The notes below the pieces were generated by a model. It saw only the letters and a list, made by a program, of their open reading frames with translations, was not told the DNA's origin and ran no database searches. A stretch of 64,000 nucleotides of DNA. Origin: Schizochytrium sp. TIO01. Its lineage: Eukaryota; Protista; Bigyra: Labyrinthulomycetes. The stretch covers positions 682,001 to 746,000 of the forward strand of contig SMSO01000034.1 in assembly GCA_004764695.1 (NCBI GenBank). Direction: 5' to 3'. Below, one piece after another: positions 1 through 64,000 of the stretch. The translations under genes and the position numbers were made by a program. The stretch's first letter is position 1. Each line of letters opens with the position of its first letter.

Positions 1-3000
1 TCTCTCCTGTTCTACTACGCAGCTAAAGAGCAGGGATTCAAGTAAGTCTCTGAGTAAGTAAGTCAGTAAGTCGGTAAGAATCCATCCAAAAAAGCAACGT
101 AGGGGCGGTTGACATTAGGTGTGGTTGTAGTAGAACTACTATCCGATCGAGGAGTGCAACAAAGAAGCTTAGTAGCAATGCTCAGAGGTGAAGGAGACCC
201 TCTAAGCCACGCAATGCTCAGAAAAGAGGGAGGAAACCAGAGAGAGAGAGAGAGGATGACCATCAATCGATCAAAGCACCCATCCAGAGCTGCCTTTGTA
301 GAAGCAGCAGTAGTAGTGCCTACCAACAACATCGCTTTTGCTACTAAGTCTTTATTTATTTATTCATTTATTTATTCATTTATATCTTGTATATTATAGA
401 GGAAGAAGAAGTACTTGCTTTGCTGTTGGTGTTTGTTGATACGCTTTTGCCAGGCTGATGATTGATTAGAGCCTCGTGACCTGCTCTTCTTTCCGCGTTG
501 CCTCCGTTCCCTGCGCGTGCGTGCGTGAGTGCGTGCTTGCGTGCGTGCGTGCATGCGTGCGTACTGCGCTGCTGCGCTACTGTGCTACTGCATACTTCTT
601 CGGATGCGTTCGATTGGCTTCGGAGCGATCGTGGGGAAATCCTGCAGAATGGCCTTATTTTTCATTGTTTGTTCTTTCGTTCTTTTGTTCTTTCGTTCTT
701 TCGTTCTTTCGTTCTTTTTTACTTATTAAAAACAAACTTTGAACATCTAAAAAGTGAACTGGTTCCATTCATTTACATGAATGAGTTGCTCTCAGAGAGG
801 CGATGACTGAGAGAAAACCCTTTGGTTTGGGCAAAAACTCAAGCCCAAAGCAACAATCACTCATGCATGCGTTGTCTCGGTCGGGACAACCACTTTGACA
901 TACAACTCACATAGGAGCAATAAAAGGTACTTCAGCGCGCCCAACTTGAAGCACACAGCACCTCTAGCTAGAGCTAGGTTGAAGGTGTCGCTCACCTTCT
1001 TTCCACGCTGCAGCAACTGAAGAGTTTAGTTGTGACAGCTTTGCGAGAGGCTTCGCTTAATCGCCGTCCCCATCGAAGTGAGGATGCGAGGACTGTGGGG
1101 GAGCGAAACGCTGCTGCACGATTGCTGATCGATGCCCGCAAAGCTTTCGGACGCATAATAGCAGGTACCTCGCTGAGAAGAGAAGAGCTTGAGCGGACGA
1201 ACGAAAGGGAATGCAGAACCTGCGTTGATAGACAGAGGAGGGCAAACACGCGTGGTGAGCACCACCTAGGAACACTCACTCCGCTCACCAGTCAGAGGTT
1301 TTCGCGTGTATACTTCGGTGAAAGCTCAAGTTTTGTAAAATCCATATCACCCCTCTTTCATTGCGGCGTTGACTGTGGGACCGCGCTCGTATTGTTCCAA
1401 AATTTCACCGGCATGCTTATCTTGTTTTGTCTTGTTTTGTCTTGTTTTGTCTTGTCTTTTCCTTTTCTTTTCCTTTTCTTTTTTCTATATTTTTCCTATA
1501 TTTTTTTCAAATTCAAGGTTCAAGGTTCAAGGTTCAAGGTTGAGAGGTGAGAGACTTTGACTCGCGTTTCTACCCAAATAAAGGGATTGATACGAGTTGG
1601 CTCTAGTGCTACCAGGCGAGAGCGTGTTACTCTGTACAAGGTTTGTTATCGTTGAGAGGTATCGAGGTGCTGATAGTTTGTAAACAAAGTACTGATTTAA
1701 GCTTTTACCCAAAATAAAGGTCGAGTCGCTCGAAGCAATGTCAGAAAGGCTACGAATCTAAATTTCGATTTTAATGGCAAAGGGGTGGGGGGAGGGGAGA
1801 ACTATAATTTCATTCGAGATATCTGTTGAATTATTGAAATAGGCCAAGCAGCATCCTACGGGAAATTGACCCACGAATCTCAACTTAAGCATGCTCTTGC
1901 GACAACATTGCACTGCAAAACATGTACATGCCAGCAAATGAATACACATAAGCCTTCTTGTGACGATTTATTGTCCCGCACATTTATTGGATACCTCTAC
2001 ATCTAAACACATTGCTGAAAGTAGTTTTTCATCTTACACTCTGACTTAAAGCGATAGCAATCTCTGTCGTTTGCTCGAATCTAAAATGGTAGGCGTTGAA
2101 ATTGAGGGGTTAATATCGCATGTGACTGTACCGAGAAGGCCTCCTCTCTTATGATCTTACTATCATTGGTTTTGAAGGTCATCAACCAAATCTGACAGGT
2201 TACAAGCTTTAGTGAAAGATTATACTTATTGATTGATAGGCCACTAAATGGGTTGAGTACAGTGACATAGAGAGGTCAAAGAGTTTCGACTTATGAGATA
2301 GCGTTATCCTTACCTTGATAAAGAATTCGGGTCCTTCGATTATTCTAGCTAATGTCCTCATATCGGGCGCACCATTGAGTTTAGTATGACTCACAAATAT
2401 CCTCCAAGATTAGGTGTCCAACAGATCTTTGACCATTGGTTTTCATTTCGTTTAGTTGCAATTTAGAGAGGGCTTGAAAATTCATTTTCACTTCTGACTT
2501 GGTGTCTTGAGTATCATCAGATGCAAAGCTAATGCGTTTCCTGATGTCTCACATAAACCAAGAGTCTCATAAGAGCCCCCATGAGACTTTAGCAGTGCCG
2601 CGTCTACTGGCTTTTCTACTGGTCAATCAATTTCAGCAACTTTAAAAAGTTTCGAATACTCTAAAGCACGCTAACATAAAAACCATATTTGACATTTGAT
2701 ATTGGCAGAACTAAACAGGGCAGCAGCTGTCTGGATATTTGTTTAACTAAATCACTGCAGGGACATAGCAAATTCATTCGTTCGAATCTAAAGAGAAGAT
2801 TGTGTTCTAGAATGTTTCCCTCGTTCTATGAGAGAGTTTCTCTCCTCCCTGGCAATTTAACATATCACGGTGTCCATTTTGAGAACCACCTTTTACGTTG
2901 ATATATTTACTACTTGATAAGATAATGTGGAACAACCTGGATACTCTCACGATGATGGAAACTCTGTGCTGTTTGATTTGTTTGTTCCTGGCAAAACTAA

Positions 3001-3138
3001 ATTCGACCGTGAAATGGAGTAATCTTGATGAGTATTGAGGGTGTTTGTATTGCCAAATCTGCAATTTGACTTGTCTCTCTCTGAAGTTCGAGTGCCGCTC
3101 GAAGTCCAAGGTTTTAGCAGCAGTTTTGTTAACATACC

Positions 3139-3333
3139 TATTGCAAGTTAGCGTGAGGCGATCACCAAGAGATAGCGTAGGTAGAGAGATGAAGGAAAAG
3201 AATAGTTAGCATTAACATTCAGGAACTGCTGACAAGGTCTTCATTGTCTTAGGTTTAGGGTTTTGGCTTATGTACATCCTACTTGGTGTTCCCATACACA
3301 CCAGAGTACACACCTAGCTGTTATACTTCAATA
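3139..3333 (-). repeat. 3' LTR of copia element
   Basis: Identical by eye to 8992-9186; termini TATTG...CAATA form a 5-bp inverted repeat. Confidence 0.96.
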
Positions 3334-6300
3334 CACCCCCGCAAACTGCTTGGCAGGTCCTATTGCATTGAGAATACGACTCGCATGTTTCCAATGTGAT
3401 TGGAATGCAAGTGGTTTGGTTAATAGATCAGCTATATTATCCGTACCTTTGACATGATGAATTTTGAGTGTTTGATTTTGTCTTCTGTGAATTAGTACAG
3501 CAAGTTGTACTGCCAGGTATCCTGACTCACTATTGACATCTTCTTTCTTAACTCGTTTGACCAATGGTTGATTGTCAACAAATAGCTGTATTACGTCAAT
3601 ATGGATGCTCATATCAGCTAGCAATTGTCTAATGAATTCCCCATAAAGAACTCCTGCAACTGCTGCTATTAGTTCAGCCTCATATGCACTCTTTGCTACT
3701 GTAGCCTGTTTAGCTGTCTTCCATAGTACAGCACTGTTATTTAACATTATAACGTATCCCGAAACACTACGGCGTAGCTTGTCATTCTTCTTGTTGAATG
3801 ATGCATCAGTGTATACCTGAAGTTCCAGATCTTTCACCGACTTAACACCTTTTAGGGTAAGTGGCAGTGCCTTTGTGTATTGTACATAACGGAATGCATG
3901 TTTAAGTGCAGTCATGTGCTCTTTACCATTCTTTTGTCCATGACTTGCTAGCTGGTGCAGCGTGTAGGCCATATCAGGACGAGTTTTGTGCAGGTACATA
4001 AGTGTTCCTACCAGAGAACGATAATTCTCATTCACTGAATCTTCAGTATGTACACTCAACTCTTTGAGAATGGACGGAGTTTTGACTGGATTACATTGAT
4101 CCATCTTACAGCGTCTAAGAGCCTTTTTACAGTACTCTCTTTGACTGATAGTACAAGTCTTTCGTGATTTCATGTATACATGTGTATCACTAAGATAATG
4201 ACACTTCTGGTCTCGGTTCACTTTAATGCCTACATTTGCCTGTAGTTCCTCAACTATAGAATTAATTGCTGAGGGTGTTCCAAAGATTCGCATGTCATCG
4301 ACATGAATAGTCATGAGTAAGTCTTCACCTATAAAGAGTGATGCATCAGTTATAGATCGTTTCAGTCCATAGTTTTCTAGAACCGCAGTCAGATGATCCA
4401 TCCATCGGCGAGGTGCACTTTTGAGACCATAAAGACTCTTGCGAAGTCTGAAACAATAGCCTTCTTTCAGTTCGACCCCTTCTATGCCACGAATGTACAA
4501 AAATTCATCATCTGGTATGTGTGCTTCCAGAAACGCAGCTGTTACGTCAACTGTGATTGCATCATATCCTTTTGTAAGTGCAATAATCGTTGCTACACGA
4601 ATGCTTACTACATTAACAGTTGGCGAGTAGATATCGTATATATTTTCAACTTTCTCGTCATAGCCTTGAACTACAACTCTAGCTTTTAATATGTTCGATG
4701 GTGACGGCTTCTTTGTAAATACCCATCTTGTTCCCATAGGAGATAGTCCTTCTGGTACTGTGTCCAGATGTACGCGTTCCAGCACTCCGGCACGTGCAAG
4801 ATTTCTACATTCACCATTCATTGCTTCAATCCATAATAATTGTATAGCCCTTGGTAGTTGTCTCATTGCCTTATACGTTGCCGGTGCTTCTATGTCGTCG
4901 TAGGGACATGTCTTCATTTTCGGGACTGGGATTTTGTGAGTCTTACTTCCTACTCTCGATGTGTCTATCTTTACAAGTAGAGCGGAGAGTTGCTTATCAA
5001 GAAAAACCTTCTCTTTCTGTTTAAGTGTAACCGATTTCGAATCTGCCAAGTTATTATCATTCTTCCCCTCCATTCGGGATCGTTTTAAACTTTGAGCATA
5101 ATATCGGTGTTTACTAGCAGCGCCTTTCGCACTGTAGTCAACATTTAGAGGGACGACTTGTTTGCGGACCCTTTTTGATCTACGCCTGTCGTCACGAGAA
5201 TGTTGAGAATTATTAGCCAAATCTTGGGCTGTATCACTGTCACTTTGTGAGTCATTGTGATTATCCAGTATGTGATCTTCACCACTTTCAGGTTCACTGT
5301 GTGAATCATTGTGATCTTCCATTCGAATGTCTGTAGTATTGTTTCTTCTATCACCGAAAGCATCATTAGCTTCCCTTGTGGTGAGTTCACCGAAAGCATC
5401 ATTAGCTTCCCTTGTGGTGCGTACACCGAAAGTATCTTTGACTTCCCTTGTGGTGCCTCCTACAGCCAAATGTTCTACACCGAAAGCATCTTTGGCTTCC
5501 CTTGTGGTGCCTCCTACAGCGAGACTTTCTACACCGAAAGCATCTTTGGCTTCCCTTGTGGTGCCTCCTACAGCAAGACTTTCTACACCGAAAGCATCTT
5601 TGGCTTCCCTTGTGGTGCCTCCTACAGCAAGAGGGTCAGTTCTAATTGACTGTTGTAGTGATCTCGGAGAAATTTGTATTCTAGGCTCGTGCTGCGCATC
5701 ATCTTGTGAAGTCTTATCAGTCACTGTCTGTACATCGTCTTGCGATGTCTTATCAGACGCCTGCCGTGCACCGTCTTGCGGTATTTCATCGGCCATCGAA
5801 TGATCTTTACCATTGCTGCCTTGTGGAGAATTAGTCTTATTTCTGCTGCCTTGTGGAGAATTAGTCTTATTTCTGCTGCCTTGTGGAGAATTATTCGAAA
5901 TGGGTCGTGGTGTCACTATCTGGAGTTGACTGTCGACCAGTGGTCGAGTCTTCGGAGTTGCTTCAGGTGTTACCTGGAAATTCTCCCCTTCAATCTGTTT
6001 ATTTGCATCTTCATACGCCCAGTGCTGAATTTCGTCAGTTGTAATGTCTAAATCTGGAGTTTCAATTCTGTTGCGAACATTTTCAGTAATTGCATCGTCA
6101 TATACGATGACTTCTCGGGACTGTATAATTTTACCCTTTTTAGTAAGTACATGGTAAGTTCCATGAGTATAATTTCTTGCATATCCTAGGAAATATCCTA
6201 TGTCGCCTCTATCATCAAGTTTGGGCGGAACTGGGAATTTCTTGTATACACATGGTGCTCCGAAAATGTGAAACTTGCTATTGTCCGGTGCTACCCCAAA

Positions 6301-7935
6301 ATGTCGTTCATATGGAGATAATACATTCCGACTGGAAGCCGTACGGTTCCTTATATGCACAGTGTGGGATAAGGCAAATGACCAGTACTTTCTTCCTAGT
6401 GAAGCAGTTTTCAAATGTGAACGAAGCCCATTCATGAGTACTCGATTGATTCCTTCAGCTGGATTAGTTGCATGTGAATGTGGTGCCGAGAACTGAAGTG
6501 TCCATTTAAGGTCTTTAATCCGTGATGCAAATGATCCTCCTTTAAAATATGTTGCTCCGTCAGTGCGGATCGTGACATGAGGATTGTTCGTGTCTTTTAA
6601 CCATTGTTTGCGGAATTTGTCTAGTGTAAGAACAACTTCTTCTGTCGATCTCATGTAGTAGACATACGCAAAATCTGAGTATAGGTCGCGATAAGTGATT
6701 GCATATCTGAATCTCTGTGGTAACCCGGGGACATTAAATGGTCCCATCACATCAGCAGTAGCTGCTTGCCTAGGTGCATTAGCATATGGCTTGTGGGGTC
6801 CTTTCGTCACAGGTAGTCGTTCAAAATTCGCGATCTTACAGTCTATGCATCGGTAATTGATGTGAGATGCTGATATGCCTAAGGAACTTGCCATTCTTTG
6901 TTTTGATGCATGTCCTAATTTTAAGTGCAATTCCAGCCAATCTCTATTTGTCTTGTCCAGTCCTTTTGTAGCACGAATCGCTAAAGCCGTGGCTGTCAGT
7001 GCTCTTACTGGAACTAACATCGGTAAATTAGACTGTTTTTGTAAGATAATTATTTCACCATGTGGAGTTTTCATGTAATGATGATTCTGTTCATGATGAA
7101 CTGAGTAACCACATTTGGTGAGTCGCATTGTCGATATTAGAGTATGATCTAGATCTGGAGCATGGTACGCAGTGATTGCCATTGGGACGATTCTGTTCGA
7201 GTCAGTCCTCAGCTGTAGTTCTAGCGTTCCCTTTCCTACTATGTGCACAGATTCACCTTGAGCGTCTTTCATGCTCATGGTGTTAATAGTCTTGTAGTTC
7301 TTAAGTAACTCTAGATGTGGTGTTACATGTAGGTTGCATCCTGAGTCCATTATGATCCCTTCTGACTTTTGATTCGGTTTTGTCGGATCTGTGTTGACTC
7401 TACATACTCGCAATGCTCCTGCTAGGTTCATAGAGATACATGATTCGTCATCTGAATCATATGAATCATGTCCTAAGGTTACATTAAGTGTCTTGTTGTG
7501 ATTCTTTGCTTGATAGCGTTTCCTTTTCTTGGCATGTTCTCTAGATTCCTTATGCAGTGATTTGTTCCTTTGCGGACATTTAGTATTCTTATGTCCAGTC
7601 TCGTTGCAAATCGAACATTTCATAGTAGTGTATTTGCAATTTTCGGCTGAGTGATTCCAGAGTCCACAACGAAAACATGACTCTTTTGAGGTGTGTGGAT
7701 TTCTTCTTCCCCCCAAACGATGACTCTGAGATGAACGATTGGATTGTGGGAGTCTTTGTTTGAAGCGTCTCGGACGAAACACGTTTGCCTGTAGATCATC
7801 CATGCCATTGTAATCAGCAGATGCGGCCGTGAAATTGTGCTGTTTTGCATACTGTAAAATTTGTTGCTCAATCAGATGACCTTCTTGCATTAACGTCACT
7901 AGATAGTCATAGCTGTAATGTTGTAGCACATTCAT
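3328..7935 (-). CDS. pol: Copia Gag-Pol remainder: two CCHC knuckles, protease, integrase, reverse transcriptase, RNase H
   Basis: Knuckles CFRCGLWNHSAENC and CSICNETGHKNTKC. Protease IMDSGCNLH. HxxLGH...CIDC and DDE integrase (ADVMGP, RTDG, AEGINR). RT motifs KARVVVQG, LRKSLYGLKSAPRRW, HVDD. RNase H motifs YTDASF, EAEL, NIADLLTK. Confidence 0.97.
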   Translation of the reverse strand: MNVLQHYSYDYLVTLMQEGHLIEQQILQYAKQHNFTAASADYNGMDDLQANVFRPRRFKQRLPQSNRSSQSHRLGGRRNPHTSKESCFRCGLWNHSAENCKYTTMKCSICNETGHKNTKCPQRNKSLHKESREHAKKRKRYQAKNHNKTLNVTLGHDSYDSDDESCISMNLAGALRVCRVNTDPTKPNQKSEGIIMDSGCNLHVTPHLELLKNYKTINTMSMKDAQGESVHIVGKGTLELQLRTDSNRIVPMAITAYHAPDLDHTLISTMRLTKCGYSVHHEQNHHYMKTPHGEIIILQKQSNLPMLVPVRALTATALAIRATKGLDKTNRDWLELHLKLGHASKQRMASSLGISASHINYRCIDCKIANFERLPVTKGPHKPYANAPRQAATADVMGPFNVPGLPQRFRYAITYRDLYSDFAYVYYMRSTEEVVLTLDKFRKQWLKDTNNPHVTIRTDGATYFKGGSFASRIKDLKWTLQFSAPHSHATNPAEGINRVLMNGLRSHLKTASLGRKYWSFALSHTVHIRNRTASSRNVLSPYERHFGVAPDNSKFHIFGAPCVYKKFPVPPKLDDRGDIGYFLGYARNYTHGTYHVLTKKGKIIQSREVIVYDDAITENVRNRIETPDLDITTDEIQHWAYEDANKQIEGENFQVTPEATPKTRPLVDSQLQIVTPRPISNNSPQGSRNKTNSPQGSRNKTNSPQGSNGKDHSMADEIPQDGARQASDKTSQDDVQTVTDKTSQDDAQHEPRIQISPRSLQQSIRTDPLAVGGTTREAKDAFGVESLAVGGTTREAKDAFGVESLAVGGTTREAKDAFGVEHLAVGGTTREVKDTFGVRTTREANDAFGELTTREANDAFGDRRNNTTDIRMEDHNDSHSEPESGEDHILDNHNDSQSDSDTAQDLANNSQHSRDDRRRSKRVRKQVVPLNVDYSAKGAASKHRYYAQSLKRSRMEGKNDNNLADSKSVTLKQKEKVFLDKQLSALLVKIDTSRVGSKTHKIPVPKMKTCPYDDIEAPATYKAMRQLPRAIQLLWIEAMNGECRNLARAGVLERVHLDTVPEGLSPMGTRWVFTKKPSPSNILKARVVVQGYDEKVENIYDIYSPTVNVVSIRVATIIALTKGYDAITVDVTAAFLEAHIPDDEFLYIRGIEGVELKEGYCFRLRKSLYGLKSAPRRWMDHLTAVLENYGLKRSITDASLFIGEDLLMTIHVDDMRIFGTPSAINSIVEELQANVGIKVNRDQKCHYLSDTHVYMKSRKTCTISQREYCKKALRRCKMDQCNPVKTPSILKELSVHTEDSVNENYRSLVGTLMYLHKTRPDMAYTLHQLASHGQKNGKEHMTALKHAFRYVQYTKALPLTLKGVKSVKDLELQVYTDASFNKKNDKLRRSVSGYVIMLNNSAVLWKTAKQATVAKSAYEAELIAAVAGVLYGEFIRQLLADMSIHIDVIQLFVDNQPLVKRVKKEDVNSESGYLAVQLAVLIHRRQNQTLKIHHVKGTDNIADLLTKPLAFQSHWKHASRILNAIGPAKQFAGVY
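3334..3342 (-). promoter_or_regulatory. Polypurine tract
   Basis: Minus strand GCGGGGGTG immediately before the 3' LTR, within the last pol codons. Confidence 0.75.
5350..5632. repeat. In-frame tandem repeats (54-bp x ~4, then 36-bp x ~2-3) in the INT-RT linker
   Basis: Peptide LAVGGTTREAKDAFGVES repeated, then TTREANDAFG variants. Confidence 0.9.
5813..5893. repeat. 30-bp in-frame tandem repeat x ~2.7
   Basis: Peptide NSPQGSRNKT repeated. Confidence 0.9.
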
Positions 7936-8809
7936 TTTTTTGGAAATTTGTCATAGAGTTGGTGCCAAAGTGTCCTTGGTACACATTGTAGGCCGTAAGT
8001 ACTATTATATCTTCCACCGTAAGTTGTTGGGATTTCATAGTTGAAGCCATAGACTTTAGATCTACCTTAAACTGTGCTCTTTCTTGAGGCGTCCATGTAT
8101 AAATAGGTCGTGATAGCGCTTTAGAGAGAAATTTAATCAACTCTTTGATATATATCATGTTTGAGATTCCTGGGGAAGACTCCGCTTGAGACGAAAGGTC
8201 ATACCAGACAGCAAGACCTGGATAGTCTTCGTTGCATTCCAGTAGACGCTCAATCGACTTTTTGAAAGCAGGACCAGCCTGAATTTCTAGGATCGTCATA
8301 AGTTCTCCATCAGCTGCACGTTTATCGTCAGGATCCTTTATCTTCTCAACATCTTCAGGACGACAACCACAGATCCCGAATAGTCTTTCCACATGTCTGA
8401 CCCATGTAGGCCAGGTGTGCATGTCTGCATCTAGGGGTTTAGACATAGCGTATGTACTCGCTCGTCCCTTGCTATAACGTCTCTTCAGGTCCTTAAGTTT
8501 GGAAATATCTTGATCAGATTGATCACTTGAATCATATTCATCTGAAGACTCAAGTCGTTTAGATCTTTTCGAAGTTTTCTTCTTCTTTTCATCGTGTTGT
8601 TTCTGACTTAGTTCGTCAAACTTGTTGTTTATTAGAGACACCATGTTGTCTTGTAGCTGTTGCCACATAGTCATGTTAACATCGTCTCCACTTTTGAGTT
8701 GACTTTTCGCAGAGGAAGGCGGAGGAGCATGCTTCGCGTCGGACGAAGGCGTTGCGCCCGAAGAAGACTTCGCGTCAGAAGAAGAAGAAGACTTCGAGTT
8801 TCTACCCAT
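7907..8809 (-). CDS. gag: Copia Gag, N-terminal/capsid part
   Basis: 300-aa ORF just downstream of the PBS; overlaps the next ORF at an A7 run (7935-7941). Confidence 0.85.
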   Translation of the reverse strand: MGRNSKSSSSSDAKSSSGATPSSDAKHAPPPSSAKSQLKSGDDVNMTMWQQLQDNMVSLINNKFDELSQKQHDEKKKKTSKRSKRLESSDEYDSSDQSDQDISKLKDLKRRYSKGRASTYAMSKPLDADMHTWPTWVRHVERLFGICGCRPEDVEKIKDPDDKRAADGELMTILEIQAGPAFKKSIERLLECNEDYPGLAVWYDLSSQAESSPGISNMIYIKELIKFLSKALSRPIYTWTPQERAQFKVDLKSMASTMKSQQLTVEDIIVLTAYNVYQGHFGTNSMTNFQKNECATTLQL

Positions 8810-8978
8810 CTTTATGACTTTTCAATACTACTATAGTTTTGACTACTTGAGTATTATAGTATCCGTTTTGTTTCTCCTCAATTGATCTCTCGCTCGAATA
8901 TTCTACCTCTGTTGAGAGTTTTCACCTCCAAGACTTCGAAGGACCGAGTGATTAGACTCGCAGACTCCTTTCGTATCT

Positions 8979-8991
8979 TGGGCCCATAACC
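8979..8991 (-). promoter_or_regulatory. Primer-binding site complementary to the anticodon arm of initiator tRNA-Met (half-tRNA priming)
   Basis: Minus strand GGTTATGGGCCCA abuts the 5' LTR. It is complementary to TGGGCCCATAACC of tRNAiMet, as in Drosophila copia. Confidence 0.9.
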
Positions 8992-9186
8992 TATTGCAAG
9001 TTAGCGTGAGGCGATCACCAAGAGATAGCGTAGGTAGAGAGATGAAGGAAAAGAATAGTTAGCATTAACATTCAGGAACTGCTGACAAGGTCTTCATTGT
9101 CTTAGGTTTAGGGTTTTGGCTTATGTACATCCTACTTGGTGTTCCCATACACACCAGAGTACACACCTAGCTGTTATACTTCAATA
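8992..9186 (-). repeat. 5' LTR of copia element
   Basis: Identical by eye to 3139-3333; followed on the minus strand by the PBS. Confidence 0.96.
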
Positions 9187-9771
9187 ATACCTGAATGTAT
9201 GAAATAACCATAGAACAGAATTAGTAAGTCTTGACAGTGAAGCTGAGCAACCCTTATCCATGAGGTTGTCTCTGCTTACTGCTGAAACCCAAATTTGAAT
9301 TATTATGTTTCTTAAATTTATTTAAAAAAATACTCATTTTCAAATCTCTCAGCGGTAATTTCGTTCACTGTGAAATATCAAGTCATAAGCAAGCTTTTGT
9401 GTAACATCAGTGTTTTTAAGTGGTTAATATGAACAAGCCAAAAAATACAACTTGATTTACGCTGTAATACCCAGCTAAAAAAGAAACAAACGAATGTTGA
9501 TCGCTTGAACGAAGTTGATGTTGACCTCTTAACTTATCAGCTACCTTCTTCTACCTAGTACCTCCAATATTTATGATGCTAAGGTCCTCTCTCTAATTTA
9601 TAGCAGGTACTGTTATAAATATTATGCAATAACATCAAGAACTTTAAGAACTTTTGGAATTTCTGACTTATAGTAGACTGCCCATATTCATTGGTAAAGT
9701 TAAAATTAGCGACCAGGTTTTCGCATGACGACTGATTGACTGACCGCTGCGTGGCTCGTGTATGGGCAAAG

Positions 9772-10725
9772 ATGCCAATATTGCGTCGGACTGACTGGCT
9801 AGAGGCCAGTCAGCGCCATATTCAGCGCGTTAGCTCCTTACTTGAGGCTGGAAGAGATGCGAAAGGTGGTTTACGTGAAGACCATCCAGTCTTTAACTTC
9901 TTACGATCGTACTATTTTGTACGTACAGCAAACGATATAAAGAAGAAGCTTCTGCGGTGGTCCCCAGGTGCTTTGGCATTGCTAGCGCCCGAGCGTTATT
10001 TGCCAGCCAAGACTATCTCAGAAAGTTTACCAGGATTGGACCTCGAAGTTGTCGAGGACAATGCTGGTCTCTCCTTTGCCCGAGTGCGAATGACAAAGGC
10101 ATCTTTTGACAATCTGCGATTTTCGCAAGGCGTTCTAGAGGCAACGACAACCAACGCACCGATCCTTAACTGCTATGGTATGCATGAGTGGGCAATGCTT
10201 TATCAAGAACCTAATGAAGAAGAACCTTTTGCTACCAAGTTTCAATCTCTGCCACGACGGGTTTCTCAGGGCACGATTAATGAAACAGTACGCTCTCAAA
10301 AAGTGAACTGTTCTCATTTTGATGCTATGCGATTTTTCGCTCCATCAGCCAAACCATATAGCAAATTTGATGGCTTGACAAGAGAAGGAAGCTTTACTTC
10401 GGAAAATCCAGCTTGCTTGCATGCTCAAATGGATCTTTTGCGCCACGCGCTTAAGCTCGGCCCCCTTCTTTCAGGCGAGATCCTTGTTGAATGTCTGGAG
10501 ATTGCTCTCGAGGCGCGATCTTTCGATGTTGCAGCTAGCCCATACGATGCGTCTCAATTTGGTCTAGAGTCTATACCTGTAGAAACCTCAGAAGGTCGTG
10601 CTCTTTACAAGTCACGACAGATACAACTTGCACAAAGGGCCAGACCTTTGCGAAAGGCCTTGCTAGATATTATTCAAACAACTTTGGAGGTTCGAGATAC
10701 AGATTTGGCTGTATCCCAAATGTAA
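9772..10725 (+). CDS. Conserved protein of the bacterial family often annotated as '3-methyladenine DNA glycosylase' (actinobacterial type; function uncertain)
   Basis: Motifs HPVFNFLRSYY, CYGMHEWAMLY, CSHFDAMRFF, NPACLHAQMDL and ASPYD resemble that family as I recall it. Intronless; first ATG at 9772. Confidence 0.65.
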   Translation: MPILRRTDWLEASQRHIQRVSSLLEAGRDAKGGLREDHPVFNFLRSYYFVRTANDIKKKLLRWSPGALALLAPERYLPAKTISESLPGLDLEVVEDNAGLSFARVRMTKASFDNLRFSQGVLEATTTNAPILNCYGMHEWAMLYQEPNEEEPFATKFQSLPRRVSQGTINETVRSQKVNCSHFDAMRFFAPSAKPYSKFDGLTREGSFTSENPACLHAQMDLLRHALKLGPLLSGEILVECLEIALEARSFDVAASPYDASQFGLESIPVETSEGRALYKSRQIQLAQRARPLRKALLDIIQTTLEVRDTDLAVSQM

Positions 10726-11530
10726 ATTTGAAGTTCTTGAGAATACTGTGCTTATAGAACAGATCGTGGACTACGCTGAAGATAGCCCGGGTTCTCCAAG
10801 TAGCGAAACCCTAGTTGTTATATGTACGGTCGGGTAGTAAATTATGGGACATCAAATTAGAACTTGCTTTGTTATTTATCTCTGCCTGCCTCTGAATTCA
10901 GTTGTCTTTGTCGAGGATTACTTTGAGAAGTCTCCTCCTATTGTTGAACTAAAAATATTAAACGTGAGGAAGGAATTGCAATGAAATCATCAAGTGGACG
11001 TAGTTTTGCTGAGTTGTTTTGAAAAGCGGGTTGTTCACAAATTAAGAGGAAGGCCTAAGTAAAACCATACTGCATAGACTATTTTTAGCCTAAGAACATT
11101 GTTTTCCCTATATCTTATTTTTGCAAATATTTGGCTCTTTTGATATAAAGGAAGAACGGCTTGTACTTGTCTTAAAACTAGAATAATATCGCCTTTGCCA
11201 AGTGTTCTAACTATAAAATTTGAGAACATCTATACAAAGATGATGATCATTTGTAAAGTACGGGATTTGTAACTTGGATCTTTACTCTTGGCAGCACGAG
11301 TAAATCAGGATGAAAGAATGCCAAAGTTATTCACTTCCAAATTAGTGCAAGTCTCATTAAAATTCCCTTCTCACTGGTATGTATGATAACGTATATATGA
11401 AAAATACAAATAAAAGGAGAGTAATAAAAGTTTTAGATTCTTTGCTGTAAAGCAGAAAAGATTCATTATGAATTATGGTAACTGCAAAACAACAATGTAA
11501 CTACAGTTGTCATATATTCTAATCATTTAT

Positions 11531-13410
11531 CTAGGTGTTATTAATTTTGGATATCTCACGCTTGATTACACTTGGATCAAGCGTAATAAAAAGAAGCTCT
11601 TTACCATCAGGCGTGATCCGGGAGCTAAGAATATTATGATCCTTGAACTCAACAAGCAAGCTGCGCAGTGCTCGCTCTGTACTGACAAACATTTGGTCGC
11701 GGCATGCATTCAAAAGATCACCAAACTCCATACCATGCAGAGCTGTGCTTGAGCCTTCAATATCAGCAAGGTCAATTTGGTAGTCAGCAATGACTTCAAG
11801 AACAGAAATATGGTTTGGTGTAAGACTTGAAAGAACAAAAGCTGCGCCACGAGAACCATTAATATCCTGGCCCCTTACAAGGGAGGGTGCACCAATGCCT
11901 TCGAAGAGATAAGACTCGTAAGTATGCACTTCACGCCAAATCCATCGAAAACGTTCAAGCTGCTTGGGATCCCAAAGTAGTTCTGCAGCAATGTGGTCAA
12001 CAGAAGCTACGATGTGAACTTGTGGGCTTTCAGCAAGCATACTTAGTGCTTTGCAAGGCCCTGTACCACGAAGGAGTTTACCATCAATATTGTGCTGTGC
12101 AAGAAGAGCAAACGCATTAAGTTGACACCCAAAACGGGTTTTGAATCCACATCGTTAGTTGGTCAGGTCGGCATGTCCTACTCATCGATTGATCGCCTGT
12201 CGTATGTTCGGACATAGAATCCTCGTTATAGACTTCGCATGTTACACAAACGAGAGGAAGTCAATATTGTCAACTTTTCTTAAATTCAACTTACCACAAT
12301 AAGAACCATCTGTTGCGACCACACAGGAGCATCTGCAGCCAAAGTGTAGCCCTTCACTTGACAAAGAGACATTTTAGTTTCACGTGAAGTGAGATCAACT
12401 TTTGGTCTTCGAGCGACCTCTGTGGTCAACTCAACAATGAGAGCACTCATTGCTTCAACTGTCCGAGAGTGCTTAAAGCTCTCTGATTCAGGCAAGCCCA
12501 AAAAATTATGCATGATTGAGCCTAGAGCAGATCTGAGATTAATTGTTGCTGAATATCCTGCGATAACCATAACACAGGACAAAGGATAATTTCTGGCAGA
12601 TTCATAGGCCTTGATTGCTGCGGCATAGCCTTCAAGCACCCTTTTCTTGGAACCGAAGCCATGTACAAGTATATTGAAGCCCTGCTGCATAGCAAAGTAG
12701 TCCCCAGGGAGGCTTGAGCAGAGTGCAGTCACGCATGCATCTGTTGTTTGTGTGGAGACCTTTATAGCAGACTTAGAGTGACGGAGAATCTCGCGAGCTT
12801 CGTTTTCAGAGGGAAGCTCCAGTTGGCCCAGGGTCCTGATTTTTGCCTTACTGTGAGCGTTGCGAAGACTCTCGAGTGCACGCTTCCGTCGCTTTTGCTT
12901 TTCTGTGTTTGTTTCGAGTTCGAAATAGTTCGAAATTTTGACCTTCTTTCGAGATCCTGCAACCAGAGACTCCGTCTGCAAAGGTGGTCCTTCTCCATCG
13001 TTCTCCTCATCATTGTTTCCAACAGAACCACCACCATCATCGTAGTCAACTTCATCATTGTCTTCATTATCGTCGCCATACTCTGTATTGTTTTTTGCTG
13101 CTGGCTTCGCCTTGGCTGATTTCATGTGACGGTGTGTCTTGAGCGCTTTGCTATGCGATGCATCTGCTCTAACATCCTCCGCTTCACTATCAGAGTCGGG
13201 CTGATGGTCATCTTCTTCATCACTTGACATAAGAGGAGCACTCTTTTTAAGCCGTCGCGTACCCTCTTCCGGCATAGTTCCAAGACTTGCGGATGAAATT
13301 CCACGCTCACGCTTGCGCTTTCCAGCGGGCATGATATTAACTGAGTCATCTTGCGTACAATGGGAGAGCGTTCGTTTTTTTTTAATGGCGCCATGACTTG
13401 AGGACGTCAT
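11531..13410 (-). CDS. ORC2: Origin recognition complex subunit 2; exons 13410-12295 and 12094-11531
   Basis: Motifs GFNILVHGFGSKKRVL, VLIV|HNIDG, IVASVDH, LLWD, VLSSLTPN, LVEFKDH. A 200-nt intron 12294-12095 (GTAAGT...CTTAAT...CACAG) joins the two ORFs in frame (~559 aa). Confidence 0.93.
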
Positions 13411-15129
13411 TATATTTACCTGGTGAGGGTTTATTTAGGAAATGTTGTCGTGCACTATCAAAAAGCTTCAAGATCGTGCTGATGTCGTAAACCCCGGGCT
13501 GATATTTCGACTTTGGCAGAGGAGAAGGTCAAAGTTTCCAGAGAGGATTGAGTTAAATTAGATCAATCTCTGTAACATCAACGACAATATGAAAAAGTTC
13601 AAAGCACAGGTGAAGATGAAAAAGACGAGCTTGACTTTAGGATAAGGAGCAGCAACGGACGGCGTGAGTTGCTGCCATTCAGAACCCTTTTAAAAACTAG
13701 TGACGAGTAGATTGACCGAGCGATGGCTCTACCAACCCAGGCCCTTAGTTGTAGCGCAGACTTGAATTTCTCTGTCAAGCAGAAGATCTGGCTACTCTCA
13801 ACCACAGCTCGGCAGCAAAGTCAGCTACCAAGACAACAAGTAAGCCTTGGCCCGCAAAGTTTCGTGTAGATTATTTGTTTTCGTGTCTTCATGCTTGAAC
13901 TGTGTCATTGTTGCAAGGCTATCGACGGTGAACCTAACCATCATCCAGGTGTTCCGTTCTGCTCTGTTCACTTTCAACATTCTTTCGGTTCGTAGTCAGA
14001 AGTAATGAAATAAAACCTGTTAGCTTGGTAGAAACTCAAGCCAAAACAATCATTCATCAGGGATGTGCACGAAAGTCAATAGTAGGGATTTGAAGGTGGA
14101 GGTCCATTGGCCAATTGGAGACCTCACTTTCAGTATAAACTTTTATTTACCATAGCCAGTTCATATATTTGTTGGGCCATATTCCTTCTGGACTTTTGCT
14201 CGTGCAAATAAGCTGTTCATTTCTTCCCACACTGAGATCTACTGTAGCTTAGCTTTATGGACTTCCTAAATTTCCTTTTCAGCTCGCTTGAGAGTTTTCT
14301 AAAAATGAGATGCCAAATGTGCTAAATGAAAAGTGACCCCAAGAGGTTAAATTAATATCTAGAGTCTTGAGACGATTACTCTTTGATGCTTTTTGTCAGC
14401 AACTTCTACTGACCGCAGAATTCATGACATATGAATTCGGATACTATAAAAACCAATTTGCATGACACAACTATAAAGACAGAATTTCATTATTTTATGC
14501 ATCAACATGAAGCTAGACTCCACGATTCTCAACCACATTTGACAATATCCGGTGGTCTATGAGAATCCTTATTTTGACTAACCAGGTATTGTCAATCATA
14601 AGATGTATTGTACATAAATTTGGATGGTATGATTTGGCCTACAATGAGCAAGCACTCCTTTTTGTGGCTGCATTACCTCTTCTTGTTCAATTAATTGTAT
14701 TTAACAACTCGAATTTAGTATTTATCGCTTCGTAATCTCGCGAACGAACGATAACTCCTTGAATGATATCAGTAATGGAAAGCAAAAAATGCAGGATATC
14801 ATCCACGTTCTTTTATAATGTAACTTTAGGTTGAATTTCAGATAATTGGGATAATTATTATGAGTAAACTTTGCCTGGGAAGCCCCATTTGCTGAATTAC
14901 GGCGATAACTCTTTGGGAAAGCTCTTCTGGAATCCTGTATATCCAATTCATTATTTTTAATTTCAATATAATGCTGTTTGTTTGAAACATACAATGGCTT
15001 GAACAAACAAAATTTACTCCTACAAAGTACTCATCCATCAAACATCATCTAACAAATTAAACCCCAACGCTCAAATGTCAAAGTCATCATTTAATGATTC
15101 AATCAAAGTACTTTGTAATTTTTGATACG

Positions 15130-17400
15130 CATTCTTGCTGAGATTTTCAATCGAAGGAACTAGTGAACAAGTCATTACCAAAGTTCTGGGTGTCCAATTG
15201 TAAGGCCTCTGGAATTTAGTATTTCTATAGGAACAAAATTAGACACTCTGATGCGTGAAGCTAAGATGGACGATAACCAATCCATATTCGCTAGAATCAA
15301 GTATGCTGGAATCTGATTTGATGGTTGAAGAGACAAGCTAATTCAAACTGTTCAATTGTGTCAGCACAAATCATGGATGTGTTAGTCTCCTGATTATAAC
15401 ATGAATAAGTTCCATTGGGATTCCAAGTACAGCAAATCGCTAACTCGTAACAGCATAAATTCTCAAGCTTTCCCTAAACCTTTATCAGGGCTCTTCCCTC
15501 AACTTGTTAGGCAAACTCTAGGTCCAAGTTCATCTTTTAGCACTTCTATGCACCAAAGTGTTTTTAAATCTTGTTAACGATTGCAATGAAAACAAAAAGC
15601 TTGCTGATAGTTTTTATCATCCACGATAAGTACATATAACCAGAGCACCCTAAATTTACAGTCTTTCACTATCAAGTAATGGCTACTAGCTTTGTTTCTC
15701 TGAACAGGAGGAGGAGTGTATTTACATTCGCCTTGGCCGACTGGTACACCTTATAGCCATGTATGTATGTAACCATGTAGGTCATAATTTAGCTGGGCTA
15801 GGGTCAGACTCGTTTTGGGAGAACAAAATGAGAAATGTTTTGACGTGTATTGCATATGTTTAAAGAAAGTCCAATATGTTCAAAAGAGTATAATGGGGAC
15901 TATAAATGCTGCATGCGTTTTCATGCGAGCTATCTGCTGAGAGATGAATGAGGTCAGCTTGGGTGACAGTGAAAATGAAGGTATAATGATCTAAGGCTTT
16001 GAAGAGTTAGAGGTCTGTTGACCTTAGAATTGGAATCCAAGGCAGATTGGAATTAGGAGACTAAGACATACTTGATCTGAGTTGGACATATTTATCAACT
16101 TGAGGCTCAGTGACCTTTTCACCCATCAGTTAAGATTCTGTCTGTAGAAGGTATATACTGATTCATGAATTTTCAATCACGCAAGTCTGGTTGTGTAGTT
16201 TTATAATATGTAAGTTTCAAATCTGGAGGTCTTACGATGGGACGTCTATAACTCTTGCAATGTCTTGTCCCTAGTTCCTTTAATTGGAGATCTCAGCACT
16301 AACTTATAGAATTTGTTGAAGAAGTTTGCATAAGCTGTTTCCAGATACTTGAAAAGAAAACCTTGCCAGTTTCGTCGATAGCCACAAACGTATAATGTAA
16401 GGATGCAATAGAAACCAAAATCCTTGTGGTCCCTGCAGACCTCTATTAGCTCTTTCCTCAAACTTACTCGGTACTATTCCGTAAGGTGAGCGCTTGTGAG
16501 GAAGCAGGGTACTGTCACCTCAAAGTGCACTAAGGAACTTGTATTCGTCAGATGATGCTGATTTTGGTTAATTGCCACTTTAAACGTAATAGACTAGCTT
16601 ATGAAAGAGTTAAAACAATTTATTTAGAGCAGCCTATGCAGATTTTATTGCTGCAAATAAGAGAAGAAACTGCAAAATTACCTTCGTAGGAGAAAATGAA
16701 AGCCTAACATTGGTACTGGATGGCCGTTTGCTTTAAGTATACATTACTTTGTAGAAATACACATTTATCTAGCAGAGTGCATAAGCCTAAAATAAATATG
16801 ATCCTTAACAAGCACGAAGATATATTGATTTTGGCAACTGTGCTGTTATCTTAGGTATTGAAGATCGAACTTTATTTTTTTACTTTTTCGAGTGTAATGC
16901 CATGGACGACGATATGTATGTTGTGGTTACCTGTTGAGACTCACGTAATTCATTCCAACTATCAAAATGAGGATGTATCTACTGAAAGGTGATACTGATT
17001 AGCGTGAGGTTGACTGTAAAGATTAAGGTAGAAGGCTTGATGAAGGCTATAAGAAGATTGATTTAAGAGTTAGCGAACTGCTGTCCTGAGGAATGAATTC
17101 CAGGACAGATGGATTCATGTAGTAATTAGGGAGATTAAGACATTCTTGAATGTGGTTCGAGATAATCGATGGGGTTAGGCTATCCAACCTTCTCCACCAT
17201 CGATCCAAGCTAACCAAGCTTGGGTGTCGGTGATGTGTATTCACACTTCTAGTTCTTGGCTTCAGCAGCCACATAAATCTGGCTGCTTATTCTTGTTCTA
17301 ATGTGAACCTTATTTCTAATGGGTTTTACAAAGGGACACCAAGAACTCTAGCAATGTCTTGTCCACTAGTTCCTTCGATTGGAGATCTCAGCAGTATCTA
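15130..17400. pseudogene. Three decayed paralogous coding relics (one inverted), possibly LRR-like
   Basis: Shared core at ~15136-15205 (-), ~16236-16290 (+) and ~17326-17395 (+), translating as Y-x-[GW]-T-[PS]-[RI]-T-L-[AV]-M-[ST]-C, continuing [PS]-L-V-P-S-I-[GE]-[DN]-L-S in the two unbroken copies. Stops and frameshifts surround it. Confidence 0.5.
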
Positions 17401-20268
17401 CAATGTCATTTGCACAAAACAATAGGTCCTTAAGAATTGAAGGTTAAATTAGATAAGAAACAAAGAAATAAATATGTATTCAAGAAGTCAAGAAACTTAG
17501 GATTGTAGACATACATCTCGACAGAATTGGTTTTTATTTTACACGTTGGGCCATCAGCTTAAACTTTATCACACACTTTTGTTTTCTTAAGTTCTTAATT
17601 TTACAATCACGCACTAATTGCCTAGTTTCAATGCTATGCAGAATCTATCTTAGAAGGACATATGGACAATATATTACAAGAGTTATGATAATGCAATTGC
17701 AAGTATGTTCCACATGTTTCTTCATAATTTGTAAAATGAATGCCTCATTAGTGATCATCGAATACAACATGAATAAATCAATATATGTGACCATATAGTT
17801 GTGATCATATAGTTGTGACCATATAGTTGTAACAAGACAATTTCAATTGGACAAACTGCACTTTAGAGCTCAAATGCGGATTTTGTTGCTCTATAAGTAA
17901 TGAGGAAACTAGTTCCAAATGATATCACTGGCGAAGAAGATCTTCATTCTTTCTTGAACGAGAGAGATTATCCGTGGCTTTGCGGTTCCTTCGTCTATTG
18001 CTGATACGGAATTAAATGTTATAGAGATAGAGAAGAGAAGAAAAAAACATTTAAAGCTTTGCACCAATTGATTTGGTAGAACCACCTCATAGTTACTCAA
18101 TCCGTACTGTGATTTTCGATATTAAACCCAGAAATCCTCTCAGTAAGAGTAATGCTACTCCCTCTTTTTTCGTGTATCGTCTTTTTGGGCGATGCAATTA
18201 AGGCACCTCGTCGAGGTTACATCACAAACAATGCATTCAGTGCCCGACTTAAATTTGCGGAGACAATTGATACCAAGATACACCGATGTGGTGCTTTTAG
18301 AGTCAGCCCTAAACGCAACACCTGCACAACGACTTCCAAAGCGAGTCGTAACGACAAGGTTGTCAGCTTTTGAAGATACCATTTCGCTCCGAACAAGTAA
18401 GACATTGTAGTTGATATGGATTTTGATTGCTTGTTTATTCTGAAAACGGAAAAGAAAGCACAAAGCAACTCTAGCTAGATATTTGTGAACGTGCTTGTTT
18501 TTGCATTCAGTGCTATGTCAGACTCATTAGTAGATACAGTCACCTACAGTCCCTACTTAGTACCTAATTAGTACCTAGAATTGGTAGGGTGTTTGCTTTG
18601 TATTGAATGCATGTAAATAGATGGTCGCATAGCGAGGCAAGTTATTCAGATGATGCTCTCCCGGTATCAAAATAAGTATACCTAGATCTGGTATGCACTG
18701 TTTTGCCATACGAGAACATACTATGTACGTTATCTAATGCTCGAGAGAGAGTCTGAGTTTTACGAATGAGCGAGGTGGTATCTGTATTTGAAAAGATATA
18801 CTAGTACGAGTAATTATACCTTCAAATCATTTTCGTCGTCTTGGCTATTTGATGAGGAGTACCTACACCTACCTACCTATGGCTTCTGTTAGTCAAAGAA
18901 ATAAGGCTCATTATTTGATTGAACCACTTTTGTACTTTATAGTGTAAAATTACCTACCTACTTACATAGAAAAAATCGTTGATATCCTTCTCGGTGAAGC
19001 AGTCGAGGTCGAGTAGGTTTGTGTTCTATTTTGGGGCGTTTATGGTCCAGCCGTTTCACAATAAGTAATTAAGCATAAGCTGGCCTGTGTAGATTCTTTC
19101 CGCAAGCATTCAGTATAGAGCGGGGCAATGGGAAATTGAGAATAGCTTGAATTCATTCAATGGAATTTTTTTAATGCGGATAATATAAAATGGCTGTCTG
19201 ACCATTCACCACCCATGGAAGTAAAGGGACAACAGATAGCGAGCTAGCTATCTGGCCAGGTAAATTGAACCTACCTGCCAAATTTTGAGCAAACTAAACG
19301 GCATTTAAAAAGAAGCATATATAAACAAACCTCTTGAATTGTGCTCGTGAAGACTTTTGGGAGCTTGTATGACTACTTCTAAACCGTGATAGGTTGACTA
19401 CTTTTTTCATATTTTGAACATCACTCCGGTCTCTATTCTCAATTCTCTGTAGCAAGTACTTAAAAATAAATAAAAATGCTTTGGTAAAAATGTGTTAGAA
19501 AAAAAAAAAACAAAAAAAAAAACATTGCAAGTATCCTTTTAAAAGTTCGTATAGTCTTTTCAAAAAAATTTACTTTAATTTAAAAATACGAAGTAAAGTT
19601 GTATATATAGAGTTATAAAATGTAGAAATACTTTGAGCTATAATTTTTTTGTGCAGAATAGAGAACAATAGGGGGTGGTGTGGGGGAAAAGAGTAGTGAA
19701 GTAATAACTAGGCTTTTAAAACTAACAAACATCCACCACCACTACCTTCACTATTAGTTATACTATCTATACAACATGTAACTTATATAACTATTGACTC
19801 TTTCTGGATCTAGCTAGAGGGAGTTTAAGAAAAATAAAAGTGCTGTTATTGGAGCAGTAGGTATGAAGGTACTATGTTTCTCTACTTTAAAAAAATAAAT
19901 ATATATATATATATATAATTTTTTTCAAAGTGTTTTAAATAAATCATGCTTGTGTGGCGGGAGAAAAAAGTCAGCCAATCTATAACCCCAAATTGCTGTG
20001 TTCTTGCGGAGATTTCCCACTCAAAGATGTCCCCAGTGGAGGGGCCGTTTTCTCACCTGCTACATAGAAGTTACAAATTCAGGCTGAAAGGTGTTTGAAA
20101 AAAACCCTACGGTCAGGCAGTTAGTAGGACGGGCAGGTACACGATGACATGTCTGATTCGTCGATAAAGCAGCAGCCAACCGCAACTTAAGTTTTGTAGT
20201 GCTAAGGAATTGAGCGCATTTAAAGCCTCCGTAGGTCCGTCTTTCAAACTCAACCGTGATATTGGATG

Positions 20269-20375
<107 letters not shown>

Positions 20376-20759
20376 CACCAAATAAAAGTTTGTTTTTTCA
20401 ATCATCATTTTTATGAAAATAAAACTTTTAACTTTATAAGATGAAGTTGGTAGGTGATGGCTTGCTAGATGAGGCGGTAGAAAACTATTAATTAATATAT
20501 AGAGTCAGGGCGGTGAATACTACAGACTGACAATTTGACCTAAGGCTTCAATTCAAAGTCAAGCTACCTCTCTCTAGCTAGCAATCTGAGCAGTCTGATA
20601 AGAGGAGAGAGGCTGTCCGCGATGCTTGCTCCAGTTAACTGTCTAGCTAGCTAGCTAGCTTAATCTGCAAAAAGAAATCTTCTAAGAAGCAGCATCAGCT
20701 AGTACTTCAGTATTATTGGTAGATGTAGAAGTAGTAGCGGTAGTATTGAACATCCCTAG

Positions 20760-23700
20760 CCCTGGATATCGCAAAAACGTAGACAAAAAATGTAGACAAA
20801 TCAATACCACCAATTTCTGATGTTTAGGCGCAAATCCCTCAAAATTCTTTAAATTATGTGCCAGCTTGCTAGTTCTGGCCTTGAAGAAGAACATATTCGA
20901 GCTCTGAGCTCTAAAATGATGGTGCTAATGAATAATTGGAGTTTTCGATTTGGCTTTGAACGAAATCAACCGGTCTAAATCCGATTAAAAATGGCTCAAT
21001 TTTGTCTACATAAAACGTAGACGTAGACAAATATACCATATTATCCTTAATTAATTTCAAACTGGTTTTGTAAAACCGTCGCATCGGGGATACTTGATCA
21101 AGCTTCGGGAAAATTGGACTCTACATAGATTTTACTATTTAACTCTGGGAGCACCTTTACAACTCCTTCAGAAATGAAAAATGTACGTTGGATATAGACT
21201 TAGCCCCTAATTCGTGAAATGTATCGAAGCACTTTTTGCATAATGCAGCATATTGACCTGGATGTATCTCACAGCCTTTGCACTCCTTGGTAGTAGATCT
21301 CCCACGTCGAGAGACGTGATCCTGACTTTTCTCGCACCTAACACAGCAGAGAATGCATGTCCTCCTTGCTGGAGGGGTACCATAAGGCTGATTGCGTGAT
21401 AAAGTGTGCTCATTGTTTGTATTATTTTTCAAACCTTGAAGCAGGTTAAGTAGGACTGATTTTGTTACGTATTTCGATGAGTCTTCATCGTTTTGGGGTG
21501 ATGATTCAATCGCAGAATTGGGATTCGCAGCAACAATATCACAATTCAGGGAAAGTGGGAATTGATTATTCTCATCAAATCGATAACACATTCCTCTGTG
21601 CAAATCTTCTAAGAACACTACAAATGATGTTGTGTTTTTCCTAGCTGTCTGCCATGCATCGAAAGATTTTGCATGAGGAGTAAAAGCTTCGAGACGCGCA
21701 AGTTGATATACACGGAATGCATTATATAGTGTGTAGTCGAGGTAAGTAAGCCAGACTAAAGCTGCAGGCTTCAGCCGACTGGTACGCCGCTTTCGACCTT
21801 CGACGGTCTTCCGAACAATATCAACATTTCCCATGTGGTGATTCCAAACACTACATAACTTCGGTAATATTTTTTTACAGGGTGGCGGTGTCCCATTTGA
21901 TAGTACATCATCATTGTGCCGCCGCCAGAGCTGCAAGTAAACATCAACTGTATGGTGTTCTCTAGCAAAACCATACGACGACGAGTAATCATTACCAAGA
22001 CGGGGAAATGTCCCGAGATGCTCTCCATAGGCAAACTTCATGTACTCATCTGCAAGAGCACCTAAATAGCCTCTCCATTGGTCCCGTTGAGCCTGTGCAA
22101 CTTCAACAAGAACTGCCTGAAGTTCACGCTCAGATGTCGAGTAGATGAGCAAAACTTCTGAAACATCTAACGCACACGCGTGATGAATGATCTGAGCCCT
22201 GTAAGAAGGTTCAGGGACCGCATGTTTGAAAAGTAGAGACCCTGCATGACATTCTACAAACTGGCCAAGCTCACCTACGCGTGCTGCTACTGCAGAAATT
22301 GTATCTGGCGACGTAACAGTCTTGAATTCTAAGGCTGTCGCATCTTGGATAACGTACTCGTCGCCTACTTTACGCGAAATGACCGCAACTCCATCAGGGG
22401 AATCTGCTATAAATGGTACATCTCGGTTAGCAAGAAGTCCGTATGGTCTAATCTCGTGAATTTTGATGTTCTTAGTCGAAACCTTGTAGATGTAGGTCTT
22501 TAATCCTGCAGTAATAACTCTTTCATTCTCTTTGCCTAAACGTAACGGACTTTTGTGAGGTGCAAGACCGTCTCTCCAAGGCGGTATGAACCATAACAAC
22601 ATCAAGGTCTGAAGAAAGCATTGCTGGCGCTGGTAAAAAGATATCTCCGAACTCGTGTCAGAACATCCCACTGGAGTATGCTGCAGATTTTCATGTTGAG
22701 ACAAATTCTGACTGTTGTTAAATTCTTGGGTGCTCTCGTTGATAGCATCTAAATGTAACATATCATTTGGTGTCTGGATTGACAAAGAGTCAGCAACGGA
22801 ACTTTGCGTAGACACTATTTTTAAAGCGGTCGCACTAGCAAGGCGTTCTGCGATATCACGGTTTTTCTCTTCAGGAAGAACCACCTCTCCAGTAAGTTCC
22901 ATTAATTCAGCCGCTAAGTTGACCCTTGTTTTACACTTGTTTAACCAGTATTGTGCTTATTGTCTTGTCGCCGTGACTGACTCGTCTGCGCTTCATTCTA
23001 CTTTGTTGGAGCGAGCCAGGTAGATCTGGATCAACTCTCTCAGAAGCGTTTTCAACCGTAATGCGGCGGTTACGGGATTAAGCACTGCAATTTGCAAGAC
23101 ATGAGCATGCATTGTTAGAAGCTCTTCAGAAAATGGAGCAGAAACAAAATTCATACATTGAAATGAGGTTGTGCTCGTTGCGCGGAAAAGTCGTGCTAAA
23201 AACCAGTCTGCAGTCCCTTGTTTCTGTGTCAACCTGATAGTTCGGCTTTCGAGATTACGGAACGCTGCGCTTATTCGGGCTTCAGTGGAGGATTCAGCTG
23301 TCAGAGGTTCGTGGTCTGCAACTGCGTGCTCCAACCTCGAAACACCACCAGGATGAATCTTTTGAACTTGACCATACCCTACTTCAAAAACCCAGTTATG
23401 AACGCCTAATTTTGGATTGTTGGTGACCAACCGAGCAACCCTTGCCTTTCCTTGCCCGTGCCTAGAGATAAGTGCATAGAGATTCTCTCCATGGAATTTT
23501 GCAGTATGTGCGCTCCTTCGACCATTTACCCAAATTATCGCCGACTGTGTAGATGACTGCCGAGTCGTTTTTTCAAGTAGATCTTGGAATGGGAACATGC
23601 GCGTCTGTTTGCATGTCCCTAAAAATGATACGTTTAGATCCTGTAGAATTTGGATGATGTTGGTTCGTGTGTTTTCTTGTTGATACTTAGCAATTGCCAG

Positions 23701-25211
23701 GTATCCGCGGTCAATAAAGATAGTAAGATCTCGACTGCAACTTTCCTTGCCTAAATCGTCAGGATGCTCTAACATCAAGTTAACTGACTTCTTCACGATG
23801 TCAGAAACTTTTGTGCGGAGAAATTCCACCCAGCCTTGAAGAATCACACCAGCTCCAACAGAAGCTACGACATGAACAACTGGTTTTCTTTTCTGAGTTT
23901 TTGTTGGGATCAGCCGGATACCAGCTGATTCAAAGTCCGATGAAGAGTGTGGGAGTTTGTCATCATCAAGATCAACCCACATGACACCATTTACAAATAA
24001 CAGCCAATTCCAGTGTCTACTTGCAAGGTCCTGCATTCGTTTTAGATATTTGTCTGCTGTGAATGGAAGGTTTCGTGATGTCTTTTGATGATTGGTCTTT
24101 TCACGGTTATTTTTGCTTGCTTTCCGCATCGCGCTACGCACGCGTCTATATGCGTTGGACGCATCGTCAGGTACTCCTTTACAAACGAATGTACTAGAGC
24201 GGTTCGCCGTTCGACACAAAATCTCGACCTCGATAAACATATGAATGTCACGACGGGAGAATTTGGAGCTCGTGTCATTATTTAACCATTCTAAGAAGGT
24301 ATCGATATAGAGAGGTGGGATACAAACTTGCATGGCTTGAAAGGGGCTGATGCTATCCTCGCTGGATATATGAAGTTGCTTTCGCCATTCGTGCTAGAAT
24401 AACTTCGCTTTCCATTTGAGTTCTCGATAACAGATCTATGTTATGTGGGCTGTATTCAAGCTCGATTGTGTCCATACTTCGCATAGTTCCACGAAGACCT
24501 TCGTGATACTTGGAGCCATGGGCAGAGAAGGAATCAAATTCCCAGTTACCTTGGCCCTTAGCAACATCAGCTTGGACCGAAGGATCTACTGACATGGATT
24601 GTCCACACATTTCAATTTCAATGTAGCTTTCACTATTGTCACTATCGACACTGTCGTCACTTGACATTGAGGAGGCATCAGAAACTTCGCCACACTCTGA
24701 GACCAAGTCCTTAACCTGCGTACGTGTAGGCATATTGACACTCAAAAGCTAAAAGATACCTGTATACTCGAAGCCCAAACTAGAATCGCAGCATTAAGGT
24801 GTGGAGGGCGACCGTGTCGAAGATACTACCAGCACTCGCGCAGGATCCCTGGCAGGATACGCAATTGCAAGCAGAAGAGCGCCTAGTAGCATAGTTCGCG
24901 CCCAAAACATATCAGGAGCACTTAACTACCAGGCTAACTACCAGGAGTCTAAAGGAGAAGCAGAGCAGAACCCCATCTTCTGACCCTTGCAAGTCTTCTC
25001 GTCTCGTAAAATTTTCATAGACCAATTGGTGCCATGGTGGGAGCATCCAAGGAAAGTTTGGGCCGTAAAGCTCGAATATTCATGACGAGTTGTAGGGTTG
25101 GCCTATTTCTCAAAAGGTTGTCCACTTTAAACGTGTACAAAAAAATAATCTAATTTCTCCGATCGATAAAACTTTTATTGTCTACGTATTTCGTAGACAA
25201 TTTATCCAGGG
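20760..25211 (-). mobile_element. piggyBac-superfamily DNA transposon with embedded YqaJ/lambda-exonuclease domain and CTAG TSD
   Basis: TIR CCCTGGATA (20760-20768) / TATCCAGGG (25203-25211), flanked by CTAG (20756-20759, 25212-25215). Repeated subterminal GTAGACAA/TTGTCTAC motifs. Transposase ORFs inside. Confidence 0.9.
21157..24745 (-). pseudogene. Frameshifted piggyBac-like DDD transposase with YqaJ insertion and C-terminal Cys-rich finger (ORF pieces 24353-24745, 22993-24333, 21157-22902)
   Basis: D1 VDLDDDKL; D2 IFIDRGY; LGTCKQTR. YqaJ motifs QGTADWFLAR..ATS, GKENE, IADSPDG, LEFK, YRAQ. D3 WNHHMGNVD; LDYTLYNAFRVY; finger CILC...CKGC...LCKKCFDTFH. Several frame breaks. Confidence 0.85.
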
Positions 25212-25845
25212 CTAGCAAGGAAAGGAGAGAGGCAGGCTTCAGCGTTCAGTAGAGTAGCAACTAGGTAGGTAGGCTAGCTAGTGATGTATAACCGTATAAC
25301 CCTAGTAGCCTGCCCATCCACTAAATGGCTAACTAAAAGGGCTAGTCCCTGTTTATCTAGTAGCGGAGTCTACAGGAGAGCCTAGTCTCCTACGCAGCTA
25401 CTGCGTGGCGATATTGGAGTACAAGAGTCTCTTTCATCATTGCATAAGCATATACGTGGTAGCACTGTCGGTCAGGAGCACATAAAAGAAGGAAAGGAGG
25501 AATAGCTTGAAGCAAGCCATCCCTCCTTCCTCGAAGAGAATGGTCGCTTCCCTCTTCTCTTCTTCTCGGCCAATCTAAGGCACCTGGGCAGAAGCAGAAC
25601 CTAGCCAGGCGCCCTCTAGCTGCCAGATAGCAAACGACTAGGCAGGCAACGAGTACCTGTCTCCAACTTGAAAGAAGCAACCAATAGAGAGAGCAAGAAA
25701 GACAGAGTGCGAGAAAGAACTGAAGAAAGAACTTGAAAGAGTTTTCAAAGTCCAAGTTGGAAAGACTGAGCTCACACTGTCTAGTTCCCTCTCTGCCGTT
25801 GGGCATTCTGACAACCCTACACTCAGTCTACAAGCATTCGGAATC

Positions 25846-25897
25846 CAAAGCGCCAGCACGCTGAGGCCGCAAAGCGCCAGCACGCTGAGGCCGCAAA
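25846..25897. repeat. 24-bp tandem repeat x2 (CAAAGCGCCAGCACGCTGAGGCCG)
   Basis: Direct reading. Confidence 0.85.
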
Positions 25898-28800
25898 CGC
25901 AAGCTAGCTAGGGCTTTGCGAGGATGGTAGCGGCGGTCAAAGCAGCTAAGCGCCAGAGCCTCGAGCGAAAGAAAGAGAACGTGACGGGTTGGCGAGTCCA
26001 GGCGACTCTGTGTTACTTGGATTTCCACGGGACTTTGAACTGGAAAGAAAGCGTAAAGGAACGCAAGAACGCAGGCACTTGCCACGCACTGGCCTCCGAA
26101 AACCTTTACTCGGAGGGGTGCGTTCTTGTGACTCCTGTGATGTGAGGAGAGCGCTTGAGTACTTTATTTAAGTGCAACCCATATGTTTATTCCTATTGTT
26201 TACCATCATCACTATTATTACTATTATTATTAAATTACTAATTATATATATTAGTTTTAAATAGTAGCTAAAATTGGTTTTCTCTCTCTTGATTTCAGGC
26301 TTTATAAGGAGGTTCTGTTTTAAAATATAAACCTTCTTTTTGGAATCTTTTGATGCTTTGCTTTTTATTTAAAATAGCTATAATTATTACTATGATTTTT
26401 GTAGACTTGACCTTTCGGAGCTACCTACTACTACCATGTTCATATCTCATAGCTCTGGTGCAGTGATCAGTTTCCTGAGGCTAAAATCTTTAGTGTGTCA
26501 TTCTGAGTTTACGAGAGAGCGAGGTAAAGGCTTGAATCGTGGCAGTGCCCAGAGGCCACAGCAAACATAGTGCTCCCTCTAAGGATACTCCCTTGATCTA
26601 GTCTGACGAAATATCGGAGGTCACGCATATTGTCAGAATCAGAAGCGTGAAAAAAATAAATTAAAAATCCAGTAGTAGCTAGTACTTGACGGTAGTAGCT
26701 ACCTAGGTATTATCTGTGTCGAGGCAAAGCCCTCATAGGTTCTTTCGCTGGCTATGTATTTTCCTCATGTTTTGGATGATAAAAACTCAATGCATCAAAG
26801 CATATTTCTTGGTTGCAAGTGAGGAGACTCGGACTTCTTCTTGCTTTGGGCTAGAGTTGAGCTTGCGATTCGCTTATTTAGTCCTTGTCATGCTCAACGA
26901 GACCTCCTTCTGGCCGTAAAGTTGAGTAGATGGAGACTATATTTCATCTCCTGAGAAGGCTTATAGCCAGCTTTAGCCTGAGAGGAGAAGGTTTCCATGA
27001 AAACTTTTAAAAATAGAAATAGAAATAAAAACACGTTAAAAGTAATCTTGTCCAGGATGTTTTGATCTCTAATTTTGAAGCTGCTATATTTGTTCATTAG
27101 AGGAGAAAAAAAAACGAAAAAAAACGATAAACATATTATACATGGACAACATTAGATAAGATGAACTTGTTCTAATTTGAAAGTAGCAATAGTATTCTGA
27201 TTTTATTTTATTTTACTTTTTAATGTGTCTTATATTATCCTGTAACTTTTAATACAAGACCTGGAGTATTTACATGAGCCCCACTCTTCAGATAAAACCC
27301 AAAGTTCATGTGGCCAGGCTCGAGCTATGTAAATTGGTGCCACTAAGGGCTTTCAAGATCTCACTCCTTTCAGCTTAAAGGAGCGACATCGTCAGAGCAT
27401 GCTGTCGCAGGTCGTAGTGCAGGCAACAGGTCTGTTGTGGCACATCATGCTGGGAGGGTTGAGATTTTCCTCGTGTGCTTGTCCTTTCTTCTCTTTTCGG
27501 AAATGCGAAAATTTGTTTAATTTTCTACTTTATAGAGTAAATGATAATAATAATACATGGGTGAAAGAAAATGAGAAAGAGTAAGCTCATAGAACGAGCC
27601 GAGGAACATGAATAACTGCACTAGCAGGTCAATATACCACGAGATATACGGGAAATCTGATTTAAAGCAGTGTACCTAGTAGCATCACAGCAACCTCGTC
27701 TGGTTGACTTTCTTTTCTCGACATCGAACGTAGTAGGTATTGGGCATCAAGCCAAAAAATTATTACATTCCACAGTAGCGCGCTTGCCCTGTGTATAGTT
27801 CTTCCCACAGCATGAGAAAGTTTCTATAAAAGCAATAAGTTTAAGAGGAGAGTTGCCAATATGCAGAGATAAATTTCCCTACACGTCAGACTGTTCTGCT
27901 TTTTTTAAATCCAACAAACTCAGAAAGTAGTGGAAGTTAGGGATTCCTTCTTTCAAGCAATTTGGCAGCTACGTCCCTCTCTCCTAAACACTACCTACCC
28001 CCCTCCTAGATGCCAGAGTATGTATTTGCCCACCGCTGTGACTGCTTCTGCTCATCCATCCATTCAGAAGCTGCACTCGAACCACGCGAATGAATGCATG
28101 TCGCTCTTCAGATATGTCCTTCTGCGCGCTCTGGTTCACTCCAGTGGTTAGATATAGGTGTTCGCAGTTCTAGCAACAACGTCCGTAGCGGTAGCTCAGC
28201 TCTTTTCTTTCGTTGAAGCTTTCAGGTCTCATTCTCTTGCTAGAGATGTAGGTATCGAATGCATATACCCTCCCTGCTATCACTCTCACCAGTTTAAGTT
28301 ACAATATTTTAACTTGGATAAAAACACTCAAGTCAAAACAACCACTCGATACCCTTAGCTATTCAAGACTCTTTTAAAAAAAAATTAAAAAAAAAAATCT
28401 GGAAAATAAGAAGAAGAAAAATGCTCAGGCCATGAACAGGTAGCTAGCTAGTAGGCGCGTTCTAAGGTAGTCAGGCATCAAATGAGCAAGCTATAACTAC
28501 AACACAGAGAGAATAGCCGCCGCTACTATGGACTGTATGAGTGGGTATAGGCGGACACTCTTTTTGCCAATTAGCTCCGCGCTGCGAATAAACTTGAATG
28601 CAGAGGTAGCAGGTCCCGCAAAAGTTTATATACATGAATTTCAAGTAAAAGAAGACATTCTTTCTTCGTAAATTTTGTGTGAATGACTCGAATGAAGAAC
28701 TTTGAAACTAAAAGCTGCGCACCAAGTTTCTTGGTTTAGATGTGGGAGCCTAAAGTAGTAGCAATATTGTAGTGGATTTTTTATTATAATGAGGTCATAT

Positions 28801-30679
28801 CTTCTTTTAATTTTCCATTTCTCTTTTCTGTTTCTGTTTGTTCTTGTGTCTAGTCTATTCTTTGCCTAGAACACAAAGTAGGCATACCTTCCTGAGCCCA
28901 GACCAACCAGCAAAACTAGGTGCTGGTCAGCCTATAGCAATTATATATTCTGCCAAGTTTGAGAACTCAAGTTTATTTTGTCCTTCTCAAGTCTCAGTTG
29001 TGAAATTGCCGTGAGATGCTCTCCGTGCCTTTGCTACAGTACTTGCTGGGCTCAAGGACTTTATGTATGTGCTGAGATCACTTTCACTCTACTGAGTTTA
29101 AACCTTTTATCTTGGGTTAAAACTCAAGCTAAAACAATATATGCAATACTTTGAAAACTGACCACGTATTCCTGCCAAAGGTACCTCGGGCTCCTGCAGT
29201 TTTATGTGAGAGCAAGTGTTTTAGAATAGATCGAAGCAATAGTGATGGCTTAAGGAGCGCTCGTCGCAGAATTAGGGGCCTCGGTACTGACTAATTAGAG
29301 AGGAACTTATTACTTCCTACATGTCTAACTATATTTATCGATGAAAAATGCAGCAGAGGAGATGGCATAAAAGAACGTTGCATGATGGTAGCTAGCATTA
29401 TATACTAGTCTCCCTCCATCCATCCATCCATGGTAATATCTGCCTAGATACCTTCACCTCAGTGCTGACGTGGATAGTAGAAATTATAAATAGCATTTAG
29501 ATAGTTGAAACCTTAATACAACAAATGGAAAGAAAGGCACAAAGAGAGAGAGAGAGAGAGAGAAACAGCTCACAATAAAAGTCGATCATAATTTTTTGAG
29601 ATGACAGAATAATTCTTCGAGTTTCTTCAACTTTCTGTACTTTTATTTAAAACTTCTGCGGAAACAGCCCGGAACACAGGAAGGCCAAAGACAATGGTAC
29701 GTACGCTCTTGTTAGTTCATTCTTCTTTGATAACTGAGCCAACGATTGAAAGCTTTCAAGTTTACACCAGTGATGGTCAATAGCAAACCATGACTGGAGT
29801 ATTGTGAGTATTACCACTGTTGCTGGTGTTTTCTCCATCTCTGAAGGAGCGAGTTTGTCGCTGGATACGAACAACCCCACCATCGAAGAGGTAGCAAGTT
29901 AAAATATTTTAGGCTGGGTAAAAACCCACAACTTCAACATGTTATAAATGTTTTACTTCGGCATTTTTTATCCAGTTGAAGAGGTGTAGTGTTAGTAGCA
30001 TTATTAGCAAACAATATAAGCAAACTTGCTAACCTAGTACAGTCCGTAGATATGCACCTATTTCTTTAATAGCTTGTGAAGAGAGAGAGTATAGTATACC
30101 TACTCCGAACTCGTCAATACGCATATAACTATATATAGTAAAGATTTGTTTGCTTTACTTACAATACCTACCTACCTAGGTGCAATCTACTTTGCATTGA
30201 GGAAAGCGTTAATTATATAAAAACTATAGGGAGATAGATATTCACTTTGCTCAATTGACCTTCCAGTAAAAGCAAACAACAATAAAAGAGAAACCAAAGT
30301 AGCTAGTCTGGTAGTACCTAGCTAGCTCGCTAGCCTAATTGAGTCGGCAGCTACTAGTATAACTAACTACTCTTGCAGTTGGCTTCAGCCATTGCTATGG
30401 TGCTGGTTTGTGGAGTACTTGGAGTCCCTATCTACCCAGTACTTCAGGTAGATCTCTCTCCCACTCTCAGGCTTTATCTCCGTGCGCCCAAAGGCTTGAC
30501 TTGCCTCCCTACGTCCCATCATCTGCTTGTTTACAGCAAAGCCTGTTGCAGACTCCTCACTTCTCAGTTCTTTTACTGTTTTTAAAAGACCTCAAGACAA
30601 AGCTAACAAAACAGACAAAACTGCCCTCCTCAGTCCTTTTCAGGCAGCGAGCAAGGTCCCTCCCTCCCTCCCTGCCTGC

Positions 30680-30686
<7 letters not shown>

Positions 30687-30724
<38 letters not shown>
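30687..30724. repeat. (CT)n microsatellite
   Basis: Direct reading. Confidence 0.95.
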
Positions 30725-30729
<5 letters not shown>

Positions 30730-32406
30730 GAATGTCAACTTCTTCTTTCGCCTTCTAGTTTGTCTTATACAAAAGGCTGCTGAGGTGGTGCCTGTGTAGA
30801 TGGCCGGCTACACTTCTCTAGCATCAAGTGCGTGAGTGAGGTCTTGAATGGTTTTGGAGAATTTTTAGAATACCGAGGCTTCTTCCTCATTCACTCTCTC
30901 AGGCTATCTCTCAAACCCCTGGACATGCCAAGCTTTTCCTCCTTGTTGCCTCTGCCTGTGAAATCTACGGGTCCTACAATAGGCGCTTTGCCTCCATCTT
31001 TCCATCAGAATGGCCCAAGTCCTGAGTTCTTCCCCCTCTGCTCCACTCTATCGTAGGATTTCAAAAGTGAGATTTTCTTTGAATTTCTTCAGACAAATTG
31101 CCTCCTTCTTTTCTTTCCTTCGTTGTATGGTTTATTTTTATTATTCCTATTTAATTAATTAAATGATTAATTAATTAATTAAGGGTGATTATGAAAGTTA
31201 AACTAGTGAAAACTTCATAAATATACAAACAAAAAAGTCAGAGTTTTTTTTAACATCAAAAAATAAAACAGCATTCCTTTCAAGATAGATCGATTCAGGA
31301 TGAAAAAGGAGCAGTCCAGTCGTACTATATTCGACGATAGGGAAGATGTGCAAGAACGCAGTGAGCAAGCAACCAAATGACGCGTGTGACTTCTCTAGGT
31401 AGATCGGTCTGTCTGGTCTACTCATGCCCCCCTTCACCCCAACAAGGCGAGAGAAGTTTAAAGCTAGGCTAATAATAATAATATTATTATTATATAGACT
31501 CATATTTTAACTTTAAAAAAAATACATTCTAATTTGTTGGGGGCTTTCTTAGCTTTAGAAAAGAAAAAGAAAAAACTCTATACCATACATACCATACATA
31601 CCATACATACCATACCATATATGATAGAGCAAGAGATACCTAGGTAGGCACAATATGATGGTCTCTGAGCCTGTCTAATGTATGAGCGTGTGGACGATTG
31701 ATTGATCGGTTAGCCGCATAGAAAGCAAAGCGCTAGCTAGAGAGGGAGTCAGGAGCTCCCTATTGCTCAAAGGAATCAAGAGAAACATGCATTAGTCTTT
31801 ACACCTGCACATGTGTTCAAGGCCATAAAGCTATTGGTACAGAAAGTCTTTGGGTCGGTCGCCCTTGTTCTACGATTCACTGGCATTTCTTTGTGGTCCG
31901 TGAATAACAAATCCCCCTCCCCTTTCTCCGCGCGCTTGTAGCTCAGAAGTAAAAAGAAATCGAAAGTTTTCCCTTCAAAGTTTTCCCTGCTTTTGTTATC
32001 AACCTACCTACCCCAATATATGACATTGCATCTTTCTTTCATCTCTCTCAACACATAGCAAATATTATATATTTATATATTCGTAAGATGGAAGTGCAGA
32101 AAGTAACAGTTGTTGTTTACTTTTGAATAATAATAAAAATCAGGATGTAAACATTTCAAATTTAGAGCATTGTCTTGGTTGTATACGAGTCTTGGTTTTG
32201 ATGAAACCTTTAGTACATTGTAAATTATACTTGAGCACTAATGGCATGACCTCTTGCATTTTTCCTGGCTGGCTTGGGTCGGTTTCCTCCACTTATTTCT
32301 GCCCACAGCCTCATCATTATTCAATATCCCTTCTTCCTAGTCTTGGCCTTGTCTCATTCAGTTGAGCCTCCTGTTCGTGTCTTTTTTGTCTGTCTATTTG
32401 CCTCCT

Positions 32407-32407
<1 letters not shown>

Positions 32408-32485
<78 letters not shown>
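32408..32485. repeat. (TTTC)n microsatellite
   Basis: Direct reading. Confidence 0.95.
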
Positions 32486-32486
<1 letters not shown>

Positions 32487-34729
32487 TTTCGAAGAACTCA
32501 CCTTTCGGTCCTTTTCCCTCCCCCCGCCCTCGCTCAGACAAATTCAATCTCTCCCCTCTATGTCACTGTCTGGGCCTCCCATTTTGATCACTTTAGAGAT
32601 GCTTTGTGTGGTCCTTTCATGTCTCCGGTATGAGGTCTCTTTCCCCTTCCCTCCCCACGTTCAACTGAGCTAAAAGAGAACGACCCGCCTCCTTTTCGTA
32701 CTGTTACTAAGATACCCCCACTAAACCCTTTCTGATCTTTCTTTTCTACTTCACTTCCCCTCTCCCATTACACTCATAGAATCTCTCTCTCTTCCCTCTC
32801 ATTCGATTCCTCCAACAAGTAGTTAGATAAACGGTATTGAAAACTCTCGCAGCAATTTATTTTTACTGTTGTACACCATGTCAAAATCGCAGAACTTGCT
32901 AAATTTAAACTAATTATTAAAATAACAATAATAATTTTATATTGCTTAAATATTGCTTATTGCCTTTTAAATGATTCGTTTTCATTGACATGAAAATAGC
33001 AACAATTAAACTTTTTACATGTTTTTATTAAAACAGCTTAAGCACCTCATCAGGCTTTTAAAGTTGAGCTTTAAATGTGCCTTTCACCGTAGGCGTTGGG
33101 TACTACAAAGAAGACTGCTTGCCCTGCCTGCTGCAATTCGGCTTCAAAACTACACAAATCTGCAGGTTTCTTCTTTCCTTTTCTTTTTTCACAAAACTGT
33201 CAAAGCAATCTCCCTACCACTTGGCTCCTTCTTTCCCCATCTTAAAACAAAACTAGCAAATTTCCCTTCTCCCGACCTCTTCGGGGTTCTCTCTCCCACT
33301 CCCTTCCTTCTTTCTTCTTTTCTTTCTTTTTTTGTTAGGTTCTTTCTTTCTATTCTTTCTTTCTATTCTTTCTTTCTATTCTTTCTTTCTATTCTCTTTT
33401 ATTTCTACTCTATTCTTTCTTCCTTCCCTCTTCTCTCTGCAGCGACCGCCCTAAGTTCTTCTTGCTCACATGTTTATTTATACGTATATATATCAATAAA
33501 CATATATATATATTCAATATTCAAAACAATCTCCTTCGCAGTGCTTGGCACAGCGGCCAACACAAAGACGCTCCTGGCGGACCCCGACCGCTGAGGTGCA
33601 GAAGGGTCCAAGAAAGCTGCCGCGTCGCTCTTCTCTCATTGTTCTGCGTTTAGAGAAGCCCTCGCAGGCTGCGGACGTGGCCTTTACCTGCTTTGGGCTC
33701 TGCTGCGACTGTCTCATTCGAATCGATCGCTTGCTTGCTTGCCTGTCTGCCTGCCTGCTTGTTTGCTTTGTTTGATTTCTCTTTCTTTCTTCTTTTTTTT
33801 CTTTCTTTCTCTCTTCTTTGTGGTTTCGCTCTTCTGTTGTTTTCACTCTTCTTCGTTGTCGTCCTGCTGCAGCTTTCTTTCTTTATCCTCATCACTTCGA
33901 CGCTCTTCAATCTCCGACGGTAGTCCCGACTGCTCTCGGGCAGCCGACAGCCGTGTTTTCTGCCTCTTCCCTCCACTTGTGAGGGAGCGAGGTCTTCACC
34001 TCTTGCAGCTGCTGGCCGTCTGGCTGGCGGCCTCCCCCTTCCCTCCTCCTGCGTGCCGGCCGCCTTCGTGCCTACGTGCGAGTGGGCGTGCGTGCGAGCG
34101 AGCGGGCGGGCAAGCAAGCAAGCAAGCAAGCTTTGGCTCTTATCCTTATTTTGGTCTCTGTGCCTATTCTGGGCAAGCGTCTTACTCAGTAGCACGTAGC
34201 TGTGCTTGCTGTCTGTGCACAGGACCTGTCATAGTCTTGCCCAACAACAGAAGTCAAGGAGCAACCTGATAAGCTCAACGTAGAAATCGTGGACGCAAGA
34301 GCAATCAACCTTTGAGACAACAATCCTTTCGTAGCTGGTGTGCCTTCTGTTGTTCCAAGTTTTTCTTGGTGGCTTTATCAATCGATCGAGGAGAATTTCA
34401 ATTTTGGTCAGGGCTAATCGATTCATCGTACAACTTTTGAACGCCCTGCTGAGGACCGGTTTCCACGTAGGCCAAGAAAAGTGAGATTGGGTCAGTCCAA
34501 GAGCGAAAGTAGCTACTAAGGCTTTACTTACATTGAAGATTTTCTCGTGCTAAGCATACCGCCGGTAGGCTCTGGAGATCCTTCCGTCTGCCCTCACAGC
34601 TATTCTTTGCAGCGCAACCTACTGACAAGAAACCTATAAACCATATACAAACGACCAACCGCAACAAAAGAAGCATCACGAGCCAGTTTGTCTTTACATA
34701 TTATTTCGTTTTAAATAGGACACAGCATC

Positions 34730-36232
34730 ATGATGGTTCCGGGATCGGGCCCGAACAACCAATCATCACCTCAACAACAACAACAACAACAACAACCTCC
34801 ATCATCGTCCTCATCTTCAGGTCTTATGCAGAATTCAGATAAACAACAGCAACCGCAGTTCATGTACCTCCCACCTGGAAATGGAGGAATGCAGATGCAG
34901 CAACCACAACAACAAATGCAGCAGTTCCAGGGCATGATGCCCGCAAACTTGCAAATGTACGGTCAAGGTCAATCTAATAACGGAGCCCCCCAAGTCCAAC
35001 AACAACAGCATCAACAAATGAACTCGCAGCAGTTCATGGCTCCACAACAGTTCGGGCAAAATCAAAACAACTCCCTCGTTTTACAGATGCCAATGGGCGG
35101 TTATTCAACCACCCCGGATGGCCACTTGATACAGCAACATCAATCTCAAGCACCACCACAAGGCAACCAGTTCTCTATGGTTCAAATGCCAACCTTTGAC
35201 CAATCTCAGCAACAGCAACAACAGTCTACCATGCAAGGGATGGGACAACCGCAGAACTCCCCAATGCGATTCGCAATGCCGATGGAGATGTTTCAAAACA
35301 TGAACCAATCCTCTAATTATCCACAGATTTACTTTCCTCCGCAGTACACTCAGCAACAGGCAATGAATATGGGCCAATTCGGCGATAAGCCCAACGAAAC
35401 TCTCTACGCGAATAAAAACATGGGTAAACTATCTGGGGTAGGGGCGTCCGCCCAAGCCTACTCCGATGCATCGAGTCTTGTCCCCGTCCAGGGTACGATG
35501 CACGACCCCCTCAGACATCGGCATATCGAGTCTAAATATAATGGTGTATATTGGCATCGCCGTACACGCTCCTGGACCTCAAAAATCTGGAATCGCACCG
35601 TCGGTCGCAGCGAACATCTTGGTACTTTTAGTTCCGAGCTACGGGCAGCTCTGAGCTATGACATCAAGGCTGTAGAGTACTACGGCCATGGCTACGTCGG
35701 ACTCAACATTCCTGACGAACGTGATCGCGCCCGCCTATTATGGGCCCTCTCGCAACCTCGTATTCGCGAGTCTGCTAGGCTCAATCATCTCTTGAATAAT
35801 CCTGATGCCGCTATTAAGATGCTTTCCACTCGAACTAGACGAAGGGGGCAGAGTGATCGCTCCTCTGTTATGAGCAAGACCCGCTACCGAGGAAGTGAAA
35901 CACAGAGCAAAAGCAGTTCGAACAGCGGAAATAGCACAAATGGAAGCTCAGGCGAGGTCTCGGGAACACCGTCTGGATCCTCGGGCTCTATTGGAGAAGT
36001 TGCGACTGCTAAGGCTGCGTCGCAAAGTGCGTCAACTTCATCTACCAAACGTCAGCGCAAGGATGATGACAGTGTTGGTGTACGAGGCGAAGAACGTGTT
36101 TCTTCCTCCAGTTCAAATGACAACGCATCCACAACATCTACTCTTGTCCAAGCTGTTGACATAGGCAACAAAGCTGGCTCCAACCGTCGAGAGAAGACTG
36201 TTACTGGTACGCGCAATTCTTCTGCAGCATGA
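34730..36232 (+). CDS. AP2/ERF-domain transcription factor with Q/M-rich N-terminus
   Basis: AP2 domain SKYNGVYWHRRTRSWTSKIW...HLGTFSSELRAALSYD...LNIP; poly-Q activation-like region. Confidence 0.88.
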   Translation: MMVPGSGPNNQSSPQQQQQQQQPPSSSSSSGLMQNSDKQQQPQFMYLPPGNGGMQMQQPQQQMQQFQGMMPANLQMYGQGQSNNGAPQVQQQQHQQMNSQQFMAPQQFGQNQNNSLVLQMPMGGYSTTPDGHLIQQHQSQAPPQGNQFSMVQMPTFDQSQQQQQQSTMQGMGQPQNSPMRFAMPMEMFQNMNQSSNYPQIYFPPQYTQQQAMNMGQFGDKPNETLYANKNMGKLSGVGASAQAYSDASSLVPVQGTMHDPLRHRHIESKYNGVYWHRRTRSWTSKIWNRTVGRSEHLGTFSSELRAALSYDIKAVEYYGHGYVGLNIPDERDRARLLWALSQPRIRESARLNHLLNNPDAAIKMLSTRTRRRGQSDRSSVMSKTRYRGSETQSKSSSNSGNSTNGSSGEVSGTPSGSSGSIGEVATAKAASQSASTSSTKRQRKDDDSVGVRGEERVSSSSSNDNASTTSTLVQAVDIGNKAGSNRREKTVTGTRNSSAA

Positions 36233-37749
36233 CCTCCTTTCCTCCTATTGACTTGACTTTGACTTGTTCATCTCTCTGCATTTGTTTATCACACAAGGGC
36301 CATAATTTACTTCTTTCCTATCTGCTTTCTTTAGATAGGCCAAACGTTTTGTCACAAAATAATCTTCATTTCCTCATATATATGGTATATATCCATAACT
36401 TCCTTCTTATTTGGGTATAATGCCAGAACACACATGGAACTACCCTCTACCCCTCCTTCCCGATTCACTCTCATTCATCACTCAAAGCCATCTTCCAGTG
36501 CTTAATTTGCTGTTTTAAATATGCAATAGATTACTAATATCAGACTCTTGATGGTTAATCAAGGAAAAAGAAAAACTCGGCTTGATTTCTAAATTTTGAT
36601 TGAAATTCACAATGTTGTCCTTCTTCCCGCATATATCTTAAGTTTTCTTCCTATCTATCACGCCTACTTTTGATAAACATCGGCATCTGTTAGATTCCAT
36701 GTTCAAACTTGACTTGACTTCAGTACTTATCTTCAGCTTTTCGACTGTGTTGTCCCCCTATCCTATTCATTCCAAGACACTTTCAAGACAAATTTGAAGA
36801 TAACTGCTTTGACGTAGTACGAGTATCGAAAATCATTTGAAGACTTTCATTAATCATGATAGAACAAATGGAAAGGTTTGAGTTTACGTATATTGATCGT
36901 TAGACCTGTCTTCGTAAATTCCCTTACCAGGACCCTTTGTTTTGAAAGATAGGAAAGCACAGGATATATATGATTTCCAATCGCGAAGACCAAGAGTAAT
37001 GCTATATTCGTATTACGCAACTTGACCCCTAGTTCATTCACCACCTAAACAATAGTAAGCAATATACCTTGATATGAGAATAAAGGAATATGTGAGTTTC
37101 ACAGCCCGGTTAAGAAACTTGAAAAGTGATGTTGTTATGGATTATTCTACTCTCATCGTGTCTACAGTTGTAGCCTTACGATGATAACATACCGTTCTGA
37201 AATGAAACAGTAGTTGCTGGCCTTACATTAAGGTACTCTATTTATAGCCAATAAATTAAATTTAAAAAAGTCAACTAGTTGGCTATTGAGAACCATTCTA
37301 AGATACTGCCGCGCCCTGATTGTCGTGAAGACAAGAAGCTTATTTTCACAACATCATATTTTGATCGAAAATTCTTCCATTCTGCTTGGATAGCGGAAAA
37401 GTTATCGTGAATCATTAAAGTACTTTACTCACTTGATATTGCGATGAGTCAATCACTTTAAGGACTCTGTTTCGTATATAGTTAACTCTACATGAGTGGC
37501 TCTTTTGACTTGAGCTTTTGTGCTTTATCCGCGTCAAAGGTAAATAGGCGGAGCCTCTATTAGCAACGCCATGTAGGTAGGTACCTAGCAGGTATTACAC
37601 TATGAGGAAACGGGGAGAGTCGTGCAACTACATATACTCTAGAGTTCTAGGTGAGTGAGTATAGGTACCTGAAGGAACAAGCGTAGATATTATCCTTTAC
37701 ATAAACATAAACTGCGCTTGCAACTCATCTGCGTGGCCCCGGAGGGACA

Positions 37750-38940
37750 ATGCCAGAGGTTCTATCTAGTACAAACACAGTGAAGGAAAGCGGTCAAGAC
37801 GGAGAATCTGTTAGCCCTGGCTCTCCTCCGTTCGTAGACAAAGAAACCTCCCAAACCAACCCATCCAGCGACCTGGTCACCAAATTAAGAGAGGCTCAAG
37901 GCGAGACTGAGGCAAACGGAGAGACTGAGACTACAAGCAAAGGAGGCAGTACATATGAGTGCACTGTTGATGACTCCTCTGCATATAAAACCCTTGTTCA
38001 TATCCTCTCTAGCTTTGCTGTAGCCAATGGAAGCGTAGATATCGACGTTGTGCAGCAGGAGCTTCAGGATAGCTTGAATGCTCTTCAAGAACGTTATGCG
38101 CGGCACGCTGCATTTGCTGCCTCAATCGAGGACGTGTTGACATCGGAATTTCAATCACTCCGCCCAGCTGATGACAATGACGAGGAGCAACAGCTCATTA
38201 AAGAGCTTCGAAACCTTCAGACGAATCGCAACAAGCTTTTATCTGAACAGACAGAGCTTGAACTTCTCGAAGCAAGGGCCTCTGAATTTGAAGAGAGTTG
38301 CTGGCGTACCCATGCCACGGGTCAAGAACGCCATCAAGAGTCGGCAGAGATTTTAGATTCTCTGTATACGCGGACTAAAATGGTCAAGGGCCGGCGTCTT
38401 GCATTAATGCAAACTAATGTCCTAAATGACGCATTCTGCATATGGTATGACGGTGACTTTGGGGTGATCAGTGGGCTTCGTCTCGGACGGCTCCCAGAGA
38501 TCCCAGTGGCGTGGTCGGAAATCAATGCAGCGTGGGGACAAGTTGCCTTGCTCCTTGCTACCTTGGCTTGTGAAGTCCACTTCTCCTTTAGCAAATATCG
38601 GGTCATCCCGATGGGTTCCACCAGTAAACTCGCCAAAGTAGGCAACGAAAGGACAAGTTATGAGTTATTTTGCAATGGGGGCTTTTTCAGAGGATCATTT
38701 AACAATGCTATGGTATGTATACTTTCTTGTGTCCAAGAATTAGGAGAATATGCAGAGAAAACAGACAGAACTATGTGCCTCCCTTACACTATCCAAGGGG
38801 ATAAAGTTGGCGGACTTAGTATCCGTACGAGTAGCTCAGAGGATCTATGGACACGAGCACTGAAGAACTTTTTAGCTAATTTAAAATGGCTCTTGGCATG
38901 GAGCTCAAAACGTGTACGCGCACCTCATCGTTCCCAATAA
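37750..38940 (+). CDS. ATG6: Beclin-1 / autophagy protein 6
   Basis: Coiled coil followed by TNVLNDAFCIW, FGVISGLRLGRLP, WSEINAAWGQVALLL, WTRALKNFLANLKWLLAW. Confidence 0.95.
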   Translation: MPEVLSSTNTVKESGQDGESVSPGSPPFVDKETSQTNPSSDLVTKLREAQGETEANGETETTSKGGSTYECTVDDSSAYKTLVHILSSFAVANGSVDIDVVQQELQDSLNALQERYARHAAFAASIEDVLTSEFQSLRPADDNDEEQQLIKELRNLQTNRNKLLSEQTELELLEARASEFEESCWRTHATGQERHQESAEILDSLYTRTKMVKGRRLALMQTNVLNDAFCIWYDGDFGVISGLRLGRLPEIPVAWSEINAAWGQVALLLATLACEVHFSFSKYRVIPMGSTSKLAKVGNERTSYELFCNGGFFRGSFNNAMVCILSCVQELGEYAEKTDRTMCLPYTIQGDKVGGLSIRTSSSEDLWTRALKNFLANLKWLLAWSSKRVRAPHRSQ

Positions 38941-39962
38941 TTGTGTCTTCGCTTTGCCAAACTCCCATGACTCAAACTCATTATGTAACTACATATCACC
39001 TTAATAGACTAGTATGTCAGGAAATTGCACGATGTCGGGGTTGCAAATGATGCGAAGCCTTGGGTTCTCTCGTTGTCTGCAGCTCATTGTTCTCTTGCAA
39101 ACAACACAATGATACATTAATAAAAATATGCAATTCATGATAGACAATGATGTGGCTTGAATTGAATATAGTTGCTTTAAGAAATTTACGTCTTCTCATT
39201 TCTGACTTTGGAAGTATGCACAATAAGTCACTTATAAGATATCTGTATTTATATTGAATTATTGTCATTGTATTTGCTGCTGGGTTTTCACGCTCGCCAT
39301 GTTCAATGTAACCATGTTCCAGTAGATCAGCCACAAGAGATATTACAATGCAGGCAAAGACTACAAAAAAGTTCTATGGCAAAATATCTTTTCTCATTCC
39401 GTTTCAATTTCAAGGAATGGTCCTATTCCAGAAAGCACACCAGTGACAATTAGATTTTTAGATTCTTGAAATATGTCGACAATCATTGTTCAGTAGATAA
39501 CATCAGTATATTGACGTATCAAGGTTAATTATTATCTGATTCATGTAACTAAAAGTAACGTGATTGTTCCTTTGGGATTCTTAAATTTGCTCATGCGAGA
39601 AGCTGATTATATAGTAGGATTCCGAAGTTAGTTTTGAATGGCAAGGGGATACAAACTGTGCAGCCCAATTCGCCACACTCGATGTTTAGATCAAGTTGAG
39701 ATGTATCAAAGATAAATCAATTGTCCTTTTCTTTAATGATTACAAATCAGTGAGTAATAAATTAACTTTCAAGATTTCAAATTTGAGAGACACTTGGGTA
39801 TAACACTTTACCGTCCAAGTTAAATATCACAGCCACGGCTGCAAAGTGCATAGTTCTCGAAAATAGGAACCTGGCTGGGTTCATAGGAGTCTGGACGCTA
39901 CTTCTTTCTTCTTTGTTTTCCACACAACATTGCAAGTGTACATTGCAGTCTTTATCAAAGAC

Positions 39963-42596
39963 CTATAGAATGTCGTCTTGATACTGCGTTGTGCAAATTT
40001 CAGAGTGCCCACCAACAACCCTTCTCGCAGATGCTTGCCCCTTACACTTCACTGACCCTAGTTCCCCTCCATGGTACGCTTGGACAAAGTCTATTGGCTC
40101 ATTTGCGCTTGAAGCTTGAGAGACCTGATGACGGTACCAGATGAGGAAAACACCCGAACTAAGAAACAAGAATGTTACACAACAAATGATGGCAATCAGG
40201 ATTAGACTTAAACGACTCGGTGGATTATCGTTCTTGGTACTTGATTGATTTGTTATTGCGCTTTCTGAATTCTCTGACTGCACAACAAGTGATAAAATAT
40301 GTGGAGGCGCAGCACCCAAGTATCCAAAAACACTTGAATTCGATGTTCGAATGGACATACTTATACGACGAGCATCAAAATGGGAAATATATGCCATTTT
40401 AATTGGCAGATACACCAAGTCTCCGTACATCTCTAACAGCTCCTCTGCTCCTCCGCTTGTTGTTGACGTCATACTGTCATCTCCTAAGGAACTTAATGTC
40501 ACGTTGCTATCAAATACAACCAAACCACCTGTGCCAATTGCTGCCATAACACTGGCTTTTACGTCAAACGAACAACCACCACGTTGGACAAGAACCAAAT
40601 CAGATTGATTATATTGAACGCCCTCCAAGTCTGCCTCTGAACAAGCCGTGCCATTTAATTCATGCCACTTCATAATTTCAGGGTTGCCATAGCCTGAAAG
40701 TCCCAAACCAATACGCGTTTCTGTAAAGTTAAGCGGTTCTTCGCGGAATGTTAGCACAGGAGGAGGGGGGCGGCATGGACCAGGACTTCCATCTGATTTT
40801 GTTGGACAGAAACCACCTGCGCAATAGTATCCGCGCGAGAGGTTGGCCCCTAGCTGTGAGTTATCATACGGAGCAATTTCAAAACAATTCGCGGAACTTG
40901 GAGCAAAAAGTGTGGGGCATTCGTCAAGACTTTTCATGAGGGAAAGCTCTTCACAAAGTTCCTCACGGCGATAAAGCTCATTAAATTGAATCCGCTCATC
41001 ATATTTGGGATTACCATAGTCCATGATACCTCCAGTCAGGCCTTGCCCTTCTTCGAAACTATGTGATAACCCAAAAGAATGTCCAACTTCATGGGCGAAT
41101 GTCTGCCAGGTTGTTGCACTTCGAGAAGTTACTGCTGCATTGAGGCCAAACGAGTTGCAAATGGTTCCACGTCGCGGCTGATCATCATCAGGAGTTAAAG
41201 TCCAAGCAATGCCTACAACCCCAGGCGGAGAAAAACAATCGGTAAGAAGATGCCAGTGAGCTTGTGGAGAGAGGCCTGCTGAGCTAAGCGCGCTTGCAAG
41301 GTGGGACGTGCTACTTCTTGAATTAGTTGTGGTGTTTGTTGTTGGGAAAATCACGGAGGAGGAGGAGGAAGCAGAAGAAGAAGGAGATGTAAAGGTTGTG
41401 CTTTGTGAAGATAACGTATAACTTAGAGAAGTCATAGCCTGGAGTGGCTGTACGATGCCACAAATCATACTGTTATCAGTGCAAGAAGTTAGGTTTCCAT
41501 CAAGCAAAGAGCACACGCAGTCTGATGCAGAGACACAAGATGTTCCCAAGCTTAAACTCGGGGATGCCTCCAGATAAGATAGAAACGAACTGTTGCTGGG
41601 TCCTTTGGGAAGTTTATCAGTCACTAGTAGAATTTGTGTAATTTCAAGCTGTATATGCACTTGAAAGTGATACACCATATTAGTTGCAGCTACAATCGCT
41701 TCAATAGCTCGTAGCGTTATATCCTCGGACCCTTGAAAAGCATCTACAAACCCTGCATCAGCTACAATTCCCACTTTAGCAAAATGAACGTCTTCCATTC
41801 CTGGATAACATCCAGACCAATACTTTGGGGGGTTTTGATAAATGTCATGACTATAGGCTAATGAGCGACGCCCTCTGCTACTGTCAGTAGTAGGCCTAAT
41901 CTTGAAGTTATGCAAAGGTGCATTTGAAGTATTGGCCATCTTCTGAGCGTGTTGCATAGCTTCAGGCATAGCGGAGGCGTTTAACACAGCGAACCGCATC
42001 GCCTGTTGACCCTGAGTGTCAAGCCGCAATGCACCGCATGTGGCCCCTTCAGGGTTGTTGTTTTCGTGATTCTTTTCGGTCTCCAAAAGTGATCTTCGAT
42101 GCAAGACATGATCATTGGGGAGCATTTCGCCAAGCTCTTGAGCTTGTGAGCTGTTCAAGAATGATTCTGCCATTATAAAAGGTTGAATATGGATGTGTTC
42201 AGACGGTTTGTGGACAACACGAAGTATATGATAAGATCCTGGCTCTAGCTGAGTTACAAGAACCCAGCCATCTGCGAGTACCTGTGAGAAAGTTGCTGCG
42301 GAGTAGGTTTCCTCTCTCTTCAAAATGCCATGTTTCTGATGAGACTGAAAGATTTCAACACCTTCCATACCTACGCTGTTACGCTGAAGGTTGTTGTAAC
42401 GATGTTTGTGCCCACGATCATCACTGAACCAAAGGTCTGCGGTTGAGTTATTTGGAGAAATGTGCAATCCGAGATGCTCTGCACGAGCAAAACCGCGGAT
42501 ATACGTATCGTCGTTGTACAAACTCCCCAGACTTATTCCCTCAAGATATAAAGGGAGGATGAAGAGAACCAGTGCGCATAGATGTATGGATTGCAT
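39963..42596 (-). CDS. Membrane-anchored reprolysin-type (M12) zinc metalloprotease with PA domain
   Basis: Signal peptide; prodomain ending in RRS sites; TFAHEVGHSFGLSH; Met-turn GIMDY; PA motif LVLVQRGGCSFDVKA; C-terminal TM helix. Confidence 0.88.
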   Translation of the reverse strand: MQSIHLCALVLFILPLYLEGISLGSLYNDDTYIRGFARAEHLGLHISPNNSTADLWFSDDRGHKHRYNNLQRNSVGMEGVEIFQSHQKHGILKREETYSAATFSQVLADGWVLVTQLEPGSYHILRVVHKPSEHIHIQPFIMAESFLNSSQAQELGEMLPNDHVLHRRSLLETEKNHENNNPEGATCGALRLDTQGQQAMRFAVLNASAMPEAMQHAQKMANTSNAPLHNFKIRPTTDSSRGRRSLAYSHDIYQNPPKYWSGCYPGMEDVHFAKVGIVADAGFVDAFQGSEDITLRAIEAIVAATNMVYHFQVHIQLEITQILLVTDKLPKGPSNSSFLSYLEASPSLSLGTSCVSASDCVCSLLDGNLTSCTDNSMICGIVQPLQAMTSLSYTLSSQSTTFTSPSSSASSSSSVIFPTTNTTTNSRSSTSHLASALSSAGLSPQAHWHLLTDCFSPPGVVGIAWTLTPDDDQPRRGTICNSFGLNAAVTSRSATTWQTFAHEVGHSFGLSHSFEEGQGLTGGIMDYGNPKYDERIQFNELYRREELCEELSLMKSLDECPTLFAPSSANCFEIAPYDNSQLGANLSRGYYCAGGFCPTKSDGSPGPCRPPPPVLTFREEPLNFTETRIGLGLSGYGNPEIMKWHELNGTACSEADLEGVQYNQSDLVLVQRGGCSFDVKASVMAAIGTGGLVVFDSNVTLSSLGDDSMTSTTSGGAEELLEMYGDLVYLPIKMAYISHFDARRISMSIRTSNSSVFGYLGAAPPHILSLVVQSENSESAITNQSSTKNDNPPSRLSLILIAIICCVTFLFLSSGVFLIWYRHQVSQASSANEPIDFVQAYHGGELGSVKCKGQASARRVVGGHSEICTTQYQDDIL

Positions 42597-44668
42597 GCTA
42601 TTCTAATTCAAAGGCAATAGTAAATTCGTCAGCAGATTAGAATGCCCTTTCCGCTGGTTTCTGCCCAGTCTATTTCCAGTCCAGAAGAATAAAAGGATAT
42701 GCAGGTTAACTCTTCGTGTGATTGTCTGCTCCTACCTTGATCAAGTGGAGTTTTTACAGCAACTGGGTCGACAAAAAGGGACCGGTATGCTCAAAAACTA
42801 TGACTCAATGAGAAACACTCCGCATCCGAGTCTGTCTCAGGAACAAGTCTCACTGAAACCACTTAACCAACAAGCAGAGCAAGTTTACTTTGAGATTGAA
42901 GGACAATCCAGTCTGGATATGGTAAGAAACTGTGTCGATCTATCTTCTAGACGCTCAAAGCCCAAACTCAAGAGCTGAGTCTTCATCAAAAATTGCAAGT
43001 CCCAGAGTGAAAACACAATAATTCCTTTCCTTTCAAAGGTAAATTGAAAGGAGTGAAGTACTACTAAGCATTCACCACTAACTAGTTTCTACATAAGTAC
43101 TACCAAAAACTGGCGCGATGGCATGAAGGTGTGCACTGTTTGTTTTGTATAGAAAATGAAAGAAAAAAACAGTGTGGTTGGCGTGACTGTTAAGGTTTGA
43201 ATCAGTCCTGCTAATTTGCCTCAACGATGCATTGGCCATTAGCTAGTTTATGACGTCGATAACTTTGCTAGATACACATGGTCAGCGTTAACTTATCAAA
43301 GGATAATGAGAGTACATGGACCCGTACCCAAGATAGAAAACTAGACTTCAGCTTTAGAAGGTACTAGTTTTCGAAGTGATCAATTTTAACGGACGCAAAC
43401 AATGTACATATTAGATTTCCTTTCATTTTGTTAATCTGACCCATATTTTAAACTCAACTTTTGAAGTTTAGTAGATGTCATGCCATATACTAGCGCCTCA
43501 TTTTACCTGAAAAGGCAGGCCAGGTTTTTTTGTAAAATATCATACCTTGAGGTGTGGGCATCCATTTTCCAAACTTATCTTGATTCTGCTTGCCATGAAC
43601 ATCAAACTTTGCAAACAATTCTAAAACATGGTAAGGGCGACATGGTAAGGGTAACCACTTCAAGTTCCCAAATAAGTACGTGGGCTCACAAGTTAAGACT
43701 TACAATTTGTGGCAATTCTCGAGTGTTGGGTATTTTGCAAGTTCTATCAAGATACAATTCAAGTATTATAACAGTGATCAAGGTGCGATAATACAGTTAG
43801 ATATATTTTTAATTTAGAAATGGAAAAACAGAAAGCAAGAATAGTACTAAGGAACAAAAACAACAAACAAACTAAATGATCGAATATGTATTAGGCCCAT
43901 GAGCAATTATAAATGGTCAGGATCAAGTATAATGGTCGTTTGTCCAGTTTGAGAGGGCATACGCGAAATCTTTGAACTGTTCTTGAGAAATATGAGTCAA
44001 CCTTGAAGGGAAACCCGAGAACCATCGTACGAACTAAAGCAAGATCTAGCAGCTAGTAAGTAGGGTAGTTAGTTGCTTAGTACTAGGCGATTAATCGGTT
44101 AGATGAGTTTCCTAGTAGAAAGGCTAGCACAGGAACCAGTATTGGTAGAAGGAATTAGAGACTCAGGTAGAACGAGCCATAGATAAATTTTGGCAGTTGC
44201 GTTAGTATTTCGTAGAACAGTTTCGTAGAATGTTTGATAACCTCTATTCTAATTAAAACAATGACCAGGTTTGCAGCATACCATAATTTTTTTAATCACA
44301 TCTGAGACTGCCTACTAAGATTTGTTAAACCCGCCCAATAATATCGTGATGAGCATTAACTTCTGTATTTGCAAGAGTAGGTTTCTACAGTGCGCTATTT
44401 ATTTATTTTATTTTATTTTTTTTTATTTTTTAAAGGAATGAGGGGCCTATTATAATACCCAGTTACCGGAATCGCAGATGTCAGAATATTTTAAAAATTG
44501 AAAATAGAAAATAACGTGCGTGTGGTTGAGCAGGGCATCGTGTCTCAGAACAAACTCACTTATTGAATGACGACAGCCAGAGGGCTGTTCGTCAAGTCGG
44601 GTTCTGCTTCAAAGGAAGTAAACGCTTGTTAAGAAGAACTTTAAAGTCAGGGAGAGGCGGCAGACACT

Positions 44669-47608
44669 ATGAGTCGTTCTACTGCGGAGCGCCTTCGCGC
44701 ACTTGCTTCTGAGGTTGAAAGCACACATCGACAACACATGGGGCGCATCAGCTCTTTGGAAACTCAACTCTCAAACAGTCGCATCGCTGAAGGCACGCTC
44801 GAAGATAGGGTAGAAGAGCTAGATGATGCTAACACAAAACTTGAAAGTGAGATTTCTGCGCTCAAATCAGAGCTCAAAGAAGCTCGTGATAATGCTTCAT
44901 CACGAGAGGAAGCCCAACTAAGAGAGATTGCTGCACTACGCTTTGATCTTGCACAAACGAAAAAAGACTTGCGAACGGCCAAGAGAGAAGCTGCATGGAA
45001 CCAGAATAGTACCCAAGCTGGAGTGACTGGGTCTGGACTTGATCTGAGTGGCCTAATTGATGCTGAAGATCACGACCTTGTGCTCCCTGAGGATTTTGTG
45101 AGTGCTGCACGACGAGGTCTCACAGGCATTATACGCGACGTATTGAAGCCGAGTGTAAACGAATGGCGAGAATCTAAGCTTAAGGAGATTCTTGGAAAAG
45201 CTCTAATCGAGGTTGCCGCCCAAGGTCCCTCGCATGTAGAAGCACTCAAGCTCCTGCTCGAGCAAGGTGCAGATGTCAACGCTACGCGACCTTTCACTGA
45301 AGATGGTCGCTCCGCATTGCATGTTGCAGCTGCCAAGGGCCACAAGGAAATCCTTAGTTTGCTTTTATCACAACCCTCAATTCGCCTTGACCCACTTGAC
45401 TCTCGAGGCCGGACCCCACTCCACCTGGCGTCCCGTCTGCGCAAGGTAGAGGCAGCACGTGTGCTGCTTCGCAAGGGTGCTGATCCTGATGCTTTAACTC
45501 GCGAAGGACAAAATGCAAAGGATCTCGCAAAACTCGCAACAGAGCAGGGTGACCAATGGTTTTCATTGTCTTTCTCCCCCATGAGTATCACACAAGTTTT
45601 TGAGAACCCGTCAGTGATGTTTTGGAATGCGTCAGCTCTTGGTCTTCGCCACTACAAAGATGAAAACTGGACCGAGTCCCACAAGTATTTTACTCGTGCT
45701 GTTGATGTGATATCATCCTCACCGCAAGTTGCGAATTCACGTGACCTGTCAAGGTTATATTACAACCGGGCAAAGGTTGGTATACACCTAGGTGAGGTGC
45801 TTCAAGCACTTCGGGACAGCGAAGAAGCTATTTCGCGAAACGCAAACTATCTAAATGCAATCGAAATTCGCGCAGACTGTTATTTGAAGCTCTTTGACTT
45901 TGAGCGAGCTGAAAATGATTATGACCGGCTGTGTGACATGACTCTAGCTTCGGATGATCCGTCCGTCATGAGCAAGTATAGCACTTTTAAGGTGCAGAGG
46001 GAGAAGGCCCGCAAGTCCCGTCGTGCAACTCATTACCAAATTTTGGGTGTCTCCAAGCGCTCAACGCCTGCTCAAATTAAGCGTGCCTTTCGAACTTCAT
46101 CAATCATGTGGCATCCTGATAAGCACAGTAAATCTGAAGAGGACCGCCACCGCGCCCAATTACACTTTCAGCGCATTAACGAAGCTCGTGAGATTCTGTT
46201 GGACTCAAATCGCCGCATCATCTATGATAGCGAACAGCGTCGCTCTCATTTTTGGGCTTACGATGACGATGACGACGAAGATGATGAAGATGAAGAAGAC
46301 GATTACTATGACGCATATAATGATGACAAAGACCAGAATTCAAGTTATAATAAATCTGGTAGTGTTTCAAATGCTACAAAACATAGCTACCCATGGCTTC
46401 ACGCAACTGGTTGCAAGCCACTCGCAGATGACAAGGTTTCATTCCAGACTATGTTAAAGGAACGTGCTCGTGAACAGGCTGAACGAGAGGCAGCTGAAGA
46501 GGCAGCAAGAGCTGCCAAGCGAGCTGCAGATGCAGCGGCAACATTGGCTGCTCAACGCGACAAGCAACTAGCTGAGACGATTGAAGTTTCTCCTCCGAAT
46601 AAACCACAACAGTCCACTACAAAGTCTCGAGAGGAAATTCCCTCATTTAGGCCTGAGCCTGTCGAAGACGAAGATGAATATGAGGATTGTGCAACAGAAA
46701 TTACTCAAGACGGCTTAGAACAAGAAGGACACCAACAGAAAGAAGATGTGAGCTCTACTACTGTACCTGAAGTTTCTGCACCGCTTACGAGCAAGCGGAG
46801 TGCCGAAGTTGCAGGCGACTTCAAGAAGGAGAGCCCTCAAAACGAAGCTGTCCAAAACGATGCTGTCCAAAGCGAAGAGGAAAACAGCCCTAACAAAATT
46901 AGAAGCGATGACAACAACCCAAGATATGGTGCATTTGCCGCTGTTGAAAAGTGTGATGCTGAGAGTGATAAGGAATACTCTAGTGAGGATGACAATAATA
47001 ATTGTGAGGGTGACGAAGATGAAGACGAAGACGAAGATGAAGACGGACACTTTGCAGGATTTCAACAACATTATCAGGGCTTGTTTGGTCACCCATTCAC
47101 AACCCCGCTGACTCACATCCGTGGTGATAATCTTGAGGAAAACTCTGATTATTCTGATGGTGCAGAAGAAGAATCACTGAATAGTGAGATGTATGAATTT
47201 TCACAAACTAATTTCCCTTCTATCTATGAGATAGCAATGAGACACGCAATGAAATATAATGCTACTGATGATACTGTTGTGAATGAGGAGAATTCGTTTT
47301 CTGATGCAAACGAGGAGAATGCGTTTTCTGAGATAGATGAGGATTCCAGAGTCGATAGTGACGGAATTCTCGATAATGCATCCGAAATTGATGAAGGGCC
47401 GACTGCCCAAGCTTCAAGTAGTATTGGTTTATGTAGCAAGGAGGCTAGTTTTGCTGACAACATCACCCCTGCTTTGAATGCCAACGAAAGCGATCCCCAG
47501 AGTTTCAAGGCGCAGTTCTCTCCAGGAGGGCATGCTAAGCCTAAGCCTACAACGAAATCTGCTATGCGCAGAAATCGTCGACAGACTGCAAAAAAGCAAA
47601 ATGTATAA
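44669..47608 (+). CDS. Coiled-coil + ankyrin + TPR + J-domain (DnaJ) co-chaperone with acidic tail
   Basis: Ankyrin motifs GRSALHVAA and GRTPLHLAS; TPR LYYNRAK; J domain HYQILGV...WHPDKH...FQRINEAREIL. Confidence 0.9.
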   Translation: MSRSTAERLRALASEVESTHRQHMGRISSLETQLSNSRIAEGTLEDRVEELDDANTKLESEISALKSELKEARDNASSREEAQLREIAALRFDLAQTKKDLRTAKREAAWNQNSTQAGVTGSGLDLSGLIDAEDHDLVLPEDFVSAARRGLTGIIRDVLKPSVNEWRESKLKEILGKALIEVAAQGPSHVEALKLLLEQGADVNATRPFTEDGRSALHVAAAKGHKEILSLLLSQPSIRLDPLDSRGRTPLHLASRLRKVEAARVLLRKGADPDALTREGQNAKDLAKLATEQGDQWFSLSFSPMSITQVFENPSVMFWNASALGLRHYKDENWTESHKYFTRAVDVISSSPQVANSRDLSRLYYNRAKVGIHLGEVLQALRDSEEAISRNANYLNAIEIRADCYLKLFDFERAENDYDRLCDMTLASDDPSVMSKYSTFKVQREKARKSRRATHYQILGVSKRSTPAQIKRAFRTSSIMWHPDKHSKSEEDRHRAQLHFQRINEAREILLDSNRRIIYDSEQRRSHFWAYDDDDDEDDEDEEDDYYDAYNDDKDQNSSYNKSGSVSNATKHSYPWLHATGCKPLADDKVSFQTMLKERAREQAEREAAEEAARAAKRAADAAATLAAQRDKQLAETIEVSPPNKPQQSTTKSREEIPSFRPEPVEDEDEYEDCATEITQDGLEQEGHQQKEDVSSTTVPEVSAPLTSKRSAEVAGDFKKESPQNEAVQNDAVQSEEENSPNKIRSDDNNPRYGAFAAVEKCDAESDKEYSSEDDNNNCEGDEDEDEDEDEDGHFAGFQQHYQGLFGHPFTTPLTHIRGDNLEENSDYSDGAEEESLNSEMYEFSQTNFPSIYEIAMRHAMKYNATDDTVVNEENSFSDANEENAFSEIDEDSRVDSDGILDNASEIDEGPTAQASSSIGLCSKEASFADNITPALNANESDPQSFKAQFSPGGHAKPKPTTKSAMRRNRRQTAKKQNV

Positions 47609-49438
47609 CATTGCGCCCGTTTGATTGCTGATAAAATGAATGGATCATTCAGTAAGGCCAGAAAAGAAAGGAGTCCCTTTCAATTGAACGAATAGCTTCT
47701 TGTTTTGTTTTTTGTGTATGAGGATTTTTTTAATTTTAAAAAATAGAAATGAAGGCGGAATATTGCATCTTTGCTTTTCAATTATGCCTCTAAATAAAGT
47801 TTAAGGCTGGTATTATTTCATTTTCTGTGTTTTTGGAGGTGCGAATAAAGTTCTAACAGCATTTTATATGTCTTTGGGAGTTCAAGAAGCTGCATGATGT
47901 TAATTCCCGAATAAATTTCGTTTTCCTTTCTACGAGATACCTGATAAGAACAGTTTTTCAATATTCGTTTTGTTGCCCAAGGGGGTCCAAGCGCAAGTTT
48001 CTGCAAGCGAAGGGAATCAATTGCGGACGTTTAAGAATCGCCTAGAGATAGGCAGGCGAAAATAAATCTTCAAATTCAGCTAGGGCAAAGGAAGAGGAAG
48101 AGGTTTCAATGAAGCGCCATTGGTTTGCTTGGAGTTGCATGTAGATCAAAATGAGGATGGAAGACTCGCTTAGCTAGTACACATTGATTTTGATGTAACT
48201 ATCGTGATATACAGATAAGTGATTGTTGATATGCTCACATTAAAATGAAGAGAAGCCATAATTTGAGAATTGCTGCCGATCGTTGCTTGCAATAAAGTAT
48301 CATGGTACTTGTAAGACAAAATAAGAAAATGAGAACCAAGATAGAACTCTTTGTAGAGGAAAAACCGGAAGCGTTTTAATGCTAAGAATAGAAGTCCCTC
48401 ATTTTAGTTTGTTGTTTTAAGCAAGCAGACAAATTAAGTTGCAAACAAAGAGAGAATATCCAAAAATATCAGTTGGCTAGTGATTGATCATCGCGTACTA
48501 CATTTGCAGGTTTGCGCATCAAATCAACTGAACGACTGGTGATTTTTCGTTTGCTAGCGTGAAAAGGATCGTTGGCAGTCTTCAGAATACGGTTGTGCAT
48601 GTGGCATACCTATTTAACTAGAACATTTAGATTTTTTACGTCGTTGGTTGCCCTGTTCTGTCCAAAATATTTTCGCTTTATGAGGTTGAACCTTTTGAAC
48701 TGGTATTCAAGTATTTGTGAAGATGCTATTTTTATTTTTTTAAACTATCAGACTCAGACAAACAGAAAGCGTATTGATCAGAAGAGTTGTCATATTTACT
48801 TCTTCCGGCAGCAGGAAAAGAAACTAAGAATTCTACCAGTACAACAAAAGTACAGAGATAGCGTTCATTCCAATGTACCAGTGAGCGAAAATGGAAAGAA
48901 GTCTACTTCTTATTCTTTTCTTTTTAGAGTGATGGTGGATATGGGAGCAAGGGAAGGTGCATCTGTTAAATGGATGTACAATTGCTAACACAAGGGATGA
49001 CAAGCCTCAGGCAAGATGGGGAATATCAATCAGGAGTGAATGAATCACAGGTATAAAAAAGCAATGCGAAAAAAATCAAAGGAAATAGGGAGCAGAAGAA
49101 GTGTGTATAAGAGACAAACGTTAATTTGGGACTGTCGAAATTGGGATAGAATAGTAGTTGCCCATGAATGGAGTACAGGTGCTACTGGGGTTGAATCAAC
49201 AGAATGGAAAAGCAAAAAGAGCACTGCGAACAGGTAGATAGGTAAATGCGTAGCCATGCGCGCTGTGCGGTTGATATTTCTCTCTCATTTCTCAAGTTCT
49301 TTCTCTTTCCCTCGCGGAGATGAGCTGAGCACGGTCTGTCGTCTTCATCATCATGTGCTTTCTTCTTCTTCTTCTTCTTCTTCTTTTTCTTTTCTGTTCT
49401 TCTGTAGTCGGTTGGCTGGTTGGCTGATTGGCCTATCT

Positions 49439-50497
49439 TTACTCGTTTCCGTCAGCAGCGGCAGCAGGGGACTGCGCCTGAGCGGGGGCAGGCTGCTGAG
49501 CAGGAGGCTGCTGCTGGGCAGCGGAGGAAGCTCCGCGCATGTGGGGGCGAACAACAAACTGCATGGCGTTGGCCTCCGTACCGTTGGTGAATTGAACGTG
49601 GGTGAACTCGGGCTGAAAGTCAAGGTCGATGCCGTCGTTCTCGAGGAAACGACGTCCGTAGCAGATACCATCGACCGCACGGAAGACGGGGTTCTGGCCA
49701 ACGGCAGTGATCTTGACGTTAACACTCTCGCGCACGTTGTTAGCAATGGCACCTGCGAGCTGGCTGGTGCTTGAGGTACCGGCAGACTTGAGGTTCTGAA
49801 AGGAGTCCGCAGGAGGCTTGGCTCCACGGGGCGTCTTCTTGAGGTTGAGGAGGATCAGGTCCTTGATCTCGCCGCCGGTATTGCCGCGCGAGACCTCCAC
49901 CACCAGGTCCATGCCATCTGCCTCCAAGTATGAGCGTGCAATGGCCACGGCCTTGACGGCCTGGTTCACGGATGCAGGTCCAACTGCAGAAAGCACTGGG
50001 GGTTCTCCCTCGCGCGAGGTATGCGCGATGGACCCGGCAACCTGCTTGACGGGACTTGAGGCTGCCACGGCCAGCACCTTCCGCCCCTGAGTGAATTCGG
50101 GAAGAGCCTGTGCGACTGCACCAGAGCCTGCTGCGCCAGATGATCCTGAGTTGTTGTTGCCGCGGCCGTTCGCGTTGCCGCCGTTCACGTTGCCGCTGTT
50201 GCCGGGACCTCCGTTGGTGCCATTGTCATTGCGCCTGCGAGAGCCAGCAGCGCCGCCACGGCCCCTGCCGCGACCACGGCCTCCACGAGCACCGCCGGGA
50301 GCGCCGCGCCTTCGACCGTTCGCAGAGGCGCCGTTGTTGTTGGAGTTGTTGTTGGCGCTGTTGTTGGTGTTGGCGGAGGAAGAGGAGGCTGGCTGCGAAG
50401 AGGACGGAGCCGAGGGAGGGGAAGACGAGGAAGGGGCAGGGACAGAGGGAGGGGCAGAAGAAAGGTCCGCCGAAGCGGCGTCGAGACCGTCCGCCAT
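49439..50497 (-). CDS. Protein with two tandem SpoVS (Alba-like fold) domains and an N-terminal RGG/low-complexity region
   Basis: VLAVAASSPVKQVAGSIA...SAVGPASVNQAVKAVAIARSYL and LKSAGTSSTSQLAGAIA...TAVGQNPVFRAVDGICYGRRFL...DLDFQPEF match the SpoVS consensus. GC3-rich codons. Confidence 0.85.
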   Translation of the reverse strand: MADGLDAASADLSSAPPSVPAPSSSSPPSAPSSSQPASSSSANTNNSANNNSNNNGASANGRRRGAPGGARGGRGRGRGRGGAAGSRRRNDNGTNGGPGNSGNVNGGNANGRGNNNSGSSGAAGSGAVAQALPEFTQGRKVLAVAASSPVKQVAGSIAHTSREGEPPVLSAVGPASVNQAVKAVAIARSYLEADGMDLVVEVSRGNTGGEIKDLILLNLKKTPRGAKPPADSFQNLKSAGTSSTSQLAGAIANNVRESVNVKITAVGQNPVFRAVDGICYGRRFLENDGIDLDFQPEFTHVQFTNGTEANAMQFVVRPHMRGASSAAQQQPPAQQPAPAQAQSPAAAADGNE

Positions 50498-50558
50498 CTC
50501 GTCACGAACGAAGGCGTGAAGAGGTGAGGTCGGGAGGAGGAGGAGACAAGGATAGGGA

Positions 50559-50683
50559 CTGAAGAGAGAGAGAGAGACAGAGAGAGAAGTAGAGAGAAGT
50601 AGAGAGAAGTAGAGAGAAGTAGAGAGAAGTAGAGAGAAGTAGCACTAGTAGAACAAGCGTCGAAGAAGTACTAAGATACTTAC
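50559..50683 (-). other. Probable 5'-UTR intron of the SpoVS-domain gene, built largely of a 10-bp repeat
   Basis: Minus strand GTAAGT at 50683, (TACTTCTCTC)x6 tract, TTCAG ending at 50559. Confidence 0.6.
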
Positions 50684-51039
50684 TTGACTATTAACACTAC
50701 CTATCTATGGATCTATCTATCTATGGATCTATCTATGGATCTATCTATGGATCTATCTATCAATCGATCTATCAATCGATCTATCTAATTTAGCTACTCC
50801 TATCTTATGTATCTTATGTAGTATGTGAACACATAGGAGTTAATTAGCAAGTGAGGGAGTTAGTTAGCTAGCTAGTTAGTTAGTTGGTTAGTTAGTTCGT
50901 GGATAGCTCGTTAGTAATTAAATACGAAAGTGTCATTCTTGATGCTGTTGCCTTAATAAGTATCAGCTAGATGAATAAAAGACAGAGAGGTAGTATTGCA
51001 TTTACTTAGTCGGTGACATTAGGTACCTACCTACCTACC

Positions 51040-51153
<114 letters not shown>

Positions 51154-52061
51154 CCGAAAAAAGAAAAGAAAAGAGAAAGAAGTTGATCACTTGCAGAAAA
51201 CTAGATAACAGTATGAAGCTAGCCCACTGCTACAGACATCTGGCAAGAGCATGACAACTTGAAGATGATAGGGATCAATTGAGCATAATGCATGAGAGGC
51301 TAGCTAAGAACTGAAAGTAGGCTTAGATGTCTTCGCATTCTTTCTTTCAAGTTCTTTCCTTCTTTCCTTTCAAAGTTCCTTTTCTCATTCTTTCTTTCCT
51401 TGAAATCCAACCTACCTGCCTACCTACCTACCTTCTAGTGCTAGTCACAGCATGAGTAATACCAGATACACTAAGGAGAGAGAGAATAAGAGTGACGACG
51501 TCGCAAAAAGAGGAAAAGAGATAGGGAGATCCAGATGACACTATGGATGTGTTATGGAATAGGCATAGTATTACTGCGGGGATGCGGTAGAGGGAATAGT
51601 CAGGAGCCTAAAGCGGACTAAACATTAAATTATCAGTGAGGAAGCAAACAACAAATGCACAGAGAGAGAGAGGGAGAAAGAAATGAAAAGTAAGAATATT
51701 TAGATACATCGTGAGGGAAAGACTCTCAGTGGCAGTGTATGATTGAGGATCAATGAGAGGGAGTAGTGACCTAGAAAGAGACAGTGTGCAGGAGGTAGTG
51801 GAAGACGTCTGAGGTTCACCAACAGTAGTAGGTCATGAAGATCAAGAACTCTATCTATACTAAGTACTCAAGAGGGCAGGCACAAAGAGGGGAGAGATGT
51901 AGTACCTCTAGCTAGAGCTAGGGAGAGAAAGAGCCTGAGAGTATGGGAGAGAGACTTGCTTCAATTCAATTTGAAAGATACACTGGAACTTGACGAGAGA
52001 ACAGGAAAAGAACTTCATCACCTTCATTTCATCGTGATTCCGAAGGCAAGAGAGCCATAAT

Positions 52062-52200
52062 AGAAGAAGAAGCAGAAGCAGAAGAAGCAGAAGAAGCAGA
52101 AGCAGAAGCAGAAGCAGAAGCAGAAGCAGAAGCAGAAGCAGAAGCAGAAGAAGAAGCAGAAGAAGATGAAGAAGATGAAGGAAGAAGATGAAGAAGAAGA
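52062..52200. repeat. (AGAAGC)n/(GAA)n microsatellite
   Basis: Direct reading. Confidence 0.9.
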
Positions 52201-54809
52201 AGCGAGGTACGAAGACCTCTTTCTTTATCTTTTTTATTAAGTTCTTCCTTTCCACCACTTCAATGAAGACCTGGCTAGCTAGTAGTGAGGTAGGCTAGCC
52301 GAAGAGCTACTGTAAGACTCCTGTGCATAATAGATCTTCGGTACTAAGTCCTACTTCTCAACAATGAGCGAAATTTGAGATAGAAAAAGGAAGGAAAAGG
52401 AAGGAAGATCTATCATCATCAGAATTTACACTCGCACGATAAAGACTTCAATTGTAGAAAACAGTTGTGATGAAATTCGAACTAAAGTATCAACTTTACA
52501 TTAATGTAAGAGAGATCCAGGTAACTAACTACCCACCTAACTACCTACCCAGTTTTACATTTCTACGGAAGTACCTACCTAAATAGCACTATTACTAGTA
52601 GTAGTCAGTCAGTCACTGGTTCTCTTCGTGAACCATGATCACCATAGGTATTTAGTAGAGGGCTCCTACCTACCTACCTACTTCTGTAACAACTTTTACT
52701 ATCATCATCATATCAGTCAGTAACTCAACTACCTAGTACTGTACATACATAAATACCTTTTCTAGACCTCTATAATCTAGGAATGTACCTGTCTTCAATG
52801 TGATTGTTATGCTCAAGTTTGTACTCAACTTTGAAAGAGATTGATATCATTGACTTGCCTCTAACTAGTTAGAGTGCCTACCAAGGTAGAGGTACTTACC
52901 ATTTATAAATTATGCACCGATATGTGTTGACTTGAGTTTTTACCCAAGCCAGAGGATTTACATGAATAGCCTTTAAGTACTAGTGCCAGTGTGATCATCG
53001 TGATGATGATTGTTGTGGAATAACCGATTCGTAGATAGAACTCTGAGAAAGTAAAAGCCCCGTACCCCTACAGTCAATGTCAACAATTTGTCAATGAGTT
53101 GTTTTGGCTGCAAATTGAGTTTTTACCCAAGTGAAAAGATTTTATTTTTGGATTACTTTTTTAATTGAAAAGAAACGTTAAAAACAAATTAAAATACATT
53201 TTAAAATTATAAGAAAAGGACTTGCCTTTTATGATGATAGGATAATTAAGTTCTTTGAGTAGGAACTACCATCTATCCATCTATCTACCTATCTACACTG
53301 GCTTAGTACCCTGTGACAGCAGAAGACTCGGAACCCAAAAGTGAATGATTATTTTGCAACTGCTGCCAAAATGAAAATGTCTAGCTACATTGATAAAAAT
53401 AATTAGTAAGTAGAAGATTCTTAGAGATGGGTTGCAAAATTGAGAATGTAATATCTTATGCGCCTCAGTACATACCATTCCAATGTCTGCTATACATGAT
53501 AGATCATGCAATGAATTCCTTTCGGAAGGAAGCCAAAATATCCAAATACAAAAATCCTCCACTTACTCTAAGATTATGGGTCTTTCTCAAGCCAACCAAC
53601 GCTCTGGTAAGCAGTCTTGACTAGAATGAACCATCAATGTATTAGCGTACCGCTGCACGATAACCCGAGAAGTCTATTGACCATCTGCAATAGCCCAAAT
53701 GACAATATCAGAATCATCACCGTTGTTTAGACAAAACCCAACTCATTGTGAGTGATCTGCAATCCCTTCTGCTTCTCCAAGAAAGACAATGAAATAGAAA
53801 TGATCGAAATTGTTGTTATTTACACGGTCTTAAGTCTGGTCAGAAGACTCGGAAAACAGTGTTTACTAGTATCTTCAAAAAGCTATGGGTTGCTTTTTAG
53901 TAATAGTGAGAAATCTGAGTTGAGTTGGAGAAACCATTTTTGTCTCGGCACATAATAGTGCTTGTAGCACTCACCCTCTACAACTGAACCGTGACCCAAA
54001 TGTGCTTTAAGAGGTATCGAAACTAAAAAGGAGTTTAATCTTCACAACGATATGGCTGCTAATAAGGTAAATTCAGTTGTGCTCTCTTTCAAATGTGCTG
54101 CTTTTTTTTTTTCACTTGGTGAGCGGTGTGAATGTAAATCTCTATTTTTTTTTTAATACATATAACGTCCACTCATTTAATTTCATCATTCACGTTATAC
54201 AACATGCCAGGTCGTCTCAGAGCTGTAGAACTGCGAACTCGAAGCAGAGACCAAAGAAAAGAAAAAGATGCAGACCGCAGCAAAAATAGACCAGTTCCAA
54301 CCTTTTATAATCCAGCTAGATATGTTGGTTCACAGGTACTACGAGAGTTCACTTCATCAAGAACACACTCACACTAGCTGAAAGTAACTCCTATCGATTC
54401 TTTCTAAAACCTGATAAAACTCAAGCCAAAACAATTAATCACTCATGGCAAAAATAAAACATACCTGCCAGGTACTATCTACTTATTATGATGAGTAATA
54501 CTACCTAGGTAGTACTCGCCTTAAACAGCTTAACAGTCCTTTCGTGCACTAGGTATTAGTACCTACTAAGTCCATGAAGGTATTTTTGGTGGGTGGCAGG
54601 CAGAGCAAATGCAGAACCAGGCTACACATGTCTCTGCCTGTGCCGACCACAAACGCTGAAGGATTTTTTCACTCCGAAACTTATATTTGAACATCATCAC
54701 ACTCTAGATACAGCTCCCGCGTTTGCATCTCCCTCTTACTTGCTGTTCTTAGACTTGGAAAGAGGTACGAGACTGAGGTTGTCACGAGAACCAAGACGTC
54801 AACAGGGAG

Positions 54810-55913
54810 ATGGCAACTCCAACAAAAGCGCTCAAGCGCTCAAAAGAAGATGACACCCATAAGGAGACTACCAGCACAAGCAGTAGCAGTAATAAGCAAT
54901 TTTTAGGTTCAAAGACCGATCTTGAGAACGAGAAGGCCACTACGTCAGAACGGCCAACTAAGAAGAAATATACGGTACGTGAACCTTTACAACATTTCTC
55001 AACACCAGATGATGTGATCCGCACCCTTCAAGAGGCTAAGCATATATTGGTCCTTGCTGGAGCAGGCATTTCTCAGTCGTGTGGAATACCAGACTTTCGC
55101 TCCCCGGCAGGGATATACACGCTTGTTGAAGAAATGGACCTTGGATTACCCCAAGCAGAGTGTTTGTTTGATTTATCGTATTTTGAGGACGATCCTGAGC
55201 CTTTTTATAAATTTGCCCACATTCTTTATCCAGACAAGAATCCTTTGCCATCTCGAACCCATCAATTCTTACGCCAACTGGAGGTTTCTGGCAAGCTAGG
55301 CAGGGTCTATACACAAAACATTGATGGTTTGGAGGCAGCAGCAGGCGTGCGTCGAGCCATTCAATGTCATGGATCTCTCTCCAAAGGTCGATGCCTACAA
55401 TGCCGCCGTGTATATAAGGCTGAGGTCTTCGCACCCGCTATTCGTGCAAAACAGGTTGCATATTGTCCTCGTCCCAAGTGTGAGGGCGTCCTTAAACCTA
55501 CTGTCACTTTTTTTGGAGAAGCAATTGATAACAAAGTTGAAGTTCAACTTGCTACGGATGCTGCGAAGGCAGATCTCTTACTAGTTATGGGGACATCGTT
55601 ACAGGTCGCCCCAATGTCAGGTGTCCCTGGTCTCGTTCCGCCATCAGTGCCTCAAGTTCTAATTAATCGCGAGTCTGTAAAACTTCGTGCAAATGTTTCT
55701 GCAGGTTTTGATGTTGAATTGTTGGGAAGCTGTGATGACATAATTGCTGAACTTCAAAGCCATCTTGTCATGGAAAACAAGTCTCGCTCTCGTACCACAG
55801 AAACGGCTCATGTTAAGCTTCAAAGCGTACAGCATAAATTTTTGTCTAATGATAGCAGGGCTCGTGCCTTCACTTTGCAAGACGTATCAGACGCAGTTGC
55901 CTCTCAAACTTAA
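54810..55913 (+). CDS. NAD-dependent deacetylase, Sir2/sirtuin class I-like
   Basis: GAGISQSCGIPDFRS, YTQNIDGLE, HGS, CxxC..CxxxxC, KPTVTFFGE, GTSL. Confidence 0.95.
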   Translation: MATPTKALKRSKEDDTHKETTSTSSSSNKQFLGSKTDLENEKATTSERPTKKKYTVREPLQHFSTPDDVIRTLQEAKHILVLAGAGISQSCGIPDFRSPAGIYTLVEEMDLGLPQAECLFDLSYFEDDPEPFYKFAHILYPDKNPLPSRTHQFLRQLEVSGKLGRVYTQNIDGLEAAAGVRRAIQCHGSLSKGRCLQCRRVYKAEVFAPAIRAKQVAYCPRPKCEGVLKPTVTFFGEAIDNKVEVQLATDAAKADLLLVMGTSLQVAPMSGVPGLVPPSVPQVLINRESVKLRANVSAGFDVELLGSCDDIIAELQSHLVMENKSRSRTTETAHVKLQSVQHKFLSNDSRARAFTLQDVSDAVASQT

Positions 55914-56248
55914 CTTGGAGCATACTAAGGGAACTTGATATGCTACAATTACCACAGCTTACCTTCCTTTGTTAAAAGGAGGGACAGGGTGATATTATTT
56001 CGTATGATAACGAGATCATTGATCCAGCATGAAAATGAAAACATGCTCTTCTTTAAATTTCTTTTACTTTTCACATCACAGTTTTCAATATCAAGAGCTT
56101 CTCTGCGTTTCTTCATCGCCCCTCCTTCTCTCAAACGGCCATTCACTACAAAGGTACAAATATCTATTAAGGGTTATTTGATTAGGTTGGTCTTTCTCTC
56201 TCACCTCTAAAGTCTTTAGTGCCCAGTTGAGTTACGAAAATCCGAGGC

Positions 56249-58510
56249 TTAATGCGATAAAAGACACTTTTGGCAAGCAACAACCCATTCATCATTTCGT
56301 TTAGTGTCGTTGAAGATCAAGTGCAGGACGAGACTTGCGCAGGCCAACCCTTGATTATCCAAGGCATTAAAAGCAGATTCCAAGCGAGTGATTGCCTTGA
56401 TAGGTGGCAGATCGCTCGCACGTGCGCTCATTCTGATATTCACATGAGCTGCAACCCACTCTTCGTCTGATTGATCGAGATGATTTTCTGAGCATGAATC
56501 CCTCGTCCATTGCAAAATTAGCGTCGACATTCTTTCCAACTCTTCAATGCTTTCTGCAGTCCGTTGTTGTTGGTCTTCTTCAGCTGCAGCAACCCAACCC
56601 TCAGGGAATGGTCTCATTTGCCCATCAACTGCGCACTCTGGCATTGCATAATTCTCATCGAAAAGTAGTTGTGGGACTTGATCATCCCCGCTATGGCCAT
56701 TTTGCAATAAGGAATCGAGATCAGTAGCCTCCAAGGTATGAAACAAAAACCTTTCTACTTCTGGCTGGATTGCTCGCGCTTGTACCAATGCATTGTTCAA
56801 CTCCCCAGCAAACAATGCCTCAAGCTTCTGAGTGGCAGACGTAGCAATATGGGAATTGAAAAGGCGACTGTCACCTAGAGGCCAACGACCGCTTTCATCA
56901 GGACCTGAAAATACTGTTTGTGGCTCATTTAATACAAGGCCGGACTCCTCACTCCGTGTCCAGGCATGCACATCAACTCCTACTGGCTGAATGCTTGGTA
57001 CGAACCAATCAGTATGAAAGAGTGCTCCACTGTGCAATGCCCCGATTGGACGCATGAAGTATTCATGACACCATTCATGAATATGTTGATCGGTATCTCT
57101 TTCTGCTTCGTTCCTTACCCCGCTAATTTTTGCCTTTTCATTTTCACGATTTACGTTGAGTTCATCAGCTTGATTATTCACCCATTCGACAGATCCGGCC
57201 TCGTTTGAAGAATTCCCTGCATCTCTGCCTCTTCTGAAGATTTCTTTGGCAGTCCCACTTTTTTCATCCAATCGCGAAAGATCCTTCCTTATCATCATCC
57301 TTTTCGCCCGTTCTCTTCTTATTAAGTCCCTTCCGCTGGTGGCGATGTCTTCTTCTGAGGCTTCATTGGAATCACAGTTTGTGTACATGGTCTGTAAAAG
57401 CGCTCGATCTGTAGATTTCAAGAGGTCTCCACCGAGCCTTAACGCTTCTTCTTTCCAATGACGCAAATCGATTTCCTGCTTGGGAAGAGTGACCTGGGGG
57501 ATAGAAGCAAACGTATGTTCATCCCACACTGCCTTGCGGTCATGAATCTGCGATTGTGCAAGCTCTGCGTTCGCTTCATCAGCTTTGGATTGGTCATCAG
57601 CTCGGTTCTCTAGGGAATCTTCTTGGGCTTGGGCCCACACACTCGCGGCCTGAAGCTGCGAACCAACTTCTGTGTCAAGACGACGAGAAAGTCTTTGTAA
57701 CATACTCTCTGTTGCTGTTGGTTGCCTCTGACGTCTGGTATTCAGAAGTACAAGTCGGTGAGGGCTTGTTGCGAGTCTAATTTTACCTTTGGCCTCAGCA
57801 CCAACTCCAAAGGTGCTTCCGTTTGAACCTTGTGCTTGCCCACTCACCCCATCCCCAGGTTGAATTTTCACGTCTGCGAATGAACCTCCCCGCGCTACCT
57901 GTGTGTTTGCACCTACTCCGTCAGGGGTTGGGACTCCATCGTATTTGCTAAGCTCGCCTTCGAAGAGTTTCTCGAAACATGCCTCATCCTGGCGGACATG
58001 CTGGGTAATTGAGTTATGTCCAATGTCACGAAATGCAGCAACTCGCATAGCTGCAAGAGCGCGCACAGTGTTGTCTTCTCTGCTGAAAACGCCGTTTTGT
58101 TGACAGCGATTGAAATATGGGTCTCGAATATCTTCTTCCAAAGTCTCGAGTCTGCGATGAATCTCTTGATCCACTATAACCCCTATGTGTCGCGTTGGAC
58201 TTGGTCCATTGTCAGGTCCGCTTGATGACAGTGCGCTGGAATTCGTATGTAAAGGATTAGACTGCTTTTCTCTTGAGGTTGATGTGTATGGGCTCAAGGT
58301 CATCGTAACACCTGCTGAATTTGAAGGTCCCTCCTGATGGAAATTACCTTGCTGGACGACCCTATGTGCAATATGCGCTCGTGAATTAAGCCACGGCATA
58401 GCCTTTACACTCACAGGCGCTAGATCATGAGTACTTCGTGAATCATGACGTTTCCTGCTCGGAGGCTCACCGGCATCTCCAGCGCCACGTGGCTTTATGG
58501 ACCGAGACAT
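56249..58510 (-). CDS. Hypothetical protein, 753 aa
   Basis: Long uninterrupted ORF with coding-like composition; no motif recognised. Confidence 0.75.
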   Translation of the reverse strand: MSRSIKPRGAGDAGEPPSRKRHDSRSTHDLAPVSVKAMPWLNSRAHIAHRVVQQGNFHQEGPSNSAGVTMTLSPYTSTSREKQSNPLHTNSSALSSSGPDNGPSPTRHIGVIVDQEIHRRLETLEEDIRDPYFNRCQQNGVFSREDNTVRALAAMRVAAFRDIGHNSITQHVRQDEACFEKLFEGELSKYDGVPTPDGVGANTQVARGGSFADVKIQPGDGVSGQAQGSNGSTFGVGAEAKGKIRLATSPHRLVLLNTRRQRQPTATESMLQRLSRRLDTEVGSQLQAASVWAQAQEDSLENRADDQSKADEANAELAQSQIHDRKAVWDEHTFASIPQVTLPKQEIDLRHWKEEALRLGGDLLKSTDRALLQTMYTNCDSNEASEEDIATSGRDLIRRERAKRMMIRKDLSRLDEKSGTAKEIFRRGRDAGNSSNEAGSVEWVNNQADELNVNRENEKAKISGVRNEAERDTDQHIHEWCHEYFMRPIGALHSGALFHTDWFVPSIQPVGVDVHAWTRSEESGLVLNEPQTVFSGPDESGRWPLGDSRLFNSHIATSATQKLEALFAGELNNALVQARAIQPEVERFLFHTLEATDLDSLLQNGHSGDDQVPQLLFDENYAMPECAVDGQMRPFPEGWVAAAEEDQQQRTAESIEELERMSTLILQWTRDSCSENHLDQSDEEWVAAHVNIRMSARASDLPPIKAITRLESAFNALDNQGLACASLVLHLIFNDTKRNDEWVVACQKCLLSH

Positions 58511-58876
58511 GTCAAGCTTATTGAATACATACGGATTAGTTGACGTATTCCAGGTGTATGAGCTTTTTGGTTTTATAGATTCCTTTTGTCCAAAACAACG
58601 TAGAGCAACTTGATAATTTGTTACTTTCCTTGTGATGTGTTGGATAGCAAGTTCTCAAATAGGTGCAGATTATTTTGTGGTGTCTTAGCCCTTTGCGTTT
58701 GTTCTGTATGTTCCTAGCAGGCCTTCAATCTCTTCAAGCTTCTAAAGGATAAGTAGCGACATATTAGTTCATTCTGTTATTGTATAGTACTCCTAGCACA
58801 ATTCGTAGGATTTTTGGTATCCGTTAGGTAGAAACAGATGTTTATATACCTTTGTTCGGTTTTCCGCGCAGACGAC

Positions 58877-59031
58877 GCTCCTGTAAGTTCGCACCACACC
58901 TCTGTCCTCGTCCAATTCGACATTGTACTCACAGATTACTCTTAACGACATTATAATTCACAGGTAGCTCAGTTGGTTAGAGCGTTTGGCTTATGACCAT
59001 AAGGTCCGGAGTTCGACCCTCCGCTGGAGCA
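58877..59031 (+). tRNA. tRNA-Ile(UAU) split by an 81-nt GT-AG intron in the acceptor stem (exon1 58877-58882, exon2 58964-59031)
   Basis: Perfect D stem GCTC/GAGC. Anticodon TAT at 58992-58994. Perfect T stem CGGAG/CTCCG with TTCGA loop. The 3' strand CTGGAGC-A pairs well only with the spliced 5' strand GCTCCT|G (6/7 pairs). T-run terminator at 59045. Confidence 0.85.
58883..58963 (+). other. Spliceosomal-type intron inside the tRNA gene
   Basis: Donor GTAAGT, branch-like CTTAAC (58941-58946), acceptor CACAG; these signals are shared with the ORC2 and CSTPP1-like introns in this window. Confidence 0.72.
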
Positions 59032-59044
59032 TTCCATCCAATAC

Positions 59045-59059
59045 TTTTTTATCTTTTTT
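59045..59059 (+). terminator. Pol III oligo-T terminator after the tRNA
   Basis: TTTTTT 13 nt after the discriminator A, followed by more T runs. Confidence 0.75.
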
Positions 59060-59524
59060 AATTTTATTTTTTTTAATTTAATAATATTAAAACGAAGTCT
59101 TTCCTTTTTGACCACGGGTGCGGCTCTTCGGGTTTCATTCCGCACTCCCTACTTGTCGAAAGTACAGCAGACTGTCTACTGCCAAAGTAATCGTGTCGTG
59201 TCAGTAGAAGGTGGTAAGTATCCTTTGTGTACTCTCTCCCCAAATAGTATCAGCTCCTAACTAAAATTATACCTACGTACCTCTACTCTAGCTAGATAAA
59301 GAAACGATGAACGTTTATTTCGATTTTGTTCTCTTGAGTTGAGCGAAGTTGCTGCAATTCAGGTGTCGTAACAGCTGATGGTAGGAAAGCAATCAAGTCG
59401 TCCTCCTGCCAGCCTCGTTTTACTTCACAGGGTCTGAAAGAGGGAACAGATCTTGTCTTGCGTTTACTTTCTTTGCTTACAATAAAGAGTAGAAAGGAAC
59501 ACGGGAAGTAGTTGGTTACTCACT

Positions 59525-60734
59525 ATGGCCCATCCTTCAAACGATGTTTTGGAGCTCGCAGTGCCTTTCCAACCGCTCACTTATACCCAAACACAAGATA
59601 CAGCACAGCAGCCTCTCGACATTGTCCAGACCTGCAACGTGCACATTTATATAAGCGAAGCTTTGTCTCCGATATTATGTAATTCGCATAGCAAAGGAAG
59701 TGAAGCAACATCGGCAAAGCAAACTACTACTTTGGTGAATCAAACAACAAAACATGGAGCACGTTCAAAATTATTCAGACCAAAGTCTGCACTCCGAACG
59801 AACAAAGCTAGTTCAAACCATTCTCGCAACCGTGCTACGAAACTAAGTCGTACTAGCTTACAGCGCTCTCGGAGGTCGCGCAAAGCTCAAGACACAACGG
59901 AAGATGATGGTGAGGATGCAGATGGTGATCCTGAGAGTGATCAGTCATCAACTGACGAAGGTTTTCGTGACCATGCTGAAAATGCAGAGGACGAATCTCA
60001 AAGTAATAGTGTAAACTGTGAGTTTGACAGCAGCGAAGAAGAAGACGAGTCTAACAGTCTATCAACGCGAGACAGTATATCATCAGAGCGCGGGAAAGGC
60101 AAAGGTACTTCTTGTGCTACAGCAAGTCTTAATTCCATCGAACGTCAGATTTCTGACCCTATCCGCTTGATTCAGAAATACTTGAACTCTGTACGAGCTG
60201 GAACTCATTTGTACCAGAGTAATTCCCTACATTTTGACTTCATCCTAGCAACTATCTGGAATCGAGCTTGCTTTGCCAAAATGCTTCTGAGCAGATTTCA
60301 GCTCGCAGATCAAAACAAACTTATCGATTTCGGAGAGTATCTGCAGCTATTGCGACTTCTATGTGAAGATTTTGCAGTTGACTTCCTTCGTGTTTCTTGG
60401 ACCTTAGCAGGTACACAAAATGGTCTTGGGGAATTTCAAGGTGGGCACAGTAGGCACTTCTAGCACAATGCTTCCTTCCCGCCTACCTTTGGGCTTGCTT
60501 AACCACGTCACAGCTGCGTGGGTGAAACACGAAGCCTTGTGTGTGAGAATTAGCGAGAGTATATGCCCATTAGAACCGAGGCTTGATGCTCCCGTCTCTC
60601 AAAACGACGTTCTTCAAGCATTACATGAGTTGAATCACTGTCCTTCTCGAGTCATTCTTGAAGCTCAAAATTTTTCGGGTGGCACTGTTGCAAACTTCAT
60701 AACCCTTATTCTGCTTGCCCTCGAGTCCAAATAA
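59525..60734 (+). CDS. CSTPP1/C11orf49 (UPF0705)-like protein; exons 59525-60440 and 60514-60734
   Basis: YLNSVRAGTHL...FDFILATIWNRACF...EYLQLLRLLCEDF resembles C11orf49. A 73-nt intron 60441-60513 (GTGGGC...CTTAAC...CACAG) joins the two ORFs in frame (~378 aa). Confidence 0.7.
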
Positions 60735-61747
60735 TGAACGAACCTGGTACCAAGCACTGTACTGTAGTATGTATATTCCCAGACATTTTCAGTCAGCATG
60801 CACCTGTGCTTTGTTTGCATCTCCTTGCATAGTACTGTAGCATGAATAGCCTATGCCATTTCAATCAAAGAAAAATAGAAAGAAACATTATGCACTATGC
60901 TTTCTAAATATTGCCTAGGTGGTCCGTGCTCGTTGCTTACTTTGTATTCAAGCTTTCTGATCTAATTGACTTGCTTAAATTCAGAATTCTTACTTTCACG
61001 ATCAAAATATGGTGTTTGACAAGTAAATCTCCTTTTTGAACAATCGATTTTTAGTAGTCTGAGATAAGAATAGCGAATAATGAACTGATGTTGACTTAGG
61101 GTCGTGCTCTTGACACCGATTAAAAGAGCAGAATTCATTTGACTTAAACGGTATTAATGACTTGTCTACTTGTAGAATTTTGATTTTGCTTAGGAATATT
61201 CGCGCGATTGCTACGTTTAAATGTAAGTTCTGTCTCTGACCAGACAAAATATCTAAAGGAATTTCCGCTTACGGAACTGTAAAAGATGTTTTCTGTCTGT
61301 CTTTTTTAAAAAATAAAACTTATCCGATTCAGCAGAAGTCCCAATTGTTCTAATAGTCATAATAGTCATAGTAGTCATAGTCGTTCTAGTAGTTACAGTA
61401 GTCATAGTAGTCATATGACTACTGTAGTCACAGTAGTAGAAGCGGGCTGACTAATTACGAGTTTATCTATTACAGTCTGCCAACTGAGTTTTGCAAAAAG
61501 CAATTTTGCATATGGATACGCAAGGGGCTATTGCCACGTGCATGGGCTGTGCATGACCTTACCCGTAATTTCGTAAAAAGTTAGCTGCTAAGTCTTTTCT
61601 TGCAGGGAACTCTACTGGAGCAGCGAGTGCGGCAACAGCTGCCATCACAGCAAAAGGAGGAGAGGTCTAGCTTGCTAACTAACTCTTTTCTCTGAGTTCA
61701 CCATAGATCAAGCACACAAAATCACAATTTAAGCTACAGAGGGCAAC

Positions 61748-63271
61748 ATGGACCTGACCAATGACTTAAGTGGTCGTCTCAAGAGGTTGATCAAGGCGTA
61801 TCTCATTTGGTGGATAACTTCTCCTGGAACACTACGTTTTCTGCGCACTCTTGCCAGTCTCGTCGGCAAGGGCAATGAACTCATTACCTTTTATCATTGC
61901 ATGTCTGATCCCCATTCATTCGTTACCCTACAGGCTGTTGCTGTACTCTTACGGAAATACCATACTGCCGTCGTTGTGAGTATCGTTCCTGAGCAGGCTA
62001 ACATTGACTTAGTACCATATGCTACAACACGCGAGCAGCAGTTTGCAAGGCGGATTCATGATGCACAGATACTTATGAATGTCTACGCGGACCTTATGAC
62101 ATGCATTCCTAAATGGAACACCTATCCCAATGAAGCAACTATTTGTTTGGGTGAAAGGTGGGCAATCCAAAATCTAAACAATATTGTCCTAACTCCCGGT
62201 GCGGCTTCTCAAGAACTACTTGATAGGGCCATTCAAGTATCGTCCTTTGTACTCTCAAATGATAAAGCTTCTCTCGAGAAATTTTGCGAGATGGAGGGAG
62301 TCTCAGCAATTGTGGAGGAAGGTTTGGGTGACTACACCGTCTCTCGTAACTCCGATATATTTCGTTTCCATAGTGGCCATTTAGCTGGAATGCTGTACTA
62401 CAGTTTTGAATGGTTCTGGGGTATCGATCGATTACACCATCTTGAAGCGCTACTCCTATCAGAAGAGCGGCTTCGACGACGTTCTAGACGATCGCGATGT
62501 GATTCTCTAGTTGCAAGGGAGTCTCGGCGAGCCAGCGCCCCGGCTGCATTGGTTGGGCTTGACCTAAACTCGTCAATGACGACCTTTAGCAGGACTTGCA
62601 ATCTTCTCTATCGAGACAAACCTCGTGAAGTTGCACAATATTGTGCAGCGAAATCAAGCAAGCCAATAGACCTTCCGCCGATTGAGGTTTACTACTCATT
62701 TCGTTCGCCTTATTCACAGATCGTTATCCGCCCACTGCTTGAGATGGCAGACTTTTATGGAGTCAAAGTTCGTTTTAAGCCTGTACTGACAACAGGGATG
62801 TGTTATGCGAATGCCCCCCTACAGAAACAGCTGTACATTGCTCGAGATGCAAGGAGAGAGTCCTTACGCCTGGAGTGGCTATCATATGGATTTTTTAATT
62901 ATCCTAGTGTGGAGTCCGTTCACCATGCTTTTGCATTGTATATGGAAGCTCAAGCACAAGGTCGAGAACACGATTTTTTGATTGCTTGGTCAAAACATGT
63001 GTGGTCCAGGGCAGACGACCCTCACACGTATGAAGGTTTGAAAAATGTATGTCGCTCAACTGGCATCAGATGGGATCCGGCTATTCTGAAGAACAATCAG
63101 TGGAGAAGTCTTGCTGACCAAAACCTGCAAGGGTTACGAAATCACGGCTCATGGGGTGTCCCAATGCTCGTTTTTCTTGACACTGCTGTTTGGGGTCAAG
63201 ATAGACTTTTTTTGATTGAACAGCAAATTATTATCTCGCTCGCACAAAGGCAGAAGAACTCAAACTTGTGA
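61748..63271 (+). CDS. Tandem DsbA-like / 2-hydroxychromene-2-carboxylate isomerase (GST-kappa-like) protein
   Basis: N-domain FYHCMSDPHS...WFWGIDRL; C-domain YYSFRSPYS...WGVP...VWGQDRL. Confidence 0.8.
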   Translation: MDLTNDLSGRLKRLIKAYLIWWITSPGTLRFLRTLASLVGKGNELITFYHCMSDPHSFVTLQAVAVLLRKYHTAVVVSIVPEQANIDLVPYATTREQQFARRIHDAQILMNVYADLMTCIPKWNTYPNEATICLGERWAIQNLNNIVLTPGAASQELLDRAIQVSSFVLSNDKASLEKFCEMEGVSAIVEEGLGDYTVSRNSDIFRFHSGHLAGMLYYSFEWFWGIDRLHHLEALLLSEERLRRRSRRSRCDSLVARESRRASAPAALVGLDLNSSMTTFSRTCNLLYRDKPREVAQYCAAKSSKPIDLPPIEVYYSFRSPYSQIVIRPLLEMADFYGVKVRFKPVLTTGMCYANAPLQKQLYIARDARRESLRLEWLSYGFFNYPSVESVHHAFALYMEAQAQGREHDFLIAWSKHVWSRADDPHTYEGLKNVCRSTGIRWDPAILKNNQWRSLADQNLQGLRNHGSWGVPMLVFLDTAVWGQDRLFLIEQQIIISLAQRQKNSNL

Positions 63272-64000
63272 TAAACTTTGTGAAGTGAAGTTGATGTGTG
63301 AGGTGCCGTTTCTTTTCAAAATTCAAAAATAAAACAATTCATTTCTTAGCTCCTTTAGTGTGTCTATTATCAAACTCCGTGCCTGCAATATTACCCCGTC
63401 ATCCCATCCTTCTCTTTGCCCTTATCCTGCAATTGCATAGCGTAATCACCGAAAACATTTAATCCATAACCCCATCAGTAAACATCACTTTTTGTAATAG
63501 TAAATAGAATTGGAAACCCTTTTGAAACTCCACCAGTTATCATATAGTCTTGCAGCTCTCTTAAAACAGTTGTTTATTCTTGAAAGCACTTGAATAAAAA
63601 TGTCCAAAATCGCCATAGTTTTAACACAATGTTTAACGCTAATTGGAATTTTACAAGTAAATAATAGAACTTGATGGGTGGCACAAGATATTGAATGCAA
63701 GATATTCATATATTGTTTTGATGTCTCCAGCACTTCTAACAAGGTCTGATGTTAGTAACATAATCGTAGCTGAGAACTAACAGTACTCTGTACTAAGATG
63801 TGAAATGTGATTTTATATTATTATTGTGTTCTCTTCCCGCGGCCAGACGTAGTTGGATTTCCAGTGCAACTCGACTTCTGAACGTTTTTTGAAAGATAAA
63901 TATTATAGTGCCTTCTTCAACATTCTAAAACATCTAAACATGGCACCTTCCATATGAATATCGAACGTCCTACATAATAAAGATAGAACGAAGGCCTGGG

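Follow-up and report, generated by a model that had tools for sequence, protein, structure and literature searches.

The DNA examined here is a 64-kb window (64,000 nucleotides of contig SMSO01000034.1 of Schizochytrium sp. TIO01), in which a divergent intergenic region separates a minus-strand gene that starts at position 58510 from a plus-strand gene whose ATG is at 59525. This region contains the body of a tRNA-Ile(UAU), which a genome search found in a single copy. Its arms read GCTC/GAGC (D), TTTGG-CTTATGA-CCATA (anticodon), AGGTC (variable), and CGGAG-TTCGACC-CTCCG (T), with 4/4 pairs in the D stem, 5/5 in the T stem, and 4/5 in the anticodon stem. The gene also retains U8, A14, G18 G19, U33, GTTCGA, and A73, and its D arm and variable loop resemble those of the tRNA-Ile(AAU) of the same genome. 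The contiguous, unspliced sequence (58958-59031) matched Rfam family RF00005 with 45.9 bits (E 6e-9 locally), which is above the Rfam threshold; the pairs 1-72, 3-70, and 5-68 were marked as non-standard, and ARAGORN reported no tRNA anywhere within the 64-kb window. The genomic strand that adjoins the body (58958-58963) pairs with positions 67-72 (59025-59030) at 2/6 positions, whereas the upstream hexamer GCTCCT, hereafter exon 1, forms 5/6 Watson-Crick pairs with the same strand and brings the acceptor stem to 6/7. Two mismatches, U6:U67 and U28:U42, persist with exon 1; yeast tRNA-Ile(UAU) likewise carries U6:U67. An earlier reading, made from the letters alone (the sequence-only reading), had described GCTCCT, GTAAGT, CACAG, and the tRNA body correctly base for base, and CTTAAC too, for which it named only the approximate distance to the end of the insert; the three mismatches that it ascribed to the adjacent 5' strand are those marked by Rfam, and the 6/7 acceptor pairs with the upstream exon, together with the two residual mismatches, were as it had counted them. 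The features of this gene, and of a second split gene described below, are listed in Table 1.

Table 1. Features of the split tRNA-Ile(UAU) gene (window positions) and of the split tRNA-Lys(UUU) gene (locus L043 positions)
Feature	Position	Strand	Remarks
TATATA element	58843-58848	+	29-34 nt 5' of exon 1, 116-121 nt 5' of the tRNA body
Ile exon 1, GCTCCT (tRNA positions 1-6, forming the 5' side of the acceptor stem)	58877-58882	+	directly 5' of GTAAGT
Predicted spliceosomal-type intron, 81 nt	58883-58963	+	GTAAGT, CTTAAC, and CACAG signals
5' splice site of the Ile insert, GTAAGT	58883-58888	+	
Branch motif, CTTAAC	58941-58946	+	predicted branch A at 58945, 18 nt to the intron end
3' end of the Ile insert, CACAG	58959-58963	+	AG at 58962-58963
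Ile exon 2 (tRNA positions 7-73)	58964-59031	+	Rfam RF00005 match
Anticodon, TAT	58992-58994	+	loop CTTATGA; G37 at 58995
3' strand of the acceptor stem, CTGGAGC	59024-59030	+	followed by A73 at 59031
T6 run, Pol III terminator-like	59045-59050	+	13 nt past A73; further T runs behind
Split tRNA-Lys(UUU) copy, cut between positions 9 and 10	L043:1392-1543 (G000:C13, about 1500817-1500968)		
Lys exon 1, TCCGACTTA	L043:1392-1400		directly 5' of GTAAGT
Lys insert, 79 nt	L043:1401-1479		GTAAGT...GCTAAC...GTACAG
Lys body, position 10 onward (GCTCAGTGG...)	from L043:1480		

The Ile insert carries the elements of a U2-type spliceosomal intron: a GTAAGT donor, a CTRAY-like branch motif within 10-40 nt upstream of the end, and a terminal YAG, with the first AG 3' of the branch motif as the predicted acceptor. 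As a reference for mRNA introns, we used the 200-nt intron of ORC2 (window 12095-12294, minus strand), whose signals are GTAAGT, CTTAAT, and GCACAG. This intron was validated by its flanking open reading frames, which match positions 11-126 and 141-250 of the Pfam PF04084 profile; the ORC2 signals to which the sequence-only reading had appealed thus belong to a real intron, with one half of PF04084 on each flank.

We then asked how often such an arrangement arises by chance. GTAAGT occurs 82 times in 382,564 background positions, counted on both strands, and only 2 of these sites, apart from the Ile locus, are preceded by a hexamer that pairs at 5/6 positions or better with the 3' strand of the acceptor stem. 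The chance of a comparable exon 1 site is about 1.6e-3 per 300-nt upstream window, a figure that leaves aside two further demands, namely that the 6/7 boundary coincide with an AG and that a branch motif lie 18 nt before it. Coincidence is no serious explanation for the architecture of the Ile gene. In the same background sample (the window plus 42 loci), the splice words themselves are scarcer than their reversed counterparts (82 versus 195 for GTAAGT, and 210 versus 458 for CTAAC), an under-representation consistent with an intron-poor genome in which cryptic splice signals are selected against.

Elsewhere in the 64-Mb genome, one of three nuclear loci that match a tRNA-Lys(UUU) anticodon and T-arm pattern is split as well (contig C13), while those on C31 and C34 are intact. 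The exons of the split copy are identical to the intact C31 paralogue (9/9 in exon 1 and 63/63 in the body), whereas its insert and flanks cannot be aligned with that copy. The branch motif of the insert, GCTAAC, lies 30 nt from the intron end, and the final AG is again the first one after it. Both tRNA inserts share the three signals of the ORC2 intron, and their lengths (81 nt in Ile and 79 nt in Lys) are near that of a 78-nt intron-like segment located downstream of the Ile gene, at 59214-59291. Given that a 9-mer match placed directly at a GTAAGT cannot be due to chance, tRNA genes with inserts bearing a full set of spliceosomal signals do exist in this genome. The consequence for gene detection is similar in both genes. 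Rfam assigned 71.1 and 68.6 bits to the intact Lys genes on C31 and C34 but 49.8 bits, covering model positions 9-63 only, to the split one, a loss comparable to the deficit of the unspliced Ile gene; the split Lys gene escapes ARAGORN as well, in line with the claim of the sequence-only reading that tRNA finders would overlook a gene of this kind. Both intact Lys genes (L052:1471-1542 and L061:1471-1542) have an A5:C68 mismatch in the acceptor stem, indicating that imperfect acceptor stems are tolerated in this genome. Just upstream of the Lys exon 1, part of the tRNA 5' end recurs in degenerate form, followed by GTAAGC (GGACTAGCTCAT|GTAAGC).

To our reading of both junction pairs, the tRNA splicing endonuclease is left without a substrate motif, because no bulge-helix-bulge (BHB) motif was found at the Ile or the Lys junctions in a scan that exhausted both arrangements and every cleavage offset. 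The scan called for a 4-bp central helix, two 3-nt bulges containing the splice sites, and outer helices, and 1.1% of random junction pairs pass it. The minimum-energy fold of the precursor contained no BHB either, and its stability was not above that of shuffled sequences (z 0.78). When searched together with flanking sequence (the upstream flank in the case of Ile), the Ile and Lys inserts each matched only themselves in the 64-Mb genome, and so they do not belong to a mobile or transposon family; the chance that the Ile insert is a dispersed repeat, which the sequence-only reading had raised against its own proposal, is set aside by this single-copy result. Two origins of the inserts were considered and rejected. 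A transposon with target-site duplication is not in keeping with a junction GTA repeat that is specific to Ile (Lys has at most G or AG), the lack of terminal inverted repeats, and the lack of other copies. A tandem duplication of the host tRNA, suggested by what looked on inspection like tRNA-derived stretches in the introns, is not reflected in local alignments of each intron against its own gene plus trailer, which were no better than shuffles (p ~0.5).

To define how widespread such genes are, we carried out pattern scans of the 64-Mb genome in which the T loop and the D arm were tied to a donor site, either GTAAGT 45-137 nt or GTRAGY 50-80 nt 5' of position 10, or a donor immediately following the T arm. 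The scans, whose reach is confined to class I tRNA genes that have a standard T loop and an intron located either before position 10 or beyond the T loop, returned two split genes, Ile(UAU) and Lys(UUU), the latter being a further truncated tRNA with a GTAAGT...YAG insert of the kind for which the sequence-only reading had proposed to scan. With just two split genes in 64 Mb, there is no general pathway of this kind. The other tRNA matches were intact genes with a chance donor nearby (Arg-ACG, Gly-GCC, Glu-CTC, Thr-CGT, Ala-AGC, Ser-AGA, Arg-CCT, Leu-AAG, and Ile-AAT).

The sequence-only reading had also asked for an uninterrupted tRNA-Ile(UAU), and none came to light: six genome-wide pattern scans, which presumed standard conserved positions and were not exhaustive, detected no second tRNA gene with a UAU anticodon. 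In these scans, the anticodon loop was tied to the T loop or to the D arm, with D-loop spacers of 1-5 nt, and the D-arm patterns would also detect genes with a canonical intron at 37/38. Four look-alikes, namely GGTCAGAGCTTGCTACTTATA (4 copies), GGTCAATGCGCTCTCTTTATA (5 copies), C24:2344445, and C33:1885296, were dismissed as repeats or as lacking a T arm and matching stems. Two patterns built on the Ile tRNA body gave no match in metagenome scans. In 24 long open reading frames, ATA has a frequency of 8.2 per 1000 codons and accounts for 19% of the isoleucine codons. The genome has a tRNA-Ile(AAU) gene, and a tRNA-Ile(AAU) could in principle read AUA weakly via inosine.

One feature of the Ile gene that the sequence-only reading overlooked is position 37, which is G (loop CUUAUGA). 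To our knowledge, A37, the site of t6A, is near-universal among tRNAs reading ANN codons. The Ile(UAU) gene departs from this expectation, and all other ANN-reading tRNAs observed here (Lys-UUU, Ile-AAU, Thr-CGU, and Arg-CCU) have A37. G37 thus casts some doubt on the product as a standard elongator tRNA.

The transcription context of the two split genes was compared with that of intact genes. In each of the 48 intact nuclear tRNA genes examined, a run of four or more Ts lies 0-37 nt downstream (median about 5), and the Ile gene is likewise followed by a typical Pol III T-run terminator. TTTT is absent from both inserts, a weak observation for the Ile insert as 62% of 81-nt windows also lack it. 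Since the Ile gene has internal A and B boxes, a Pol III start would be expected inside the intron. TATA-like elements of the intact genes are mostly located 41-65 nt 5' of the mature end, with one intact Lys gene having it near -33; against this background, the position of TATATA hints that the transcript may begin before exon 1 rather than before the body. In this genome, the gene for U6 snRNA is intron-free and so offers no local precedent for the splicing of a Pol III transcript. The split Lys gene begins 73 nt past the stop of a same-strand gene for an AMP-binding enzyme, and Pol II transcripts are expected there because of this position. Between the Ile tRNA and its downstream gene, there is a strong T-run and AT-rich block. 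The intron-like segment at 59214-59291 (plus strand; GTAAGT...CTCCTAAC...TCTAG), situated 3' of the tRNA and 5' of the ATG at 59525, probably represents an intron in the 5' UTR of the downstream gene, and a leader intron at this site would place a Pol II start somewhere upstream of 59214. A Pol II transcript and a TATA-directed Pol III transcript are both possible as the Ile precursor.

Collectively, these data make it very probable that the locus is a genuine tRNA gene into which an intron of spliceosomal type has been set. The central proposal of the sequence-only reading was a spliceosomal intron in tRNA-Ile(UAU); its architectural part is borne out by the splice signals, the absence of a BHB, the unique insert, the failure of the scans to find an uninterrupted UAU gene, and the Lys case, and from these we infer the remainder, namely that splicing occurs, that the spliceosome is its agent, and that the resulting tRNA serves in translation. 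On balance, we lean towards a precursor that the spliceosome turns into a working tRNA-Ile(UAU). Such a precursor would begin a few nucleotides 5' of exon 1, downstream of the TATATA element. U1 would pair with GTAAGT and U2 with CTTAAC, the first downstream AG would be taken as the acceptor, and splicing would join T58882 to G58964. The 7-bp acceptor stem (6 pairs plus U6:U67) would form only once the exons are joined, so that RNase P, RNase Z, and CCA addition would act after splicing, yielding a mature species of 73-76 nt that is expected to start with GCUCCUGUAGCUC and to end with CCA. The fuller proposition, that the sole cognate decoder of AUA is made only after the spliceosome clears an intron from the acceptor stem of a possible Pol II or TATA-directed Pol III precursor, strikes us as evenly poised; the coupling of AUA decoding to splicing that the sequence-only reading suggested is speculative.

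The main rival to this functional reading is a dead or dying gene, in which an intact tRNA-Ile(UAU) was disrupted by an intron-like insertion, for example through reverse splicing and recombination or another route of intron gain, yields no functional tRNA, and AUA is read by tRNA-Ile(IAU) through I:A wobble. G37 in an ANN-decoding tRNA, along with the U28:U42 and U6:U67 mismatches, is compatible with such decay; a tRNA-Ile(AAU) gene is at hand; and only two genes are affected, of which the split Lys gene is expendable in view of its two intact paralogues. Decay, however, would hardly have left the three splice signals at full consensus in both genes despite their unique inserts, the D and T arms and every conserved tertiary position intact, and the terminator and upstream TATA in place. 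It also sits poorly with the split Lys exons, which are 100% identical to a working paralogue down to the 9-nt exon 1, and with the status of the Ile gene as the only UAU-anticodon gene found in a genome where ATA makes up about a fifth of the isoleucine codons. We therefore regard a decaying gene as rather unlikely, though it is the alternative that deserves the most attention. Less probable still is a role outside translation, whereby the tRNA-like body is a processing element in a Pol II transcript, such as the leader of the gene starting at 59525, the 81-nt insert is a leader intron, and cleavage by RNase P and RNase Z shapes the transcript instead of supplying translation. G37 would be irrelevant to such a role, and a Pol II context is suggested by the second intron-like segment, with its implied start upstream of 59214, and by the position of the split Lys gene behind the AMP-binding enzyme gene. 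But the T-run and AT-rich block could hold a promoter of the downstream gene's own, and neither the exact restoration of an Ile(UAU)-type acceptor stem by exon 1 nor the identity of the Lys exons to a functional tRNA is explained.

Two further explanations dispense with the spliceosome. The contiguous sequence 58958-59031 might itself be the tRNA, its 5' strand being tolerated or repaired by Thg1-like 3'-5' polymerase editing, as in some protist mitochondria, with the upstream GCTCCT-GTAAGT being coincidental. The unspliced sequence does exceed the Rfam threshold, and transcription from a standard internal Pol III promoter would begin close to the body. Known 5' tRNA editing, however, replaces at most the first three nucleotides, and the mismatches here are at positions 1, 3, and 5; the GCTCCT-GTAAGT arrangement is an improbable coincidence; and the Lys case is left unexplained because positions 1-9 are absent beside its body. 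We consider this explanation very improbable. The least probable of all is a non-canonical tRNA intron cut by the tRNA splicing endonuclease at a BHB, as in Cyanidioschyzon merolae and archaea. Those lineages do have introns at non-canonical positions, the acceptor stem among them (PMC3978253, PMC4090602), but neither the Ile nor the Lys junctions form a BHB, the precursor fold is unremarkable, and the GTAAGT, branch, and YAG signals would stay unexplained.

The sequence-only reading knew of no spliceosomal intron in a tRNA, and the full-text literature that we searched likewise contained no report of one in a tRNA gene. Reviews, like textbooks, separate two intron worlds, in which the spliceosome removes mRNA-type introns and a protein endonuclease and ligase serve tRNAs (PMC10275265, PMC4090602). 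tRNA-Ile(UAU) is among the tRNAs that usually carry a canonical intron (PMC12530127). As with canonical introns at 37/38, which are removed by TSEN and ligase, the intervening sequence in the Ile gene must go before the tRNA can work; unlike them, it is located at 6/7, has GT...AG ends and a branch motif, and leaves nothing at 37/38. With the insert in the acceptor stem, the mature domain measured by the endonuclease is unable to form until splicing has taken place. The BHB-type and permuted genes of C. merolae, nucleomorphs, and Archaea share with the genes described here an unusual site of disruption and a tendency to be missed by standard tRNA finders (PMC3978253, PMC4090602), but differ in that the present genes lack a BHB, bear spliceosomal signals, and number two instead of being pervasive. 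The nearest parallel is found in the U6 snRNA gene of Schizosaccharomyces pombe, which has an mRNA-type intron, an upstream TATA, and a Pol III T-run terminator (PMC5855946) and demonstrates that the spliceosome can act on a Pol III transcript. It has in common with the Ile gene a spliceosomal-type intron in a small non-coding RNA gene, a T-run end, and an upstream TATA, whereas its host RNA is an snRNA in the catalytic centre of the spliceosome, the usual explanation of its intron gain, and the host here is a tRNA. The mascRNA of MALAT1 is a tRNA-like structure freed from a Pol II transcript by RNase P and RNase Z. It illustrates that a tRNA-shaped element can reside in a Pol II transcript, as may be the case for the Lys gene just behind a protein gene; elements of this type, however, are intron-free and are not decoders.

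If the spliceosome-dependent tRNA is real, it would cross the divide between mRNA and tRNA introns. The spliceosome would be an obligatory tRNA-maturation enzyme, with approximately one in five isoleucine codons dependent on mRNA-type splicing, and spliceosomal introns would be able to colonise and persist in tRNA genes. Together with the split Lys gene, the Ile gene would represent a fourth class of disrupted tRNA gene beside the BHB-intron, split, and permuted ones, and the polymerase that makes such precursors would become a question. It would also mean that tRNA finders systematically miss such genes, thereby biasing both the number of tRNA genes and the decoding capacity attributed to protist genomes. 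As the organism is culturable and transformable and its transcriptome has been sampled, the case is directly testable.

Several other observations on tRNA-related sequences were made during the scans. A dispersed family of more than 30 copies consists of a tRNA-like T arm (GGTCCCGGGTTCGATCCCCCC) followed by GTAAGT and often lies about 2 kb from contig ends (e.g., C6:1209-1274, C33:1989-2054, C34:1990-2055, and C32:1651-1716); it may have arisen from a tRNA or be a subtelomeric repeat. Another family, with about 25 copies, reads GCAAAGGCCGTCGCAAAGTCTCTGCACAAAGCATGTCCTTCTGTTCAAATCTAGTAAGT. A further dispersed repeat, which has a tRNA-like hairpin (reverse complement, ...GAATTGCGTTAATATTCGCAAACCAGAGGTTAGTGTTCAATGC), occurs in about 40 places beside a TGGTGGAATGGATGATTG...TTTATA repeat (e.g., C6:13075-13198 and C13:7205196-7205319) and is possibly a SINE-like element. 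Large tandem arrays of tRNA-Val(GAC) and tRNA-Asn(GTT) were found at loci L004-L006 and L020-L030 (G000:C8 and C30, about 9.38 Mb); a GAC anticodon for Val is unusual in a eukaryotic nucleus, where AAC is the norm. Contig C15 contains the same tRNA set twice, at an offset of 41,149 nt, and C37 (about 41.6 kb) contains it once, and C15 is probably a concatenated mitochondrial genome. Protein similarities mark the source as a thraustochytrid: among the neighbouring proteins, a sirtuin is 99% identical to a protein of sample MMETSP0961, which is also at JGI, and 68% identical to Hondaea fermentalgiana, and another neighbour shares 35% identity with Hondaea.
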